Source of the DNA: an uncultured Bacilli bacterium
GTDB lineage: Bacteria; Bacillota_I; Bacilli_A; RF39; UBA660
Length of the DNA stretch: 58,502 nt
Assembly: GCA_944332555.1 (NCBI GenBank)
Contig: CALVKF010000004.1
Coordinates: 1 to 58,502, forward strand
Reading direction: 5' to 3'
A program made the position numbers and the translations under genes. Positions 1-58,502 of this stretch are shown here, one piece after another (positions within the stretch are counted from its first letter, which is position 1; each line of letters begins with the position of its first letter). The notes under the pieces are model-generated. The model searched no databases. It saw nothing but the letters and a program-made list of their open reading frames with translations, and had not been told where the DNA came from.

Positions 1-68
1 CCTGCGCCGATTTCTCGACCTGTCGGTTTTCAAGACCGATCCCTTCAACCGGACTTGGGTATTCCTCC
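1..68 (-). tRNA. tRNA-Ser(UGA), 3' end truncated by window edge
   Basis: Reverse complement GGAGGAATACCCAAGTCCGGTTGAAGGGATCGGT-CT-TGA-AA-ACCGA followed by a long variable arm. Confidence 0.93.
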
Positions 69-249
69 ATGCATTTTTTCTGAATGCATTTAGATTATAA
101 CAAATTGAAAACGGCATGTCAATAAATTTTGTAAAAAAAATCACAATAAGTACTTGAAATAATAAAAAAAACATATTATAATAAAGAAGTCTTATTTAGT
201 TAAGACAGTGCCTTGCCCAAGTGGCGGAATAGGTAGACGCACAGGACTT

Positions 250-926
250 AAGGCCTCTGACATTTGGAAGGCCTTGAGCACTAACTTAGAAATGAGTTAT
301 GTGAATTTGCTCAAATTCGGGGAAACCTTACAGATAACGCTGATGGCAATCCCGAGCCAAGATTTGTGGGGGAATTTTGAGATTGAAATATTCTAAAGAT
401 GTATTGACAGAAATAGTTATGAAATCCAGGAGTAAACGCGAATGCTTGTTGACATTAGGATTAAAACCCTATGGTGGAAATTATCGTGTTTTACAAAAAC
501 ATTTGGATAAATATAATATTGATACATCCCATTTTTTAGGACAAGGCTGGAATAAAAATAATAGTCCAGCTGATATCAAGCCTATCGAAAAATATTTTAA
601 TAACGAAATACCCATTACTAATTATAAGTTAAAAAATCGTATTTTAAAGGAAAAATTAAAACCTTATAAATGCGAAATGTGTGGTTTGAGTCAATGGAAC
701 AATCAAAAAATTCCATTAGAATTACACCATATCAATGGCAATAACAAAGATAATTCATTTGGAAATTTACAACTTCTTTGTCCAAGTTGTCATGCATTAA
801 CTGATAATTATAGAAATCGCAAATAAGGTGTAGAGACTTGACGGGCAATACCTAAGTCGTAAGATATGGTAAAGAGAAAGTCCAGACTACAAACATGTAT
901 GTGGTAGTGAAAACTATAGTAGTAAG
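250..926 (+). ncRNA. Group I self-splicing intron (IC3/trnL type) in the U^AA anticodon
   Basis: P1 with U-G at the splice site; P AAATTCGGGGAAACC (313-327); Q GGCAATCCCGAGCCAA (345-360); R GGTGTAGAGACT (827-838); S AGTCC (879-883); P3 TTGCTC/GGGCAA; terminal G926. Confidence 0.93.
377..826 (+). CDS. Intron-encoded HNH endonuclease (putative homing endonuclease)
   Basis: CEMC...LELHHINGNNKDN...NLQLLCPSCH zinc-binding HNH motif; lies between intron Q and R elements. Confidence 0.88.
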   Translation: MRLKYSKDVLTEIVMKSRSKRECLLTLGLKPYGGNYRVLQKHLDKYNIDTSHFLGQGWNKNNSPADIKPIEKYFNNEIPITNYKLKNRILKEKLKPYKCEMCGLSQWNNQKIPLELHHINGNNKDNSFGNLQLLCPSCHALTDNYRNRK

Positions 927-990
927 AAAATCCTGCGGGTGTAATAACCCGTGCCGGTTCAAGTCCGGCCTTGGGCACCAATAAGAAACT

Positions 991-1016
991 AACCGAATTA
1001 TTTCGGTTTTTCTTTT
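991..1016 (+). terminator. Intrinsic terminator after tRNA-Leu
   Basis: AACCGAA-TTAT-TTCGGTT followed by a T-run. Confidence 0.7.
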
Positions 1017-1071
1017 GGATAAATATTGACTTTTTAAGGAATCTAATCTATTATTTAGATGGAGGTAACTT

Positions 1072-1599
1072 ATGAATTCAAAACAAAAAGTAGAATTAAT
1101 TATTGCGGCATTTTTAATTGTTTGTGGAAGTTTGCTACTTATTTTTCCTTTATTTCATTTTGTAGATGTCAAATTAATATTTTCAATAGTTTTAGGAGTT
1201 TATGCACTTTTAAATCTTATTAAATTCATACTTATTAGAAAGACTAAAGATTATGAAGGATTATTTACAACTTTAGCATCAATTATTGCTTTGGTTTTAG
1301 TATTATTTTTAGATGTTGATAATGTTCCTTGGTATTTAGCTTTATGTTTATTTGTCTGGATTGCTTTAATGTCAGTAATTAAACTTAAGAAGGCCGATTA
1401 TTACAATGACCGAAAAAGTGGGGTCTGGATTTTAGAAATTGTTTGTTTAATATTATTTATTTTAAGTGGTTTACTTACAACAATTAATTTATATTATGAA
1501 AATGATATTCAAGTATTGGTACTCGGTTACTTTTATTTAATACATGGTATACTTGAATTAGTTGATCCATTAACAAATTATTTAATAGGAAGAAAATAA
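1072..1599 (+). CDS. Multi-pass membrane protein (HdeD/DUF308-like)
   Basis: About 6 hydrophobic segments; GGAGG RBS. Confidence 0.6.
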   Translation: MNSKQKVELIIAAFLIVCGSLLLIFPLFHFVDVKLIFSIVLGVYALLNLIKFILIRKTKDYEGLFTTLASIIALVLVLFLDVDNVPWYLALCLFVWIALMSVIKLKKADYYNDRKSGVWILEIVCLILFILSGLLTTINLYYENDIQVLVLGYFYLIHGILELVDPLTNYLIGRK

Positions 1600-1667
1600 C
1601 TTCCTTTTTTTATGAATAAATTTTTTAATATGGTAGTATAATTTGTTAGAAAGAGAGGAATATTATA

Positions 1668-1928
1668 ATGGAAATTCTAAAGGTTTCATCAAAATCTAAC
1701 CCAAGTAAAGTAGCGGGGGCAATAGCAAATATTTATCGCGAAAAAAAGACAGTGGAATTACAAACTGTTGGAGCTGGATCATTAAATCAAGCTATAAAAG
1801 CTATTGCTATATGTAGGGGATTTGTTGCTCCAACTGGGGATAATCTAGTAGTAATTCCGGCGTTTAATGATATTGTAATCAACGGAGAACAAAAAACTGC
1901 AATTAAATTAATTGTCGAAAATAAGTAA
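1668..1928 (+). CDS. spoVS: Stage V sporulation protein S
   Basis: MEILKVSSKSNPSKVAGAIA...GAGSLNQAIKAIAICRGFVAP signature. Confidence 0.95.
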   Translation: MEILKVSSKSNPSKVAGAIANIYREKKTVELQTVGAGSLNQAIKAIAICRGFVAPTGDNLVVIPAFNDIVINGEQKTAIKLIVENK

Positions 1929-1996
1929 ATAAAAAGTAAAGTTATTGCTTTTTTTCTTGGTTTTTAGTATACTTGATATGAATGGAGGTAAAAATT

Positions 1997-2536
1997 ATGG
2001 AATTAAAAGGAAGCAGAACTGAAGCTAATTTAATGGCAGCTTTTGCTGGAGAATCTCAAGCTAGAAATAAGTATACTTACTATGCTTCAAAAGCTAGAAA
2101 AGATGGTTATGAACAAATAGCTGCTATATTTGAAGAAACTGCTAATAATGAAAAAGAACATGCAAAAATGTGGTTCAAAGAACTTCATGGTGGTGATATC
2201 CCTACAACTGCTGAAAATTTACTTGATGCAGCAGAAGGTGAAAACTATGAATGGACTGACATGTATGCTGAATTTGCTAAAGTAGCTCATGAAGAAGGAT
2301 TTGAAAGAATTGCATTTCTTTTTGAAGGTGTTGCTGCAATAGAAAAAGAACATGAAGAAAGATATCGTAAACTTCTTAAAAATGTTGAAGATAAGTTAGT
2401 ATTTAGCAAAGAAGGAGAAGCAATTTGGATTTGCCGTAATTGTGGCCATGTTGTTGTGGGTAAAGAAGCTCCAGCAGTTTGTCCAGTATGTGCTCATCCA
2501 CAAAGTTTCTTTGAATTAAAAAAAGAAAATTATTAA
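1997..2536 (+). CDS. rbr: Rubrerythrin
   Basis: [12 protein letters not shown], ExxH diiron motifs, C-terminal CRNCG...CPVC rubredoxin domain; start chosen after GGAGG. Confidence 0.95.
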
Positions 2537-2567
2537 AATTAAAAAGTTGGTTTCATACCAACTTTTT

Positions 2568-3305
2568 TTATAGCCCTAAAGTAACAATGGCAATAAACAT
2601 ACCCAAAGTAATTGCCGATACTAAAATTAATACCATATTACAATATCCCCTAAAATCACGGACTTTATATAAATTATTAACTTCCGCTTGGTCAGGAAAT
2701 TCTGTAAAATTTTGAGTACTAGGAGCTTTAGGATTAGTTCTAGTTAAACTCATTCCTTTTTCCATTTCTGGACTTTCTTCTTGTACTTGGTTTTGTTTTG
2801 TTATACTATCAACCTCACTGTTAATTATTGTTGCTGCTATACTCATATTATTACCCAAATTTGCCATAATCTCCTTACGAGTTTTTAAGTCTTTTAAAAA
2901 ATCATCTAAATCGGGATTATTAGGATTAGAATCAAATAAAAATTTGTTATTAGCATACATTTGAATTTTTCTTAAATAATCTCTAGCAAATTTCTTTAAA
3001 AATGCTTCTTCATCTTCTGTAATAATCATTTCTTGTGATAACATACTTTTAACTTTTTCTAATTCTGCTTCACTTTGATGATAAAAACCATTTTTTAAAT
3101 AATCAAATATATCTTGTGGTATCATTTGAAAAAATATTGTAGCAATATGATTTATTCCATCTCCAGCATTTTTGATTGAATTGCCATTAAAAGTTAAAAT
3201 ATCACTATCAGGATTATACTGAAAATCTCTTAAATTGGGATATTTTTCTTTGCATTTTTCCAATCTATTAGTTAATTCACTACTTATACTAAATAATTCT
3301 CCCAT
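2568..3305 (-). CDS. Hypothetical protein with C-terminal transmembrane anchor
   Basis: Long ORF; AAGGAG RBS before ATG 3305; hydrophobic C-terminus. Confidence 0.6.
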   Translation of the reverse strand: MGELFSISSELTNRLEKCKEKYPNLRDFQYNPDSDILTFNGNSIKNAGDGINHIATIFFQMIPQDIFDYLKNGFYHQSEAELEKVKSMLSQEMIITEDEEAFLKKFARDYLRKIQMYANNKFLFDSNPNNPDLDDFLKDLKTRKEIMANLGNNMSIAATIINSEVDSITKQNQVQEESPEMEKGMSLTRTNPKAPSTQNFTEFPDQAEVNNLYKVRDFRGYCNMVLILVSAITLGMFIAIVTLGL

Positions 3306-3529
3306 ACAAAAACACTCCTTGTATTCTATTAATAGTTTAGCAAAAATCTTCTTAAAATACAATAGTTAATTTTTTGAAATTTTACTAATTTTTAAAATTT
3401 AGGCGATTTTTGCTAAATTTTTTTAAATTTTGGCCATTTTTTTGTAAAAAACGGCCTCAATTTTTAAAATTGGTGATTTGCATTTATTGTATTTTCTTGG
3501 TAAAGTGATGGTGAAGGGAGGGATGAAGC

Positions 3530-3874
3530 TTGAATCAGGTTATTTTAGTTGGTCGTCTTGTTGATAAGCCAACTGTTATTGAATCTGAAAGTGGCAAAAA
3601 ATACACTACAATTGTTCTAGCGGTTCAAAGAGCATTTAAAAATGCTGATGGTAAATATGAAACAGATTTTTTTAGATGTGTATTATGGAATGGTATAGCA
3701 GCAAATACTAGTGAATATTGTCAATCTGGTGATGTATTAGGCATTAGAGGTCGTTTGCAAACAAGAAGTTATGAAACACCAGAAAAAGAAATTAAATACA
3801 TCACCGAAGTAATCGCTGAAAGAGTCACTTTTTTAGCAAAATGTAGTAAAGATAATGCAGAAGATGCAAAATAA
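3530..3874 (+). CDS. ssb: Single-stranded DNA-binding protein (short form, no acidic DDDLPF tail)
   Basis: MNQVILVGRL...TDFFRCVLW...GRLQTRSY...TEVIAERVTFL OB fold. Confidence 0.9.
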   Translation: MNQVILVGRLVDKPTVIESESGKKYTTIVLAVQRAFKNADGKYETDFFRCVLWNGIAANTSEYCQSGDVLGIRGRLQTRSYETPEKEIKYITEVIAERVTFLAKCSKDNAEDAK

Positions 3875-3930
3875 GTTTACATAAGGTAGAAAATTTGCAT
3901 ATTTATCTATTAGTTAGGTATACTTAATTT

Positions 3931-4302
3931 GTGGGTGATGTTATGCTAAAAGGTGATAGACTTAAAAACGGTCGATTAAATAAGGGATTAACCCAAGAAG
4001 AATTGGGATCTTTAGTGGGAGTGGGTAAATCCGCAATATGTTGTTATGAAAAAGAAACTAGAAATCCCAGTTTAGAGACAATTATTGAATTTATGCACAT
4101 TTTAGGAGTGAGTGCTGATTATTTGTTAGGTACTGATAATTTAATTAAAGTTGTCGAAAATGATGAAGTGCCAGAATATCGGACGATGACTAAAGAAGAA
4201 GTAATGTTTATTGATGAACTAAGAAAAGATAAATTAGTTTATGAAATATTATTTCAAGATCCTAAAAGAGGTTCAGATTTAGTCAAAAAAAGAATTGGTT
4301 AG
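3931..4302 (+). CDS. XRE-family HTH regulator
   Basis: LTQEELGSLVGVGKSAICCYEKETRNPSLE...LGVSADYLLG. Confidence 0.88.
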   Translation: MGDVMLKGDRLKNGRLNKGLTQEELGSLVGVGKSAICCYEKETRNPSLETIIEFMHILGVSADYLLGTDNLIKVVENDEVPEYRTMTKEEVMFIDELRKDKLVYEILFQDPKRGSDLVKKRIG

Positions 4303-4376
4303 AACTAATTGTAGAAATACAATTAGTTTTTTAATATTTGACTTTTTAACTCATATATTTTAATGGGTGAAGTAAT

Positions 4377-5162
4377 TTGAAAACATTTAGAAACATTGGA
4401 CTTCTAGCAATTGTGGCTTTTAGTTTTTTTTATACTGAAAAAATAGCTAATTTGGTTTTGGAAAATAATGAGTTATATAAAACAATTGATGATGTCAAAG
4501 AAGATTATACTGTGGCAAGTATTGATGCCGAAGTTTATGGAGATTATATTATCCCCGGGTTAAATGGGCTAGAAGTGAATGTAAAAGATAGTTATTTTAA
4601 TATGAAAGGATTAAATGCCTTTAATGAATATTATTTATTATATGATTGTATTTATCCGAGTGTATCTTTAAGTGATAATAAAGATAAAATAATTACTCAA
4701 GGTAATAGTAAAAAACAAAGTGTTTCTTTTATATTAGAATATGATAAAAATATAATTGATTATTTTACTAAAAACAATATCGAGGCCAGTGTTTTAGTGG
4801 ATATGAATACATTTGATAAATCTATAGAATTAGAACAATTAAATAATGAAGTAAATAAGTTTAAAGATCTAGATACTTTAATAAATAAATATCAAAATAA
4901 TACTAATATTTGTTATGTTAATGATAAGAATTTGGAAATTTGTAGGGAAAATAATAAATATTTAGTTCAAACAGATAATATAATCAATAATAATACAATA
5001 GTTAGTATTAAAAATAATATAGCTAGTGGTAATATTTATTATGTTAGTAAAAATACGGATGTTTCTAGTATTCAATTAATTATTAATAGTATTTTATATA
5101 AAGATTTAGATATTGTTAGAATAAGTGAACTAATAAGTGAAGAAAACCTTGAAAATAATTAG
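4377..5162 (+). CDS. Membrane-anchored protein, possibly a degenerate YlxY-like polysaccharide deacetylase
   Basis: N-terminal anchor; IPGLNGLEVNVKDSY and GNSKKQSVSF segments recall the YlxY family; catalytic motifs not evident. Confidence 0.45.
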   Translation: MKTFRNIGLLAIVAFSFFYTEKIANLVLENNELYKTIDDVKEDYTVASIDAEVYGDYIIPGLNGLEVNVKDSYFNMKGLNAFNEYYLLYDCIYPSVSLSDNKDKIITQGNSKKQSVSFILEYDKNIIDYFTKNNIEASVLVDMNTFDKSIELEQLNNEVNKFKDLDTLINKYQNNTNICYVNDKNLEICRENNKYLVQTDNIINNNTIVSIKNNIASGNIYYVSKNTDVSSIQLIINSILYKDLDIVRISELISEENLENN

Positions 5163-5252
5163 AAAATTTGCTATAATTTAGTTACTGAAAGAACTTATAT
5201 TGCCGAATTATTTATTGAATTTAGTAATGTTTTTAGAAATGGATGTGATAAT

Positions 5253-6887
5253 TTGAGTAAGATAAAAATATTTGGGCTTGGAGGCCTTTCAGAAAGTGGA
5301 AAAAATTCTTATGTTGTAGAAGTAGATAACGATATATTTGTTTTTGATGCTGGTATTAAATTTGCTAGTGGCAATTTACTAGGAATTGATTATATAGTTC
5401 CAGATTTTAGTTATTTAGTTAAAAATAGAAAGAGAATAAAAGGGTTATTTGTTACTCATGGGCATAAAGAAAATATGGGAGCTGTAAAAGATTTGGTTCA
5501 AGATATACCAGAACTTAAAATTTATGCAACAAAATATACGAGATTTGAACTTATAGAAGACGGTGTGAATAGTGATAATATTATTTTAATTAAACCTCAT
5601 AAAAAAATCCCTTTTGGGGAAGTTTCAATTTTTCCAATTGCTGTAAGTCATAGTGCTCCGGATTCTGTTATGTTTGTTATTAATGCCAAAGATGGAGCAA
5701 TTGTTTATACTGGGGATTTTATTATTGATCCAAGTATGAGTGGAGCATATGATATGGATTTAGGTAAAATTGCTTATGTTGGTAAACAAGGTGTTTTATG
5801 TTTATTATCCGAATCCTCTTTTGCGGAAAAAGATGGACATACTTCACCAAATCATCGTTTGGTAGATTTTTATAGTAATGTTATTAATCATCATGATAAA
5901 AGAATTTTATTTTCAGTTTTACCTGATCATTTATATACTATTGCCGAAATCTTTGAAGCGGCTTCTAATAGTCATAGAAAAATAGTTATTATGGGTAAGA
6001 GATTACAAAATGTAGTTAATTTTAGTAAAAAAGAAGGATATTTAGATTTTAATCAAGAAATTCTAGGAGATTTGTCTAATATTAATGATGAAAATGCTAT
6101 TTTACTTATCATGGATGATAAAACAACCCCATATGCTAATATTAGTAAAATTTTAAATGGTTATGATAAATATGTAACTTTAAAAAATACTGATACCATT
6201 GTTTTTGCAGAACCAAGATATGATAGTACGGAAAAAATATTAGTTAGATTACAAAATGATTTAGCAATGTTTGGTTGTGATATTGAAACAATACCTAAAG
6301 ATAAGGAAATACTTCATCATGCTTCCCGTGAAGATTTAATGATTATGATAAAACTACTTAATCCAAAATTTTATATGCCAGTTAAAGGAGAATATCGCTA
6401 TATGGTCAATAATGCTGATATTGCGAGTACCCTAAAAATACCTGATAGCAATATTTTGCTTAAACAAAATGGCGATGTTGTAACTTTTGAAGATGGCAAG
6501 TTAATTGATAATTTTGCACGAGTTAAAGTTGATGATGTTTTAATTGATGGCTCAAGTAATGATGATGTTGGAGATTTAGTTATTAAAGATAGAGAAATGT
6601 TATCCGAAAATGGTATAGTATTAATTAGTGCTACTATTGATAAAAGAGATAAAGTATTAATTGTTGGCCCAGAGGTTACCACAAGAGGATTTATCTATGT
6701 TAAAGATTCCCAAGATATGATTAAAGAAATAAAACATATTTGTGAAGAAATAATAAATAGTAATATAACTCCAAAATATGTTGATTTTAATCAAATAAAA
6801 GTGGAAATTAGAGAAAAATTAGGAAATTATTTATATCAAGAAACTGAATGTAAGCCAATGATTATTGCGGTTGTTCAAGAAGTTTAA
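5253..6887 (+). CDS. rnjB: Ribonuclease J (J2-type)
   Basis: GLGGLSESGKN, degenerate metal motif THGHKENMG as in J2, YTGDF, PVKGEYR, C-terminal KPMIIAVVQEV. Confidence 0.85.
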   Translation: MSKIKIFGLGGLSESGKNSYVVEVDNDIFVFDAGIKFASGNLLGIDYIVPDFSYLVKNRKRIKGLFVTHGHKENMGAVKDLVQDIPELKIYATKYTRFELIEDGVNSDNIILIKPHKKIPFGEVSIFPIAVSHSAPDSVMFVINAKDGAIVYTGDFIIDPSMSGAYDMDLGKIAYVGKQGVLCLLSESSFAEKDGHTSPNHRLVDFYSNVINHHDKRILFSVLPDHLYTIAEIFEAASNSHRKIVIMGKRLQNVVNFSKKEGYLDFNQEILGDLSNINDENAILLIMDDKTTPYANISKILNGYDKYVTLKNTDTIVFAEPRYDSTEKILVRLQNDLAMFGCDIETIPKDKEILHHASREDLMIMIKLLNPKFYMPVKGEYRYMVNNADIASTLKIPDSNILLKQNGDVVTFEDGKLIDNFARVKVDDVLIDGSSNDDVGDLVIKDREMLSENGIVLISATIDKRDKVLIVGPEVTTRGFIYVKDSQDMIKEIKHICEEIINSNITPKYVDFNQIKVEIREKLGNYLYQETECKPMIIAVVQEV

Positions 6888-6953
6888 GAATCTAGAAATA
6901 GATTCTTTTTTTACATAAAAAAACAAGCTTAAAAGCTTGTTTGGTTTTATTTA

Positions 6954-7029
6954 TGGCGCCCAATGTAGGACTCGAACCTACGACCTAACGGTTAACAGCC
7001 GTGCGCTCTACCGACTGAGCTAATTGGGC
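6954..7029 (-). tRNA. tRNA-Asn(GUU)
   Basis: GCCCAATTAGCTCAGTCGGTAGAGCGCACGG-CT-GTT-AA-CCGTTAGGTCGTAGGTTCGAGTCCTACATTGGGCGCCA. Confidence 0.96.
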
Positions 7030-7124
7030 ATTACTCCATTAGTATATACAAAATTGGGGTAATTGTCAATTAGTTTTAAGAAGTTTTTTGCATTTTATGG
7101 ACTTTATTAGCTTAATTTGGTAAA

Positions 7125-7793
7125 ATGAATATAGGTTTAGGGATAGGTATGGAAAAAAAATTAGAAAAAGATGTAAAAAACATTTATAATTTATTTTGGA
7201 TTTTTATCTTTGGCTCTGTTGCTGGTTGGTTTATCGAAGGTTTATGGACTTTCTTAAAAAAAGGAGTTTTGATAAATCATTCGGCGGTAGCAATAGGTCC
7301 ATTTAATATGGCATATGGTTTAGGTGCTGTAGTTTTAACTTTGTTATTATATAAAAGAACCAAAGATAAGGCATGGAAATTATTTATACTAGGGTTTCTT
7401 GGAGGAACAATCCTTGAATATATTATGAGTGTAGGTATGGAGTTTGTCCTAGGTTTTTCGGCTTGGAATTATTCAGCAAAATTTTGGAATCTTAATGGAA
7501 GAGTAAGTCTCCTTTATTCTGTATGTTGGGGAGTACTTGCAATCGTTTGGGTAAAAGCATTACCTACATTTATAAAGTTTATTAAAAAGATGGATTTTAA
7601 CATAGGTAAGAAAATGGCTTATGTTCTAACAGTCTTCCTTATTTGTGATATGATTTTTACTTATGTTGCCCTAGATCGGTCAAGAGAAGAAAGTAAAGGT
7701 ATACCACCCGCAAATAAGTTTGAAGAAGTATTAGATAAGTCGTTTAATAAAGAGTTTTTGCAGAATATGTTTAATAATAATTGGAGTAAGTGA
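7125..7793 (+). CDS. Putative ABC-transporter permease-like membrane protein (DUF1113/CmpB family)
   Basis: GWFIE...GPFNMAYGLG...LEY...WNYS..FWNLNGRVSL..SVCWG; true start may be 7149. Confidence 0.8.
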   Translation: MNIGLGIGMEKKLEKDVKNIYNLFWIFIFGSVAGWFIEGLWTFLKKGVLINHSAVAIGPFNMAYGLGAVVLTLLLYKRTKDKAWKLFILGFLGGTILEYIMSVGMEFVLGFSAWNYSAKFWNLNGRVSLLYSVCWGVLAIVWVKALPTFIKFIKKMDFNIGKKMAYVLTVFLICDMIFTYVALDRSREESKGIPPANKFEEVLDKSFNKEFLQNMFNNNWSK

Positions 7794-7794
7794 T

Positions 7795-8886
7795 ATGAAA
7801 ATAGTTGTGTTTACTTGTAGCACCGGCGGAGGACATAACGCTTGTGCAAAATATATTAAAGAAGAATTTAATTTAAATGGGATTGAATGTGATGTTAAGG
7901 ATTATTTTGAACTTATTGGTCCAAAAGCATCTAGTATGGCTGAAAAAATATATTTAGATTCTACGAAGGGTAAGGGAAGTATCTTTGGGGGAGTCTATAA
8001 ATTAGGAGAACTTTATAGTAAAACAAATATTCCCAGTCCAGTTTATGGCTTAAATGTTTTAGTTAAAGATAAGTTGAAGAATTTTTTGAAAGAAAATGGT
8101 TATACTTTAGCTATGGGAACACATTTGTTTCCATGTCTTGCTTTAACTAAATTAAAAAAAGAAGAACCAATTCATTTTATTAATGTTGCAACTGATTATG
8201 CTTGTATTCCTTTTTGGGAGGAAACAAATCCTGATGCTTTTGTAATTCCAAGTGTCTTATTGCGAGAAGAATTTGTTAAAAAAGGTATCCGTGGAGATGT
8301 TATTTTACCATTTGGTATACCTGTTGCTACAACTTTTATTAATGCACGTGTTGCTGAAGATTTGCCAAAAGATAAAGATATTGTTTTAATTGCTTCAGGT
8401 AGTATGGGTTTTGGAGATTTAAGAAGTGTAGTTTTAAATTTGCTTTCGCAGATTCCTGATGTTTATTTTGTGGTAGTCTGCGGCAATAACAAAAAGTTAG
8501 AAGAAGACTTAAAAACTATTAATAATCCTAATTTAATTGTCCGCGGATTTATTAAAAATATGAATGAATATATAAAGTCTAGTAAAATTGTAGTAACTAA
8601 ACCAGGAGGTCTCACAACTACGGAAGTTGCAGTTATGAATAAGCCTTTGATTCATATTAATCCAATACCGGGGGTAGAAGATTATAATGCTAGTTTTTTT
8701 GCTAGTAATAATATGAGTCTGCGAGTTAATAATGTTAGTGATTTAGCTAATGCTGTTGGAAGATTACTATTAGATGTTAATTTAAGAAATGAAATGATTC
8801 AAAATCAAAGTAGATATATAAATAAAAATAGTGCTACTGATTTAGTTAGATATGTAATGGAAAATTATGGGAGTGAACAATTATGA
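7795..8886 (+). CDS. UgtP/MGDG-synthase family glycosyltransferase
   Basis: [39 protein letters not shown] motifs. Confidence 0.88.
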
Positions 8887-9803
8887 ATGAAGAAAAAATA
8901 AGTATGTTAGAGCGTTATGGCGAAGATTTAACTAAAAAAGAATATATTACGGATCCAGCCATAGCCAGAGATGAAGAAATAAAACAAGTAATTTTAACTC
9001 TTTTAACACCAGAAAAAAGTGCCTTGCTTGTTGGTAAGCCAGGGATTGGTAAAACTGCTATAGTTGAAGGTCTTGCTTATCGCATTCAAAAAAATGATGT
9101 ACCAGATGCTTTAAAAGGTTGGTCATTAATTAAGGTAAATATCACTAGTTTAATTGGTTCAACCAATAGTGAAGGTCAAATAGAAAATAGAATTGATTTA
9201 TTAGTTAGAGAATTAAGCGAAAGACTAAATACTATTATTTTCATAGATGAAACTCATCTTTTAGTTAATAAATCTGGTGGTCTAGATTTTGCTAATATGT
9301 TAAAAGCGGGTCTAGATAGAGGAACAATCAAAATGATTGGAGCAACAACTACAGAAGAATATGAACAATATATTTTAAGAGATAGAGCTTTCTTGAGGAG
9401 ATTTCAAAAAATTGATGTTTTAGAAGCTGATAAACCAACAGTTGTTAAAATTCTTATGGGAACTATTCCAAAACTAGAAAAACAAATTGGAGTTAAACTT
9501 AATTATCAACCATTTGTTGTTGAAAAAATTATGGCCTTTATTGTGGAAATGACTGATGAATACAAAAGAGTTTATGAAGTTGCTAGTAGATACCCTGATA
9601 TTTGTTTAACTATTGTTGCTAATGCTTTTACTTATGCTTTATATGATAACGAGCATGTTGTTACTACGAAACATTTTTATAAAGCAATTTGTAATGCCAA
9701 AAATATTTATGAAGATGCCAAGAAAAAAGAAATTGAAAGATTTAAAACAACTTTTGCGGATATGCTTGTCTCTGAAGGTGTTGATTTATCTGATACTGAT
9801 TAA
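8883..9803 (+). CDS. Stand-alone ClpA/B/C-type AAA+ ATPase (first nucleotide-binding domain only)
   Basis: [10 protein letters not shown], Walker A GKPGIGKT, Walker [26 protein letters not shown]. Confidence 0.85.
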
Positions 9804-11323
9804 AGTTCACTAAATTCATTAAGGGAATTAGTGAATTTTTTTTCTTCATTAATAATTAAATGGGTTGTTGTAAGTAACATACCAGCAATGGATGATGCAT
9901 TAATTAAAGCTTCAACTAAAACCTTTTTACTATCAATAACACTAGTGTTATTTTTTTCTTCAAAAGTATTGTTTTTAACATTATAAACAACATTAAAATT
10001 ATGATCTTTAATATATTTATATATTTCAGTATAATTAATAGCATTATTTTCAAGTATTTGTTTAAATGGAGAGTATAATGCTTTCTTTATTATTTTATCA
10101 GCACTAGTTGTAATGTTTAATTCATCACTTATCTTTAAATAAGGAATTCCTCCACCCATAAGAATACCATCACTTGCAGAATATATTGCTGACATCGCAT
10201 CATCAAAACGCATTTTCCGCTCTCTTCGCTCTAATGTTGTATTTCCTCCAACATAGATAATGCCATAATTGTTTTCTAATTTACTTAATCTATTTTTTAA
10301 TAAATCTAGTTCATATTCTTTTGTTTCATTCTTTATTTCTTCTTTTAACTCATTTATTCTTCTATTTAAGATACTAGAATTATTTCCAATAAAAGTTATA
10401 TTGTTTTTATCTATTTTTACTTTTTTTAATGTTCCATAATTATTATTAACCCCCATTAAAGCTTGTAGGTCATCATTTATGGCAAATTTATTTATGCAAT
10501 ATTCAAAATTGTTGATTAAAACTATTTTAGGTATATCACTATCATTGATAGCAAGTATTTCATTAATAATTTGGTCACTAAAAGAATCAGCCATAATTAA
10601 AAGACTAGTATCTTTATTTATAGCATCATTTATATAAATTGCTAATTCTTCTAAATCATTAATCCTTTTATCAATTATTAAAAGATTAGGATTATTAATA
10701 GTAATACTTTCTTTGTTTTTTAAAAAGTAGGGTGATGCGAGGGTAGAATCGATAAAATATCCGAGTAACTTTTCGGTATGATCTTCTAGGGTATCACTTT
10801 CCATAATTTTAATGTTTTTAGACCTATTTAGTTTTATGTAAAACTCGGTTATTAACTTGCCAATTTCTGTATCATTAGCAGAAATACTAGCTAGATTTAT
10901 TAAATCTTTATCGCTTGCAATCATACTTTCTTTATCAAGTAGATCTATTACTTTTTTGACACTTTCATCTATTTCTTGTTTAAGTTTTAGTGGATTATAG
11001 CCATTTTTTATTTCTTTTAGACCATTTAAAAATATACTTTCCAGTAAAACTATCGTAGTAGTTGTTCCATCACCAGCATCTTCGTTGGTTTTTAAGGCCG
11101 CTTCTTTGATGAGGATAAGTATTGTATTAGATACTCCATCACTTGATGAGATAGCATCTGCAATAGTTACCCCGTCATTAGTAATAAATGGTGGCATATT
11201 CATAGTGCTTACAATTACATTACTTCCTCTAGGTCCTATAGTAGTTTTAACAGTATCACTTATTAATTTAACATTTTCTTCTAAATAATTATATAATTCT
11301 TTACCTTTAATTACACTCTTCAT
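9800..11323 (-). CDS. Divergent GroEL/Cpn60-family chaperonin
   Basis: [56 protein letters not shown]; ATG 11323 overlaps the upstream stop (ATGA). Confidence 0.88.
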
Positions 11324-12045
11324 AATTCGCTCTCCATTTCTATCATATTTTGCCAATATTTCTTTGGCATAAAAGACATTTGACATCTTTTATTTTCTCT
11401 TGATTTTATACCAATTGTTTTAAAAAATACAATCCATAAATCTTCCCAAACATTATCAGTATTATCCAAATTTAATTTTATATCACATCTATCTATTATA
11501 AAAAACTTATCTTTATTATAAATGCTTACAATTTTTCTTCCTTCATCTTCAATAATCCAGTATTCGTTTTTAAGTCTCTTTGCAAAATGCATAGATAATA
11601 ACTCCAATATGTCATTGTCGGGTTTAATTTTCGCATACAAATATTCATTGTTAATTAACTTAAATCTGGTAAAACCTTTAAGTAAATGAGCTTCTCTAGA
11701 TACTTTATGAGAAATAGCTAAAGCCATATTTACACATTTTAAATTGCGATGTTTAAGTATATCACTTTTATAAACATAATAATTAAGTAAAAAGAAATAA
11801 ATTACTAATTCTTTGTTTATATTATTACTCAAATAAACATAATAAATAATTTTAAATATATTTTTATCAAGAATATTTAATTTATCAAATTCACTTATTT
11901 CTGGTTTAAATGGGTATTCAGTTAATGATCCTTTAAAATTATCTTCTTTTACTATATTTATTGGTTTAATATTATTTGTAAATAAATACTTTATAGTTAT
12001 AAGTAAATTATTAAAGCTACCATCATATAAAATAATATAATTCAT
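11320..12045 (-). CDS. TIGR03915/DUF4130 putative DNA metabolism protein
   Basis: YDGSF..LL, VSREAHLLKGFTRF, HFAKRL..EYWIIED, N.RCQMSFMPKKYW. Confidence 0.9.
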   Translation of the reverse strand: MNYIILYDGSFNNLLITIKYLFTNNIKPINIVKEDNFKGSLTEYPFKPEISEFDKLNILDKNIFKIIYYVYLSNNINKELVIYFFLLNYYVYKSDILKHRNLKCVNMALAISHKVSREAHLLKGFTRFKLINNEYLYAKIKPDNDILELLSMHFAKRLKNEYWIIEDEGRKIVSIYNKDKFFIIDRCDIKLNLDNTDNVWEDLWIVFFKTIGIKSRENKRCQMSFMPKKYWQNMIEMESEL

Positions 12046-13238
12046 TAGTCAAATAAACTAAGTTGCCTTTCTTTAATATTATCATTTAATAAATTAATAG
12101 TAATAAATTCTTTATTAAGGTAGCTTAAATTATTAAAATATTTATTATTACAAGTTATAAAGTATTTAGCTCTTTTTAGACTAACACCCATATTTTTTAA
12201 ATCTTTAAATTCAATTTTAAATACTTTTCTGGCACTTACTATTTTTTTAGCAGATGTAATACCTATACCAGGTATTCTAATAAGTTCATTAAATGATACT
12301 TTATTTATTTCTTTAGGAAATTCCTCTAAATGTCTTAAGGCCCAATCAGTTTTGGGGTCTACTAAATAGTTAAAATTATTGTTATTATCGAAAAGTTCAT
12401 CAACACTAAATTTATAAAATCTAAGTAGCCAGTCTGCTTGGTAAAGACGGTTTTCTCGTTTTAATGGTGGAATACTAATGCTAGGAAGCATTTTGTCTTG
12501 ATTTACCGGAATATAGGCCGAGAAAAAGACTCTTTTTAGGTGAAAATACTTATACATATTAGCGCTTTTCTCTAAAATGTCCTTATCACTATCTTTTGTT
12601 GCCCCAATAATCATTTGGGTACTACTACCAGCGGGAGCAAAAGTTTTACTAATGTTATTTCTAATAGTAATCATGCTATTATTTATATCTTTAGTTTTTT
12701 TATCTGGTGCTAACATTTTTAGGCTGGTATCTGTAGGAAGTTCAATATTTGTACTAAGTCTATCAACTAAACTGCCTAATTTTTTAATTAGATATGGACT
12801 TGCTCCCGGAATAGCTTTAGCATGAATATAACCATTAAATTTGTATTTATATCTAAGTAAATAAATTGTCTCAATTAATCGCTCCATAGTATAATCTGGA
12901 GATTTAATTATCGCCGAAGATAAAAATAAACCTTCAATATAATTTCTTTTATAAAAGTTAATTGTAATTTCACATATTTCTTCGGGAGTAAATATCGCTC
13001 TTGGAACATTATTACTACGACGATTGATACAATATTTACAATCATAAATACAAGCATTAGTCATAAGAATTTTTAAAAGAGATATACATCTACCGTCGCT
13101 TGCAAAAGAGTGACATATCCCATTTATGGCAGCATTACCAATACATCCGGTATTTTTTCTAGTACTACCACTAGATGAACAAGATGCATCGTATTTGGCG
13201 CTATCTGCTAGTATTTTTAATTTTTCTTCCAATGTCAT
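12045..13238 (-). CDS. TIGR03916 putative DNA modification/repair radical SAM protein with HhH
   Basis: KYDASCSSSG, GICHSF..DGRCISLLK, CIYDCKYC, RENRLYQADWLLRFY, RIPGIG. Confidence 0.95.
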   Translation of the reverse strand: MTLEEKLKILADSAKYDASCSSSGSTRKNTGCIGNAAINGICHSFASDGRCISLLKILMTNACIYDCKYCINRRSNNVPRAIFTPEEICEITINFYKRNYIEGLFLSSAIIKSPDYTMERLIETIYLLRYKYKFNGYIHAKAIPGASPYLIKKLGSLVDRLSTNIELPTDTSLKMLAPDKKTKDINNSMITIRNNISKTFAPAGSSTQMIIGATKDSDKDILEKSANMYKYFHLKRVFFSAYIPVNQDKMLPSISIPPLKRENRLYQADWLLRFYKFSVDELFDNNNNFNYLVDPKTDWALRHLEEFPKEINKVSFNELIRIPGIGITSAKKIVSARKVFKIEFKDLKNMGVSLKRAKYFITCNNKYFNNLSYLNKEFITINLLNDNIKERQLSLFD

Positions 13239-13271
13239 AAATAACCACCAATAATATTATATCATAAAACA

Positions 13272-13285
13272 CGAATAAATGTTTG
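13272..13285 (-). promoter_or_regulatory. Probable LexA (SOS/Cheo) box over the -35 region of the radical SAM operon promoter
   Basis: CGAATAAATGTTTG is one mismatch from CGAACRNRYGTTYG; extended -10 TGATATAAT on the minus strand at 13256-13264. Confidence 0.65.
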
Positions 13286-13320
13286 CTAAAATTTTCCAAA
13301 AAAAATAGCTTTACGCTATT

Positions 13321-13848
13321 TTAATCATCATATCTTGTTATGTATTCAAGGTCATCTTCTGCTCTATCTAGGGTATTATCAATATCTTCTAGTCTTCTAT
13401 CAAAAGTCCTAAAGTCACTATAAGATAGGGTATTGTTACGATACATTCTTTCAAGTTCATTTTCGTATCTATCAACAGTATTTTCTAATTCTTCAAGTTG
13501 GGCTTTCCATTCCCAATATAAATCAATAGCATCACTTCTACTTGCAGGAGTACTTAAATTACTAATGCTATCTGCAAGAGTGTTGGCATCACTTTCATAA
13601 CCGCTGATAGTTTCCTCAATTGAAGATGTATCAACAGTAGTTTCGCCTTCGCCATCATTAATTACAGTATCAGTATTACCACTAGTACCAGTATTTGTTC
13701 CACTATTAACACCGTTTTGTTCAAGTAATGCATCAATCTTATCTTCGAGATTATCCATCCTATCTTCTAGTCTGTCAACATCTCGGTCTTCACAACCAGT
13801 AAGCATTAAAGCTACACCTAAAATACCTAACAATTTAACAATTTTCAC
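13321..13848 (-). CDS. Lipoprotein, acidic coiled-coil
   Basis: Signal peptide with lipobox LTGC; D/E-rich helical repeats. Confidence 0.75.
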   Translation of the reverse strand: MKIVKLLGILGVALMLTGCEDRDVDRLEDRMDNLEDKIDALLEQNGVNSGTNTGTSGNTDTVINDGEGETTVDTSSIEETISGYESDANTLADSISNLSTPASRSDAIDLYWEWKAQLEELENTVDRYENELERMYRNNTLSYSDFRTFDRRLEDIDNTLDRAEDDLEYITRYDD

Positions 13849-13938
13849 TTTATCACCTAAAACTATTCTAACATATAATATTAGTTTTGCCTAGGGTATA
13901 TTATTTTAAAATTAATAAATAATATTAATGGTGGTTTT

Positions 13939-14679
13939 ATGCGTAAAACAAGTATTTCTTTTGGGCTTGTAAATATTCCCATAAGTATGAATCCAATTTA
14001 TCAAAATAATGATGTATCTTTTAATCAATTACATAAAAAATGTTTATCCCGAATTAAATATGTTAAGTATTGCCCACATTGTAAAAAAGAGGTAAGACAA
14101 GATGAAATTATTAAAGGCTATAAAATAAATGATGATACTTATATTACTTTGACTAACACTGAACTTAAAAACTTGCGAGTTACTGATGAAGAAGCAATTG
14201 AAATTGTAGGTTTTGTGAGTACTCCGGAGATAGATCCGATATTTTATGAAAGAACTTATGTTTTAAGTACTCCCAAAAAGAGTAAGGCTTTTAGTTTATT
14301 TAAAGATGCTTTAGAGAAAAGTAAAAAAGTAGCAATTGCCAAAACTGTAATTTCCACCAAATTTTATTATGTCGCAATTCGGATTAAAAATGGAAATATG
14401 TTGATGAGTACACTGTATTTTGCTGAAGAGTTAAATATACCAGATGTAGCTAGTGATGCTAAATATTCGAAAAAAGAACTAGATTTAGCCCTTACTTTAA
14501 TAGATTCTTTAAATATGAAATTTAATCCGGAGAAGTTTGTTGATGAATATCAAGAAAATATAAAAGATGCTATCAAGAAAAAACAAAAAGGTGTTAAGAT
14601 TAAAGGAGCAAAGACAAAAAAGAGTAGTAATGTTAAAGATTTAATGCAAGCTTTAGAAATGAGTTTAAAAAATGTTTAA
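13939..14679 (+). CDS. ku: NHEJ DNA end-binding protein Ku
   Basis: ISFGLVNIPI, FNQLH, IKGY, IDPIFYER.Y.L, F.PEKF.DEY, VKDLMQALEMSL. Confidence 0.93.
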   Translation: MRKTSISFGLVNIPISMNPIYQNNDVSFNQLHKKCLSRIKYVKYCPHCKKEVRQDEIIKGYKINDDTYITLTNTELKNLRVTDEEAIEIVGFVSTPEIDPIFYERTYVLSTPKKSKAFSLFKDALEKSKKVAIAKTVISTKFYYVAIRIKNGNMLMSTLYFAEELNIPDVASDAKYSKKELDLALTLIDSLNMKFNPEKFVDEYQENIKDAIKKKQKGVKIKGAKTKKSSNVKDLMQALEMSLKNV

Positions 14680-15529
14680 AGAAAAAAATATTCATCCCAT
14701 GCTACTATCAGAAATTCCTTTTAATTTTAGTGATGACTATCTTTATGAAATTAAATTTGATGGCATTAGAGCTATTATTTATGCAAGCCCCAAAAGTATA
14801 ACAATTAAAACTAGAAATAATATTGATGTAACTCATCTTTTCCCAGAGTTATTTAGTATTAAAGATTTAGTTACTAAAAATACTATCTTTGATGGGGAAA
14901 TAGTTCTTTTAGAAAATAATAAACCGTCGTTTTCTAGTTTACAAAAAAGATTAAGGATTAAAAATGAAGATAAAATAAATACTGCAAGTATTAATAATCC
15001 TGTTACTTTTGTTGTCTTTGATATTCTTTATTTAAATAAATCTTTATTAAATAAAAAATTAATTGATAGAAAAAAGATATTAGATAAATTTAAGGATACT
15101 GAATACTTTGTTAAATCTAAAGTTTTTAGTGATGGTGAAAATTTATTTAGAAGTGTTCGGGATTTGGGTTTAGAAGGAATAGTTGCTAAAGAAAAAACAA
15201 GTTTATATTATCCTAATATTAGAACTAAAGAATGGATAAAACTTAAAAATATTAAGCAAGATTATTTTTATATCGGTGGGTTTATTAAAAATAAGATGAG
15301 TTATAGTTTATTACTCGGAGAAATTCACAATAATAAATTATATTATGTTGGTAAATTAAAAGTTAGTAACAAAAGTGATATATTGAGTATTGTATTAAAA
15401 GAAAAGATAACTCCCAATAATTTTGTTAATTATTCTAAAAATGGTAAATTTATCAAACCAAAGATTAAAATAAAAATAAATTATTTAGAAAAAACTAAAG
15501 GTAATATGTTAAGACATCCATTTATGTGA
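14672..15529 (+). CDS. ATP-dependent DNA ligase (LigD ligase domain as a stand-alone gene)
   Basis: Motif I EIKFDGIRA, FDGEIV, VFDIL, EGIVAK, WIKLK, LRHP. Confidence 0.9.
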   Translation: MFKEKNIHPMLLSEIPFNFSDDYLYEIKFDGIRAIIYASPKSITIKTRNNIDVTHLFPELFSIKDLVTKNTIFDGEIVLLENNKPSFSSLQKRLRIKNEDKINTASINNPVTFVVFDILYLNKSLLNKKLIDRKKILDKFKDTEYFVKSKVFSDGENLFRSVRDLGLEGIVAKEKTSLYYPNIRTKEWIKLKNIKQDYFYIGGFIKNKMSYSLLLGEIHNNKLYYVGKLKVSNKSDILSIVLKEKITPNNFVNYSKNGKFIKPKIKIKINYLEKTKGNMLRHPFM

Positions 15530-15573
15530 TATTTATGGTTTACAAATAGTGATATTTGTAGTACAATGAAAAT

Positions 15574-15655
15574 GTAATCGGTTCCACGGCTGGTACTTAC
15601 TAGTTCGCTAGTAATATTGGACATGGGGATTAAAGGGGCTACGGCGCCTTTTTTC
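15574..15655 (+). ncRNA. Candidate small structured RNA with its own promoter and terminator
   Basis: TTTACA-17-TACAAT; long hairpin capped by TTACTAG-TTCG-CTAGTAA; second hairpin with C-TACG-G loop and T-run. Confidence 0.5.
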
Positions 15656-15705
15656 TTTTGTGCAATATTTTTAATATTATGATACAATATATCTGGATGA
15701 TTTAT

Positions 15706-16593
15706 ATGATTTTATTTGTAAGTGGTAGAACAGATATTGTTGCTTTTTATACAGAGTGGTTTATGAAAAGAGTAGAAGAAGGATTTGTAATGGTGCGTAA
15801 TCCCTTTAATCCAAAATTAGTTAGTAAAATTGATTTTAATAATGTTGATATGATTATGTTTTGTACTAAAAATCCTTTGCCAATTATTCCTTATTTAAAT
15901 AAAATAAATAAACCAATTCTTTTTCATGTAACCCTTACTTCTTATAAAGAAGATATAGAACCAAATGTTATAGATAAAACTAAAATAATCGAAGGTATTA
16001 AAGAAATATCTAAAATTATTGGTGTTAATAATGTAGTTGTTAGATATGATCCTATATTAATAAATACTAAATATACTATAGATTATCATAAAAGAGCATT
16101 TAAAAGAATGTGTGAACTTTTAAAGGGATATGTTAAAACTATAATAGTATCATTTCTAGATAATTATAAAAATGTAGAGAAGAATTATGCATTTATTAAA
16201 CCCATTCCTTTAACAGAAGAGATGTATAAAAAAATTGGTGAGTCTTTTAGTAAGATAGCAAAAGATAATGGAATGGTAGTACAAACTTGTTTTGAAGAGC
16301 ATAATTTAGTAGAATATGGTTTTGTTAAAGGAGACTGTTTATCTCAAGATTTAGCTCTTAAAATGACTGGCAAAAAATTTCCAATCCAAAAGTCGCGGAA
16401 AGGGAATTTATGTGGTTGTGTGCAAATGGTTGATATTGGAGCTTATAATACTTGCAAACACTTATGTAAATATTGTTATGCCAACTATAATGAATCAGAT
16501 GTATTAAAAAATAATAAATTACATAATCCGAGTTCTCCTTTATTAATTGGAGAATTACAAAGTGATGATATAATTAAAGAGAGATTTAAATAA
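15706..16593 (+). CDS. DUF1848 family protein (radical-SAM/SPL-like, Cys-rich C-terminus)
   Basis: SGRTDIVAFYTEWF, VRNPFNP, TKNP, RYDPI, CGC...DIGAYNTCKHLCKYCYAN. Confidence 0.9.
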   Translation: MILFVSGRTDIVAFYTEWFMKRVEEGFVMVRNPFNPKLVSKIDFNNVDMIMFCTKNPLPIIPYLNKINKPILFHVTLTSYKEDIEPNVIDKTKIIEGIKEISKIIGVNNVVVRYDPILINTKYTIDYHKRAFKRMCELLKGYVKTIIVSFLDNYKNVEKNYAFIKPIPLTEEMYKKIGESFSKIAKDNGMVVQTCFEEHNLVEYGFVKGDCLSQDLALKMTGKKFPIQKSRKGNLCGCVQMVDIGAYNTCKHLCKYCYANYNESDVLKNNKLHNPSSPLLIGELQSDDIIKERFK

Positions 16594-16631
16594 TAGTATA
16601 AATTTCTCTTTTTTTATTTAAACTAATAATA

Positions 16632-17984
16632 GTGATAATTATGTTAAAAGATTATAATAAAAAAAGAAATTTTAATAAAACTAAAGAGCCAGTGGGCAAA
16701 AAAGTTAAAAAACATAAAACTCTACGGTTTTGCATTCAGCATCATATAGCCAGAAAAGACCATTATGATTTTAGATTAGAGTGGAATGGGGTACTTAAGA
16801 GTTTTGCGGTTCCAAAAGGTCCTTCATATAATCCAAAAGATAAAAGACTTGCTATAATGGTTGAAGATCATCCGCTAGACTATGCGAATTTTGAAGGCAT
16901 CATCCCTAAAGGGGAATATGGTGGTGGTACAGTAATGCTTTGGGATTATGGTAAGTGGAAACCAATTGAAAATACTAAACCAGACTTTAAAAATGGTCCA
17001 ATTAAATTTGAAGTTATGGGCAAGAGAATTAAAGGTTTATGGACTTTAGTAAAAATAGAAGAAGATAATTGGTTACTTATCAAAGATGCTGATGAATATC
17101 GTTTATATAATAACATAAATAAATTTAATACTAGTATTAAAACTGGTAGAACAATGGCGGAGATTGCTGATATATCAACAAGTATTAATCTTACTAACCC
17201 TGATAAAATAATTTTTGATAACCCCAAAATTACTAAAAAAGAAATCTTTAATTACTATAAAGTAGTAGCTAGCAGAATGATTCCTTTAATTAAAGATAGG
17301 TTAATTAGTACAGTAAGAGCTCCAGGTGGTATTAAAAATGGGACATTTTATAAAAAACATATGGAAAATATGGATGGCTATTTAGGTTGTAAAAAGATAA
17401 AAGGGGAAGACTATTATTATATTAAAGATACACAAGGGATACTCTCGGAAGTACAAATGAATAGTTATGAATTTCATATCTGGGGTAGCATTGTAGATGA
17501 TTTAAATCATCCCAATATATTAGTTTTTGATTTAGATCCTGATGAACATTTAAGTTTAGCAAAGTTAAGAGCAGGTGTAAAAGATTTAAAGAAAATACTT
17601 GATGAATATAATTTAAAATCATACCTTAAAACCAGTGGAGGTAAAGGTTATCATATAATTGTTCCAATTGCATGTATTACCTGGAGAGAAGCAAGAATGA
17701 TTTCTAAAAATATTGCGGAATTAATGTCCGCTAAATGGCCGGAGAAATACACAAGTAATATTAAGAAAAATAAAAGAAAAGGTAAAATATTTATTGATTG
17801 GGAGCGCAATATTAAAGGTTCTACTAGTGTTGCTCCATATTCTTTAAGACTAAAAAATAAACCAAGAGTATCAATGCCAATTAAATGGAGTGAACTTGAT
17901 AAAGTAAAACCTGATGATATAACAATGTCTGAAGCCATAAAAAGATTAAAAAATAAAAACCCCTGGGAGGATTTATTTAGTTAA
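16632..17984 (+). CDS. ligD: LigD 3'-phosphoesterase plus primase-polymerase domain protein (no ligase domain)
   Basis: PE: [35 protein letters not shown]; POL: [36 protein letters not shown]. Confidence 0.9.
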
Positions 17985-18632
17985 AACTTTAATTAATATT
18001 TTATCATGGATATTTTGAATAAAAGCATAAATATTAACAGATTTATTAAGTATTAATTCTTTTATTAAAATAAGTAGAACTCCTATAAGAAATAGTGTAA
18101 TACTTATAGCTATTTCATCTTCTATAAAGTTATATACTCCGATAAACATTAAAATTATGCCAATATAATTAATTAAATTTTCAAATACTTCAAGTAAAAA
18201 TATAAATATTAAAGTAAATGCTTTAATTATAAAAAATACTAAATAATTAATAATTACAATAAATGTTTTTAAAAACTTTATTCCCAATTTATCTTTACCA
18301 AAATTTAAATAAGTCATTAAAAATTGCCATCTTGTTACATAGGATTCAGAATAATTTTCCTTATATTCTTCTTTTTTAGCAGAATAACTTGTAGAATCAT
18401 TAGAGTATGTTTTAGAGTGATTTATATCATTAAGTAGTTTATCATACTCACTTCTTTTATCATCATCAAGTAATGTTTCTTTAGCTTCATTTAAACTAAT
18501 AATTATTTTACTAGCCTCATCACTCTTATTAACATCAGGGTGATACCTTTTAACCATATCCCGATATGCCTTTTTTATCTCTTCTTTAGTAGCATCTTTT
18601 TTTACTCCAAGTAATTCATAAAAATCCATCAT
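17973..18632 (-). CDS. J-domain protein with C-terminal transmembrane helices
   Basis: DFYELLGV...IKKAYR...YHPDVN...[18 protein letters not shown]; hydrophobic C-terminal half. Confidence 0.85.
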
Positions 18633-18710
18633 AACAAATCACAAATATATATTACCATAATTTTGGTAATAAAAAAAGTTGATTTTAATTTATATATTTG
18701 ATATATTATT

Positions 18711-18734
18711 GGTGAGTTAAATATTTAACTCACC
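18711..18734. repeat. Perfect 24-bp palindrome
   Basis: GGTGAGTTAAATATTTAACTCACC is its own reverse complement. Confidence 0.85.
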
Positions 18735-18834
18735 TGATTTAAATATTTTTATATGACCGAATTATGTATTTGGAAAAAGTATAGGATATGTTTAATAGTA
18801 ATGTTTATTAATTTATTAAACATAAGGAGGTTAT

Positions 18835-19203
18835 ATGAAAAAGATTGATGCATATTTAAATCAGTATAAATCAAAGAATTTTAATGAATTGCTTTTTTCA
18901 TTTATTGATTTAGGTAATCATAAAGATTCAGAGATTTATAAACTAGCAGGTATAGATAGAAAATTGTTTTCTAAAATACGGTGTAACAAGAATTATATTC
19001 CAAGTAGGAATGTAGTTATCAAGTTAGGACTTGCTTTAAAATTAAATCGGTATGATTTTAATAAATTATTAAATAGTGCCGGTTATAGTTTGCGAAGCAA
19101 TAATAATTTTGATTTAGTTGTTAGTTACTGTCTAGATAACCATATTTATGATACTGATACCATAAATGACTATCTATTTACCTATGCAAATGCTGTTTTA
19201 TAA
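18835..19203 (+). CDS. XRE-like HTH regulator (type often fused to macrodomains)
   Basis: KDSEIYKLAGIDRKLFSKIR..KNYIPSR..V..L..ALKL......LL.SAGYSL.....FDLVV. Confidence 0.75.
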   Translation: MKKIDAYLNQYKSKNFNELLFSFIDLGNHKDSEIYKLAGIDRKLFSKIRCNKNYIPSRNVVIKLGLALKLNRYDFNKLLNSAGYSLRSNNNFDLVVSYCLDNHIYDTDTINDYLFTYANAVL

Positions 19204-19216
19204 CAGTATTTTTTTT

Positions 19217-19233
19217 GTCGCTTTAAAAGCGAC
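19217..19233. promoter_or_regulatory. Palindromic operator candidate in the DUF2828 promoter
   Basis: GTCGCTTT-A-AAAGCGAC at the -35 position relative to TATAAT (19250-19260). Confidence 0.6.
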
Positions 19234-19262
19234 CATTTTTTATATCGCATATAATATAATAG

Positions 19263-19429
19263 TTATGCAAAGAGAAAAAAAGACACATACAGCAAAAAGA
19301 AAATATTAGTAAAATTGGAAAAAGTTAATTGAAGTGTCTTGTTTAAAGCCACAGACAGCAGAGTATATTTATTTGGCTAATAAGAAAATGACTGATAATC
19401 ATTATTTCGTGGCTTGTTTCTTTGCATAA
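19263..19429 (+). ncRNA. Tandem two-unit structured RNA upstream of DUF2828 (Y-RNA-like candidate)
   Basis: Outer stem TTATGCAAAGA/TCTTTGCATAA encloses AAGACAC-ATACAGCA...GTGTCTT-GTTT and AAGCCAC-AGACAGCA...GTGGCTT-GTTT; compensatory A-T to C-G change between units. Confidence 0.7.
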
Positions 19430-19440
19430 TGGAGGTTATT

Positions 19441-20868
19441 ATGGATTTATTAAGTGGTTTAAAGAAAAACAATACTATTTTTAATACTAAAGGTTCTAAA
19501 TATTATGCAACTAGTTATAATGCTAATTTAGATGTTTTTGCTATGATGACAAGGTTTAATAGAACTGATGATATAATCAATAAATTTCATTTAGCAATTG
19601 ACGAAGATGAAAATCTAGCATTAGCTAATTTATTATATATCTTAGATATTAGAAATGGTAAAGGGGAAAGAAGATTATTTAAAACTATTTATAAAGACTT
19701 ATGTCTAAATTATTCTGCTTTAGCATTGCGTATTTTACCTTTTATTAGTGAATTAGGTCGTTTTGATTATGTCCTAGAAGGTATAAATACATCAGTAGAA
19801 AAAGAAACAGTAGCTTTAATTAAAGATAGACTAAATAAAGATTTAACAACTAACGATGTATCACTACTTGCTAAATGGTTACCTTCTATTAGAACTCATA
19901 ACAAAAATAATAAATTAGCTAAAAAATTAGTTAAATTACTTGGTATGAGTGAAAAAGAATATCGCTATACTTTAAAAACATTAAGAGATAAAATAAATAT
20001 AGTTGAATCTAATTTAACTAATAAAACTTATGATAAAATTGATTTTTCTAAAGTTCCATCTAAAGCAATGTTAAAATACAATAATGCTTTTAATAAACAT
20101 TTAGAAAGTGAATTTAAGGAATATAAAAAATCTCTTGTAAAAGGAGAAACTAAAATTAATACAACTGGTTTATTTTGCTATGAAATAATTAAAAACATCT
20201 ACCAAAATAGAGGAGATAAAGAATTATTTGATTTAATGTGGCAAAATCAAAAAGAAATAGTAACTGATAAAAACATTTTGGTTGTTGCTGATACATCTGG
20301 TTCAATGACTGGTTTTGAACGCATTCCAATCTGTGCATCAATTGGTCTTGCTATTTATACTGCCGAAAGAAATACTGGTATATTTAAAGATCATTTTATT
20401 ACATTTTCTGAAGAACCAACATTACAAGTTATAAAGGGAAGAACAATTTATGAAAAAGTCCAAAATATGAAATGTATTAATCCTTTAAATACTGATATTG
20501 ATAAAGTATTTGAATTAATACTTACCACAGCAGTAGAAAATAAAATTAAAGGGGAAGAATTACCTAGTCATATTCTAATTATTACCGATATGGAATTTGA
20601 TGATGGTGTTCATTCTAAAGGTGGAACAAACTTTGAAGGTTGGAAAAAAGCTTTTAAAGATAAAGGATATCAACTTCCAACAATCATATTTTGGAATGTA
20701 GCGGGTTCCACCAGAGGTATTCCAATTACCAAATATGATGGAGATGTTGCCATTATCAGTGGTTTTTCTACTAACTTATTGGAAAATCTATTTACATTAG
20801 ATAATTACAATCCTACTGATGTTATGCTAGAACAATTAACTACTTATTTAGAAATGCTAAATAAGTAG
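19441..20868 (+). CDS. DUF2828 family protein (TROVE/Ro60-like helical domain plus vWA)
   Basis: DIRNGKGERRLF, SLLAKWLPS, IDFSKVPSKAM, MIDAS VADTSGSM, ITDMEFD, IIFWNV, ISGFS; GGAGG RBS at 19431. Confidence 0.85.
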   Translation: MDLLSGLKKNNTIFNTKGSKYYATSYNANLDVFAMMTRFNRTDDIINKFHLAIDEDENLALANLLYILDIRNGKGERRLFKTIYKDLCLNYSALALRILPFISELGRFDYVLEGINTSVEKETVALIKDRLNKDLTTNDVSLLAKWLPSIRTHNKNNKLAKKLVKLLGMSEKEYRYTLKTLRDKINIVESNLTNKTYDKIDFSKVPSKAMLKYNNAFNKHLESEFKEYKKSLVKGETKINTTGLFCYEIIKNIYQNRGDKELFDLMWQNQKEIVTDKNILVVADTSGSMTGFERIPICASIGLAIYTAERNTGIFKDHFITFSEEPTLQVIKGRTIYEKVQNMKCINPLNTDIDKVFELILTTAVENKIKGEELPSHILIITDMEFDDGVHSKGGTNFEGWKKAFKDKGYQLPTIIFWNVAGSTRGIPITKYDGDVAIISGFSTNLLENLFTLDNYNPTDVMLEQLTTYLEMLNK

Positions 20869-20878
20869 TTTTATTATA

Positions 20879-20908
20879 TAAAAAAAGCATAGCCTTTTAA
20901 GCTATGCC
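20879..20908 (-). terminator. Terminator after hsp20 (possibly bidirectional)
   Basis: GCATAGC-loop-GCTATGC with A-tract on the plus strand (T-run on minus). Confidence 0.6.
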
Positions 20909-20910
20909 AA

Positions 20911-21285
20911 TTATTTAACTTCGATGTATTTTTTGTTTTTATCTTCATCGATTTTATCAACAGTAATTGTTAGAATTCCATCTTTGAATTCAGCTTGAAT
21001 AGAATCTTCATCTATATCTTCTAGGTGGAAACTTCTTTCAATCTTACCATAAACTTTTCTTTCACGATGAAGATATTTTTTATTGTCTTCTTCTTTTTGT
21101 TCTTTTTCAGCTCTTATGACAATGTTTCCTTTGTTGCATTCAACTTTAATATCGCTCTTGTCATATCCTGGAACATCCATTTCAATGAAGACTTTACCAT
21201 CTTTTTCATAAATATCGCATTTCATCTTATTTTCTACTGTTAAATCACTTAACATATCATCAAAAAACATTCTACTTGGTAACAT
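20911..21285 (-). CDS. Hsp20/alpha-crystallin small heat-shock protein
   Basis: MKCDIYE...MDVPG..K.DI.V...YLHRER..YGKIERSF....I.A.FKDGILTITV.K. Confidence 0.93.
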   Translation of the reverse strand: MLPSRMFFDDMLSDLTVENKMKCDIYEKDGKVFIEMDVPGYDKSDIKVECNKGNIVIRAEKEQKEEDNKKYLHRERKVYGKIERSFHLEDIDEDSIQAEFKDGILTITVDKIDEDKNKKYIEVK

Positions 21286-21377
21286 AAATTATCATCATCC
21301 TTTCATTAATTATTATGTTATTAATTTAATGTTTTTAGTCAATATTTCCTATTGACATTATAACTATATCACTTTAA

Positions 21378-21404
21378 TTAGCACTTGTCAAGCTAAAGTG
21401 CTAA
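21378..21404. promoter_or_regulatory. CIRCE (HrcA operator) overlapping the hsp20 promoter
   Basis: TTAGCACTT-N9-AAGTGCTAA; minus-strand TTGACA (21386-21391) -17- TATAGT (21363-21368). Confidence 0.9.
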
Positions 21405-21427
21405 TTTCACAAATGTTTCACATTTAT

Positions 21428-21522
21428 GAAGTGGGTTCAAATGTTACGATAACAGGGGGTGTCATTAAACACAGTTAAAAGGTATTTTAAATAAATAAGA
21501 TAATTGACCAAAACCCACTTCC
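21428..21522 (-). ncRNA. Candidate stem-closed small RNA or leader
   Basis: 10-bp inverted repeat GAAGTGGGTT/AACCCACTTC immediately after minus-strand TTGCAA-16-TAAAAT. Confidence 0.4.
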
Positions 21523-21562
21523 AAGTTATATTTTACTAGAATTTTTATTAATTGCAAGCGAT

Positions 21563-21589
21563 TCGACATATATCGACATGGTTCGACAT
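21563..21589. repeat. Three direct repeats of TCGACAT with 10-bp period
   Basis: Copies at 21563, 21573 and 21583. Confidence 0.8.
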
Positions 21590-21598
21590 GAAATTAGT

Positions 21599-21775
21599 TT
21601 AATTTATGCGAATGGGGTCAGAACTTGTCCCTGATCCAGAGATATATGTGACATTGGAGTTGAGGTAGAAGACGGGTCTGACCGCATACGAATGACACTG
21701 TTTCTACCATAGACACTGCCATACGAAGACATTAGAATGGCATAGCGGGAAGCATCAGAATCGCGGGGTGGAAAA
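21599..21775 (-). pseudogene. Orphan 3' fragment of a surface-protein gene, paralogous to the C-terminus of 55077-56831
   Basis: Translates PRDSDASRYAILMSSYGSVYGRNSV-(1-nt frameshift near 21693)-SYAVRPVFYLNSNVTYISGSGTSSDPIRIN*, versus LRPVFYLNSNVTYLSGDGSEQNPIRIGM*. Confidence 0.8.
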
Positions 21776-21875
21776 ATTAGTTTTACTGGCCAAATTTTAT
21801 GATGTTTCAGCAGATTATATTTTAGGATTAATTAACATTAAAAAATAGATTGCCATAACACAATCTATTTTCTTT

Positions 21876-24419
21876 TTAATCAATTCTTAATGCTTCAACT
21901 GGATCTTTTTTAGAAGCCATTCTTGAAGGTATTAAACCAGCAATTGTTGTTAGTAAAACACTTATTATTACAAGTATTATTGCACCACCTACAGGAAGTA
22001 CAGCAATATTTGAAATACCTGATAAATTTTTAATTATAATATTTATTGGAATAGTTAGAAGTAGGGTAATAAGTATTCCCATAACTCCAGCAGTTAAACC
22101 TTCAATAAATGTTTCGGCATTAAATACTCTTGATATATCTTTTTTACTAGCACCAATAGCTCTAAGAATGCCAATTTCTTTAGTTCTTTCAAGTACTGAA
22201 ATATAAGTAATTATACCAATCATTATCGATGAAACAATTAGAGATATACTAACAAAAGCCATTAAAACATAACTTATTACATCAATAATAGTGGATACAC
22301 CACTCATCATGACTCCAACTATATCGGTATAATTTATAACATTTTCATCATGTCCATTATCTCTTTGGTCATCATTATAATTATTTATGATATTAACTAT
22401 TTCATCTTTAGAATCAAAATCTTTGGGATAAATATTTATAGCTGTTGGTTTATCTAAATCAATAACACCAATTTGGTTTAAGACATCTTCATAAGTAGCA
22501 CCAGCTTGTTCTTCATATGTAGCAATAACTTCAGCCATTTCTGTTGGGCTTAAACTTTGTAAGTAAGCCATTTGTTCTGGAGTAAGAGTACTTATATCAA
22601 ATTCTTCATCACTAAATTCTTGTCCTGTAAAAACATTTATATCAGGGTTTTCAAGTTGGGCTTGAGCAATTTCAGATTCATTTATTTTATTTATAACATA
22701 TTCTTTTAAATCCTTTAAATACATTACACCCCCAGCAGTTGAAGCAATAATTGATTCTTCATTAGGTCTAATAATACCTGTTATAACTATTTCTTCGGCA
22801 TTATCAAGTAGTTCTTTCATGTAATCATCATTATTTCTCTTATCAACCCAGATGCCATTTTCAAGTTCATAGTAATCACTATTTAAAACAAACTTAAATT
22901 TCATTCCCACTAAATCATCCATATTATATGATGTTTGTTCAACTTCAAATGGTGTCCCATTTACAATGTTTTGATACATTTCTGATAATTCTGATTGATC
23001 TTTTAAACCTAGAGCATATAAAGTAAAATCACTTATTTCATTGTTTTCATCAACTACTAAAACAACTTCGTTATATTCATCAGGCCAAGAACCAGCGACT
23101 AAATCATACATTTGCTCATTCATTTCCTGGCTATCAAACATTTCGCTAAATACATCTGTTGACATAAATGCTGATTGCATTTCATTCATGCTCATACCAA
23201 GTTCATCTAAAACAGTATTAGGATTAACTTGGATAATTTCTTCGTTATCATCTTTATAAATTTGTAAATTTAGATTATAAGAATAGCTTATTGCTGATGT
23301 ATAATCTTTAATGTTTGTATCATCACTTTCAATATAACTTTTGAAAGCTTCTAGGTTATTACTTTCAACACTAGCAGATGCTGTAGCCATCATTTCACTC
23401 ATGACATCATTAGAATATATTTTTCCTTCTTCGTGTTCCTTCGTATCACTACTTGGTTGCATACTAGATATAAAATCCGCAATTTCAACAGTTTCTTCTT
23501 GAACAGAAAGAGGGTAACTTGTAAGTGTTTCTTCTTCAACATTATTGATATATTCTTGAACACCATTAGATATGGCAAGTATTAGAGCTATACCAATAAT
23601 TCCTATGGAACCGGCGAAAGCTGTAAGGATTGTTCTTCCTTTTTTTGTCATTAAGTTATTTAAACTTAAATTCATAGCAGTCATAAATGACATCGATGTT
23701 TTTTTGCCAGACTCCATTTTTTCTTTAATTTCTTTTTTAGAATTATAGGCTCGCGAATCACTTGTAATTTCCCCATCTAGTAAATTGATAGTTCTTGTTG
23801 CATATTTTTCTGCTAAATCTGGATTGTGCGTAACCATAATTATTAATCTATCTTTAGAAATTTCTTTTAGTATTTCCATTATTTGAATACTTGTTTTAGT
23901 ATCAAGGGCACCAGTTGGTTCATCAGCAAGCAAGATATCGGGATTATTTACTAGGGCTCTTGCAATTGCCACTCTTTGCATTTGGCCACCACTCATTTGG
24001 TTAGGCTTTTTATACATTTGATCTTTAAGTCCTACTTTTTCTAATACTTCGATTGCTTTTTTTCTTCTAGTCTTTTTATCAACACCTGATAAAGTTAAAG
24101 CAAGTTCAACATTAGACAAAACACTTTGATGGGTTATTAAATTATAGTTTTGAAAAACAAAACCAATACGATGATTTCTATATGTATCCCAGTCTCGATC
24201 TTTATATTTTTTAGTACTTATACCATCGATGATTAAATCTCCAGATGTATAGTGATCAAGTCCTCCGATAATATTTAAAAGTGTTGTTTTACCACAACCA
24301 GAAGGTCCTAGTATAGCAACAAACTCTGATTCTCTAAATTCTATATTTATCCCTTTAAGGGCTTTTACTATTTCTTCTCCTGATTCATAATTCTTCTTAA
24401 TATTTTTAAGTTGTAACAA
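21876..24419 (-). CDS. Fused ABC transporter ATPase/FtsX-type permease (MacB-like)
   Basis: GPSGCGKT, MSGGQMQR, LADEPTG, VTH; C-terminal SVLERTKEIGILRAIGA...DPVEALR. Confidence 0.93.
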   Translation of the reverse strand: MLQLKNIKKNYESGEEIVKALKGINIEFRESEFVAILGPSGCGKTTLLNIIGGLDHYTSGDLIIDGISTKKYKDRDWDTYRNHRIGFVFQNYNLITHQSVLSNVELALTLSGVDKKTRRKKAIEVLEKVGLKDQMYKKPNQMSGGQMQRVAIARALVNNPDILLADEPTGALDTKTSIQIMEILKEISKDRLIIMVTHNPDLAEKYATRTINLLDGEITSDSRAYNSKKEIKEKMESGKKTSMSFMTAMNLSLNNLMTKKGRTILTAFAGSIGIIGIALILAISNGVQEYINNVEEETLTSYPLSVQEETVEIADFISSMQPSSDTKEHEEGKIYSNDVMSEMMATASASVESNNLEAFKSYIESDDTNIKDYTSAISYSYNLNLQIYKDDNEEIIQVNPNTVLDELGMSMNEMQSAFMSTDVFSEMFDSQEMNEQMYDLVAGSWPDEYNEVVLVVDENNEISDFTLYALGLKDQSELSEMYQNIVNGTPFEVEQTSYNMDDLVGMKFKFVLNSDYYELENGIWVDKRNNDDYMKELLDNAEEIVITGIIRPNEESIIASTAGGVMYLKDLKEYVINKINESEIAQAQLENPDINVFTGQEFSDEEFDISTLTPEQMAYLQSLSPTEMAEVIATYEEQAGATYEDVLNQIGVIDLDKPTAINIYPKDFDSKDEIVNIINNYNDDQRDNGHDENVINYTDIVGVMMSGVSTIIDVISYVLMAFVSISLIVSSIMIGIITYISVLERTKEIGILRAIGASKKDISRVFNAETFIEGLTAGVMGILITLLLTIPINIIIKNLSGISNIAVLPVGGAIILVIISVLLTTIAGLIPSRMASKKDPVEALRID

Positions 24420-24431
24420 TATACCATCTCC

Positions 24432-25268
24432 TTAATCTTTAACTATTTCAAAGTCAATATGTTTTATTTTTAACTTTGCTCTGTATATATTATATTTAAT
24501 TTCTCTTTCTATTTTTATTAATTCTGGTAACGATAAATCATCATCAATACTTATTTCTATTGTTGCTGTATAGTGTTTATTTATATTATTTAAATTAATT
24601 GAATTAAAATAAACATTATTATATTTATTAATTATTTGTTTTACTTTATCATTTACTTTTTTAGATGTATCATTAGAACTATGCATTAATATTATGTTGT
24701 TAGCAATTATTTTATATCCTTTTATAAATATTAAAATGCTTATAAATAAACAACCATATAAATTAATTAATGGTATTTTTATACTTAACATAATTAACAT
24801 AAACATTAAAATATTAAGTAGGGCATCATAGTAAGAATTTTTACTAGTTATATATAAACTTTGACTAAATATATTTTTACTAATATTAAATGTATAATTA
24901 GAATTTAAAAAATGCATTAAAATAATAGTAATCATAATAAATATAATATTACCTGATGCACAAGTAAAATCTAAATAAAATGTTTGTTCAAATAAATATA
25001 TAGATGTAATAATGAGTATTATACCTACAAAAATATGTAAAATTGATTCTTGTTTACCAAATCCAAAAGGATGCTTCATATTAGCTTTACGCATAGATAT
25101 AACACTTCCAATATAAGCAATTGCTTCATTAATATAATTGCATAAAGTAAAATAACCTAGCATCATTAAAATATAACTATTAAAAAATATTCCACAGACT
25201 ATTTTTATAATAGCTAGTGCTAAATTTATAAACATACTTACATTTAAGGTTTGTTCTTCTTTTATCAT
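24432..25268 (-). CDS. Cation diffusion facilitator family transporter (divergent)
   Basis: N.ALAIIKIVCG, HPFGFGK.E, about 6 TM helices and a C-terminal dimerisation domain; metal-site residues degenerate. Confidence 0.7.
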   Translation of the reverse strand: MIKEEQTLNVSMFINLALAIIKIVCGIFFNSYILMMLGYFTLCNYINEAIAYIGSVISMRKANMKHPFGFGKQESILHIFVGIILIITSIYLFEQTFYLDFTCASGNIIFIMITIILMHFLNSNYTFNISKNIFSQSLYITSKNSYYDALLNILMFMLIMLSIKIPLINLYGCLFISILIFIKGYKIIANNIILMHSSNDTSKKVNDKVKQIINKYNNVYFNSINLNNINKHYTATIEISIDDDLSLPELIKIEREIKYNIYRAKLKIKHIDFEIVKD

Positions 25269-25299
25269 ATATTACACCTATAATAAATTATATCACATA

Positions 25300-25830
25300 T
25301 TAGCGATATATTATATAGTTTTCTTTTCTTGGCTTAGCAATTGGCAGTTCACTATCTCTATATCCTAATATAACATTACCAACACCTTCATATGTTTCAT
25401 CTAATCCCCAAGATTTAAGTAGATCTTTACCAAACTCTGTTTCAAATGTTTCTTTAGCTCTATCAATCCAACAAGAATCAACTCCCAAACTAAATGCAGC
25501 ATTTAAAATGTTGGTTATAACACTAGATCCATCTTTAACATGTGTTGGAATATCTTTTTTAGCAAGTACTACCACTAAAGTAGGGGCACCATAAAAAGGA
25601 TTAGTGTCTCTACCCATAATACTGGCATTAATTTTAGCAATTTTATCTATTAAATCTTTATCTTGAATGGCTACAATTACTGCACTTTGCATACCCATAC
25701 CACTTGGTGCATAGGTTCCACACTTAAGTATTTCATCTAAAATATCTTTAGGAATTTGTGTGTCTTTAAAACTTCTCACACTTCTTCTTTCACATAATAC
25801 TTTAGTTGTTTCATTCAATTTTATCACCAT
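25300..25830 (-). CDS. Nitroreductase family protein
   Basis: RRSVRSF, APSGMGMQ, FYGAP, AA.SLGVDSCWI, LGY. Confidence 0.9.
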   Translation of the reverse strand: MVIKLNETTKVLCERRSVRSFKDTQIPKDILDEILKCGTYAPSGMGMQSAVIVAIQDKDLIDKIAKINASIMGRDTNPFYGAPTLVVVLAKKDIPTHVKDGSSVITNILNAAFSLGVDSCWIDRAKETFETEFGKDLLKSWGLDETYEGVGNVILGYRDSELPIAKPRKENYIIYR

Positions 25831-25858
25831 CCTACATTATAATACCACATTTTTACTA

Positions 25859-28327
25859 TTAATTACTATTATTAATTTTTTTAGTATAATTACATCCAGT
25901 TTTTGAATAATTAGAACAACCAAGAAAATCACCATATTGACCATGTTTTCTTATTAATCTACCTCCACATTTAGGACAAGTATATTTTGATTTTTGTATT
26001 TCAGTTCCATAAATGTTTTTTAATTCTTGAACAAATTCCGATTCTTTGTTTTTTATAGTAACTAAAAAAACTTTTCTTTTGGCTCTTGTTATTGTTACAT
26101 AAAATAATCTTCTTTCTTCTGCTAAAGGGAAATTATCACTACTTTCTAACAAAAGTTTTAAAATGTGGGCATCTTGAATTTGGCTTGGAAATCCCATACG
26201 ACCTTTTTTATTGTTAATAATAAAAACATAATCAGCTTGTAATCCTTTGGATTTATGAGCTGTAACATATTGGATTTTTAAATCGGGTCTTTTAAAATAT
26301 TTTACATCAACTAGGCCAGTTTCATTATTAAAGTTATAATTTAACTCAATAAAGTTTTTTAATAAATTTATATCAAAATTATATCTTCCAATAAGAAATA
26401 CTGTACTATTTTTTGGTAAATCTTTTAATTTTTCAATCATAAATTTAATACTATATTCTTCTGTGTAACCTTGAATTTCTTCTAATGCAAAAGTATAATC
26501 AAAATCTTGACTTTTAATCTGTTTATATATTTGTTTGGGATTTTTCATGATAAAATTACTGCTTATATCAATTAAGCTCTGTGAAAAACGATAGGTTGTT
26601 TCAATTTTGCTGATTTCTGATGGTCCCCAATATTTTTCAAAGTCTAATATATATCCAATATCACTTCCAGAAAATCTATATATACTTTGCCAGTCATCAC
26701 CAACACAAAATAATTTAAAATCATTTGATTGTCTTAAACTATCTATTAACTTAAATCTAGATTTTGATATATCTTGATATTCATCAATTATTACATATTT
26801 GTAAGGATTTATAAATTTACCAGTATTGACATAGTTTGTAGCTAAATTTATCATGTCATTAAAATCAATTTCTTTATTATTGTTTAAATAATCACAATAG
26901 GCGTTATATATGGGTTCTACGAGATTAAGTAATATATTATCAGTCTTATATTCGGTTATATTTCTTAAGTCTTCAAATGTATAATTGTTACTTTTTATTA
27001 AGTTAATTATTGTTTGAAACAATTCAATTATTCCATCAACCAATGATTTATTATTAGTGCTTAAATTGGCCCATAACTCTTCTGGACTTTTTGGATTGAA
27101 TTTGACGGAATTTTCCAATAATCTTTGTTCTAATTTTTTTAATAAAATACCCTCACTTTTTTCAAAAGCATAGCATTCTATCATAACTGTGTTGTTTTCT
27201 TTATGTATTTTTCTTTTCCATCTCATAGATTCTTGATAACTTTGTGTTGCACTCATATTATGAGATGGTTTAAAATATGGAGGAACCTCGCCATTTCTAT
27301 CTATGCTAAAATATTCTATATAAATATTATAATCCGGCAAATAAAAATCAGGACGGTATTGACCATATTCAGTGTCTGCAACATCATATTTATAGGGTTC
27401 TTCATAAATGTAATTTATATTATTTTGATTTAAATAATTTGCAATATCCATTTCTCCATAACTTTTAACAATTTCATTTTTTATTGTAGTAGGGGGATTA
27501 TATTGTAAATATTCTTTATATTCCTTTTCGTTTTTAAATTCGAATTCTGATTTGGGTACAACATAATTGTATAAAAAATAGTTATTTAACAAATTTAAAT
27601 AATCTTTATTTTTTATATTTTGTTGTAATTGTTCTTTAATAAATTTTGATAAATTTAATTGTGATATTTTCGGAATACTCCCATTTACTTTGGTTATGAT
27701 AGATAATCCTAGTTTGTGGAATGTACAAGCTGTTATATCAGCTCCGGTTTCTTTAGCGATTCTTTCTTTCATTTCAGATGCAGAAGCATTAGTAAATGAT
27801 AGTACTAAAATATCTTCAGGGTTACATTCTAGTGTTTTAAGTAAATATTTAACTTTACCAACAATAGTTGTGGTCTTTCCTGTTCCTGCACCAGCAATAA
27901 CTAAGTTATTGTGTGTTTCTTTAATAATGCATTTCATTTGCTGTTTATCTAATTTTTTTCCTTCAACATTACCAATTAAGTTATAAGCATCATTAATTTT
28001 TATGTTTGCAATATTATCATTATGTATTCTAATTTTTTCTTTTAAATTAACATTATTTAGAGTTTCAATATTTTTCAATAGCATTTTATAATTATTGGCT
28101 TTCTTTAATTTTATTACTTTTTCACGAGTAATTTTATCCGATATTAAATTATATTTAATTTGCCAATTTTTTTCTAAATTTGGATCAATAAAATCATTAT
28201 TATTTTGAAATATATCATTAATATAGTTAATCAGTTCATTAATTTCACTGATTAAATTATTACAGTCATTATTTATTTTTTCCTTTTTCTCTTTGTAATT
28301 TTGTATCAACATCTTAATAAGATTCAA
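25859..28327 (-). CDS. UvrD-family (helicase IV-like) DNA helicase with nuclease-like insertion and C-terminal topoisomerase-type zinc finger
   Basis: AGAGTGKT, IDEYQD, VGDDWQSIYRF, TAHKSKGL, EERRLFYV.ITRAK; YRPDFYL..YNIYIEYF insert; CPKCGG...FLGCSNY...C. Confidence 0.9.
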   Translation of the reverse strand: MNLIKMLIQNYKEKKEKINNDCNNLISEINELINYINDIFQNNNDFIDPNLEKNWQIKYNLISDKITREKVIKLKKANNYKMLLKNIETLNNVNLKEKIRIHNDNIANIKINDAYNLIGNVEGKKLDKQQMKCIIKETHNNLVIAGAGTGKTTTIVGKVKYLLKTLECNPEDILVLSFTNASASEMKERIAKETGADITACTFHKLGLSIITKVNGSIPKISQLNLSKFIKEQLQQNIKNKDYLNLLNNYFLYNYVVPKSEFEFKNEKEYKEYLQYNPPTTIKNEIVKSYGEMDIANYLNQNNINYIYEEPYKYDVADTEYGQYRPDFYLPDYNIYIEYFSIDRNGEVPPYFKPSHNMSATQSYQESMRWKRKIHKENNTVMIECYAFEKSEGILLKKLEQRLLENSVKFNPKSPEELWANLSTNNKSLVDGIIELFQTIINLIKSNNYTFEDLRNITEYKTDNILLNLVEPIYNAYCDYLNNNKEIDFNDMINLATNYVNTGKFINPYKYVIIDEYQDISKSRFKLIDSLRQSNDFKLFCVGDDWQSIYRFSGSDIGYILDFEKYWGPSEISKIETTYRFSQSLIDISSNFIMKNPKQIYKQIKSQDFDYTFALEEIQGYTEEYSIKFMIEKLKDLPKNSTVFLIGRYNFDINLLKNFIELNYNFNNETGLVDVKYFKRPDLKIQYVTAHKSKGLQADYVFIINNKKGRMGFPSQIQDAHILKLLLESSDNFPLAEERRLFYVTITRAKRKVFLVTIKNKESEFVQELKNIYGTEIQKSKYTCPKCGGRLIRKHGQYGDFLGCSNYSKTGCNYTKKINNSN

Positions 28328-28425
28328 TTTAACACCACTCCCAACTGCTTTAGTACTATAATATCACATTTTTGTGATAAAGTATTGATTTTTCTTTGTT
28401 TTTTTGATATCCTATTAACAGTTAT

Positions 28426-28502
28426 GGCGGAATTGGTGAAGTGGTTAACACGGTAGATTGTGGCTCTATTATGCATGGGTTCGACTCCCATATTTCGCCC
28501 CA
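28426..28502 (+). tRNA. tRNA-His(GUG)
   Basis: G(-1)GCGGAATTGGTGAAGTGGTTAACAC-GGTAGA-TT-GTG-GC-TCTATT...GGTTCGACTCC...CGCCCCA. Confidence 0.95.
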
Positions 28503-28554
28503 TAGTGTGATTAGACTAGGATAATTATTTAATAGTCCTAGTTTTTTGTTGAAA

Positions 28555-28600
28555 TAAAAAAGGGATTAACCCTCGCCCCAGCGGGCAAGGATTAATCCCT
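28555..28600 (-). terminator. 18-bp hairpin with T-run on the minus strand
   Basis: AGGGATTAATCCTTGCCC-GCTG-GGGCGAGGGTTAATCCCT-TTTTT; pairs fully only on the minus strand (G-U pairs). Confidence 0.65.
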
Positions 28601-28823
28601 ATAAAAATATTTTACTGCATATTTTGTGATAATCAAGTTTTGAGAAATTGACATTTTGAATTTGTTGTGATATGTTTATTTATAGAAAGAGAAGTCAATT
28701 GATATTTACTCATAGGCTTCTCCTTTGTTTAAATAGTAAAAATATTTTATATTAATAATTTGTTCTATGTTATATAATTTCTTAAAGAAATTTAAAATAT
28801 TTTGGAAAGGGTTAAGGATTATT

Positions 28824-29033
28824 ATGGGATTATTTAATTTATTTAATAATAATGATAAACAAGATTCTAAAGAATTTGGACTATTTTCTTTTTTAGAAGA
28901 AAATAGCATGAAAAAGAAAAATTCAAATTTAGAGGATTGGCAACAAAAATTAGTGAATGAGGGTAAATATGATTCTATTTCTTTTGAAAAAGATTTAGAA
29001 GAAGATGACTATTATTATGAGGATGATGAATAA
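28824..29033 (+). CDS. Small acidic hypothetical protein
   Basis: AAGGA RBS before MGLFNLF...; acidic tail LEEDDYYYEDDE. Confidence 0.5.
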   Translation: MGLFNLFNNNDKQDSKEFGLFSFLEENSMKKKNSNLEDWQQKLVNEGKYDSISFEKDLEEDDYYYEDDE

Positions 29034-29163
29034 TGTTGATAAAAAATAAGAAGTAGATAGTGCCCGTAAATACTGGTTTTTAATTGTCTTTAATTGATTT
29101 TACCTCTTATTTTTTATAATTATTAATGTTATTTAATACATTTATTGTATGTTTGTTTAATTA

Positions 29164-30489
29164 CTAATTATTAGCATTATTTTCTTTGCTATCTATCAAT
29201 ATTTGAGTGCCAAGCAAAGATATTGCTTCAAAAAATGGAAATCTTTCATAAGAATATTCGGTATTAAAAATTTCATAATAAGTATCCAATATCCTCTTTT
29301 TGAAATCGTTTGTATTTTCAAATTTAATTATTTCTCCTAGCCATCTTTGATAGTCAGTACCTATAATTTCACTATACAAAAAATCAGTTATAATTTTTTC
29401 TCCTTTTTTGGAGATGAACAAATTATATTTATTGACATCTTTAATTTTAAGTGCTAAAGCTATAGGTACGAAGATGCACGCATTAATATAATATAAATCT
29501 TTATTAAAATGTTTTTCACTCTCAATATACTCTTTAAGCATATTATAAAAGATAACAAATCTATTGCATTCTCTTAGTGAAAAATCAAAGTAATTCATTA
29601 CTAAATAACTTAAATCATGATAAATAAAAGGCCTATTGCAGAAATTAAGTTGATTTTGTAAATAAATTTTAATATCTTTAATTTCTAGACTTATAATAAA
29701 ATCATAAAATTTATTTAAATAACCATAGCCATCAAAATCACTACCATAATAGTTTTTAATTGTATTAGAAAGTTCCGAATTATTAGTTGAAACAATAATA
29801 GTTATTTTATCATTAGTATAAAAGTGTTTTATTGTTTCTAGCATTTCAACAGCAAATGTTGGTTTACAACGATCAAGTTCATCTATAATTAATATTAATC
29901 TTAATTTATCTTCTAAAATTTCATCTACAAGTTTATTAAAAGCTGTCTTCTTTTTTTCAATAGTTTTAATATTTTTCTCTAAATCATCAAAACTATTGAT
30001 TTGATCAAGATTATTAATATCGAAAAGCTTTCCACTTGCTGAGTACAGAAAATCTCTACAAAATGATTTAAGCATTTTTTTGAAATCTTTAAAATCAGCT
30101 ATTTGATTCTTCATTTTAGGATATTCATTTAATATATTATAAATTAAAGACTCGAGAGGATTGGTGTGCATATCGTTTTCCCAAGCATTATAATATACAA
30201 TAATATTTGTTTCATGTAAATTTTTTAATGATTGTTTATCATCGTCATTTATTATGCTATTATCTATATAATCTTCTATATGATCAACTAAATACTTAAA
30301 TTGTTTAATAAAGAATGTTTTTCCAGATCCCCATAGGCCATCAACAGAAATAGTTAAATTTTCTTTTGCATTTACCAGTAATTTCGAGAGCATTACTAAT
30401 TTGGAATTCCTTCTTAAAATGTTTTTCCTTATTGTTTCTTTTAAATTTTCATCATTTGGTTCTAATTCAAATTTTAACAAAGTAATCAT
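29164..30489 (-). CDS. KAP-family P-loop NTPase
   Basis: ISVDGLWGSGKT, YYNAWEND, IIDELDRCKP.FAVEMLE.IKH, YLNKFYD. Confidence 0.9.
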   Translation of the reverse strand: MITLLKFELEPNDENLKETIRKNILRRNSKLVMLSKLLVNAKENLTISVDGLWGSGKTFFIKQFKYLVDHIEDYIDNSIINDDDKQSLKNLHETNIIVYYNAWENDMHTNPLESLIYNILNEYPKMKNQIADFKDFKKMLKSFCRDFLYSASGKLFDINNLDQINSFDDLEKNIKTIEKKKTAFNKLVDEILEDKLRLILIIDELDRCKPTFAVEMLETIKHFYTNDKITIIVSTNNSELSNTIKNYYGSDFDGYGYLNKFYDFIISLEIKDIKIYLQNQLNFCNRPFIYHDLSYLVMNYFDFSLRECNRFVIFYNMLKEYIESEKHFNKDLYYINACIFVPIALALKIKDVNKYNLFISKKGEKIITDFLYSEIIGTDYQRWLGEIIKFENTNDFKKRILDTYYEIFNTEYSYERFPFFEAISLLGTQILIDSKENNANN

Positions 30490-30880
30490 CTCCTAACTTC
30501 AATAAGATTATACAACATTTTTGAGCATTTTCCTATAGAACTGTTGTTTTTTTTAATATAAAACGGGGAGGATTCCTTTGTGAAACTTTATATTTACAAC
30601 TCTATTATCATTTTATTCGTTTGTATTACAAGATTAGGATGATTATTTAATGGTTAAAATAAAAATGAATTATCTTTTACTTCAGGGGACAGAAACTAAT
30701 TTCTTTAAAAGTATTTTATTATTTTATGTTTGGAAAAGAAAATGGTGATAATGTCAATATAAAAAATGTAGGTTTAGTAGTAAAATAATTATATTAACTA
30801 TTTTTTATTCTAAATTATATTTTTTTATGTTATAGTATTTATATAAAGTAATTGTTTATAAGAAAGTGTTGGTGATATAG

Positions 30881-33376
30881 ATGAACGATTTGCTATCTTT
30901 AACAGATTTGTTTAATAGAAAGATTTTTAGAATTCCTGATTATCAAAGAGGATATTCTTGGTGTAACTTGCAATTAGAAGAATTTTGGAGTGATATTTTA
31001 AATTTGTTACCCGATAGAGAACATTATACAGGAATGATATCATTAAAAAAATTAAATAAAAGTGATATAGATAATGAAAAATGGAATGATGAAAGGTGGC
31101 TTTTAGATAATTGGAGTTATGATGCATATCATATTGTGGATGGTCAACAAAGACTTACTACATTTATTATTTTAATTAATGAAATAGTAAATTTTTACAA
31201 AAAAATAAATCCAGATAAAGATTTAAGTCAAATTTTTGTAAATAGTATTCCTTTGAATAAAATACAAGAAGAATTTTTAGTAGTATCTAAACCGGATTCA
31301 GCAGATATTATAAAAACATATAAATTTGGTTATGAGATAGATAATCCTAGTTATGAGTTTTTTAAACATAAGATTTTGGGGGAACCTAATTCGGGGATTT
31401 TAGATGAAACATTTTACACTTTAAATTTAGAAAAAGCTAAAAATTTTTTTGAAGAAAAAATTAATGAGGAATATAATGAAAATGGAATAGCTTCTATAGA
31501 AAATATTTTTAAAAAAATAACACAAAAAATGAAATTTAACATGTATTATATTGATAATGATTTTAATGTTTATGTAGCATTTGAAACAATGAATAATAGA
31601 GGAAAAAGGCTTTCTAATCTTGAACTTTTAAAAAATAGATTAATATATTTGTCTACTATTTTCGATGAAGATGAAGATGACAGAAAAGCTGTTAGAGAAA
31701 ACATTAATAAAACATGGAAAGATGTTTATAAATATTTAGGTATGAATAAAAACAAACCTTTAAATGATGAAGATTTTTTGCAAGATCATTGGATCATATA
31801 TTTTGGTTATACTAGGTCTAATAAAGTAACATATTCTTCATTTTTATTAAATGATTATTTTAATCAAAATAATATTTCTGATAAATATATTATAAAATCA
31901 TCGGAAGTATCTGATGATTACCAAATGGAAAATATTGATGTATCAGAAATTGAAGATTTTGAAGAAGATGAAACAATAGATAATAAAAAGGAAAAATTAA
32001 CATTAAATAGTATTAGCAAATATATAAATAGTGTAAAATCTTTAATACCTTATTGGTATATTTTACAAAATCCTGATGGTTTTGATGTTGATTCTTCTAT
32101 TGATTCTTCTATTAAAGAGATGCTAAAAAAATTAAATCGATTACAATTTGTATATTTTAAACCCCTTATAACTGTTTTACTTTATAAAAATGATATTAGT
32201 GTTGAAAAGAAGGTTGAATGTTTACAAAAAATAGAAAGGTATATATTCTTACATTTTAGATTAGTTAATTATCAATCAACATATAGGAATAGTTTTTTCT
32301 GGAATTTATCACATAAATTTTATATAAATGAGGTTAATGTTAATGATGTTATTAATGAACTTAATAAAATAGATTATTTAGCAGATAATAAAGTTGCTAA
32401 TATGAGTAATATCTTGAATAATATTAATAGATTATTTAAAAATTATAAAGGATACTATTCATGGCCTGCTAGAACTTATTTTCTTTATGAATATGAACTA
32501 TATTTAATGGATAATCAAGGAAATCAAAGAATATATCCGGAAAATTTGTTTAAAAAAGATGACAAAGATAAAGTGTCAATAGAACATATTTATCCTCAAA
32601 CAGATACTGATAAATATTGGGTAGATAGATTTGGCAATTATACGGAACTGGAACAAAAACATTTAAATGGTTCTTTAGGTAATTTATTACCATTGTCATT
32701 GAGTATTAATATAAAATTACAAAATTATTCTTTTGATGATAAAAAGAATGGTAAAGATGGTAGAAGAGGATACAAAGATGGTTCTCATTCGGAAGTAGAA
32801 GTTTCTAGATATGATGAGTGGACTCCAGATACTATATTAGATAGAGGATTAAAATTAATTCAATTTATGGAAAAAAGATTTGATTTTATTGTTCCTAATA
32901 AGGCCGAGAGAATAAAAATGTTGGGCTTAGATTTTATGATTGATGAAAATGATGAAACTATAGATGTTACTATCCCTGAAATAAAGGAAAATTTAAATCA
33001 AAATAGTAAGAAAGTCTCATATTCTGAAGAAGATTATATTAGATTATCATCTAATACAAAAAATCCTCATTTGCTTGAAATTTATAAAATGTTGGATTCA
33101 TACATTTTAAGTTTGGGTGATGATATAAAAAAGAATTCAACAAAACATTATATTTCTTATACTAATGGTAAGTCATTTGTTGAGTTTCATTTTTATAAAA
33201 AATATTTACATTTAACAATTATGTCTGGCGAATATGATGATTCACAAAATAAAATAAAAAAGTTAGATGAACGATATAATTGGTCTAATACTAATGCATT
33301 GGACATTTATGAGGATGATGATATAGAATATATTAAATATCTGTTAAAGCAAAGTTATGAAAAGACATTTAAATAG
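30881..33376 (+). CDS. GmrSD-family (DUF262-DUF1524) modification-dependent restriction protein with DUF5655-like C-terminus
   Basis: IPDYQRGYSW, VDGQQRLTT, FETMNNRGKRLS, SIEHIYPQ...LGNLLPL...N. Confidence 0.9.
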   Translation: MNDLLSLTDLFNRKIFRIPDYQRGYSWCNLQLEEFWSDILNLLPDREHYTGMISLKKLNKSDIDNEKWNDERWLLDNWSYDAYHIVDGQQRLTTFIILINEIVNFYKKINPDKDLSQIFVNSIPLNKIQEEFLVVSKPDSADIIKTYKFGYEIDNPSYEFFKHKILGEPNSGILDETFYTLNLEKAKNFFEEKINEEYNENGIASIENIFKKITQKMKFNMYYIDNDFNVYVAFETMNNRGKRLSNLELLKNRLIYLSTIFDEDEDDRKAVRENINKTWKDVYKYLGMNKNKPLNDEDFLQDHWIIYFGYTRSNKVTYSSFLLNDYFNQNNISDKYIIKSSEVSDDYQMENIDVSEIEDFEEDETIDNKKEKLTLNSISKYINSVKSLIPYWYILQNPDGFDVDSSIDSSIKEMLKKLNRLQFVYFKPLITVLLYKNDISVEKKVECLQKIERYIFLHFRLVNYQSTYRNSFFWNLSHKFYINEVNVNDVINELNKIDYLADNKVANMSNILNNINRLFKNYKGYYSWPARTYFLYEYELYLMDNQGNQRIYPENLFKKDDKDKVSIEHIYPQTDTDKYWVDRFGNYTELEQKHLNGSLGNLLPLSLSINIKLQNYSFDDKKNGKDGRRGYKDGSHSEVEVSRYDEWTPDTILDRGLKLIQFMEKRFDFIVPNKAERIKMLGLDFMIDENDETIDVTIPEIKENLNQNSKKVSYSEEDYIRLSSNTKNPHLLEIYKMLDSYILSLGDDIKKNSTKHYISYTNGKSFVEFHFYKKYLHLTIMSGEYDDSQNKIKKLDERYNWSNTNALDIYEDDDIEYIKYLLKQSYEKTFK

Positions 33377-33561
33377 TGTAGAAATAAAAATCTACATTTT
33401 TTGTTTTTAACATTATTAAATAATTTATAAAAATTTAAAATTATGGTATAATGAAAAAGAAAAGTTGGACATAATGAAGTTAAAAATAAAAAATGCAAAA
33501 AAAGCTTTATTAAAACAACTTACTAAAATAGAAATTAATAGATTTAATGATTGGAGTAAAA

Positions 33562-34260
33562 ATGGAAAATGTAAAAAATGCAGAAACTTTTAGAAGAAAA
33601 TTTTTAGAGTTTGAAAATCTTACTACACACGAAGAAGATAACGATGAAAAATTAGCAAGTAAAATTAAAGAATTGAAAAATAAACGAAGAGAACCATATT
33701 ATTCAAAATATGATTTTATTAATTTTTGTAGAGATTGTAGAAATAGAATATCGCATGATGGGTATGAAAATGATTTTATTTTTTATAGTGAAGAAATGAT
33801 AAAAAAATTAGAAGATGTTATTGAAGAAATAAAACATCCTTATAAAGTTTATGATAAAGCTACAAAAAATGTATATTCTGCTAATTTAAATGATAATGTC
33901 AGAAAAGTAATGTTCGAAATGACAAATAAAAACTATACACATATTCCTATTTACGATAATGATAAGTTAGTAGGTGTATTTAGTGAAGGTGTATTATTTA
34001 ATTATTTATATAAAAATCAAATTGTAGAAATAGATGACGATACAATATTTGCTGATATTTTAGATTTTATAAGTTTTGATAATTTAAAGGAAATTATAAA
34101 ATTTGTGGATAGAAATAAATTATATGATGATGTGTGTTTAGAGTTTGTTAATGAATTTAAAAAAGGAAGCAAATTATCATGTGTTTTAGTTACTCAAACG
34201 GGTAAACCACAAGAAAAGGTAATAGGTATTCTTACATCTTGGGATATACTTGGAAGATAA
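33562..34260 (+). CDS. HEPN-like domain plus tandem CBS domain protein
   Basis: RNRISH (RxxxxH) in a helical N-terminus; YTHIPIYD..KLVGVFSE and VLVT..G....VIGILTSWD CBS pair. Confidence 0.75.
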   Translation: MENVKNAETFRRKFLEFENLTTHEEDNDEKLASKIKELKNKRREPYYSKYDFINFCRDCRNRISHDGYENDFIFYSEEMIKKLEDVIEEIKHPYKVYDKATKNVYSANLNDNVRKVMFEMTNKNYTHIPIYDNDKLVGVFSEGVLFNYLYKNQIVEIDDDTIFADILDFISFDNLKEIIKFVDRNKLYDDVCLEFVNEFKKGSKLSCVLVTQTGKPQEKVIGILTSWDILGR

Positions 34261-34293
34261 TTTGATATGAAATATTAGAATGGAGAAATAATT

Positions 34294-37200
34294 ATGACTG
34301 TAAATGAATTATTAAAAACAATGAATAATGTTTTTGGAAATGAACGAGATAAAGGAACTGCATTTGAAAATTTAATAAAAATATATTTAGAACACGAACC
34401 AGCTTACATGTCTATGATATCAGATGTGTGGACTTGGAAAGAATTTCCATATAGAGATAATATTGGAGATACAGGGATTGACTTAGTTGCAAGAACTTAT
34501 GATGGACAATTTTGGGCAATACAATGTAAATTTTACAATGAAAATTATGAGATTTCTAAGGGAGATATTGATACTTTTTTGGCGACTTCATCAAAATATT
34601 TTTTTGTTAATGGTGAAAAAACAAAATTTGATTATAGGATTATTGCATCTACAACTACTCACTATAATCATATTGCAGAACAAACGCTGGAAAACCAAGA
34701 CCCTCCAGTTGGAAAAATTGGATTAAGTGATTTACAGGAATCTCAAATAGATTGGGTGAATACATTTAGGTTTAATCAAGAAAGAAAAATTCAAATGGTA
34801 GAACCAAAAAAGATAAAAGATTATCAACAAGAAGCGATTGATGCTGTTATTAATGGTTTTCTTAATAATGATCGTGGAAAACTGATCATGGCATGTGGAA
34901 CAGGAAAAACCTTTACAAGTTTAAAAATTGCCGAAAAACAATTAAATGGTAAGGGAAATGTTTTATTTTTGGTTCCTTCAATTGCACTTGCAAGTCAAAC
35001 TTTATTTGAATGGGCTTCTCAAAGCAATTATTTATACAACGCTTGTGTAGTATGTAGCGATAATAAGGCTTCTAAAGGTGATGAATCTGTAGATTTAGGA
35101 ATTCCATCTACAACAAATGTACAAAGATTATTAGAATGGTATAATAATTCAAAAAAATTAAATAGAGATATGAATTTTATCTTTTCTACATATCAGTCAA
35201 TTGATGTAATTTCTAAATTTTCAAAAGAGATAGATTTAGAGTTTGATTTGATAATTTGTGATGAAGCGCACAGAACAACTGGTGTAACATTAAGTGATGA
35301 AGATGAAAGCTATTTTGTAAAGGTACATGATAATAATTTTATTAAGGCTAAAAAAAGATTATATATGACTGCTACTCCTAAAATTTATGGCGATGGTGTT
35401 AAAGGAAGAGTTAAGGAAGTAAATGCTGTATTATGTTCAATGGATGATGAAAGTATTTATGGTCCAGAATTTTATAAATTATCTTTTAGTGATGCTGTAA
35501 AACGAGGTTTATTGACTGATTACAAGGTTTTGGTGTTAGCAGTTGATGAAGAATATGTAAAAATAGAGTTGCAAGATTTATTAAAAGATGAAAATCATGA
35601 GATAAAATTGGATGACTCTGTTAAGATAATGGGATGTTGGAATGGCTTGTCAAAAATATCCACTTGGGATGAAAAAGAAAATTTCTTATCTGATCCAGCA
35701 CCTATGAAACGGGCTGTTGCCTTTTGTAATAGAATAAAAGATTCACAAAAATTAGTAGAAATGTTTAAAATAATTCAAGAACATGTTAGAAGTGAATACA
35801 GGCCCGACAAAGAAAAACTTGTAAAAATTGATATTAAACATGTTGATGGTACTTTTAATGCTTTAGAAAAAAAAGAAAGAATCAATTGGCTAAAAGACGA
35901 TATTAAAGATGGAGAATGTAGAATACTTTCTAATGCGAGGTGTTTATCAGAAGGTGTAGATGTTCCAGCATTAGATGCAGTAATCTTTCTTAATCCAAGA
36001 AGTAGTATGATAGATATTATTCAATCTGTTGGAAGAGTAATGAGAAAGGCAGAAGGAAAAAAATATGGGTATGTTATACTACCAATTGGAGTTTCTGCAT
36101 CAGAAAATCCAGAAGAAGCATTAGACAATAATGAAAAATATAAGTTAGTTTGGGAAGTATTACAGGCTTTGAGAGCCCATGATGATCGTTTCAATAATAC
36201 TATTAATAAGATAGATTTAAATAAGAAAAAACCAGATCAAATTGAAGTTATTGGTATAGGTTCATCTAAAGAACAAGATATAGATAATGGAACTAAAACA
36301 ATTAAAGTGAAAGATAATATAAAGCAAAAAGTTCAATTAACTCTTGATTTAAAAACTTTTGATGAATGGAAGGATTCAATTTATGCAAAAATGGTAAAAA
36401 GAGTTGGTTCTAGAATATATTGGGAAATGTGGGCTAAAGATGTCGCTGATATTGCAACATCTCATATGAAAAAAATTAAAGAACTTTTAGCTACTGATGA
36501 CCCCAAAATAAAAAAAGCAATTACAGAATTTATAGAAGGTTTACGACAAAACCTTAATAATTCCATAACTGAAGATGATGCGATAGAAATGTTGGCAGAA
36601 CATATGATTACTAAACCAGTGTTTAATGCATTATTTGATCAATATGAATTTGTAAATAACAATCCTGTTTCTCAAACAATGCAAAAAATGATAGATATTT
36701 TAGATAAACAATTTACGGAAGAAGAAAGAAAAAAACTTGATGAATTTTATGAAAGTATAAAAGAAAGAGCCCAAGGTATTGATAATGCTATTGGTAAGCA
36801 AAAAATAATCCTTGAATTATATGAAAAATTCTTTAAAACTGCATTGCCTAAAGAAGTAGAAAAATTAGGAATTGTATATACTCCGACAGAATGTGTAGAT
36901 TTTATTATTAATAGTGTAGAGTATTTAATGAAAAAAGAATTTGGTAAAAGTCTTTCGGACCATGGAATACATATAATAGATGGCTTTACGGGAACGGGAA
37001 CTTTTATTGTTAGATTATTACAGAGTTGTATAATTAAGCCTCAAGATTTATTATATAAATATACTAATGATATTCACGCTAATGAAATAGTGTTACTTGC
37101 ATACTATATTGCGGCAATTAATATTGAAGAAACTTTTCATGAGTTAAATAAGAATAAAGAGTATATTCCATTTGATGGAATTGTATTAACAGATACATTT

Positions 37201-39069
37201 CAATTATATGAAGACAGTAATGAGCATGAATGGACAAAAAATATAAATGAATTAGCGTTGCCACAAAATAATGAAAGAGCATTAAAACAAAGAGAACTGC
37301 CTATAACTGTTTGTATTGGGAACCCACCTTATTCAATTGGCCAAAAGTCTGCAAATGATAATGCTCAAAATTTGTCTTATCCCAAATTGGACTCTAGAAT
37401 TACAAATACTTATGCTGTTAATTCTAAAGCAAATTTAAAAAAAGGATTATATGATTTATACATTAAAGCATTTAGGTGGGCTTCTGATAGAATTAAGGAT
37501 AATGGGATTGTTGCGTATATTACTAATGGTTCATATATTGATAATCAGGGTATGGATGGATTTAGAAAATGTTTGCTAGAAGAATTTACATCAATTTATG
37601 TGTTTAATTTGAGAGGAAATCAAAGAACATCAGGAGAAACATCTAGAAAAGAAGGCGGAAAAATTTTTGGTAGTGGTAGTAGGACACCAGTTGCTATTAC
37701 ATTTTTAATAAAAAATAAAGAAAGAAATCATGATAATTTTATTCATTATTATGATATTGGAGATTATTTAACTAGAGAACAAAAATTAAATATAATAAGT
37801 CGTTTTAATAATGTAGAAAATATTAAATGGAATCATATTGTTCCTGATGCAAATAATGATTGGATAAATAAAAAAAATTATCAATTTAAAAATTTAGAAC
37901 CAATGGCCCCAATTAATAAAAATGATATGAAATCAAAATCATATTTTACAAATTATGCAATTGGTTTAGTAACTAATAGAGATAATTGGGTCTATAATTT
38001 TAGCAGAAAAAAATTAAGTAAAAATATTAATGTTATGCTATGTAATTATGAGAATGAAAGGTTAAAAATGTTAAATGACAATAATTATTCAATTACAACC
38101 AATGAAACTTTGATAAGTTGGTCAGCTGGGCTAAAAAAGAAGCTAAATCAAAATGTTAAAATAGAGTTTAATCAAGATAAAATACTAACATGCCTTTATA
38201 GACCATTTTGTAAAGAATATTTATATTATGACAATAACATTATTGAACGACCAGGTAAACTGGCTAATTTACATCTTGCATATAACAAAGTTATTTGTGT
38301 ACATGGTTTTGGTGGAAGTAAAGGCTTTTCTTGTTTGATAACAGATAAATATAATGATCTTCAGCTCATTGAAAATGGTCAGTGTTTTCCCTTGTACTGG
38401 TATGAAGAAAAACATAATAATACATTATTTGGAGAACAAAATATTATTAAACACGATGTAATAACCGATTATATAAAAAATAAAATAGAAAAACAATATT
38501 TAAAAGAAATAGATAAGGAAGATATATTTTATTATGTATATGGAATTTTACATTCTGAAGATTATAGAAATACATTTGCATCTGATTTAAAAAAATCTTT
38601 ACCAAGAATACCAATAGTTGATAAATATGAAGATTTTGTTGCATTTAGTAATGCTGGAAAAAAGCTAGCCGATTTACATTTAAATTATGAAAGCGTAAAG
38701 CTTTATTCTAAGTGTAAAATTTATATATATCCAGGAGCAAATTATAAGGTAACAAAAATGAAATTTGGAAAAAGTAAAAATAATAATAAAGATAAAACGA
38801 TTATTGAATATAATGAAAAAATAACAATTTCTAATATACCTGAAAAAGCTTATGAATATATAGTTAATGGAAAATCGGCAATAGAATGGATTATGGAGAG
38901 ATACGCAATTACAACTGATAAAAAAAGTGGTATAGTAAATGATCCAAATGATTGGTGTAAAGAAGTAAATGATGAAAAATATATATTTAATTTATTATTA
39001 AAAATTATTAATATTTCCATTAAAACAGTGGATATTGTAAATTCTTTACCAAAATTAAATTTTGACTAG
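34294..39069 (+). CDS. Type ISP restriction-modification enzyme (LlaGI/LlaBIII-like)
   Basis: Mrr-like GIDLVA...AIQCK; SF2 helicase MACGTGKT, DEAH, TATP, QSVGRVMR; MTase FTGTGTF, GNPPY; C-terminal TRD. Confidence 0.95.
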   Translation: MTVNELLKTMNNVFGNERDKGTAFENLIKIYLEHEPAYMSMISDVWTWKEFPYRDNIGDTGIDLVARTYDGQFWAIQCKFYNENYEISKGDIDTFLATSSKYFFVNGEKTKFDYRIIASTTTHYNHIAEQTLENQDPPVGKIGLSDLQESQIDWVNTFRFNQERKIQMVEPKKIKDYQQEAIDAVINGFLNNDRGKLIMACGTGKTFTSLKIAEKQLNGKGNVLFLVPSIALASQTLFEWASQSNYLYNACVVCSDNKASKGDESVDLGIPSTTNVQRLLEWYNNSKKLNRDMNFIFSTYQSIDVISKFSKEIDLEFDLIICDEAHRTTGVTLSDEDESYFVKVHDNNFIKAKKRLYMTATPKIYGDGVKGRVKEVNAVLCSMDDESIYGPEFYKLSFSDAVKRGLLTDYKVLVLAVDEEYVKIELQDLLKDENHEIKLDDSVKIMGCWNGLSKISTWDEKENFLSDPAPMKRAVAFCNRIKDSQKLVEMFKIIQEHVRSEYRPDKEKLVKIDIKHVDGTFNALEKKERINWLKDDIKDGECRILSNARCLSEGVDVPALDAVIFLNPRSSMIDIIQSVGRVMRKAEGKKYGYVILPIGVSASENPEEALDNNEKYKLVWEVLQALRAHDDRFNNTINKIDLNKKKPDQIEVIGIGSSKEQDIDNGTKTIKVKDNIKQKVQLTLDLKTFDEWKDSIYAKMVKRVGSRIYWEMWAKDVADIATSHMKKIKELLATDDPKIKKAITEFIEGLRQNLNNSITEDDAIEMLAEHMITKPVFNALFDQYEFVNNNPVSQTMQKMIDILDKQFTEEERKKLDEFYESIKERAQGIDNAIGKQKIILELYEKFFKTALPKEVEKLGIVYTPTECVDFIINSVEYLMKKEFGKSLSDHGIHIIDGFTGTGTFIVRLLQSCIIKPQDLLYKYTNDIHANEIVLLAYYIAAINIEETFHELNKNKEYIPFDGIVLTDTFQLYEDSNEHEWTKNINELALPQNNERALKQRELPITVCIGNPPYSIGQKSANDNAQNLSYPKLDSRITNTYAVNSKANLKKGLYDLYIKAFRWASDRIKDNGIVAYITNGSYIDNQGMDGFRKCLLEEFTSIYVFNLRGNQRTSGETSRKEGGKIFGSGSRTPVAITFLIKNKERNHDNFIHYYDIGDYLTREQKLNIISRFNNVENIKWNHIVPDANNDWINKKNYQFKNLEPMAPINKNDMKSKSYFTNYAIGLVTNRDNWVYNFSRKKLSKNINVMLCNYENERLKMLNDNNYSITTNETLISWSAGLKKKLNQNVKIEFNQDKILTCLYRPFCKEYLYYDNNIIERPGKLANLHLAYNKVICVHGFGGSKGFSCLITDKYNDLQLIENGQCFPLYWYEEKHNNTLFGEQNIIKHDVITDYIKNKIEKQYLKEIDKEDIFYYVYGILHSEDYRNTFASDLKKSLPRIPIVDKYEDFVAFSNAGKKLADLHLNYESVKLYSKCKIYIYPGANYKVTKMKFGKSKNNNKDKTIIEYNEKITISNIPEKAYEYIVNGKSAIEWIMERYAITTDKKSGIVNDPNDWCKEVNDEKYIFNLLLKIINISIKTVDIVNSLPKLNFD

Positions 39070-39098
39070 AAAAACATTTTAAAATATTGGGAGTACAT

Positions 39099-41699
39099 AT
39101 GGGAAAAAATTCAAATAGAGATGATTTTAGTAAAAAAACAATTGAAATATTATGCAAAAGAGTTAATGCTATTTGCTCTAATCCGGAATGTAATAGAGGA
39201 ACTCTTGCAGCTTCTAGTGAACCAAATAAATTTGTTAATACAGGGGTTGCATCACATATTTGTGCTGCTGCTCCTGGTGGTCCGAGATATGACGCAAAAA
39301 TGACTTTTGAACAAAGAAGCAGTATCGATAATGGTATTTGGCTTTGCCAATCTTGTGCTAAATATGTTGATAGTGATGAAAAAAAATATACTGTAGAATT
39401 GCTACATAGCTGGAAAGAACAGGCGGAATCCAGAGCACAAAAAGGACTTGTAAAACCTATATATGAACCCTCAAAAAAGGATATGATGATATTTAACATT
39501 GTTGAATCAACACAATATAATGTGGTTTTTAATGATGAAGATAGAGATAATAATTATTCGGATTTATATAAGGATTATATAAATAAATTTAAAGAAAATA
39601 ATAATTATCTATATTCGGTGTTATTTGATAAGAATGTTAAGTACAGCGAAACTGATAATATATATACGAAATTTAGTAGGCAAATTTTAAATTGGATTAT
39701 TGGTAAAGGCAAATTTCCTGATTGTTTAAATGATTTTTATAATAAACTTTCAAAGGATTATCGTTTTACAGAAAAATCTATTATTAAAAAGAGATGGCAA
39801 GCTAATTGCGAATATTTTGCTAGTAATGTTGAAAGAGCCTATGAAATTTATAAAGAAATGTTGGACAAAGTAATAAATTCAAAAAAAATTCCAGTATGGT
39901 TTAAAGATGATATTTTTATTGATGGAAGAAATTTGAGTATTCATATAGATAATATCAATCATACATTTAATCTTAATAATGTTTTTCAAGACGAAATAAA
40001 CAAAAATATTCATAAACTTGCATTTCCAGTGGTTGATAGAATAAAAAATGATATGTATGAACAATCAATAAAAAATATATTTAACATTAAGAATAAATCT
40101 GATAAAACTTTGATTCTTGGTGCAGGAATAGAATACATCTTAAACTCTATTCAAGAGTTAACTTATATTGCTATATTATATGGTTCAATTACTCATTTGA
40201 GATTAGTTAGACAAGTATTTTCTGATATTATGTATTTGTATTCTGATTGCTATGAAGATGATGAATTTTATGCTTTAACTTTAAAACTGAAATTGTTGGC
40301 TGGATTATTTGATGATTATAAAAAAATATATAATAAAATAAAATATAAATATAAATTTGTCAATAGTAAGAAATTTATTGGTGAGCTATATGGTACAAAG
40401 AAATCATTATTATCTTTTGATAATAATTTGTTTGATTGTTTATTCTTTGAAATATATGGTAGAAATGTAAATGAAAAACAATTTGAAGAATTAGAAAATA
40501 GTATATTAAAAATTTTGAATTCTATTACAGGAGATATAAACCCTGATATAGTTGATAAAGCCTTTAATTCAATACCTAATAATTTGCATAGAATGCATAA
40601 TAAAAAATCTTTGTTTCAAGTAATGATAAAATATATAGAAAACAATTATTCTAGATTTTTTTCTAGTTTTAATATTATTATAAATAATATAGAAATCAAT
40701 GAATTAACTGAACAAGAAAAAAATGAATTTGTATTACTCATTAAAAAGTGTTCTGATTGTGAGAAAGGACAATTTGATCTTAGTTCAGTTTTAAAAAAAA
40801 TAAAAAAGCTTTTAGATTGTGATACATATAGTTTATTATGCGATAAATTCGAATCAAAAGATGATATAATTAAGCATTTGATAAATAATGATATGGAAAA
40901 TGCTTTATTAGAAATTGTCGATTTCAAAATAAGTCAAGCAAAGCAGCGTGAAAAAAATCCTAATGAACATTTTAGATATAAATACAATTATAATTTAAAT
41001 GGTTTGATATCAAATAAAAGTATTTTTGTAAATAATAGTCTAAAAAATAAAATGTTATATCTTGCAAAGTTAGTGTTATTATCTAAAAATCAATACGCAT
41101 ATGAGAAAAAAGACATTATTGGTTTATTATGCCATTTGATAGCTCAAAAGAAAGTTAATAAGCATGAGATTAAAAAAATAGTTGGCGCAATACAGTTGGA
41201 TTCGGCAGTAGATTTTTTTGATGATAATCAAGATAACAATATAGAAATTTATGTTATGATGTTAAAATTTTTTTTAGGTAATATTAGATTGAAAGAATAT
41301 TTAGAAAAATTATTAACATATGAAATAGAAAAAGATAATTTATTAAATGATATATTAGATTGTATAAATATTATTTTTAGTTACTATAAGTGTAATAAGT
41401 ATTTAAAATATATTTATCCTATTTATCGTTTTGCAATAAGCAGAAGAGAATTTGAAATAACTAAAAGGGCATTGGTTTTGTCTAAATTGTTTATTAATAC
41501 ACCATTTTTTAAAGAGATTGAATTTGATTATAAGAATATAATTATGTATAACAATTATAATGAAATTTTTATAATTGTACAAATAGTTAAGGGTTTTACA
41601 AATGTTAATATGATGACTTTTGAAAATATTATTAAATTACTTGAGAATCATGAAAATTATAATGTTAGATATATAACCAAGAAAATCTATGATAACTAA
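39099..41699 (+). CDS. N-terminal HNH nuclease fused to a long alpha-helical region (putative defence protein)
   Basis: CSNPEC...GVASHICAAAPGGPRYD...NGIWLCQSCAKYVD; no Walker motifs seen in the remainder. Confidence 0.75.
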   Translation: MGKNSNRDDFSKKTIEILCKRVNAICSNPECNRGTLAASSEPNKFVNTGVASHICAAAPGGPRYDAKMTFEQRSSIDNGIWLCQSCAKYVDSDEKKYTVELLHSWKEQAESRAQKGLVKPIYEPSKKDMMIFNIVESTQYNVVFNDEDRDNNYSDLYKDYINKFKENNNYLYSVLFDKNVKYSETDNIYTKFSRQILNWIIGKGKFPDCLNDFYNKLSKDYRFTEKSIIKKRWQANCEYFASNVERAYEIYKEMLDKVINSKKIPVWFKDDIFIDGRNLSIHIDNINHTFNLNNVFQDEINKNIHKLAFPVVDRIKNDMYEQSIKNIFNIKNKSDKTLILGAGIEYILNSIQELTYIAILYGSITHLRLVRQVFSDIMYLYSDCYEDDEFYALTLKLKLLAGLFDDYKKIYNKIKYKYKFVNSKKFIGELYGTKKSLLSFDNNLFDCLFFEIYGRNVNEKQFEELENSILKILNSITGDINPDIVDKAFNSIPNNLHRMHNKKSLFQVMIKYIENNYSRFFSSFNIIINNIEINELTEQEKNEFVLLIKKCSDCEKGQFDLSSVLKKIKKLLDCDTYSLLCDKFESKDDIIKHLINNDMENALLEIVDFKISQAKQREKNPNEHFRYKYNYNLNGLISNKSIFVNNSLKNKMLYLAKLVLLSKNQYAYEKKDIIGLLCHLIAQKKVNKHEIKKIVGAIQLDSAVDFFDDNQDNNIEIYVMMLKFFLGNIRLKEYLEKLLTYEIEKDNLLNDILDCINIIFSYYKCNKYLKYIYPIYRFAISRREFEITKRALVLSKLFINTPFFKEIEFDYKNIIMYNNYNEIFIIVQIVKGFTNVNMMTFENIIKLLENHENYNVRYITKKIYDN

Positions 41700-41769
41700 A
41701 CTAATAATTTTTCTTTCAATACATTCAATAATACGGTATAATAATACTCAAGAAATATGGTGATAAAAT

Positions 41770-42009
41770 ATGACAATATATGATTTATTTAGAAAAACCG
41801 GTCCAAATGATAGATATTCTATGATAAAGGTTGAAGATAAAAGTATTCATCAAGAACTATTTTATATATTAAGACGACATGAATATATGGATGCTTTTTA
41901 TGAAGCTTTAAAAAAACATAATTTATATCAAGATTACTGTGATATGTCAGATGACTTTTTTAGACAAATCATAAATGAATGGCAAGAAGAACATAATGTT
42001 AAAATTTAA
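41770..42009 (+). CDS. Small hypothetical protein (UPF0158-like)
   Basis: F.EALKKHNLYQDY......IINEW.EEHNV pattern; TGxTATAAT and GGTGA RBS upstream. Confidence 0.5.
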   Translation: MTIYDLFRKTGPNDRYSMIKVEDKSIHQELFYILRRHEYMDAFYEALKKHNLYQDYCDMSDDFFRQIINEWQEEHNVKI

Positions 42010-42018
42010 AGGTGAAAT

Positions 42019-42705
42019 ATGGATAAAGAATTTTCTGATAATTTAGTTGAAGGTTTAGTTAATTTAAGAAGATATATAATTAAGGATAAACCACACATAA
42101 AAAAATATGAAAAGATAAGAAAAATTCATCAAGAAATAGTTGATAGTATGGATGATTATCTATGTGAACACATAAATAATGGCACAAAAAGTAGAGAAAT
42201 GGTTGTATGTTTAGATAATAGTGGTTTAGATATTCCTGTTGATTTAGATTCAGAGAATATAGATGATAAAAGTATCTTATCAGAAATATTTGTGTATAAA
42301 GTATATCCTAGTTTAAAATCAATAACTGAAGAATATATTGAAAAACATAAATTTAGAAATGCCGCAAAGATAAAAATGCTTGATGCAATGAATAATTCTG
42401 TTGTTGGTTTATTTAAAGTTATTAACATAGATTTTGATAATTGTTATGTTACTTATGAAGATGTTTTTACTCACAAAACATATAAAATAATAGATATTAC
42501 TTTTTCAACAATTTATAAAAATCTATATAAAGAAAAAAATCTTTATGTTTATAATAGATTAATTAGCTATGAAAGCATAACTTTTGGAACTGGTATGCAT
42601 ATTAAAATTAATTCAGATGACAAGAAATTTAAAAATTTCTTAAAAAAACATAATTATAATAAGTACAGTGATTTATATAGATGTTTATATTTATATTATT
42701 TGTAA
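42019..42705 (+). CDS. Hypothetical protein
   Basis: 228-aa ORF with AAGGTGA RBS; no motif recognised with certainty. Confidence 0.55.
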   Translation: MDKEFSDNLVEGLVNLRRYIIKDKPHIKKYEKIRKIHQEIVDSMDDYLCEHINNGTKSREMVVCLDNSGLDIPVDLDSENIDDKSILSEIFVYKVYPSLKSITEEYIEKHKFRNAAKIKMLDAMNNSVVGLFKVINIDFDNCYVTYEDVFTHKTYKIIDITFSTIYKNLYKEKNLYVYNRLISYESITFGTGMHIKINSDDKKFKNFLKKHNYNKYSDLYRCLYLYYL

Positions 42706-42781
42706 TATAAAATAACAATTACTCCTTTTTATTTTTAGTGAACTTTGATATAATAAATAAAAAGAAAAGAGTGGTGTTTAA

Positions 42782-43450
42782 ATGTTTTATATTACTGGAG
42801 ATACGCATCGGGATTTTACCAGAGTTCATAATTTACCAAAGGGTAGTACTTTAATAATTCTAGGAGATGCTGGTATTAATTATTTTTTAAATAAGGAAGA
42901 TAAAGAATTAAAAGAATATTTAAATAGCCTAGATATTACATTTTTGTGTATTCAAGATAATCACGAAGAAAGACCAGAAAATATTCCTACATATAAAGAA
43001 AATAAAATGTATGGTGGTAAAGTATTTATAGAAGATGATTATCCTAATTTAATATTTTTAAAAAATGGTGAAATTTATACTATAAATAATAAAAAAGTAT
43101 TGGTTATCGGTGGTGCATATTCCATAGATAAAAATATCCGTCTTCTTTATGGATGGCATTGGTTTAAAGATGAACAATTAAGTAAGAGTGAGATGAATAC
43201 GATATTAGAAAAATATCAAGGTACTCATGTTGATGTAATACTTTCGCATACATCTCCAAAAAAGTTCGAACCAGTTGAAGTATTCTTAAGTGGTATTGAT
43301 CAAAAAACGGTAGATAAAACCATGGAAGAATTCTTAGATACTGTGGAAGAAACTATAAAATATGATAAATGGTATTGTGGACACTATCACACTGAAAAAA
43401 TTGTTGATAAAATAGAATTTATGTTTGAAAATATTAAAGAATTTAGATAA
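42782..43450 (+). CDS. Calcineurin-like metallophosphoesterase
   Basis: GDTH, LGDAG, DNHE (normally GNHE), SHT.P, GHYH. Confidence 0.88.
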   Translation: MFYITGDTHRDFTRVHNLPKGSTLIILGDAGINYFLNKEDKELKEYLNSLDITFLCIQDNHEERPENIPTYKENKMYGGKVFIEDDYPNLIFLKNGEIYTINNKKVLVIGGAYSIDKNIRLLYGWHWFKDEQLSKSEMNTILEKYQGTHVDVILSHTSPKKFEPVEVFLSGIDQKTVDKTMEEFLDTVEETIKYDKWYCGHYHTEKIVDKIEFMFENIKEFR

Positions 43451-43484
43451 ATTTAAAAGAAAATGATTAGTTGTTTTGAACTAA

Positions 43485-44789
43485 TCATTTTTTAAATACC
43501 TTAACTAATATAATTATTAGTGCTATTCCTATTAAACTACTAACAATAATTATTGGTATTTTATAGTCTATTTCATTATTTGTAGGTTCCTCTATTTCTT
43601 CTTTAACTGGTTCGTTAACTTGGGTATCTTCTATAGGTTTTTCATTAGAAATTATTTCAACATCGTAAAATAAATCATTATCTAAAGTTTCATAATTGCC
43701 ATTTTTAGAATAATATAAACCAAATTTTGTTGGACTATAAGTTTTAATATCTGTTGCTTTAGTATATTCATTATTTTTTCCTTTAAGCCAATCAGTAAAC
43801 CAAGTATATTGTTGAGAGTCATGTTCAGCATAACCTAATTTTGATACCTCATATGCGGTCATGCCATTATAATATTCTAGAGGAATATCATAATTCATAG
43901 TAATAGGATTTTCTTCGTATAAATGAAGATAAACTTTCTCTGGTTTATATTCATCTTCTAGTAAATTTAGGGCTTCTTTTAGGGCATGAGTATTTAAAAT
44001 GTGTTGCCCATGACTATATTCCCCAGCTTCATCATGATTAACAACTACTAATGGTTTCAAGCTTTTTATTATATCTATTTGAAAGTTTATAACATCATCA
44101 AGGGAAAATCCGGCGTATGATAAGTTGGTTGTGGCACCATTTAAAGATTCAGAATAAGCATCGGGGAAAGCTCCTAAAACCGGATAATTACGAAGACCTA
44201 CCGCCCACAAACCATTTAATTGTTCATCTAATCTTTTAGGATTATCATTATGGTGTGTTAAATAAACAACTTGAATGTTTTTACCACTAGCTATCATACT
44301 AGGAATTAAACCCGCAAAAAATAGGTGTTCATCATCACTATGAGTAGAAAAAAGTAATATATCTGCTTTATCTAAAGGTTGATTCCAAGTTTGCACCCAA
44401 TTAGGTAATGTTTCATTAAATAAAAATATTTCTTTTATTCTAACAGTATCATCATAATTAATAGTTATTTTATTAGTTGCTTCATCTAATTTAATACATT
44501 CATGTAAAAAGTTGTTTTCTCCGATTCTTGTAGATGTATTATTATAATTTATAGTACCAGTCATACTTTCTACATAATAAATAATATATACATAATTAAA
44601 CATTTCAGTATTTTCAATAGTTATTGCATCTCCAGTATTTAGAGTTACATAAGTATTATAGTTGTTATCACTTAATTTAGTAGTAGAAATATCATTAATT
44701 AAAATACTAATATTTTCTAGAAAATCAGTGCGTTCTTCAGCATTTACAATCATAGGTATTAGTAATAAAAATATAAACAACTTTTTCAT
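43485..44789 (-). CDS. Surface-anchored PIG-L family deacetylase
   Basis: Signal peptide, THSDDEHL, R..E...GLW, HD..GEY.HGQH, H.SQ, C-terminal TM. Confidence 0.85.
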   Translation of the reverse strand: MKKLFIFLLLIPMIVNAEERTDFLENISILINDISTTKLSDNNYNTYVTLNTGDAITIENTEMFNYVYIIYYVESMTGTINYNNTSTRIGENNFLHECIKLDEATNKITINYDDTVRIKEIFLFNETLPNWVQTWNQPLDKADILLFSTHSDDEHLFFAGLIPSMIASGKNIQVVYLTHHNDNPKRLDEQLNGLWAVGLRNYPVLGAFPDAYSESLNGATTNLSYAGFSLDDVINFQIDIIKSLKPLVVVNHDEAGEYSHGQHILNTHALKEALNLLEDEYKPEKVYLHLYEENPITMNYDIPLEYYNGMTAYEVSKLGYAEHDSQQYTWFTDWLKGKNNEYTKATDIKTYSPTKFGLYYSKNGNYETLDNDLFYDVEIISNEKPIEDTQVNEPVKEEIEEPTNNEIDYKIPIIIVSSLIGIALIIILVKVFKK

Positions 44790-44873
44790 ATTATCACGAA
44801 TTCATTATAACATGAATTAAAGTGTAGTAAAACCCTTTATTTAAAAATCTTTTTATGGTATATTATTGTTAAC

Positions 44874-45920
44874 TTGAAATGGAGCGGTATTATGAAAGTA
44901 GTAAAAATAGTAGGAAAAACCTTTAGCTTCATAGGTATTACATTATTAATTATTGTTTTAACTTTAATATTAACAATTTATTTTATTTGTCATGGGCCAT
45001 CAAAAAGTGCTCAAGAATTATTTGTAACAACTATTTTAGAGACTGGTCAACTAAAGTTTTTGGCTAATGTTTTTATGAGTGATGAAGATATCCAAGAGAT
45101 TGTCAATAAAAATTCCTTAAAAGAGATGGATAGTGAAGTTGATGATAATTTAATTAATGTTGGTGGGTCAACTGATAAAGAATTAATTGAAATATATAAA
45201 GTTAGTGGTAATAATTATGAGGGTACCATGATGGTTATAAATGATCCATCAAAAATAAGTTTAGCAACAACTTATCCATGGGGTGAATATGGTAAGGAAC
45301 TAGATAAATTAGTTACCGAATCTGGAGCCATCGCTGGTATTAATGGAGGCCTTTATTATAGTGATGCTAATAAAGGGGGAAGACCACTTGGAGTAACTGT
45401 TAGTAACGGGGAAATTCAAGATATGTCACTGGGAGCTACAGGACTGCATTTAATTGGTTTTGATAATGAAAATATTTTAAGAATTATTGATATAAGTAAT
45501 ATGAATAGAAGTGAAATTGAAAATTTAATAGAAACTGAAGGAATTCGGGATGCGGTATCTTTCCAAGAAGAGGCGAGTGATGCTAATAACCATTTTGTAA
45601 AACTAATAATTAATGGTGAAAAAAGAGAATTAAATGGTATGGGTAGTGGGGCAAATCCTAGAACTGCCATTGGTCAAAGAGAAGATGGTTCAGTATTATT
45701 TTTAGTAACTGATGGTCGTGGTAAAAATGGGCATCTAGGTGCCACTGCTGCTGATTTAATTGAAGTAATGAGTGAATATGGAGCTGTTAATGCCGCGAAT
45801 GTAGATGGTGGTAGTTCTTCAACAATGTATTATAATGGTGAGTATTTGATGACTAGTGTAACATTTTATTACTCCAATTCTTCATGGAGATTACCAACCG
45901 CATTTGTAGTAAAGGAATAA
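44874..45920 (+). CDS. Phosphodiester glycosidase (NAGPA) family protein
   Basis: AGINGG, NPRTAIGQ..DG.VLFLV.DGR, A.NVDGGSSSTM. Confidence 0.88.
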   Translation: MKWSGIMKVVKIVGKTFSFIGITLLIIVLTLILTIYFICHGPSKSAQELFVTTILETGQLKFLANVFMSDEDIQEIVNKNSLKEMDSEVDDNLINVGGSTDKELIEIYKVSGNNYEGTMMVINDPSKISLATTYPWGEYGKELDKLVTESGAIAGINGGLYYSDANKGGRPLGVTVSNGEIQDMSLGATGLHLIGFDNENILRIIDISNMNRSEIENLIETEGIRDAVSFQEEASDANNHFVKLIINGEKRELNGMGSGANPRTAIGQREDGSVLFLVTDGRGKNGHLGATAADLIEVMSEYGAVNAANVDGGSSSTMYYNGEYLMTSVTFYYSNSSWRLPTAFVVKE

Positions 45921-45922
45921 TT

Positions 45923-47032
45923 ATGAGAAGAATTAATAGAAGAAAAAATAATTTTAAAAAAAATTTGTTAATATATACTGGAGTTTTAGGAGTACTTGCT
46001 ATAGTATTTCTAATCTATATCTTTGTAACTTTAGTGAGCTATGAAAATCATCAAATGAATAATTTTTTGAAAAATACTATTCATGATTTAAGTGATGAAG
46101 AATTAATAAGTTATCTGGAAGATAATAATCTATCTGATGACTTACTTGATACTTATAAAAAAATAACTAAAAGTGATGATTTTGTTTATGAAAAAGTAGA
46201 TGATGATACTTATGATATTTATTTAAATGATCGGTTGATTTTTACAATTAGTAGTAAAGTTGTTGATACTAAAACTAAATTAGGTTTATTTAGCTATCAA
46301 ATTAGAGAAGTAACAGATATTACACCTAATTTAGCCAGAGGATTATTTTATTATGATGTAATTATACCAAGTAACTGGCAAGTTTTAGTTGATGGTGAAA
46401 CAATGGATAATCCAAGTAGTGAGGAAAACTTTGCGGATTTAGATTTTATGTATTATAATGATTCAATGCCAAAACTTTCAACTTATGAAATAAATGATTT
46501 AAATAGTGAAAAAGAAATAACATTTAAAGATTTTTTAGGTAATGATGTAAATGTAGATGAAAATAATTTTGTTTATCAAAATGATGATTATTTTAATCAT
46601 GTAGAAACTTTAGAAGAAGCAAAAGAGTATATTGATATAAATTTTGATATTATGGAGTTGGCTCATAATTGGCATTTGTTTTTAACTCGTGATTTAACGG
46701 GTCCGTGGTATGGCCTTGGTACTGTAACTGAAGCAATGATTGAAGGAACAAGTGTATATGATTTGGCTTACAACTGGGCTCATGGAGTTGATATTACATT
46801 TACATCTAAACATACTTTAGGTAATCCTATTTGGCCAGTAGAAAGATTAGAAAATTTTGTAATATATGGCCTTGATGCCTTTTCGTGTGAGGTTTATTTA
46901 GAAAAAGATATGATTGTTGCTGGCAAACATCAAAGTGATATTATGCATGATACACTATATTTTATAAAGGATAATGAGGGAAATTGGAAATTAATAAATA
47001 TTAAAGCAGTAGAGGATGATTCAAATGAATAA
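45923..47032 (+). CDS. Membrane-anchored hypothetical protein
   Basis: Basic N-terminus plus one TM; lies in the operon between NAGPA and GT2. Confidence 0.65.
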   Translation: MRRINRRKNNFKKNLLIYTGVLGVLAIVFLIYIFVTLVSYENHQMNNFLKNTIHDLSDEELISYLEDNNLSDDLLDTYKKITKSDDFVYEKVDDDTYDIYLNDRLIFTISSKVVDTKTKLGLFSYQIREVTDITPNLARGLFYYDVIIPSNWQVLVDGETMDNPSSEENFADLDFMYYNDSMPKLSTYEINDLNSEKEITFKDFLGNDVNVDENNFVYQNDDYFNHVETLEEAKEYIDINFDIMELAHNWHLFLTRDLTGPWYGLGTVTEAMIEGTSVYDLAYNWAHGVDITFTSKHTLGNPIWPVERLENFVIYGLDAFSCEVYLEKDMIVAGKHQSDIMHDTLYFIKDNEGNWKLINIKAVEDDSNE

Positions 47033-48056
47033 AGATGCAGTTATTTTAATTCCATCATATAATCCTGATGAAGCAATAATGCAAGATTTTTTGAAAGAAC
47101 TTAGTAAAAGATTTAAAAATATAGTTATTGTTAATGATGGTTCAGATAAAAAACATGATAACTTTTTTGAAAAGTTATCTAATAACTATATAGTTATTAA
47201 GCATTATAAAAATTTAGGTAAAGGGAGAGCATTAAAAACAGGAATTAATTATATTTTAAATGAATTTCCTAATCTCAAAGTTATAGTTACTGCTGATTGT
47301 GATGGCCAACATAGTGTTAAAGATATTGAAGCGTGTTTTAAGGCATCACTAAATAATCCAGAATCTTTAGTTTTAGGAACAAGAAACTTTAATGATAAAA
47401 ATGTACCTTTTAAAAGCAAATGGGGTAATAAGATTACTAGAAATATGTTTAAAATATTTGTTGGTATAAGTATTACCGATACTCAAACAGGACTTAGAGC
47501 AATGAGTAAAGAAGTAGCAGTTAAATTTTTAAATGTTTCTGGTGAACGATACGAATATGAAACTAATATGTTAATAACTTGTAAAAATGAAGATATTAAA
47601 ATATATGAAGAAGGTATTGATACCGTTTATATAAATGGTAATGAATTAAGTCACTTTAATCCTGTTAAAGATTCTATAATCATTTATAAGTTATTTATAA
47701 AATATATATTAGCATCAATTTCTAGTTTTGTTGTAGATATACTTCTATTTACAATAATTCTTTCATTTATTGATAACTTAACTTATGCTATATTAATATC
47801 TACTATATTAGCTCGGATTATATCATCACTTTATAATTATTTAATTAATTCTAAACTAGTATTTAAAAAGATGAATAAATATTCTTTAATTAAATATTTT
47901 ACTCTTGTTATAATAATGATGTTTGTATCAGGATTTGCCGTTGATTATTTAGTAAAAATCACAACATGGAATGCTACTTTAGTTAAAATTATAGTAGATG
48001 CTATTATATTTGTAATTAATTTTATTATTCAAAGAGAATTTATATTTAAAAAGTGA
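47025..48056 (+). CDS. GT2 glycosyltransferase fused to GtrA flippase domain
   Basis: IPSYNP, VNDGS, NLGKGRALK, TADCDGQH, DTQTGLR; four C-terminal TM helices. Confidence 0.92.
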   Translation: MNKDAVILIPSYNPDEAIMQDFLKELSKRFKNIVIVNDGSDKKHDNFFEKLSNNYIVIKHYKNLGKGRALKTGINYILNEFPNLKVIVTADCDGQHSVKDIEACFKASLNNPESLVLGTRNFNDKNVPFKSKWGNKITRNMFKIFVGISITDTQTGLRAMSKEVAVKFLNVSGERYEYETNMLITCKNEDIKIYEEGIDTVYINGNELSHFNPVKDSIIIYKLFIKYILASISSFVVDILLFTIILSFIDNLTYAILISTILARIISSLYNYLINSKLVFKKMNKYSLIKYFTLVIIMMFVSGFAVDYLVKITTWNATLVKIIVDAIIFVINFIIQREFIFKK

Positions 48057-48286
48057 TTATTATGGATGAATTAAAGAAGTATGGAAAAAATATTTTAATT
48101 AATGATTATGAAAAAAGTATATTATTAAAATATAATATTGATGCTACTAAATGTGCATCAATTGATGAAGTATTATTGTTAGTTGATAGAGTAGATGATA
48201 ATTTGAGTGACGAAGAATATGATGAACTTGATTATGTGGCCAGTACTCTAGCCGAGAGAAAATATTATATGGAGACAAATAAATGA
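48053..48286 (+). CDS. Small hypothetical protein
   Basis: Overlaps both neighbours (GTGA/ATGA coupling). Confidence 0.6.
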   Translation: MIIMDELKKYGKNILINDYEKSILLKYNIDATKCASIDEVLLLVDRVDDNLSDEEYDELDYVASTLAERKYYMETNK

Positions 48287-48831
48287 AAAGATGTTTTTGG
48301 GTTAATTTAAATAATAAGTTATATGTCGATTATCATGATTTAGAGTGGGGAGTACCAAAGTATGATGATCATGAATTATATGAACTATTAATATTAGAAA
48401 TGTTCCAAGCAGGTCTTTCTTGGGAAACAATACTAAAAAAACGTGAAAACTTTCGATTAGCAATGGATAATTTTGATTATGAAAGAATAGTTAATTATGA
48501 TGAAGAAAAGATAAATGAATTAATGAATAATAAGGGAATAATTAGAAATAGAAGAAAAATAGAAGCTACAATTAATAATACAAAAGTATTTTTAAGTATT
48601 CAAAAAGAATATGGTTCTTTTGCTAATTTCATTTGGTCTTTTACAAATAATGATGTATTATATATTGATAGTAAAATTACTCATAATGAATTATCAGATA
48701 AAATATCTAATATTTTAAAGAAGAAAGGCATGAAATTTGTAGGAACAACTATTATTTATTCTTACCTTCAAGCTATCGGAGTAATTAATAGTCATGAGTG
48801 TGATTGTTTTAAATTCAAAGGGTTAACATAA
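48283..48831 (+). CDS. tag: DNA-3-methyladenine glycosylase I
   Basis: RCFW, YHDLEWG, LEMFQAGLSWETILKKR, IIRNRRKI, KFVGTTI.YSYLQAIG.INSH..DC. Confidence 0.95.
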   Translation: MKRCFWVNLNNKLYVDYHDLEWGVPKYDDHELYELLILEMFQAGLSWETILKKRENFRLAMDNFDYERIVNYDEEKINELMNNKGIIRNRRKIEATINNTKVFLSIQKEYGSFANFIWSFTNNDVLYIDSKITHNELSDKISNILKKKGMKFVGTTIIYSYLQAIGVINSHECDCFKFKGLT

Positions 48832-48882
48832 AACCCTTGTTTTAATAGTAAAAATCTCTTATAATTAAATAGAGGTATAAAC

Positions 48883-51024
48883 ATGAATGAAGAAGTAATT
48901 AATAAAGTAAGTAGTAAAATTAATTTAGGGCCTAATCAAATAAAGGCTGTTATAAATATGCTTAATGAGGGAGCAACTATTCCTTTTATTGCAAGATATC
49001 GTAAGGAAGTAACGGGTAATTTAAACGAAGAAGAATTACGGCTTATTGAAACTGAATATAACTATGCAGTTAATTTAGAGGCAAGAAAAGATGATGTTAA
49101 AAGATTAATTGATGAAAAAGGAATGCTTACAGAAGAACTAGTAAAAGCTATTGATGAAGCAACTCGTCTTAGTGAAGTTGAAGATATTTATGCACCATTT
49201 AAAGAAAAAAGAAAAACTAAAGGAACAGAAGCTATTAAAATGGGGTTAGAACCTTTAGCAAAAATTATTATGAATCTACCTAATAAAACTAGGGATGAAG
49301 TAGCTAAAGATTTTTTAAATGAAAGTGTAAAAACCGTCGATGATGCTATAAAAAATGCCGGATATATTATTGCAGACTGGATAAGTGATAATCCTAAATA
49401 TCGTAAATATATTAGAAAATATTATTGGTATAATGGAGTCGTTACTTCGAAATTAAAAAGAGGAGCTGAAGACTCTAATAAAGTTTATGAAATATATTAT
49501 AATTTTGAGGCTAAAATAACTAATATTAAACCTCATCAAATATTAGCTATTAATAGAGCAGAAAAAGAAAAAATTGTCACTTATAGTTTGAGTGTTGATA
49601 ATAAGAAAGTTTTAGAATATTTACATAATGAAGTAATTGGCAATAAAAAAGGTCCATTAGTAAATGATATGGAAGAATTTATAATTGATGCTTGGAAAAG
49701 ATTACTAGAGCCTTCTCTAGAGCGAGATATTAAAGGAGAATTATTTGATAAAGCAAGTGCATTTGGTATTGAAGAATTTGGTAATAATCTAGAAAATTTA
49801 TTATTGACACCACCAATAAAGGGCAGTGTTGTTATGGGCTTTGATCCAGCTTTTAGAACTGGTTGTAAACTTGCGGTTTTATCTCCAACAGGTGAAGTTC
49901 TAGAAATTGGAGTAATTTATCCCCATGAACCAAAAAAAGAAGTTGACATGGCAGAGAGTATTATGCTTGCATTAATACAAAAACACAATGTTAAAATAAT
50001 TGCTATTGGTAATGGTACAGCTTCCCGTGAAAGTGAAGCTTTTGTGGCGGGGTTAATCAAGAAATATAATTTAGATGTTAAATATGTTATTGTTAGTGAA
50101 GCGGGAGCTAGTGTTTATTCGGCATCTCCTTTAGCAAAAAAAGAATTCCCAGATTATTCTGTAGAACAAAGAAGTGCTGTAAGTATTGGAAGAAGATTAC
50201 AAGACGCTTTATCAGAACTTGTTAAGATTGATCCAAAAGCAATAGGTGTAGGACTTTATCAACATGATTTAAAACAAAAAGAATTAGATGATGAATTAGG
50301 TTTTGTTGTAAGTAAAATTGTTAATAAAGTTGGAGTTAATTTAAATAATGCTAGTGAAAGTATTTTAAATTATGTTTCTGGTTTGAATAAAAATATCATT
50401 AAAAAAATACTGGATTATCGTAAGAAAAATGGAGTAATTAAATCGAGGAAGGAACTAGCAAGTGTTGAAGGAAATGCTAAAGCATTTGAACAATCGGCAG
50501 GGTTCTTAAGGATATTTAATGGGGATAATCCTTTAGATAAAACTAATATTCATCCAGAAGATTATGATATTGTTAATAAAATATTAAATGATTATAAAAT
50601 TGCTATATCTTTAGTAGGAACAAATAAAATGCAAGAGGAAGTGGCTAAATTAAATGATAAAGAAGTATTAGAAAAATATGATATATCTTTAGAAAAATGG
50701 CAACTCATTAAAGATAATTTAGTAAATGGAGTAATTGATCCACGGGATGAAATAAAACAAATGACTTTAAGAAGTGATATACTTTCAATAGATGATTTAG
50801 AACTAGGCATGGAACTTGAAGGCACAGTTCGTAATGTTACCGCTTTTGGAGCTTTTGTTGATATTGGCCTTCATGATGATGCTCTAATACATATTTCTAA
50901 AATGAGCAAAAGTTTTGTAAAACATCCTAGTGAAATTTTAAAAGTTGGGGATATAATAAATGTTTATATATGTGGAATAGAAAAAGATAAGGGAAGAGTA
51001 AGTTTATCTTTAATTGGAGAGTGA
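48883..51024 (+). CDS. tex: Tex RNA-binding transcriptional accessory protein
   Basis: GATIPFIARYRKE, DPAFRTGCK, GNGTASRES, SEAGASVYSAS, GVGLYQHD, C-terminal S1 domain. Confidence 0.95.
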   Translation: MNEEVINKVSSKINLGPNQIKAVINMLNEGATIPFIARYRKEVTGNLNEEELRLIETEYNYAVNLEARKDDVKRLIDEKGMLTEELVKAIDEATRLSEVEDIYAPFKEKRKTKGTEAIKMGLEPLAKIIMNLPNKTRDEVAKDFLNESVKTVDDAIKNAGYIIADWISDNPKYRKYIRKYYWYNGVVTSKLKRGAEDSNKVYEIYYNFEAKITNIKPHQILAINRAEKEKIVTYSLSVDNKKVLEYLHNEVIGNKKGPLVNDMEEFIIDAWKRLLEPSLERDIKGELFDKASAFGIEEFGNNLENLLLTPPIKGSVVMGFDPAFRTGCKLAVLSPTGEVLEIGVIYPHEPKKEVDMAESIMLALIQKHNVKIIAIGNGTASRESEAFVAGLIKKYNLDVKYVIVSEAGASVYSASPLAKKEFPDYSVEQRSAVSIGRRLQDALSELVKIDPKAIGVGLYQHDLKQKELDDELGFVVSKIVNKVGVNLNNASESILNYVSGLNKNIIKKILDYRKKNGVIKSRKELASVEGNAKAFEQSAGFLRIFNGDNPLDKTNIHPEDYDIVNKILNDYKIAISLVGTNKMQEEVAKLNDKEVLEKYDISLEKWQLIKDNLVNGVIDPRDEIKQMTLRSDILSIDDLELGMELEGTVRNVTAFGAFVDIGLHDDALIHISKMSKSFVKHPSEILKVGDIINVYICGIEKDKGRVSLSLIGE

Positions 51025-51743
51025 ATATGAAATGGATTTTTGGTGCTATTAAATTAGTTTTAGTTTTTGGTTTTATGGCTTTAGCCTTTTTGCTTTTAAT
51101 TAATAAAACCTTTATTAATGAAGTGTATTTAGAAGATTTCATGATTGGAGAAGGAATACCTATTAAAAGATTTATGTATTTTCAAAACATAAATAGTGAC
51201 TTAACAGCGAATTTTATAACTCCTCTAAATTATGAAACTTTAAATAATGCTAAAAATAGTTATTTAGAAAGTTTAGAGAAATGTTATGACAGATATTATT
51301 ATGATAGTAATAATGCTATAACTATAATTGATTATGATATAAGTAATGATAAATATTTAAGAAGTGTATCGATTCATATGGCTAATGATAATTATTGTAG
51401 TGAAGATTATAAGCTTAGTGATATGTGGATTTATGATTATGAAAATTTAAGCCTTTATGTTAATGGCGATATTACTCAAAATGCTATGAGTAGAGTTATA
51501 AGTACAATTCATGAAGCTGAAAGAGTAAATAATCCAACTATAGTTGATGATTATGAAGCAGAAGTTATATTAAAGGTAAATGCTAGTACAGAAAGTATAG
51601 GTTATACATTAACTTTTCAAGATTTTAGTGAAAATGAATTGTTAGTTATTAAACAGATGAATAATAAAATCCAGTTTGCGGTATATACTCTCGAAAATGT
51701 TATTGATTTTTTAAATAGTTTGGAAAGAAGGGTGAATTCATGA
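51021..51743 (+). CDS. Membrane-anchored hypothetical protein
   Basis: N-terminal TM; overlaps tex and the next gene. Confidence 0.6.
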   Translation: MNMKWIFGAIKLVLVFGFMALAFLLLINKTFINEVYLEDFMIGEGIPIKRFMYFQNINSDLTANFITPLNYETLNNAKNSYLESLEKCYDRYYYDSNNAITIIDYDISNDKYLRSVSIHMANDNYCSEDYKLSDMWIYDYENLSLYVNGDITQNAMSRVISTIHEAERVNNPTIVDDYEAEVILKVNASTESIGYTLTFQDFSENELLVIKQMNNKIQFAVYTLENVIDFLNSLERRVNS

Positions 51744-52870
51744 AAACAATAAATATTAAGGATATAAAAAAACTAATTATTTTAGCTATAGTTTTGATTT
51801 TTGGTTTTATTTATATATCAGAAATATGGTCTTTTATTAAATTTGTTATTAAAATTTTTATGCCATTTATTATTGGTTTAGCCATAGCTTTTGTTTTAAA
51901 TGTTTTAATGAATTCTATTGAAACAAAATGGTTTGGGAAATGGAAGGTTAGTACTAAAGTTAAAAGACCAATAAGCTTACTTATTTCGATAGCTATAGTT
52001 TTAGGTTTTATAGTTTTTCTATTATTTTTAATTATTCCTAATTTACAAAATACCATTTCTTTATTTGCCGATAGTATTCCTGTTTATAGTCGAAATTTAC
52101 AAGAATTACTTAATAATTGGGGGATTAATGCTGATATAATAAATGATATTAAAGAAGTTTTGGATTCTTTAGGAACAACACTTGCTGAATATATAAAGAA
52201 TAATTCTAATCAAGTAATTGATGTTACTTTAGGTATTGCTTCAAATGTTGTGACAGGTTTTGTTAATGTAACAATTGGTTTTGTATTTGCAATATATTTT
52301 TTAGCCCAAAAAGAAAAAATAACTAGTCAATTTAATAAAGTAATGGATGCATATTTGCCTAAAAAAAGAGTAAATAAAATAAAAGAAATAGCCCATTTAT
52401 CCAATAAAGTTTTTTCTAGTTTTGTTAGTGGTCAGTGTATTGAAGCAATAATTATTGGTATCCTTTGTTTTATAGGTATGATACTACTTCGTTTACCTTA
52501 TGCATCAACTATATCTGTGTTAGTGGGATTTACCGCTTTAATTCCAGTTTTTGGGGCATTTATTGGAACTATTTTTGGAGCTTTCTTAATATTTATGATA
52601 AGTCCTCTTCAAGCAATAATATTTGTGATGTTTATAATAATTTTACAACAACTAGAAGGCAATTTAATTTATCCAAAGGTTGTTGGTAAATCAGTAGGTC
52701 TTCCAGGAATTTGGGTTTTAGTTGCCGTAACAGTTGGAGCTAGTATAAATGGTGTTTTAGGAATGCTTTTAAGTGTTCCAATATGTTCAATTATATATAG
52801 TATTTTGGCAACTAATGTTAAAGATCGCCTGGAGGGAAAAAATAAGACTAACAAAAAAGTACAAGAATAA
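51740..52870 (+). CDS. AI-2E family transporter
   Basis: PFIIG..IAFVLN, LIPVFGAFIG, LQQLEGNLIYPKVVG.SVGLP, G.LGMLL.VP. Confidence 0.92.
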   Translation: MKTINIKDIKKLIILAIVLIFGFIYISEIWSFIKFVIKIFMPFIIGLAIAFVLNVLMNSIETKWFGKWKVSTKVKRPISLLISIAIVLGFIVFLLFLIIPNLQNTISLFADSIPVYSRNLQELLNNWGINADIINDIKEVLDSLGTTLAEYIKNNSNQVIDVTLGIASNVVTGFVNVTIGFVFAIYFLAQKEKITSQFNKVMDAYLPKKRVNKIKEIAHLSNKVFSSFVSGQCIEAIIIGILCFIGMILLRLPYASTISVLVGFTALIPVFGAFIGTIFGAFLIFMISPLQAIIFVMFIIILQQLEGNLIYPKVVGKSVGLPGIWVLVAVTVGASINGVLGMLLSVPICSIIYSILATNVKDRLEGKNKTNKKVQE

Positions 52871-52950
52871 TCTTGTACCTTTTTAATAAGACAACATCAT
52901 AATTATAAGAAAATTTTTAGTAAAAATATGAAAATGGATGTTGTCTTATA
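52854..52950 (-). ncRNA. Candidate small RNA
   Basis: Minus-strand TTGACA-16-TATAAT; 13-bp stem ATAAGACAACATC/GATGTTGTCTTAT; ends at the GTACAAGA/TCTTGTAC bidirectional terminator. Confidence 0.5.
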
Positions 52951-53113
52951 AATATAATTATACTCCAAATTTATTTTGTGTCAATCATAATTTGTAAATT
53001 TTGAAAAAATATGATAAAATATTACAAATTTGTTTTTGGACAAGGCATTTGTTATAAGTATATGCAAAATGACGGAATATGTTATTATATAAAATAAAAG
53101 AAAGAAGGTAATT

Positions 53114-54310
53114 ATGAATAGAGAAGATTTCCCAATGTTAAAACAAGATATAATTTATTTAGATAATGGAGCAACTAGTTTTAAACCCCAATGTGTTATT
53201 GATAAAATTGTTGATTATTATTCTAATTATAGTGCTAATGCTCATCGAGGAGATTATGATATTTCTTATAAAGTAGATTTAGAATATGAAAATGCCAGAG
53301 AAGAAGTAGTAGATTTTATAAATGCTAAATCAAAAGAAGAAGTTATATTTACTAGTGGTTCAACAGATTCTTTAAATATGATAGTAAATGGTTTTTTTGC
53401 TAAACTAGTTGAACCTGGTGATGAAATACTAATAACTACTAGTGAGCATGCATCAAATGTTTTGCCTTGGTTTAAGCTGGCAACTGATTATGGATGTGTA
53501 GTTAAGTTTATTCCATTAGATGATTATTTACATGTAACTTTAGAAAATGTAAAAATGAGCATTACTCCTAAAACTAAAATTATAGCTCTTGCTCATGTAA
53601 CTAATGTTATCGGTGATGTTCGTCCTATTAAAGAGATTGCTAAAATTGCCCATGAAAATAATATATTTTTAGTTGTTGATGGTGCTCAAAGTGTACCTCA
53701 TATGAAGGTAGATGTTCAAGATTTGGATGTTGATTTTTTAACATTTTCTGCTCATAAAATGTTAGGACCAACGGGAGTTGGAGTTCTTTATGGCAAAAAA
53801 GAATTATTAGAAGATTTAGTACCTATCAATTTAGGAGGGGGCATGAATGAATCGTTTGATAGTCCAAGTGAGGTCTATTTAAAAGATTTACCAACCAGGC
53901 TAGAGGCTGGTACTCCAAATATCGCCGGAGTCATAGGTTTTGGAGAAGCGATTAGATATTTGAAAAAAATTGGCATGGAAAAAATAGAAGAAAGAGAAAG
54001 ACAGTTGCGGGAATATTTGATAGAAAAATTAGTTAAAATTCCGCATTTAGATATTATCAATTTAGAGTCGGAAAGTGGAATTGTAGCATTTAATGTCAAT
54101 GATATTTTTTCACAAGATGTCGCATATTACTTGAATAAATATAATATTTGTGTTAGAGCAGGTAATCATTGTGCAAAATTAACTAAAAATGTTACAGGTG
54201 TAGATAATTCTTTAAGAGTTAGTTTATATTTTTATAATACCGAGACTGAAATAGATGAATTAGTAGAACTTTTAAGTGATAAAGAAAAAATAGTAAGAGA
54301 GATGATTTAA
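53114..54310 (+). CDS. sufS: Cysteine desulfurase SufS
   Basis: YLDNGATS.KP, EHASN, DGAQS, SAHKMLGPTGVG, EAGTP, VRAGNHCA. Confidence 0.93.
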   Translation: MNREDFPMLKQDIIYLDNGATSFKPQCVIDKIVDYYSNYSANAHRGDYDISYKVDLEYENAREEVVDFINAKSKEEVIFTSGSTDSLNMIVNGFFAKLVEPGDEILITTSEHASNVLPWFKLATDYGCVVKFIPLDDYLHVTLENVKMSITPKTKIIALAHVTNVIGDVRPIKEIAKIAHENNIFLVVDGAQSVPHMKVDVQDLDVDFLTFSAHKMLGPTGVGVLYGKKELLEDLVPINLGGGMNESFDSPSEVYLKDLPTRLEAGTPNIAGVIGFGEAIRYLKKIGMEKIEERERQLREYLIEKLVKIPHLDIINLESESGIVAFNVNDIFSQDVAYYLNKYNICVRAGNHCAKLTKNVTGVDNSLRVSLYFYNTETEIDELVELLSDKEKIVREMI

Positions 54311-54311
54311 G

Positions 54312-54716
54312 TTGAATTATAGAGATGTAGTAATGGATCATTATAGTAATCCAAGAAACAAAAAAAGAATGGATGATAGTAAGTATATAAAACAAAATAC
54401 TAGAAATACTTCATGCATTGATAATTTAGATATTTATTGTTTAATTGATAGAGATATCATAAAAGATATTACTTTTGATGGTGAAGCATGTGCTATAAGT
54501 ATATCTTCAGCATCAATTATGACTACTCTTTTAAAGGATAAAACAATTACTGAAGCTAAAGAAATAATAAATAACATAGATAATATGTTAAATGATTTAG
54601 AATATGATAAAGATTTAATTAAAGAAGCTAGTGTTTATGAAAATACTAAAAACACAAGTCGTAAAACTTGTGCTTGGCTTCCATATGCGGGAATAAAAAA
54701 AATAATTGAAAAATAG
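54312..54716 (+). CDS. sufU: SufU/NifU-family Fe-S assembly protein
   Basis: MDHYSNPRN, N.SCID, GEACAIS.SSASIM, R.TCA.LP. Confidence 0.9.
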   Translation: MNYRDVVMDHYSNPRNKKRMDDSKYIKQNTRNTSCIDNLDIYCLIDRDIIKDITFDGEACAISISSASIMTTLLKDKTITEAKEIINNIDNMLNDLEYDKDLIKEASVYENTKNTSRKTCAWLPYAGIKKIIEK

Positions 54717-54724
54717 TTGCAAAA

Positions 54725-54940
54725 CTATTTTTTCTTTTCTAAAGTTACAACAATATCAAATTTATCACAAATAGCTAAAAAGTCATTTAAAAAAATTCTG
54801 TTACGATCATTTTCAATGTTATTAATACTATTACGGCTTCTTCCAATTTCTTTAGCAAATTTTTGTTGGGATAAAGTTGTCCATTCTCTTATAATTTTCA
54901 TTACTTCATTCGCTTTATAATCATTAGCTTTTATTTTCAT
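54725..54940 (-). CDS. Small XRE-family HTH regulator
   Basis: IREWTTLSQQKFAKEIGRSRNSINNIEND; GGTGA RBS before ATG 54940. Confidence 0.8.
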   Translation of the reverse strand: MKIKANDYKANEVMKIIREWTTLSQQKFAKEIGRSRNSINNIENDRNRIFLNDFLAICDKFDIVVTLEKKK

Positions 54941-54987
54941 TTTAATCACCAAATTAAGACTATCATAAGTAATCAAAAAAAACTTAA

Positions 54988-55059
54988 AATTGACTATTGA
55001 CAGTAATCAATTAAAATTTTATAATTAAATTAATGATTGATAACTAACAGTAATCAATT
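54988..55059 (+). promoter_or_regulatory. Consensus sigma-A promoter flanked by two imperfect palindromic operators
   Basis: TTGACA (54997) -17- TATAAT (55020); AATTGACTATTG-A-CAGTAATCAATT and ATTGATAACTA-A-CAGTAATCAAT. Confidence 0.75.
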
Positions 55060-55076
55060 ATAGGAGTTGAAGTCTT

Positions 55077-56831
55077 ATGAAAAAGAAAATATTGTTGATA
55101 AGTAGTATGTTACTAACATTTATTTTAGTTGTCTTTGTTTCATTAAATAATACAAATAATGAAAATAAAAATGTATTATCTAATACAAATAAAGATACAG
55201 AAGTAATAAATAGTAATATGATAACTATGATGTATGAAACAGATGCTGGTACAGGTATATATGAAGAAACAAAAGATACAACTTGGCCAGAGAATGGATA
55301 TATATTTAATGAAAATTTAAGTGGTTGTGAGAGAGGTGGAGAATTAGAATATAATTCTATAAATAAAACAGTAAATTTATTAAGTAATAAATCAGATAAT
55401 TGTTATGTGTACTTTGATAAATATGATGGAGTATGGATAGATAATGTAAGTATATCTAATGTAACAGGATCATCTGTTACATTAGATATAAGTGCAACAA
55501 GTGAAAATGGAAATATTACAACATATTATTATTCACTAAATGATAGTGAAGAATATCAAGAAACAACAACTAATCCAATAACCATAAATGATTTAAATAA
55601 ATTAACAGAATATAAGATAAGCATATATGCTATAGATAGTACAAATGCAAGATCTAATATATATGAAGTAATAGTAGCTACAACAGATGAATCAAGACCA
55701 GTGATAAATAGTGTAAGTGTAACTGATGTCTCATACAATGGTTTTACCTTAACTGTAGATGCTACAAGTGATGTGGAGATTAATAAATATTATTATATCC
55801 TTAAAAATCAAGAAGATAATAATGCTGCATATAGCACATCAAATAAATATGCTTTTAATAATCTTAAAGAAAATACTAACTATGATTTGGAAATATTCAT
55901 AGAAGATACAAACGGGATATTTTCAGAAAAATATAATATTTCAGAAAAAACTATGCTTAGGTTAAGTACATATATAGTCAATTTATATTCATCACAAGGC
56001 TCAAATAATATATATTATCATGCAAGTAATTTAAATAATTCTGCAGGAGACAATTCGTATAGATATTCCGGAGCTAATCCAAATAATTATGTTTGTTTCG
56101 GCTCAACTACAACGCCATGTCCTACAGAAAATATATATCGAATAATAGGTGTATTTAATAATCAAGTTAAAATTATTACATCGGATGTAGTTGGTAACTC
56201 CGTTCTTGGTAAACAACCGGATATGACAACTCCAACATCTTGGTATCCTAATTATAGTGGCCATTTAACAAATCTACCCGTATATTTTTGGAGTGGCAGT
56301 AGTAGTGAATCTAATATATGGAGTAGTAGTACATTAAATATAGATGTTTTAAATGGTACATATTTAACTAATTTAGGAATCGCATGGAGTAATTTAATAG
56401 CAAATCACATATGGAAAGTAGGCGGAATGAGTTGGCCAAATGGGGCAACATCAGGAGCACAAACAGCATATAATTACGAAGTGGGAGCAAATAGTAGTGA
56501 TACATCATATAATGCTAAAGTAGGATTGATGTATTTAAGTGATTATTATTACGGAGCAAGTAACACATATTGGTCATATGCAGGAAGCAATAGTTCGGGT
56601 GCAGATTATAGTTTAGCTATTAATGATAATTGGCTATATATTGGAATAATTGAACATACTATTGCTAGAAATATTGATAATCAAACTGAAGTATATAAAA
56701 TTTCTGGTTCGGGATCAATTGTCACTTCTGCTGGAGGTGTTAGCTTAAGACCAGTCTTCTACCTAAATTCAAATGTTACTTATCTTTCTGGTGATGGTTC
56801 GGAACAAAATCCTATACGCATTGGAATGTAA
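55077..56831 (+). CDS. Exported surface protein: N-terminal anchor, two FN3-like domains, C-terminal DUF6273/C-type-lectin-like domain
   Basis: TM; L..LTEY.I.IYAID and F.NLKENTNY.LEIFIED repeats; YRYSGANPNNYVCF, YRIIG, VGLMYLSDY, RPVFYL...SGDGS..NP. Confidence 0.75.
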   Translation: MKKKILLISSMLLTFILVVFVSLNNTNNENKNVLSNTNKDTEVINSNMITMMYETDAGTGIYEETKDTTWPENGYIFNENLSGCERGGELEYNSINKTVNLLSNKSDNCYVYFDKYDGVWIDNVSISNVTGSSVTLDISATSENGNITTYYYSLNDSEEYQETTTNPITINDLNKLTEYKISIYAIDSTNARSNIYEVIVATTDESRPVINSVSVTDVSYNGFTLTVDATSDVEINKYYYILKNQEDNNAAYSTSNKYAFNNLKENTNYDLEIFIEDTNGIFSEKYNISEKTMLRLSTYIVNLYSSQGSNNIYYHASNLNNSAGDNSYRYSGANPNNYVCFGSTTTPCPTENIYRIIGVFNNQVKIITSDVVGNSVLGKQPDMTTPTSWYPNYSGHLTNLPVYFWSGSSSESNIWSSSTLNIDVLNGTYLTNLGIAWSNLIANHIWKVGGMSWPNGATSGAQTAYNYEVGANSSDTSYNAKVGLMYLSDYYYGASNTYWSYAGSNSSGADYSLAINDNWLYIGIIEHTIARNIDNQTEVYKISGSGSIVTSAGGVSLRPVFYLNSNVTYLSGDGSEQNPIRIGM

Positions 56832-56887
56832 TTTCTATTTGAAAACACTTGAAAATATGTAATGTTTTGTGGTATATTATTGGTATC

Positions 56888-57075
56888 AACGAAGATAAAG
56901 GATAAGTAGTTATATTGATTCTTACTAGAGATTTAGTGGCTGGTGGAAACTAAAAAGATAAATATAATGAATCTACCTTTGGAGTTAGCGATTTGCTCGG
57001 GTAATACCGTTATCTAAAACGAGTTATAAAGGGTGGTACCGTCATAAATTGACTCCTTGGTATTACTCTTTTTAT
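56888..57075 (+). promoter_or_regulatory. T-box riboswitch (Ser) leader of serS
   Basis: Stem I with AGTA, AGAGA and GGCTGGTGGAA; specifier GAA-TCT-A (56972-56974); CCGTTA F-box; T-box AAGGGTGGTACCG. Confidence 0.9.
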
Positions 57076-57094
57076 TATTGAAAGGAAGATTAAA

Positions 57095-58381
57095 ATGATT
57101 GATATTAAATTAATTAGAGAAAATAGTGATTTAGTAAAAGAAAATATTAAAAAGAAATTTCAAGATGAAAAATTAGGTTTAGTTGATGAAGTTTATGAAT
57201 ATGATAAAACATATCGGGAATATAAGTTAGAAGGCGATAATTTAAGAGCCAAAAGAAATGAATTAAGTAAAGAAATTGGAACACTCATGCGAGAAGGTAA
57301 AAAAAGTGAAGCTGATGAGATAAAGACAGAAGTAACTCGAATTAATGAAAGAATTAAAGAATTAGAAGAAAGCGAAGAAAATTTAGAGAGTGAAATTAAA
57401 ACAAGGATGATGGTTATACCTAATATTATTGATGACTCTGTTCCAATTGGCAAGGATGATTCCGAAAATGTAGAATTAGAGAGATTTGGAGAACCAAAAG
57501 TTCCTGATTATGAAATACCTTATCATGCCGATATTTTAGAGTCTTTAAGTGGCCTTGATAAAGATGCAGCAGGTAGAACTAGTGGTAATGGTTTTTATTA
57601 TTTAATTGGTGATATTGCGAGACTTTCTAGTGCTATGCTTGCTTATGCAAGAGATTTTATGATTGATAAAGGTTTTACATATGCAATCCCACCATTTATG
57701 ATTCGTAGTGATGTTGTGACTGGTGTTATGTCTTTTGCAGAAATGGATGCCATGATGTATAAAATTGAGGGCGAAGACTTATATTTAATTGGCACAAGTG
57801 AACATTCTATGATTGGTAGATTTAAAGATCAAATTGTTAAAGAAGATAGTCTTCCTATTACAATGACTTCTTATTCTCCATGTTTTAGAAAAGAAGTTGG
57901 AGCTCATGGTATTGAAGAACGAGGAATATATCGGGTTCATCAATTTGAAAAACAAGAAATGATTGTTTTATGTAAGCCAGAAGAATCAATGGATTGGTAT
58001 GAAAAAATGTGGAAGTTTACGGTAGAATTATTTAGAAATTTAGATATACCTGTAAGAACACTTGAATGTTGTAGTGGTGATCTTGCTGATTTAAAAGTAA
58101 AATCTGTTGATGTTGAAGCTTGGAGTCCAAGACAAAAGAAATATTTTGAAGTTGGTTCATGTTCTAATTTAGGTGATGCTCAAGCAAGAAGACTGGGTAT
58201 TAGAACTAAAGGTGAAAATGGTAATTATTATGTTCACACATTAAATAATACAGTTCTTGCATCAACTAGAGCTTTAATTGCTTTAATTGAAAATAATTAC
58301 CAAAGTGATGGCTCTGTGAGTGTTCCTAAAGTATTACAACCTTATATGGGAGGATTAGAAATAATTAAACCAAAGTATTAG
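57095..58381 (+). CDS. serS: Serine--tRNA ligase
   Basis: MIDIKLIREN coiled coil, LIGTSE, CFRKEVG, RVHQFEKQE, EVGSCSN, HTLNNT. Confidence 0.97.
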   Translation: MIDIKLIRENSDLVKENIKKKFQDEKLGLVDEVYEYDKTYREYKLEGDNLRAKRNELSKEIGTLMREGKKSEADEIKTEVTRINERIKELEESEENLESEIKTRMMVIPNIIDDSVPIGKDDSENVELERFGEPKVPDYEIPYHADILESLSGLDKDAAGRTSGNGFYYLIGDIARLSSAMLAYARDFMIDKGFTYAIPPFMIRSDVVTGVMSFAEMDAMMYKIEGEDLYLIGTSEHSMIGRFKDQIVKEDSLPITMTSYSPCFRKEVGAHGIEERGIYRVHQFEKQEMIVLCKPEESMDWYEKMWKFTVELFRNLDIPVRTLECCSGDLADLKVKSVDVEAWSPRQKKYFEVGSCSNLGDAQARRLGIRTKGENGNYYVHTLNNTVLASTRALIALIENNYQSDGSVSVPKVLQPYMGGLEIIKPKY

Positions 58382-58439
58382 AATTTTTTCTAATACTTTT
58401 GCATTTTATAGAATAATGTGTTATTACCCGAGTTTGCCA

Positions 58440-58490
58440 CCTAAAAATAAAGATAATCGCTTGAAATTCAGCGATTATCTTTATTTTAGG
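58440..58490. other. Long hairpin downstream of serS
   Basis: CCTAAAAATAAAGATAATCGCT...AGCGATTATCTTTATTTTAGG, about 21-bp stem. Confidence 0.6.
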
Positions 58491-58502
58491 GATTAAAATT
58501 TA

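Follow-up and report, generated by a model that had tools for sequence, protein, structure and literature searches.

The window, a 58,502-nt stretch of DNA, comes from an uncultured member of the Bacilli (Bacillota), which agrees with the Firmicute-type host that an earlier note had read from the sequence. Near its left end lies a tRNA-Leu(UAA) gene that is interrupted by a group I intron, and nested in this intron is an ORF for an HNH endonuclease. All features described below are on the forward strand.

With long introns allowed, ARAGORN called tRNA-Leu(taa) at 215–980 with an intron of 677 nt and a spliced length of 89 nt, and wrote the call as 'gactt-Intron-aaaat'; run without the intron option, it returned zero tRNAs in positions 1–5000 of the window. 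Exon 1 (215–249) ends with GGACTT, the last T being U34, and exon 2 (927–980) begins with AAAATCC and ends with an encoded CCA. The intron (250–926) is thus inserted between U34 and A35, as are the trnL(UAA) introns designated 'Leu.3Ug'/IC3. A promoter-like site (TTGAAA, 17 nt, TATAAT; 154–182), known from the pattern match of a consensus scan alone (11/12 matches), is located ~33 nt upstream of the gene, and a terminator-like hairpin followed by a T run (991–1016), also from a consensus scan, is located downstream. Two more long-intron calls made by ARAGORN in this genome (SeC on C3 and Gly on C9) were both false.

In the congeners with an uninterrupted gene, the 5' half of that gene is 100% identical to exon 1, over the full length of the exon in 22 of them and over positions 5–37 in the 23rd (G005); the extra copies in G064 are 95–97% identical to it. 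In the three uninterrupted congener genes that were read at the sequence level, GGACTT is directly joined to AAAATCC, which bears out the U^AA insertion site proposed in the earlier note. The whole genome (93.9% complete, 64 contigs) yielded 28 plain tRNAs and no second tRNA-Leu(UAA), and TTA is the main Leu codon, accounting for 684 of the 1127 Leu codons that the contig's long ORFs contain. Because the interrupted gene is the sole tRNA-Leu(UAA) gene in a 94%-complete genome with this codon usage, the intron must splice. In the intron-bearing congeners, the interrupted gene is again single-copy.

Secondary structure and class of the intron

The helices of the intron were derived from an alignment of 12 related sequences. 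P1 (247–278; 247–258 with 266–278) is paired at all positions in 12/12 sequences and includes one compensatory pair; the U249.G276 wobble, which marks the 5' splice site, is likewise present in 12/12 sequences. It is followed by the P2 hairpin (279–303), with three compensatory pairs, and by a block (307–356) in which RNAalifold placed the 5' strand of P3 (307–312), P4 (316–322/350–356) and P5 (326–327/345–346 and 331–333/340–342). The pairs of this block are invariant within the genus and lie in blocks common to a cyanobacterial trnL intron. The 5' strand of P6 (362–368) pairs with its 3' strand (818–824) across the HNH ORF, and compensatory changes are found at 4/7 of these pairs. The next block (835–882) contains P7 (835–839/878–882), which was assigned by hand, together with the 3' strand of P3 (843–848) and P8 (849–852/868–871 and 856–858/863–865), both of which came from the alignment. 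The fifth pair of P7 is T-A here, C-G in this cyanobacterial trnL intron and G-C in a cyanobacterial tRNA-fMet intron. The last element (886–926) consists of P9 (886–890/919–923), which encloses a GAAA hairpin (904–908/913–917) with two compensatory pairs, and the terminal G926, which precedes the 3' splice site and exon 2. Compensatory pairs are found in P1, P2, P6, P8 and P9, and the group I core and the P6 pairing that the earlier note had described are both present.

That note had also recommended a search with group I covariance models. The Rfam scan of the intact 3-kb region gave no match. When the intron was scanned as two halves, RF00028 matched one with 29.1 bits (E 5.8e-6) and the other with 15.0 bits (E 0.093); the ORF, an insert of 450 nt, accounts for the missing match and for scores that stay under the gathering threshold of 50. 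A natural ORF-less congener copy, which, the P6 loop aside, is 99–100% identical to the window, scored 61.8 bits against the full RF00028 model (cut-off 50), and it is through this copy that the group I catalytic core is recognized.

Alignment of the intron with its trnL(UAA) counterpart from a cyanobacterium gave identity at 134 of 215 positions (62%), with long shared blocks. We describe the intron as similar to the 'Leu.3Ug'/IC3 introns, a term of resemblance and not a formally derived IC3 subgroup label. The ribozyme shares only 50–71% identity with the trnL introns of other phyla, and a close donor was therefore not found. Among the four genomes searched with RF00028, a cyanobacterial bin and a Thiotrichales genome gave no match. 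BLAST with the ORF-less gene matched three of 61 cyanobacterial genomes, one at the core of a tRNA-fMet intron and one at the 3' end of a trnL(UAA) intron with exon 2, but DNA similarity to cyanobacteria is too low for BLAST to serve as a survey of introns.

The intron-encoded HNH protein

The ORF (377–826) encodes 149 residues and occupies the P6 loop, intact as the earlier note had stated. It starts with TTG, a short spacer after a GGGGGA ribosome-binding motif, and ends with a stop codon at 824–826; its last three codons overlap the 3' strand of P6. The protein matches Pfam PF01844 with 24.0 bits (cut-off 21.4), HNH-type families are the only ones in Pfam that match it, and no named Pfam domain was found in its N-terminal 95 residues. 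It also matches phrog_10822 (6e-42). The His-His, Asn and His residues and the two CxxC motifs expected of a PF01844 protein are present, and C99, C102, H117, H118, N126, N130, C135, C138 and H139 are retained across 28 relatives. Against solved structures, a profile search returned HNH matches that were all weak, McrA ranking first at E 0.11. The protein is of the phage F-TflIV type: it shares 39% identity over 142 residues with the F-TflIV-annotated protein of Salmonella phage EH7, a T5-like phage.

The median dN/dS of the ORF is 0.11 (31 pairs), a value that indicates purifying selection on the intact copies. The window allele differs from that of the congener G066 at 3/450 positions, all of them non-synonymous: the window protein has Asn83, Asn88 and Ser137, that of G066 Ser83, Thr88 and Asn137, and the Ser83/Asn137 combination is the common one. 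Two of the three differences are carried by the congener G024, and in the RNA runs described below, two are present in all four runs and the third in one (X17). The window protein has Ser at the nearly invariant Asn137, and this copy may thus be in an early stage of decay.

RNA evidence for excision of the intron

RNA data were available as assembled metatranscriptome contigs, not as reads, from four runs. In two of the four runs, from two studies, a contig runs from position 926 directly into position 250; the exact joint is ambiguous by 2 nt, and no extra letters are inserted. This is the junction of a circularized intron of full length, closed exactly at its predicted ends, and it shows that the ribozyme acts in vivo at both predicted sites. 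It does not show exon ligation, since intron circles of full length can also arise by a route in which the exons are not joined (described in PMC6274462). No RNA contig extended outside 202–983 in any of the four runs and none covered the whole gene; the limitation of RNA cover to this interval is a weak hint. Joined exons left a single possible trace, the loose end AATCCTGCGG found at 251 in run X18; since congeners with uninterrupted genes, present in that sample, would account for it equally well, we rejected it as evidence of ligation. A joint from 357 to 870 in one run (X16, side 26) was also set aside, as it probably belongs to a related intron of another organism.

Distribution within the genus

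The presence/absence survey and the comparison of intron and host phylogenies that the earlier note had proposed were carried out on 56 species genomes of the genus, all congener genomes being metagenome bins. The intron with the ORF is present in 11 (8 with an intact and 3 with a broken ORF), an ORF-less intron in 4, an intron fragment alone at a contig end in 2 and an uninterrupted gene in 23, the other 16 being undetermined. On an rpoB tree, the 'empty' state requires 10 changes, 8 of which are forced by well-supported branches; presence is patchy, and the counts do not separate gain from loss. Of 395 genomes from other genera of the class, none contained the HNH family.

The divergence of the introns conflicts with that of their hosts. 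G000 and G066 are 84.3% identical in rpoB and 99.6% identical in the intron (667 columns), and G066 and G024 are 82.7% identical in rpoB and 99.8% identical in the intron. The reverse conflict was found between G054 and G021, with 97.0% identity in rpoB and 92.6% in the intron. When the G066 contig was aligned with the window, exon 1 and the intron were 99.3–100% identical and the flanks 86–90%; flank identity at this level was checked in one pair, G000/G066, on the same contig. Introns that are 99.6–99.8% identical in genomes with 83–84% rpoB identity and, in the pair checked, 86–90% identical flanks point to recent horizontal homing between species of the genus. In G024, identity is 100% within the intron and has dropped to 91.9% by 3001–4200 (2–3 kb downstream), a gradient such as co-conversion would produce. 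Since the genomes are metagenome bins, G005 has two rpoB genes and the G066 contig lacks window positions 917–1018, chimeric assembly could explain some of the conflict between intron and host.

The intron shows the signs of a homing intron, namely intron-less alleles, ORF-less or decayed copies and a history conflicting with that of the host. The suggestion in the earlier note that the intron may still be mobile gains support from these coexisting states, the patchy rpoB tree, the near-identical introns and the RNA circle.

Relatives in other phyla and phages

Relatives of the HNH protein lie inside tRNA-Leu(UAA) introns at 40 of the best 80 among at least 576 public loci, in at least six phyla. 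The 80 loci were scored by a strict pattern test, which replaced the isotype and anticodon labels of ARAGORN because these were often a few bases wrong, and which may miss true cases such as those cut by contig ends. Some of the relatives are antisense within the intron, and three arrangements were observed: sense in L6 (Bacilli), sense near the 5' end (Bacteroidota) and antisense (Pseudomonadota, Acidobacteriota and Saccharimonadota). One jumbo phage also has an HNH gene in a trnL(UAA) intron.

The rarity implied by the earlier note applies to the literature and not to public sequence, where the arrangement is common across phyla and occurs in a phage as well. We found no publication that describes a tRNA-Leu(UAA) intron with an HNH gene. 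The closest publication, Williams 2020, states that introns longer than ~400 bp may hold genes, and its phylum counts (Table 1) or supplementary files may already list tRNA-Leu introns of Firmicutes.

Discussion

These results are best explained jointly by a self-excising trnL(UAA) group I intron whose P6 loop has been colonised by an F-TflIV-like HNH homing endonuclease gene, a reading that we hold with high confidence. The mechanism would be conventional. The tRNA-Leu(UAA) gene would be transcribed from its own promoter as a single precursor, from which the ribozyme would excise itself at 249|250 and 926|927 and join the exons into an 89-nt tRNA. Part of the intron RNA would be converted into the full-length circle, and the intron RNA would also serve as the mRNA of the HNH protein, with a weak TTG start. 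When intron-bearing DNA, transferred between species by some route, meets an uninterrupted tRNA-Leu(UAA) gene, the HNH protein would cut or nick it near the anticodon-loop site, and repair off the intron-bearing copy would install the intron with some flanking DNA.

It could be argued that the intron is real and splices but is immobile, having been inherited vertically and lost many times, with the HNH gene as a decaying passenger. Broken ORFs in 3 of 11 copies, four ORF-less introns, the Ser at Asn137 of the window allele and change counts that cannot tell gain from loss all fit this view; nevertheless, we consider it improbable, because vertical inheritance accords poorly with introns that are 99.6–99.8% identical between genomes of 83–84% rpoB identity, with ORFs of G000 and G066 that differ at only 3/450 positions despite flanks of 86–90% identity on the same contig, with the reverse conflict between G054 and G021 and with the low dN/dS of the intact ORFs. 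The interrupted gene could also be a dead copy, UUA being read by a tRNA-Leu(UAA) gene missed in the assembly. tRNA genes are often left unassembled, and the genome is an incomplete one in 64 contigs. A dead copy would hardly be expected, however, to retain intact exons that match the uninterrupted congener genes at 100% identity, covarying helices and RNA contigs that end at the gene borders and include an intron circle, or to recur as the single copy in other intron-bearing congeners, and we regard this possibility as the most improbable of those considered here.

Nor is it at all probable that the HNH protein assists splicing as a maturase, or defends the host as a nuclease, instead of acting as a homing enzyme. 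Some intron-encoded endonucleases of other families do double as maturases, according to PMC2647301, but no observation on the present intron points that way; G020 keeps the same ribozyme without the ORF (99–100% identical outside L6) and three other congeners have broken ORFs, so the protein is dispensable. Moreover, in phages its full-length relatives stand alone between tRNA genes and carry the annotation of F-TflIV, a site-specific endonuclease.

The homing intron proposed here shares features with several known systems. F-TflIV (hegA) and the HNH proteins of T5-like phage tRNA clusters belong to the same protein family and are likewise associated with tRNA genes, but they are free-standing between tRNA genes and 227 residues long, whereas the window HNH is nested in a tRNA intron and is related to the phage genes without sharing their arrangement. 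The activity of F-TflIV was reportedly described by Akulenko in 2004. F-TflIV has been placed in the McrA/Mob group of HNH proteins (PMC5714182). The HNH genes of I-HmuI, I-TevIII and I-PfoP3I likewise lie in peripheral loops of group I introns, and they promote homing (PMC3943268, PMC3428280); their introns, however, are in protein-coding phage genes, and I-HmuI is assigned in PMC5714182 to another His-Me subgroup (PF05551/PF13392). The Synechocystis tRNA-fMet intron with I-Ssp6803I is a bacterial anticodon-loop group I intron with its own homing endonuclease (PMC3984707, PMC3943268), but the tRNA is different and the enzyme is of the PD-(D/E)XK type according to PMC3943268, whereas the ORF described here matches only HNH-type families in Pfam. 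The trnL(UAA) introns of cyanobacteria and plastids share the host tRNA, the insertion point (CUU|AAAA), the helix order, the core blocks and the variability of P6 with the present intron, which differs in its HNH gene in L6 and in its host, a gut member of the Bacilli; those described in PMC4033280, in section 11 of PMC3984707 and, for the Oedogonium plastid, in a table of PMC2442088 are ORF-less. The tRNA-Leu(UAA) introns of Beggiatoa and Thiomargarita are further examples of trnL(UAA) group I introns outside cyanobacteria, but the intervals of ~350 nt given in PMC4853749 are too short for an HNH ORF of this size.

If the relatives in other phyla and phages are considered together with the genus, it is possible that HNH genes colonised an 'ancient' trnL intron several separate times and now move it between species, phyla and phages, the ORF-less intron of cyanobacteria and plastids being a disarmed remnant of a mobile family. 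We offer this wider reading tentatively, as somewhat less probable than its opposite. The tRNA-Leu(UAA) intron is the textbook old intron, common to cyanobacteria and plastids and described as ORF-less; it has long been treated there as a model of vertical inheritance, and its sideways movement has been argued over for decades. If the wider reading holds, the gut genus is a natural population that contains every stage of the homing cycle. A 2014 review stated in its section 11 that there was little evidence for horizontal movement of bacterial introns between species (PMC3984707). The genus described here has an endonuclease-armed tRNA-Leu(UAA) intron, and four states of the site (empty, armed, disarmed and decayed) coexist in it; these states, together with near-identical introns in diverged genomes, open horizontal homing to direct tests, in the laboratory as well as in metagenomes. 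As standard tRNA finders miss an intron-split tRNA gene (PMC8450103), genomes of this kind seem to lack an essential tRNA.

Structure of the split tRNA-Leu(UAA) gene

Ordinary tRNA finding (ARAGORN without introns) gave no call for a tRNA gene at the start of the window. With long introns allowed, ARAGORN called a tRNA-Leu(taa) at 215–980, which is 89 nt long after removal of a 677-nt intron and has the junction string 'gactt-Intron-aaaat'. On the plus strand, as are all intron features below, exon 1 spans 215–249, the group I intron 250–926, and exon 2, with CCA encoded, 927–980. A consensus scan placed a promoter-like site at 154–182 and a terminator-like hairpin at 991–1008, followed by a T run, on the same strand, which would bracket the gene as one unit. 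On the minus strand of window 1–122, the first 70 bases resemble, by eye, a Ser-type tRNA gene truncated by the contig end; ARAGORN made no call in this stretch, and a perfect promoter-like site (12/12 matches) lies upstream of it at minus strand 122–94.

An Rfam scan of the intact 3 kb around the gene returned no match because the 450-nt ORF divides the group I core. Searched on their own, the two parts of the intron both matched RF00028 below its gathering score of 50: the 5' part scored 29.1 bits (E 5.8e-6), the 3' part 15.0 bits (E 0.093). The whole model was matched at 61.8 bits by the ORF-less, 232-nt version of the intron in another species of the genus (G020); apart from the P6 loop, this version and the window are 99–100% identical.

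Twelve copies from the genus were aligned, the ORF columns were removed, and the consensus was folded. The consensus fold contains the anticodon stem (242–246/931–935), P1 (247–258/266–278), in which U249.G276 marks the 5' splice site, P2 (279–288/293–303), P3 (307–312/843–848), P4 (316–322/350–356), P5 (326–327/345–346 and 331–333/340–342), P6 (362–368/818–824), P8 (849–852/868–871 and 856–858/863–865), and P9 (886–890/919–923), which encloses a GAAA hairpin. P7 (835–839/878–882) was assigned by hand, and the terminal G of the intron is at 926. Compensatory pairs among the 12 copies number one in P1, three in P2, four of seven in P6, one in P8, and two in the P9 hairpin; P3–P5 are invariant within the genus, so these core helices are uninformative in either direction. 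The earlier note, made from the sequence alone, had recognized the split gene, an intact HNH ORF in the P6 loop, and the P6 pairing; ARAGORN returned the same gene, the ORF list the same ORF, and the consensus fold exactly the same pairing.

The HNH ORF

The ORF (377–826) opens with TTG and encodes 149 aa, and its final three codons form the 3' strand of P6. The protein scores 24.0 bits with the Pfam HNH model (cut-off 21.4), and phrog_10822, a phage HNH family, covers its entire length (6e-42). The window allele differs from the ORF of the congener G066 at 3 of 450 positions (window 621, 636, and 786), all non-synonymous: N83S, N88T, and S137N, given as window residue to other copies. The congener G024 shares two of the three differences, and at 621 and 786 the other letter is present in all four RNA runs. 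Considering these differences, including Ser at the nearly invariant Asn137, we lean modestly toward the window's own copy still being an active endonuclease. Purifying selection acts on the intact ORFs of the genus: across 31 pairs their median dN/dS is 0.11, although dS was often saturated.

Splicing and RNA evidence

The assembly as a whole (1.33 Mb at 93.9% completeness) contains 28 uninterrupted tRNA genes, and no second tRNA-Leu(UAA) gene was found in it. Of the 1127 Leu codons in this contig's long ORFs, 684 are TTA; the intron therefore has to splice. The stretch occurs in runs from 12 studies, mainly chicken-gut or bird metagenomes, and six of the runs are metatranscriptomes. Four metatranscriptome runs from three studies were compared over 100–1100 as assembled contigs, and no RNA contig cover was found beyond 202–983. 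In two of the four, from two studies, a contig joins 926 directly to 250 with no extra letters, the joint being ambiguous by 2 nt because AA stands on both sides. The joint marks an intron circle of full length, closed exactly at the two predicted splice sites. Passages of one paper describe group I circles as forming either after splicing or by an alternative route in which the exons stay unligated, and those of the cyanobacterial trnL intron as reportedly one nucleotide longer (PMC6274462). Given these two routes, the circle indicates in vivo ribozyme chemistry at both sites, not exon ligation. A contig loose end resembling ligated exons was indistinguishable from the uninterrupted genes of congeners and was set aside. 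In run X16, one RNA contig jumps 358–869 (joint 357/870), its shorter side spanning 26 letters; it probably derives from another organism's related intron, aligned at 90% likeness.

Intron states in the genus

Matches to the window's gene were surveyed in 56 species genomes of the genus. Full-length introns with the ORF region ("armed") were present in 11 and ORF-less introns in four (232, 259, and 236 nt; the fourth truncated by a contig end). Two retained the intron 3' part only, at a contig end, and in 23 exon 1 was joined straight to exon 2 ("empty"; three confirmed by reading the sequence). Exon 2 alone was matched in four, and no trnL match was found in 12. The ORF is intact in 8 of the 11 armed introns; it is broken by a 1-nt deletion in G024, by a 2-nt deletion in G021, where a zinc-motif Cys is also replaced by Phe, and by Trp58 TGG to TAG in G048. 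The homing cycle is a model of invasion, fixation, decay, and loss, and the states seen are the set expected from it. No member of the HNH family turned up at E ≤ 1e-15 in the 395 genomes scored from the rest of the class, and the element therefore looks acquired.

Other tRNA genes of the genus are also split. In the window's own genome (G000), outside the window, the sole tRNA-Thr(UGU) gene found (L002 1333–1642, i.e., G000:C6:21840–22149) carries an ORF-less group I intron of 234 nt after nucleotide 36, the 3' half of which is 83% identical to window 828–928. In the congener G008 (locus L010, 1458–1775 and 1783–2485), the tRNA-Thr(UGU) intron is 627 nt long with a different HNH ORF (126-aa open frame) in the P5 region, and the adjoining tRNA-Tyr(GUA) gene is split by a 234-nt intron. 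Several tRNA introns and at least two lineages of HNH gene thus coexist in the genus. An intron-split tRNA-Gly proposed by ARAGORN on another contig of the window's genome proved to be a tRNA-Gly(GCC) 5' fragment about 212 nt upstream of a complete tRNA-Gly(GCC) gene (G000:C9:8981–9289); the fragment may have been left behind by an element that inserted into the tRNA gene.

Evidence for horizontal movement of the intron

The host tree was made from 2 kb of rpoB from 39 genus genomes (40 rows); all compared genomes are metagenome bins, and one (G005) has two rpoB genes, which leaves some room for chimeric assembly. The empty state needs 10 changes on this tree, eight of them forced by well-supported branches, and 15 of 500 label shuffles gave as few. 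Several intron-bearing species adjoin empty ones. Intron and host divergence conflict in both directions: the introns are 99.6% identical (667 columns) between G000 and G066 at 84.3% rpoB identity, 99.8% between G066 and G024 at 82.7%, and 99.7% between G054 and G052 at 91.6%, whereas those of G054 and G021 are 92.6% identical at 97.0% rpoB identity.

The strongest evidence for horizontal movement is the contrast within the G066 contig, where exon 1 and the intron are 99.3–100% identical to the window, against 89.6% for the 211 upstream bases and 86–88% for 1.6 kb downstream. Between G024 and the window, identity is 100% in the intron and then drops in steps, through 98.9, 97.8, and 94.9% to 91.9% by 3001–4200 (2–3 kb downstream), and G020 has a similar drop away from the intron, which is what co-conversion of flanks in homing would leave. 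The G066 contig (G066:C57, locus L145 around 2775/2776) goes from window 916 straight to 1019; it lacks 917–1018, so that the final 10 nt of the intron are missing along with the whole of exon 2 and the terminator. No match to exon 2 was found elsewhere in that genome, and the gap reflects a true deletion or an assembly error. From the identity conflict, the flank gradient, the patchy states, and the circle junction in RNA we infer mobility, and they support the suggestion of the earlier note that the intron may still be mobile. The mechanism is the ordinary one of a homing group I intron.

Relatives in other phyla and in phages

A cyanobacterial tRNA-Leu(UAA) intron (L153) is identical to the window intron at 134 of 215 aligned positions, with long blocks in common. 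The fifth pair of P7 is T-A in the window but C-G in that intron and G-C in a cyanobacterial tRNA-fMet intron. The window ribozyme is 61% identical to the cyanobacterial one and 50–71% to those of other phyla among the best 80 of at least 576 HNH loci, and no close donor was found among the copies compared.

These loci came from a scan of one genome per species; a metagenomic protein collection contained 531 relatives of like length, some with gene calls extending upstream into the translated intron core, with the same position in L6 (the loop of P6) at 58% identity. Under a strict site test (5-nt stem plus CTT, intron ending in G, AAAA plus complementary stem, enclosing the HNH match), 40 of the best 80 of the at least 576 loci sit within a tRNA-Leu(UAA) intron at the same site as in the window; the remaining 40 fail it, some being truncated by contig ends and some lying in other contexts. 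Among the 40 that pass, with distances measured from the 5' splice site, the ORF is sense in Bacillota (3 loci, about 130 nt), Bacteroidota (10, 0–75 nt, upstream of the ribozyme core), Planctomycetota (1, 158 nt), and one locus with no phylum name (66 nt), and antisense in Pseudomonadota (15, 103–127 nt), Acidobacteriota (9, 100–110 nt), and Saccharimonadota (1, 101 nt). At two antisense loci, RF00028 matched the strand opposite the HNH weakly (27.7 and 26.1 bits).

Relatives also occur in 229 phage records, all below 60% identity. In the best, a 595-kb uncultured phage, a tRNA-Leu(taa) gene whose intron is 700 nt long encloses the HNH in sense orientation. The relative in a T5-like Salmonella phage (annotated hegA / F-TflIV; 39% identity over 142 aa) is free-standing between tRNA genes, and in a Gordonia phage one lies between tRNA-Leu and tRNA-Glu. 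Part of one source places F-TflIV in the McrA/Mob HNH group, separate from I-HmuI (PMC5714182), and part of another cites T5 F-Tfl enzymes as tRNA-gene-cluster homing endonucleases (PMC2330249).

Cyanobacteria and α- and β-proteobacteria are the bacterial groups for which reviews record tRNA group I introns (PMC4033280), and the endonuclease case named in excerpts of two others is I-Ssp6803I in tRNA-fMet (PMC3984707, PMC3943268); tRNA-Leu(UAA) introns are reported in Beggiatoa and Thiomargarita (PMC4853749). Among 80,413 bacterial genomes, Williams (2020, bioRxiv 10.1101/2020.01.27.920355) found 5292 tRNA genes split by introns, treated 'Leu.3Ug' as classical, and noted that introns over ~400 bp may hold genes. 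We found no published HNH gene in a tRNA-Leu(UAA) intron, although the per-phylum table and supplements of that survey may already list Firmicutes. The rarity implied by the earlier note holds in the literature only and not in public sequence, where several phyla and one phage share the arrangement. Compared with print, the novel points are an armed version of this classic trnL(UAA) intron, the occurrence of that version in a gut Bacilli genus with all homing-cycle stages, the evidence of its recent transfer between species, and the varied placements of one HNH family in this intron across phyla.

Elsewhere in the window, 30881–41696 holds three large ORFs in succession (831, 1591, and 870 aa). 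NCBIfam gave no match for two of them; the middle one has a weak helicase/restriction-type match (TIGR04095, 86 bits; cut-off 600), and the stretch may be a defence locus.
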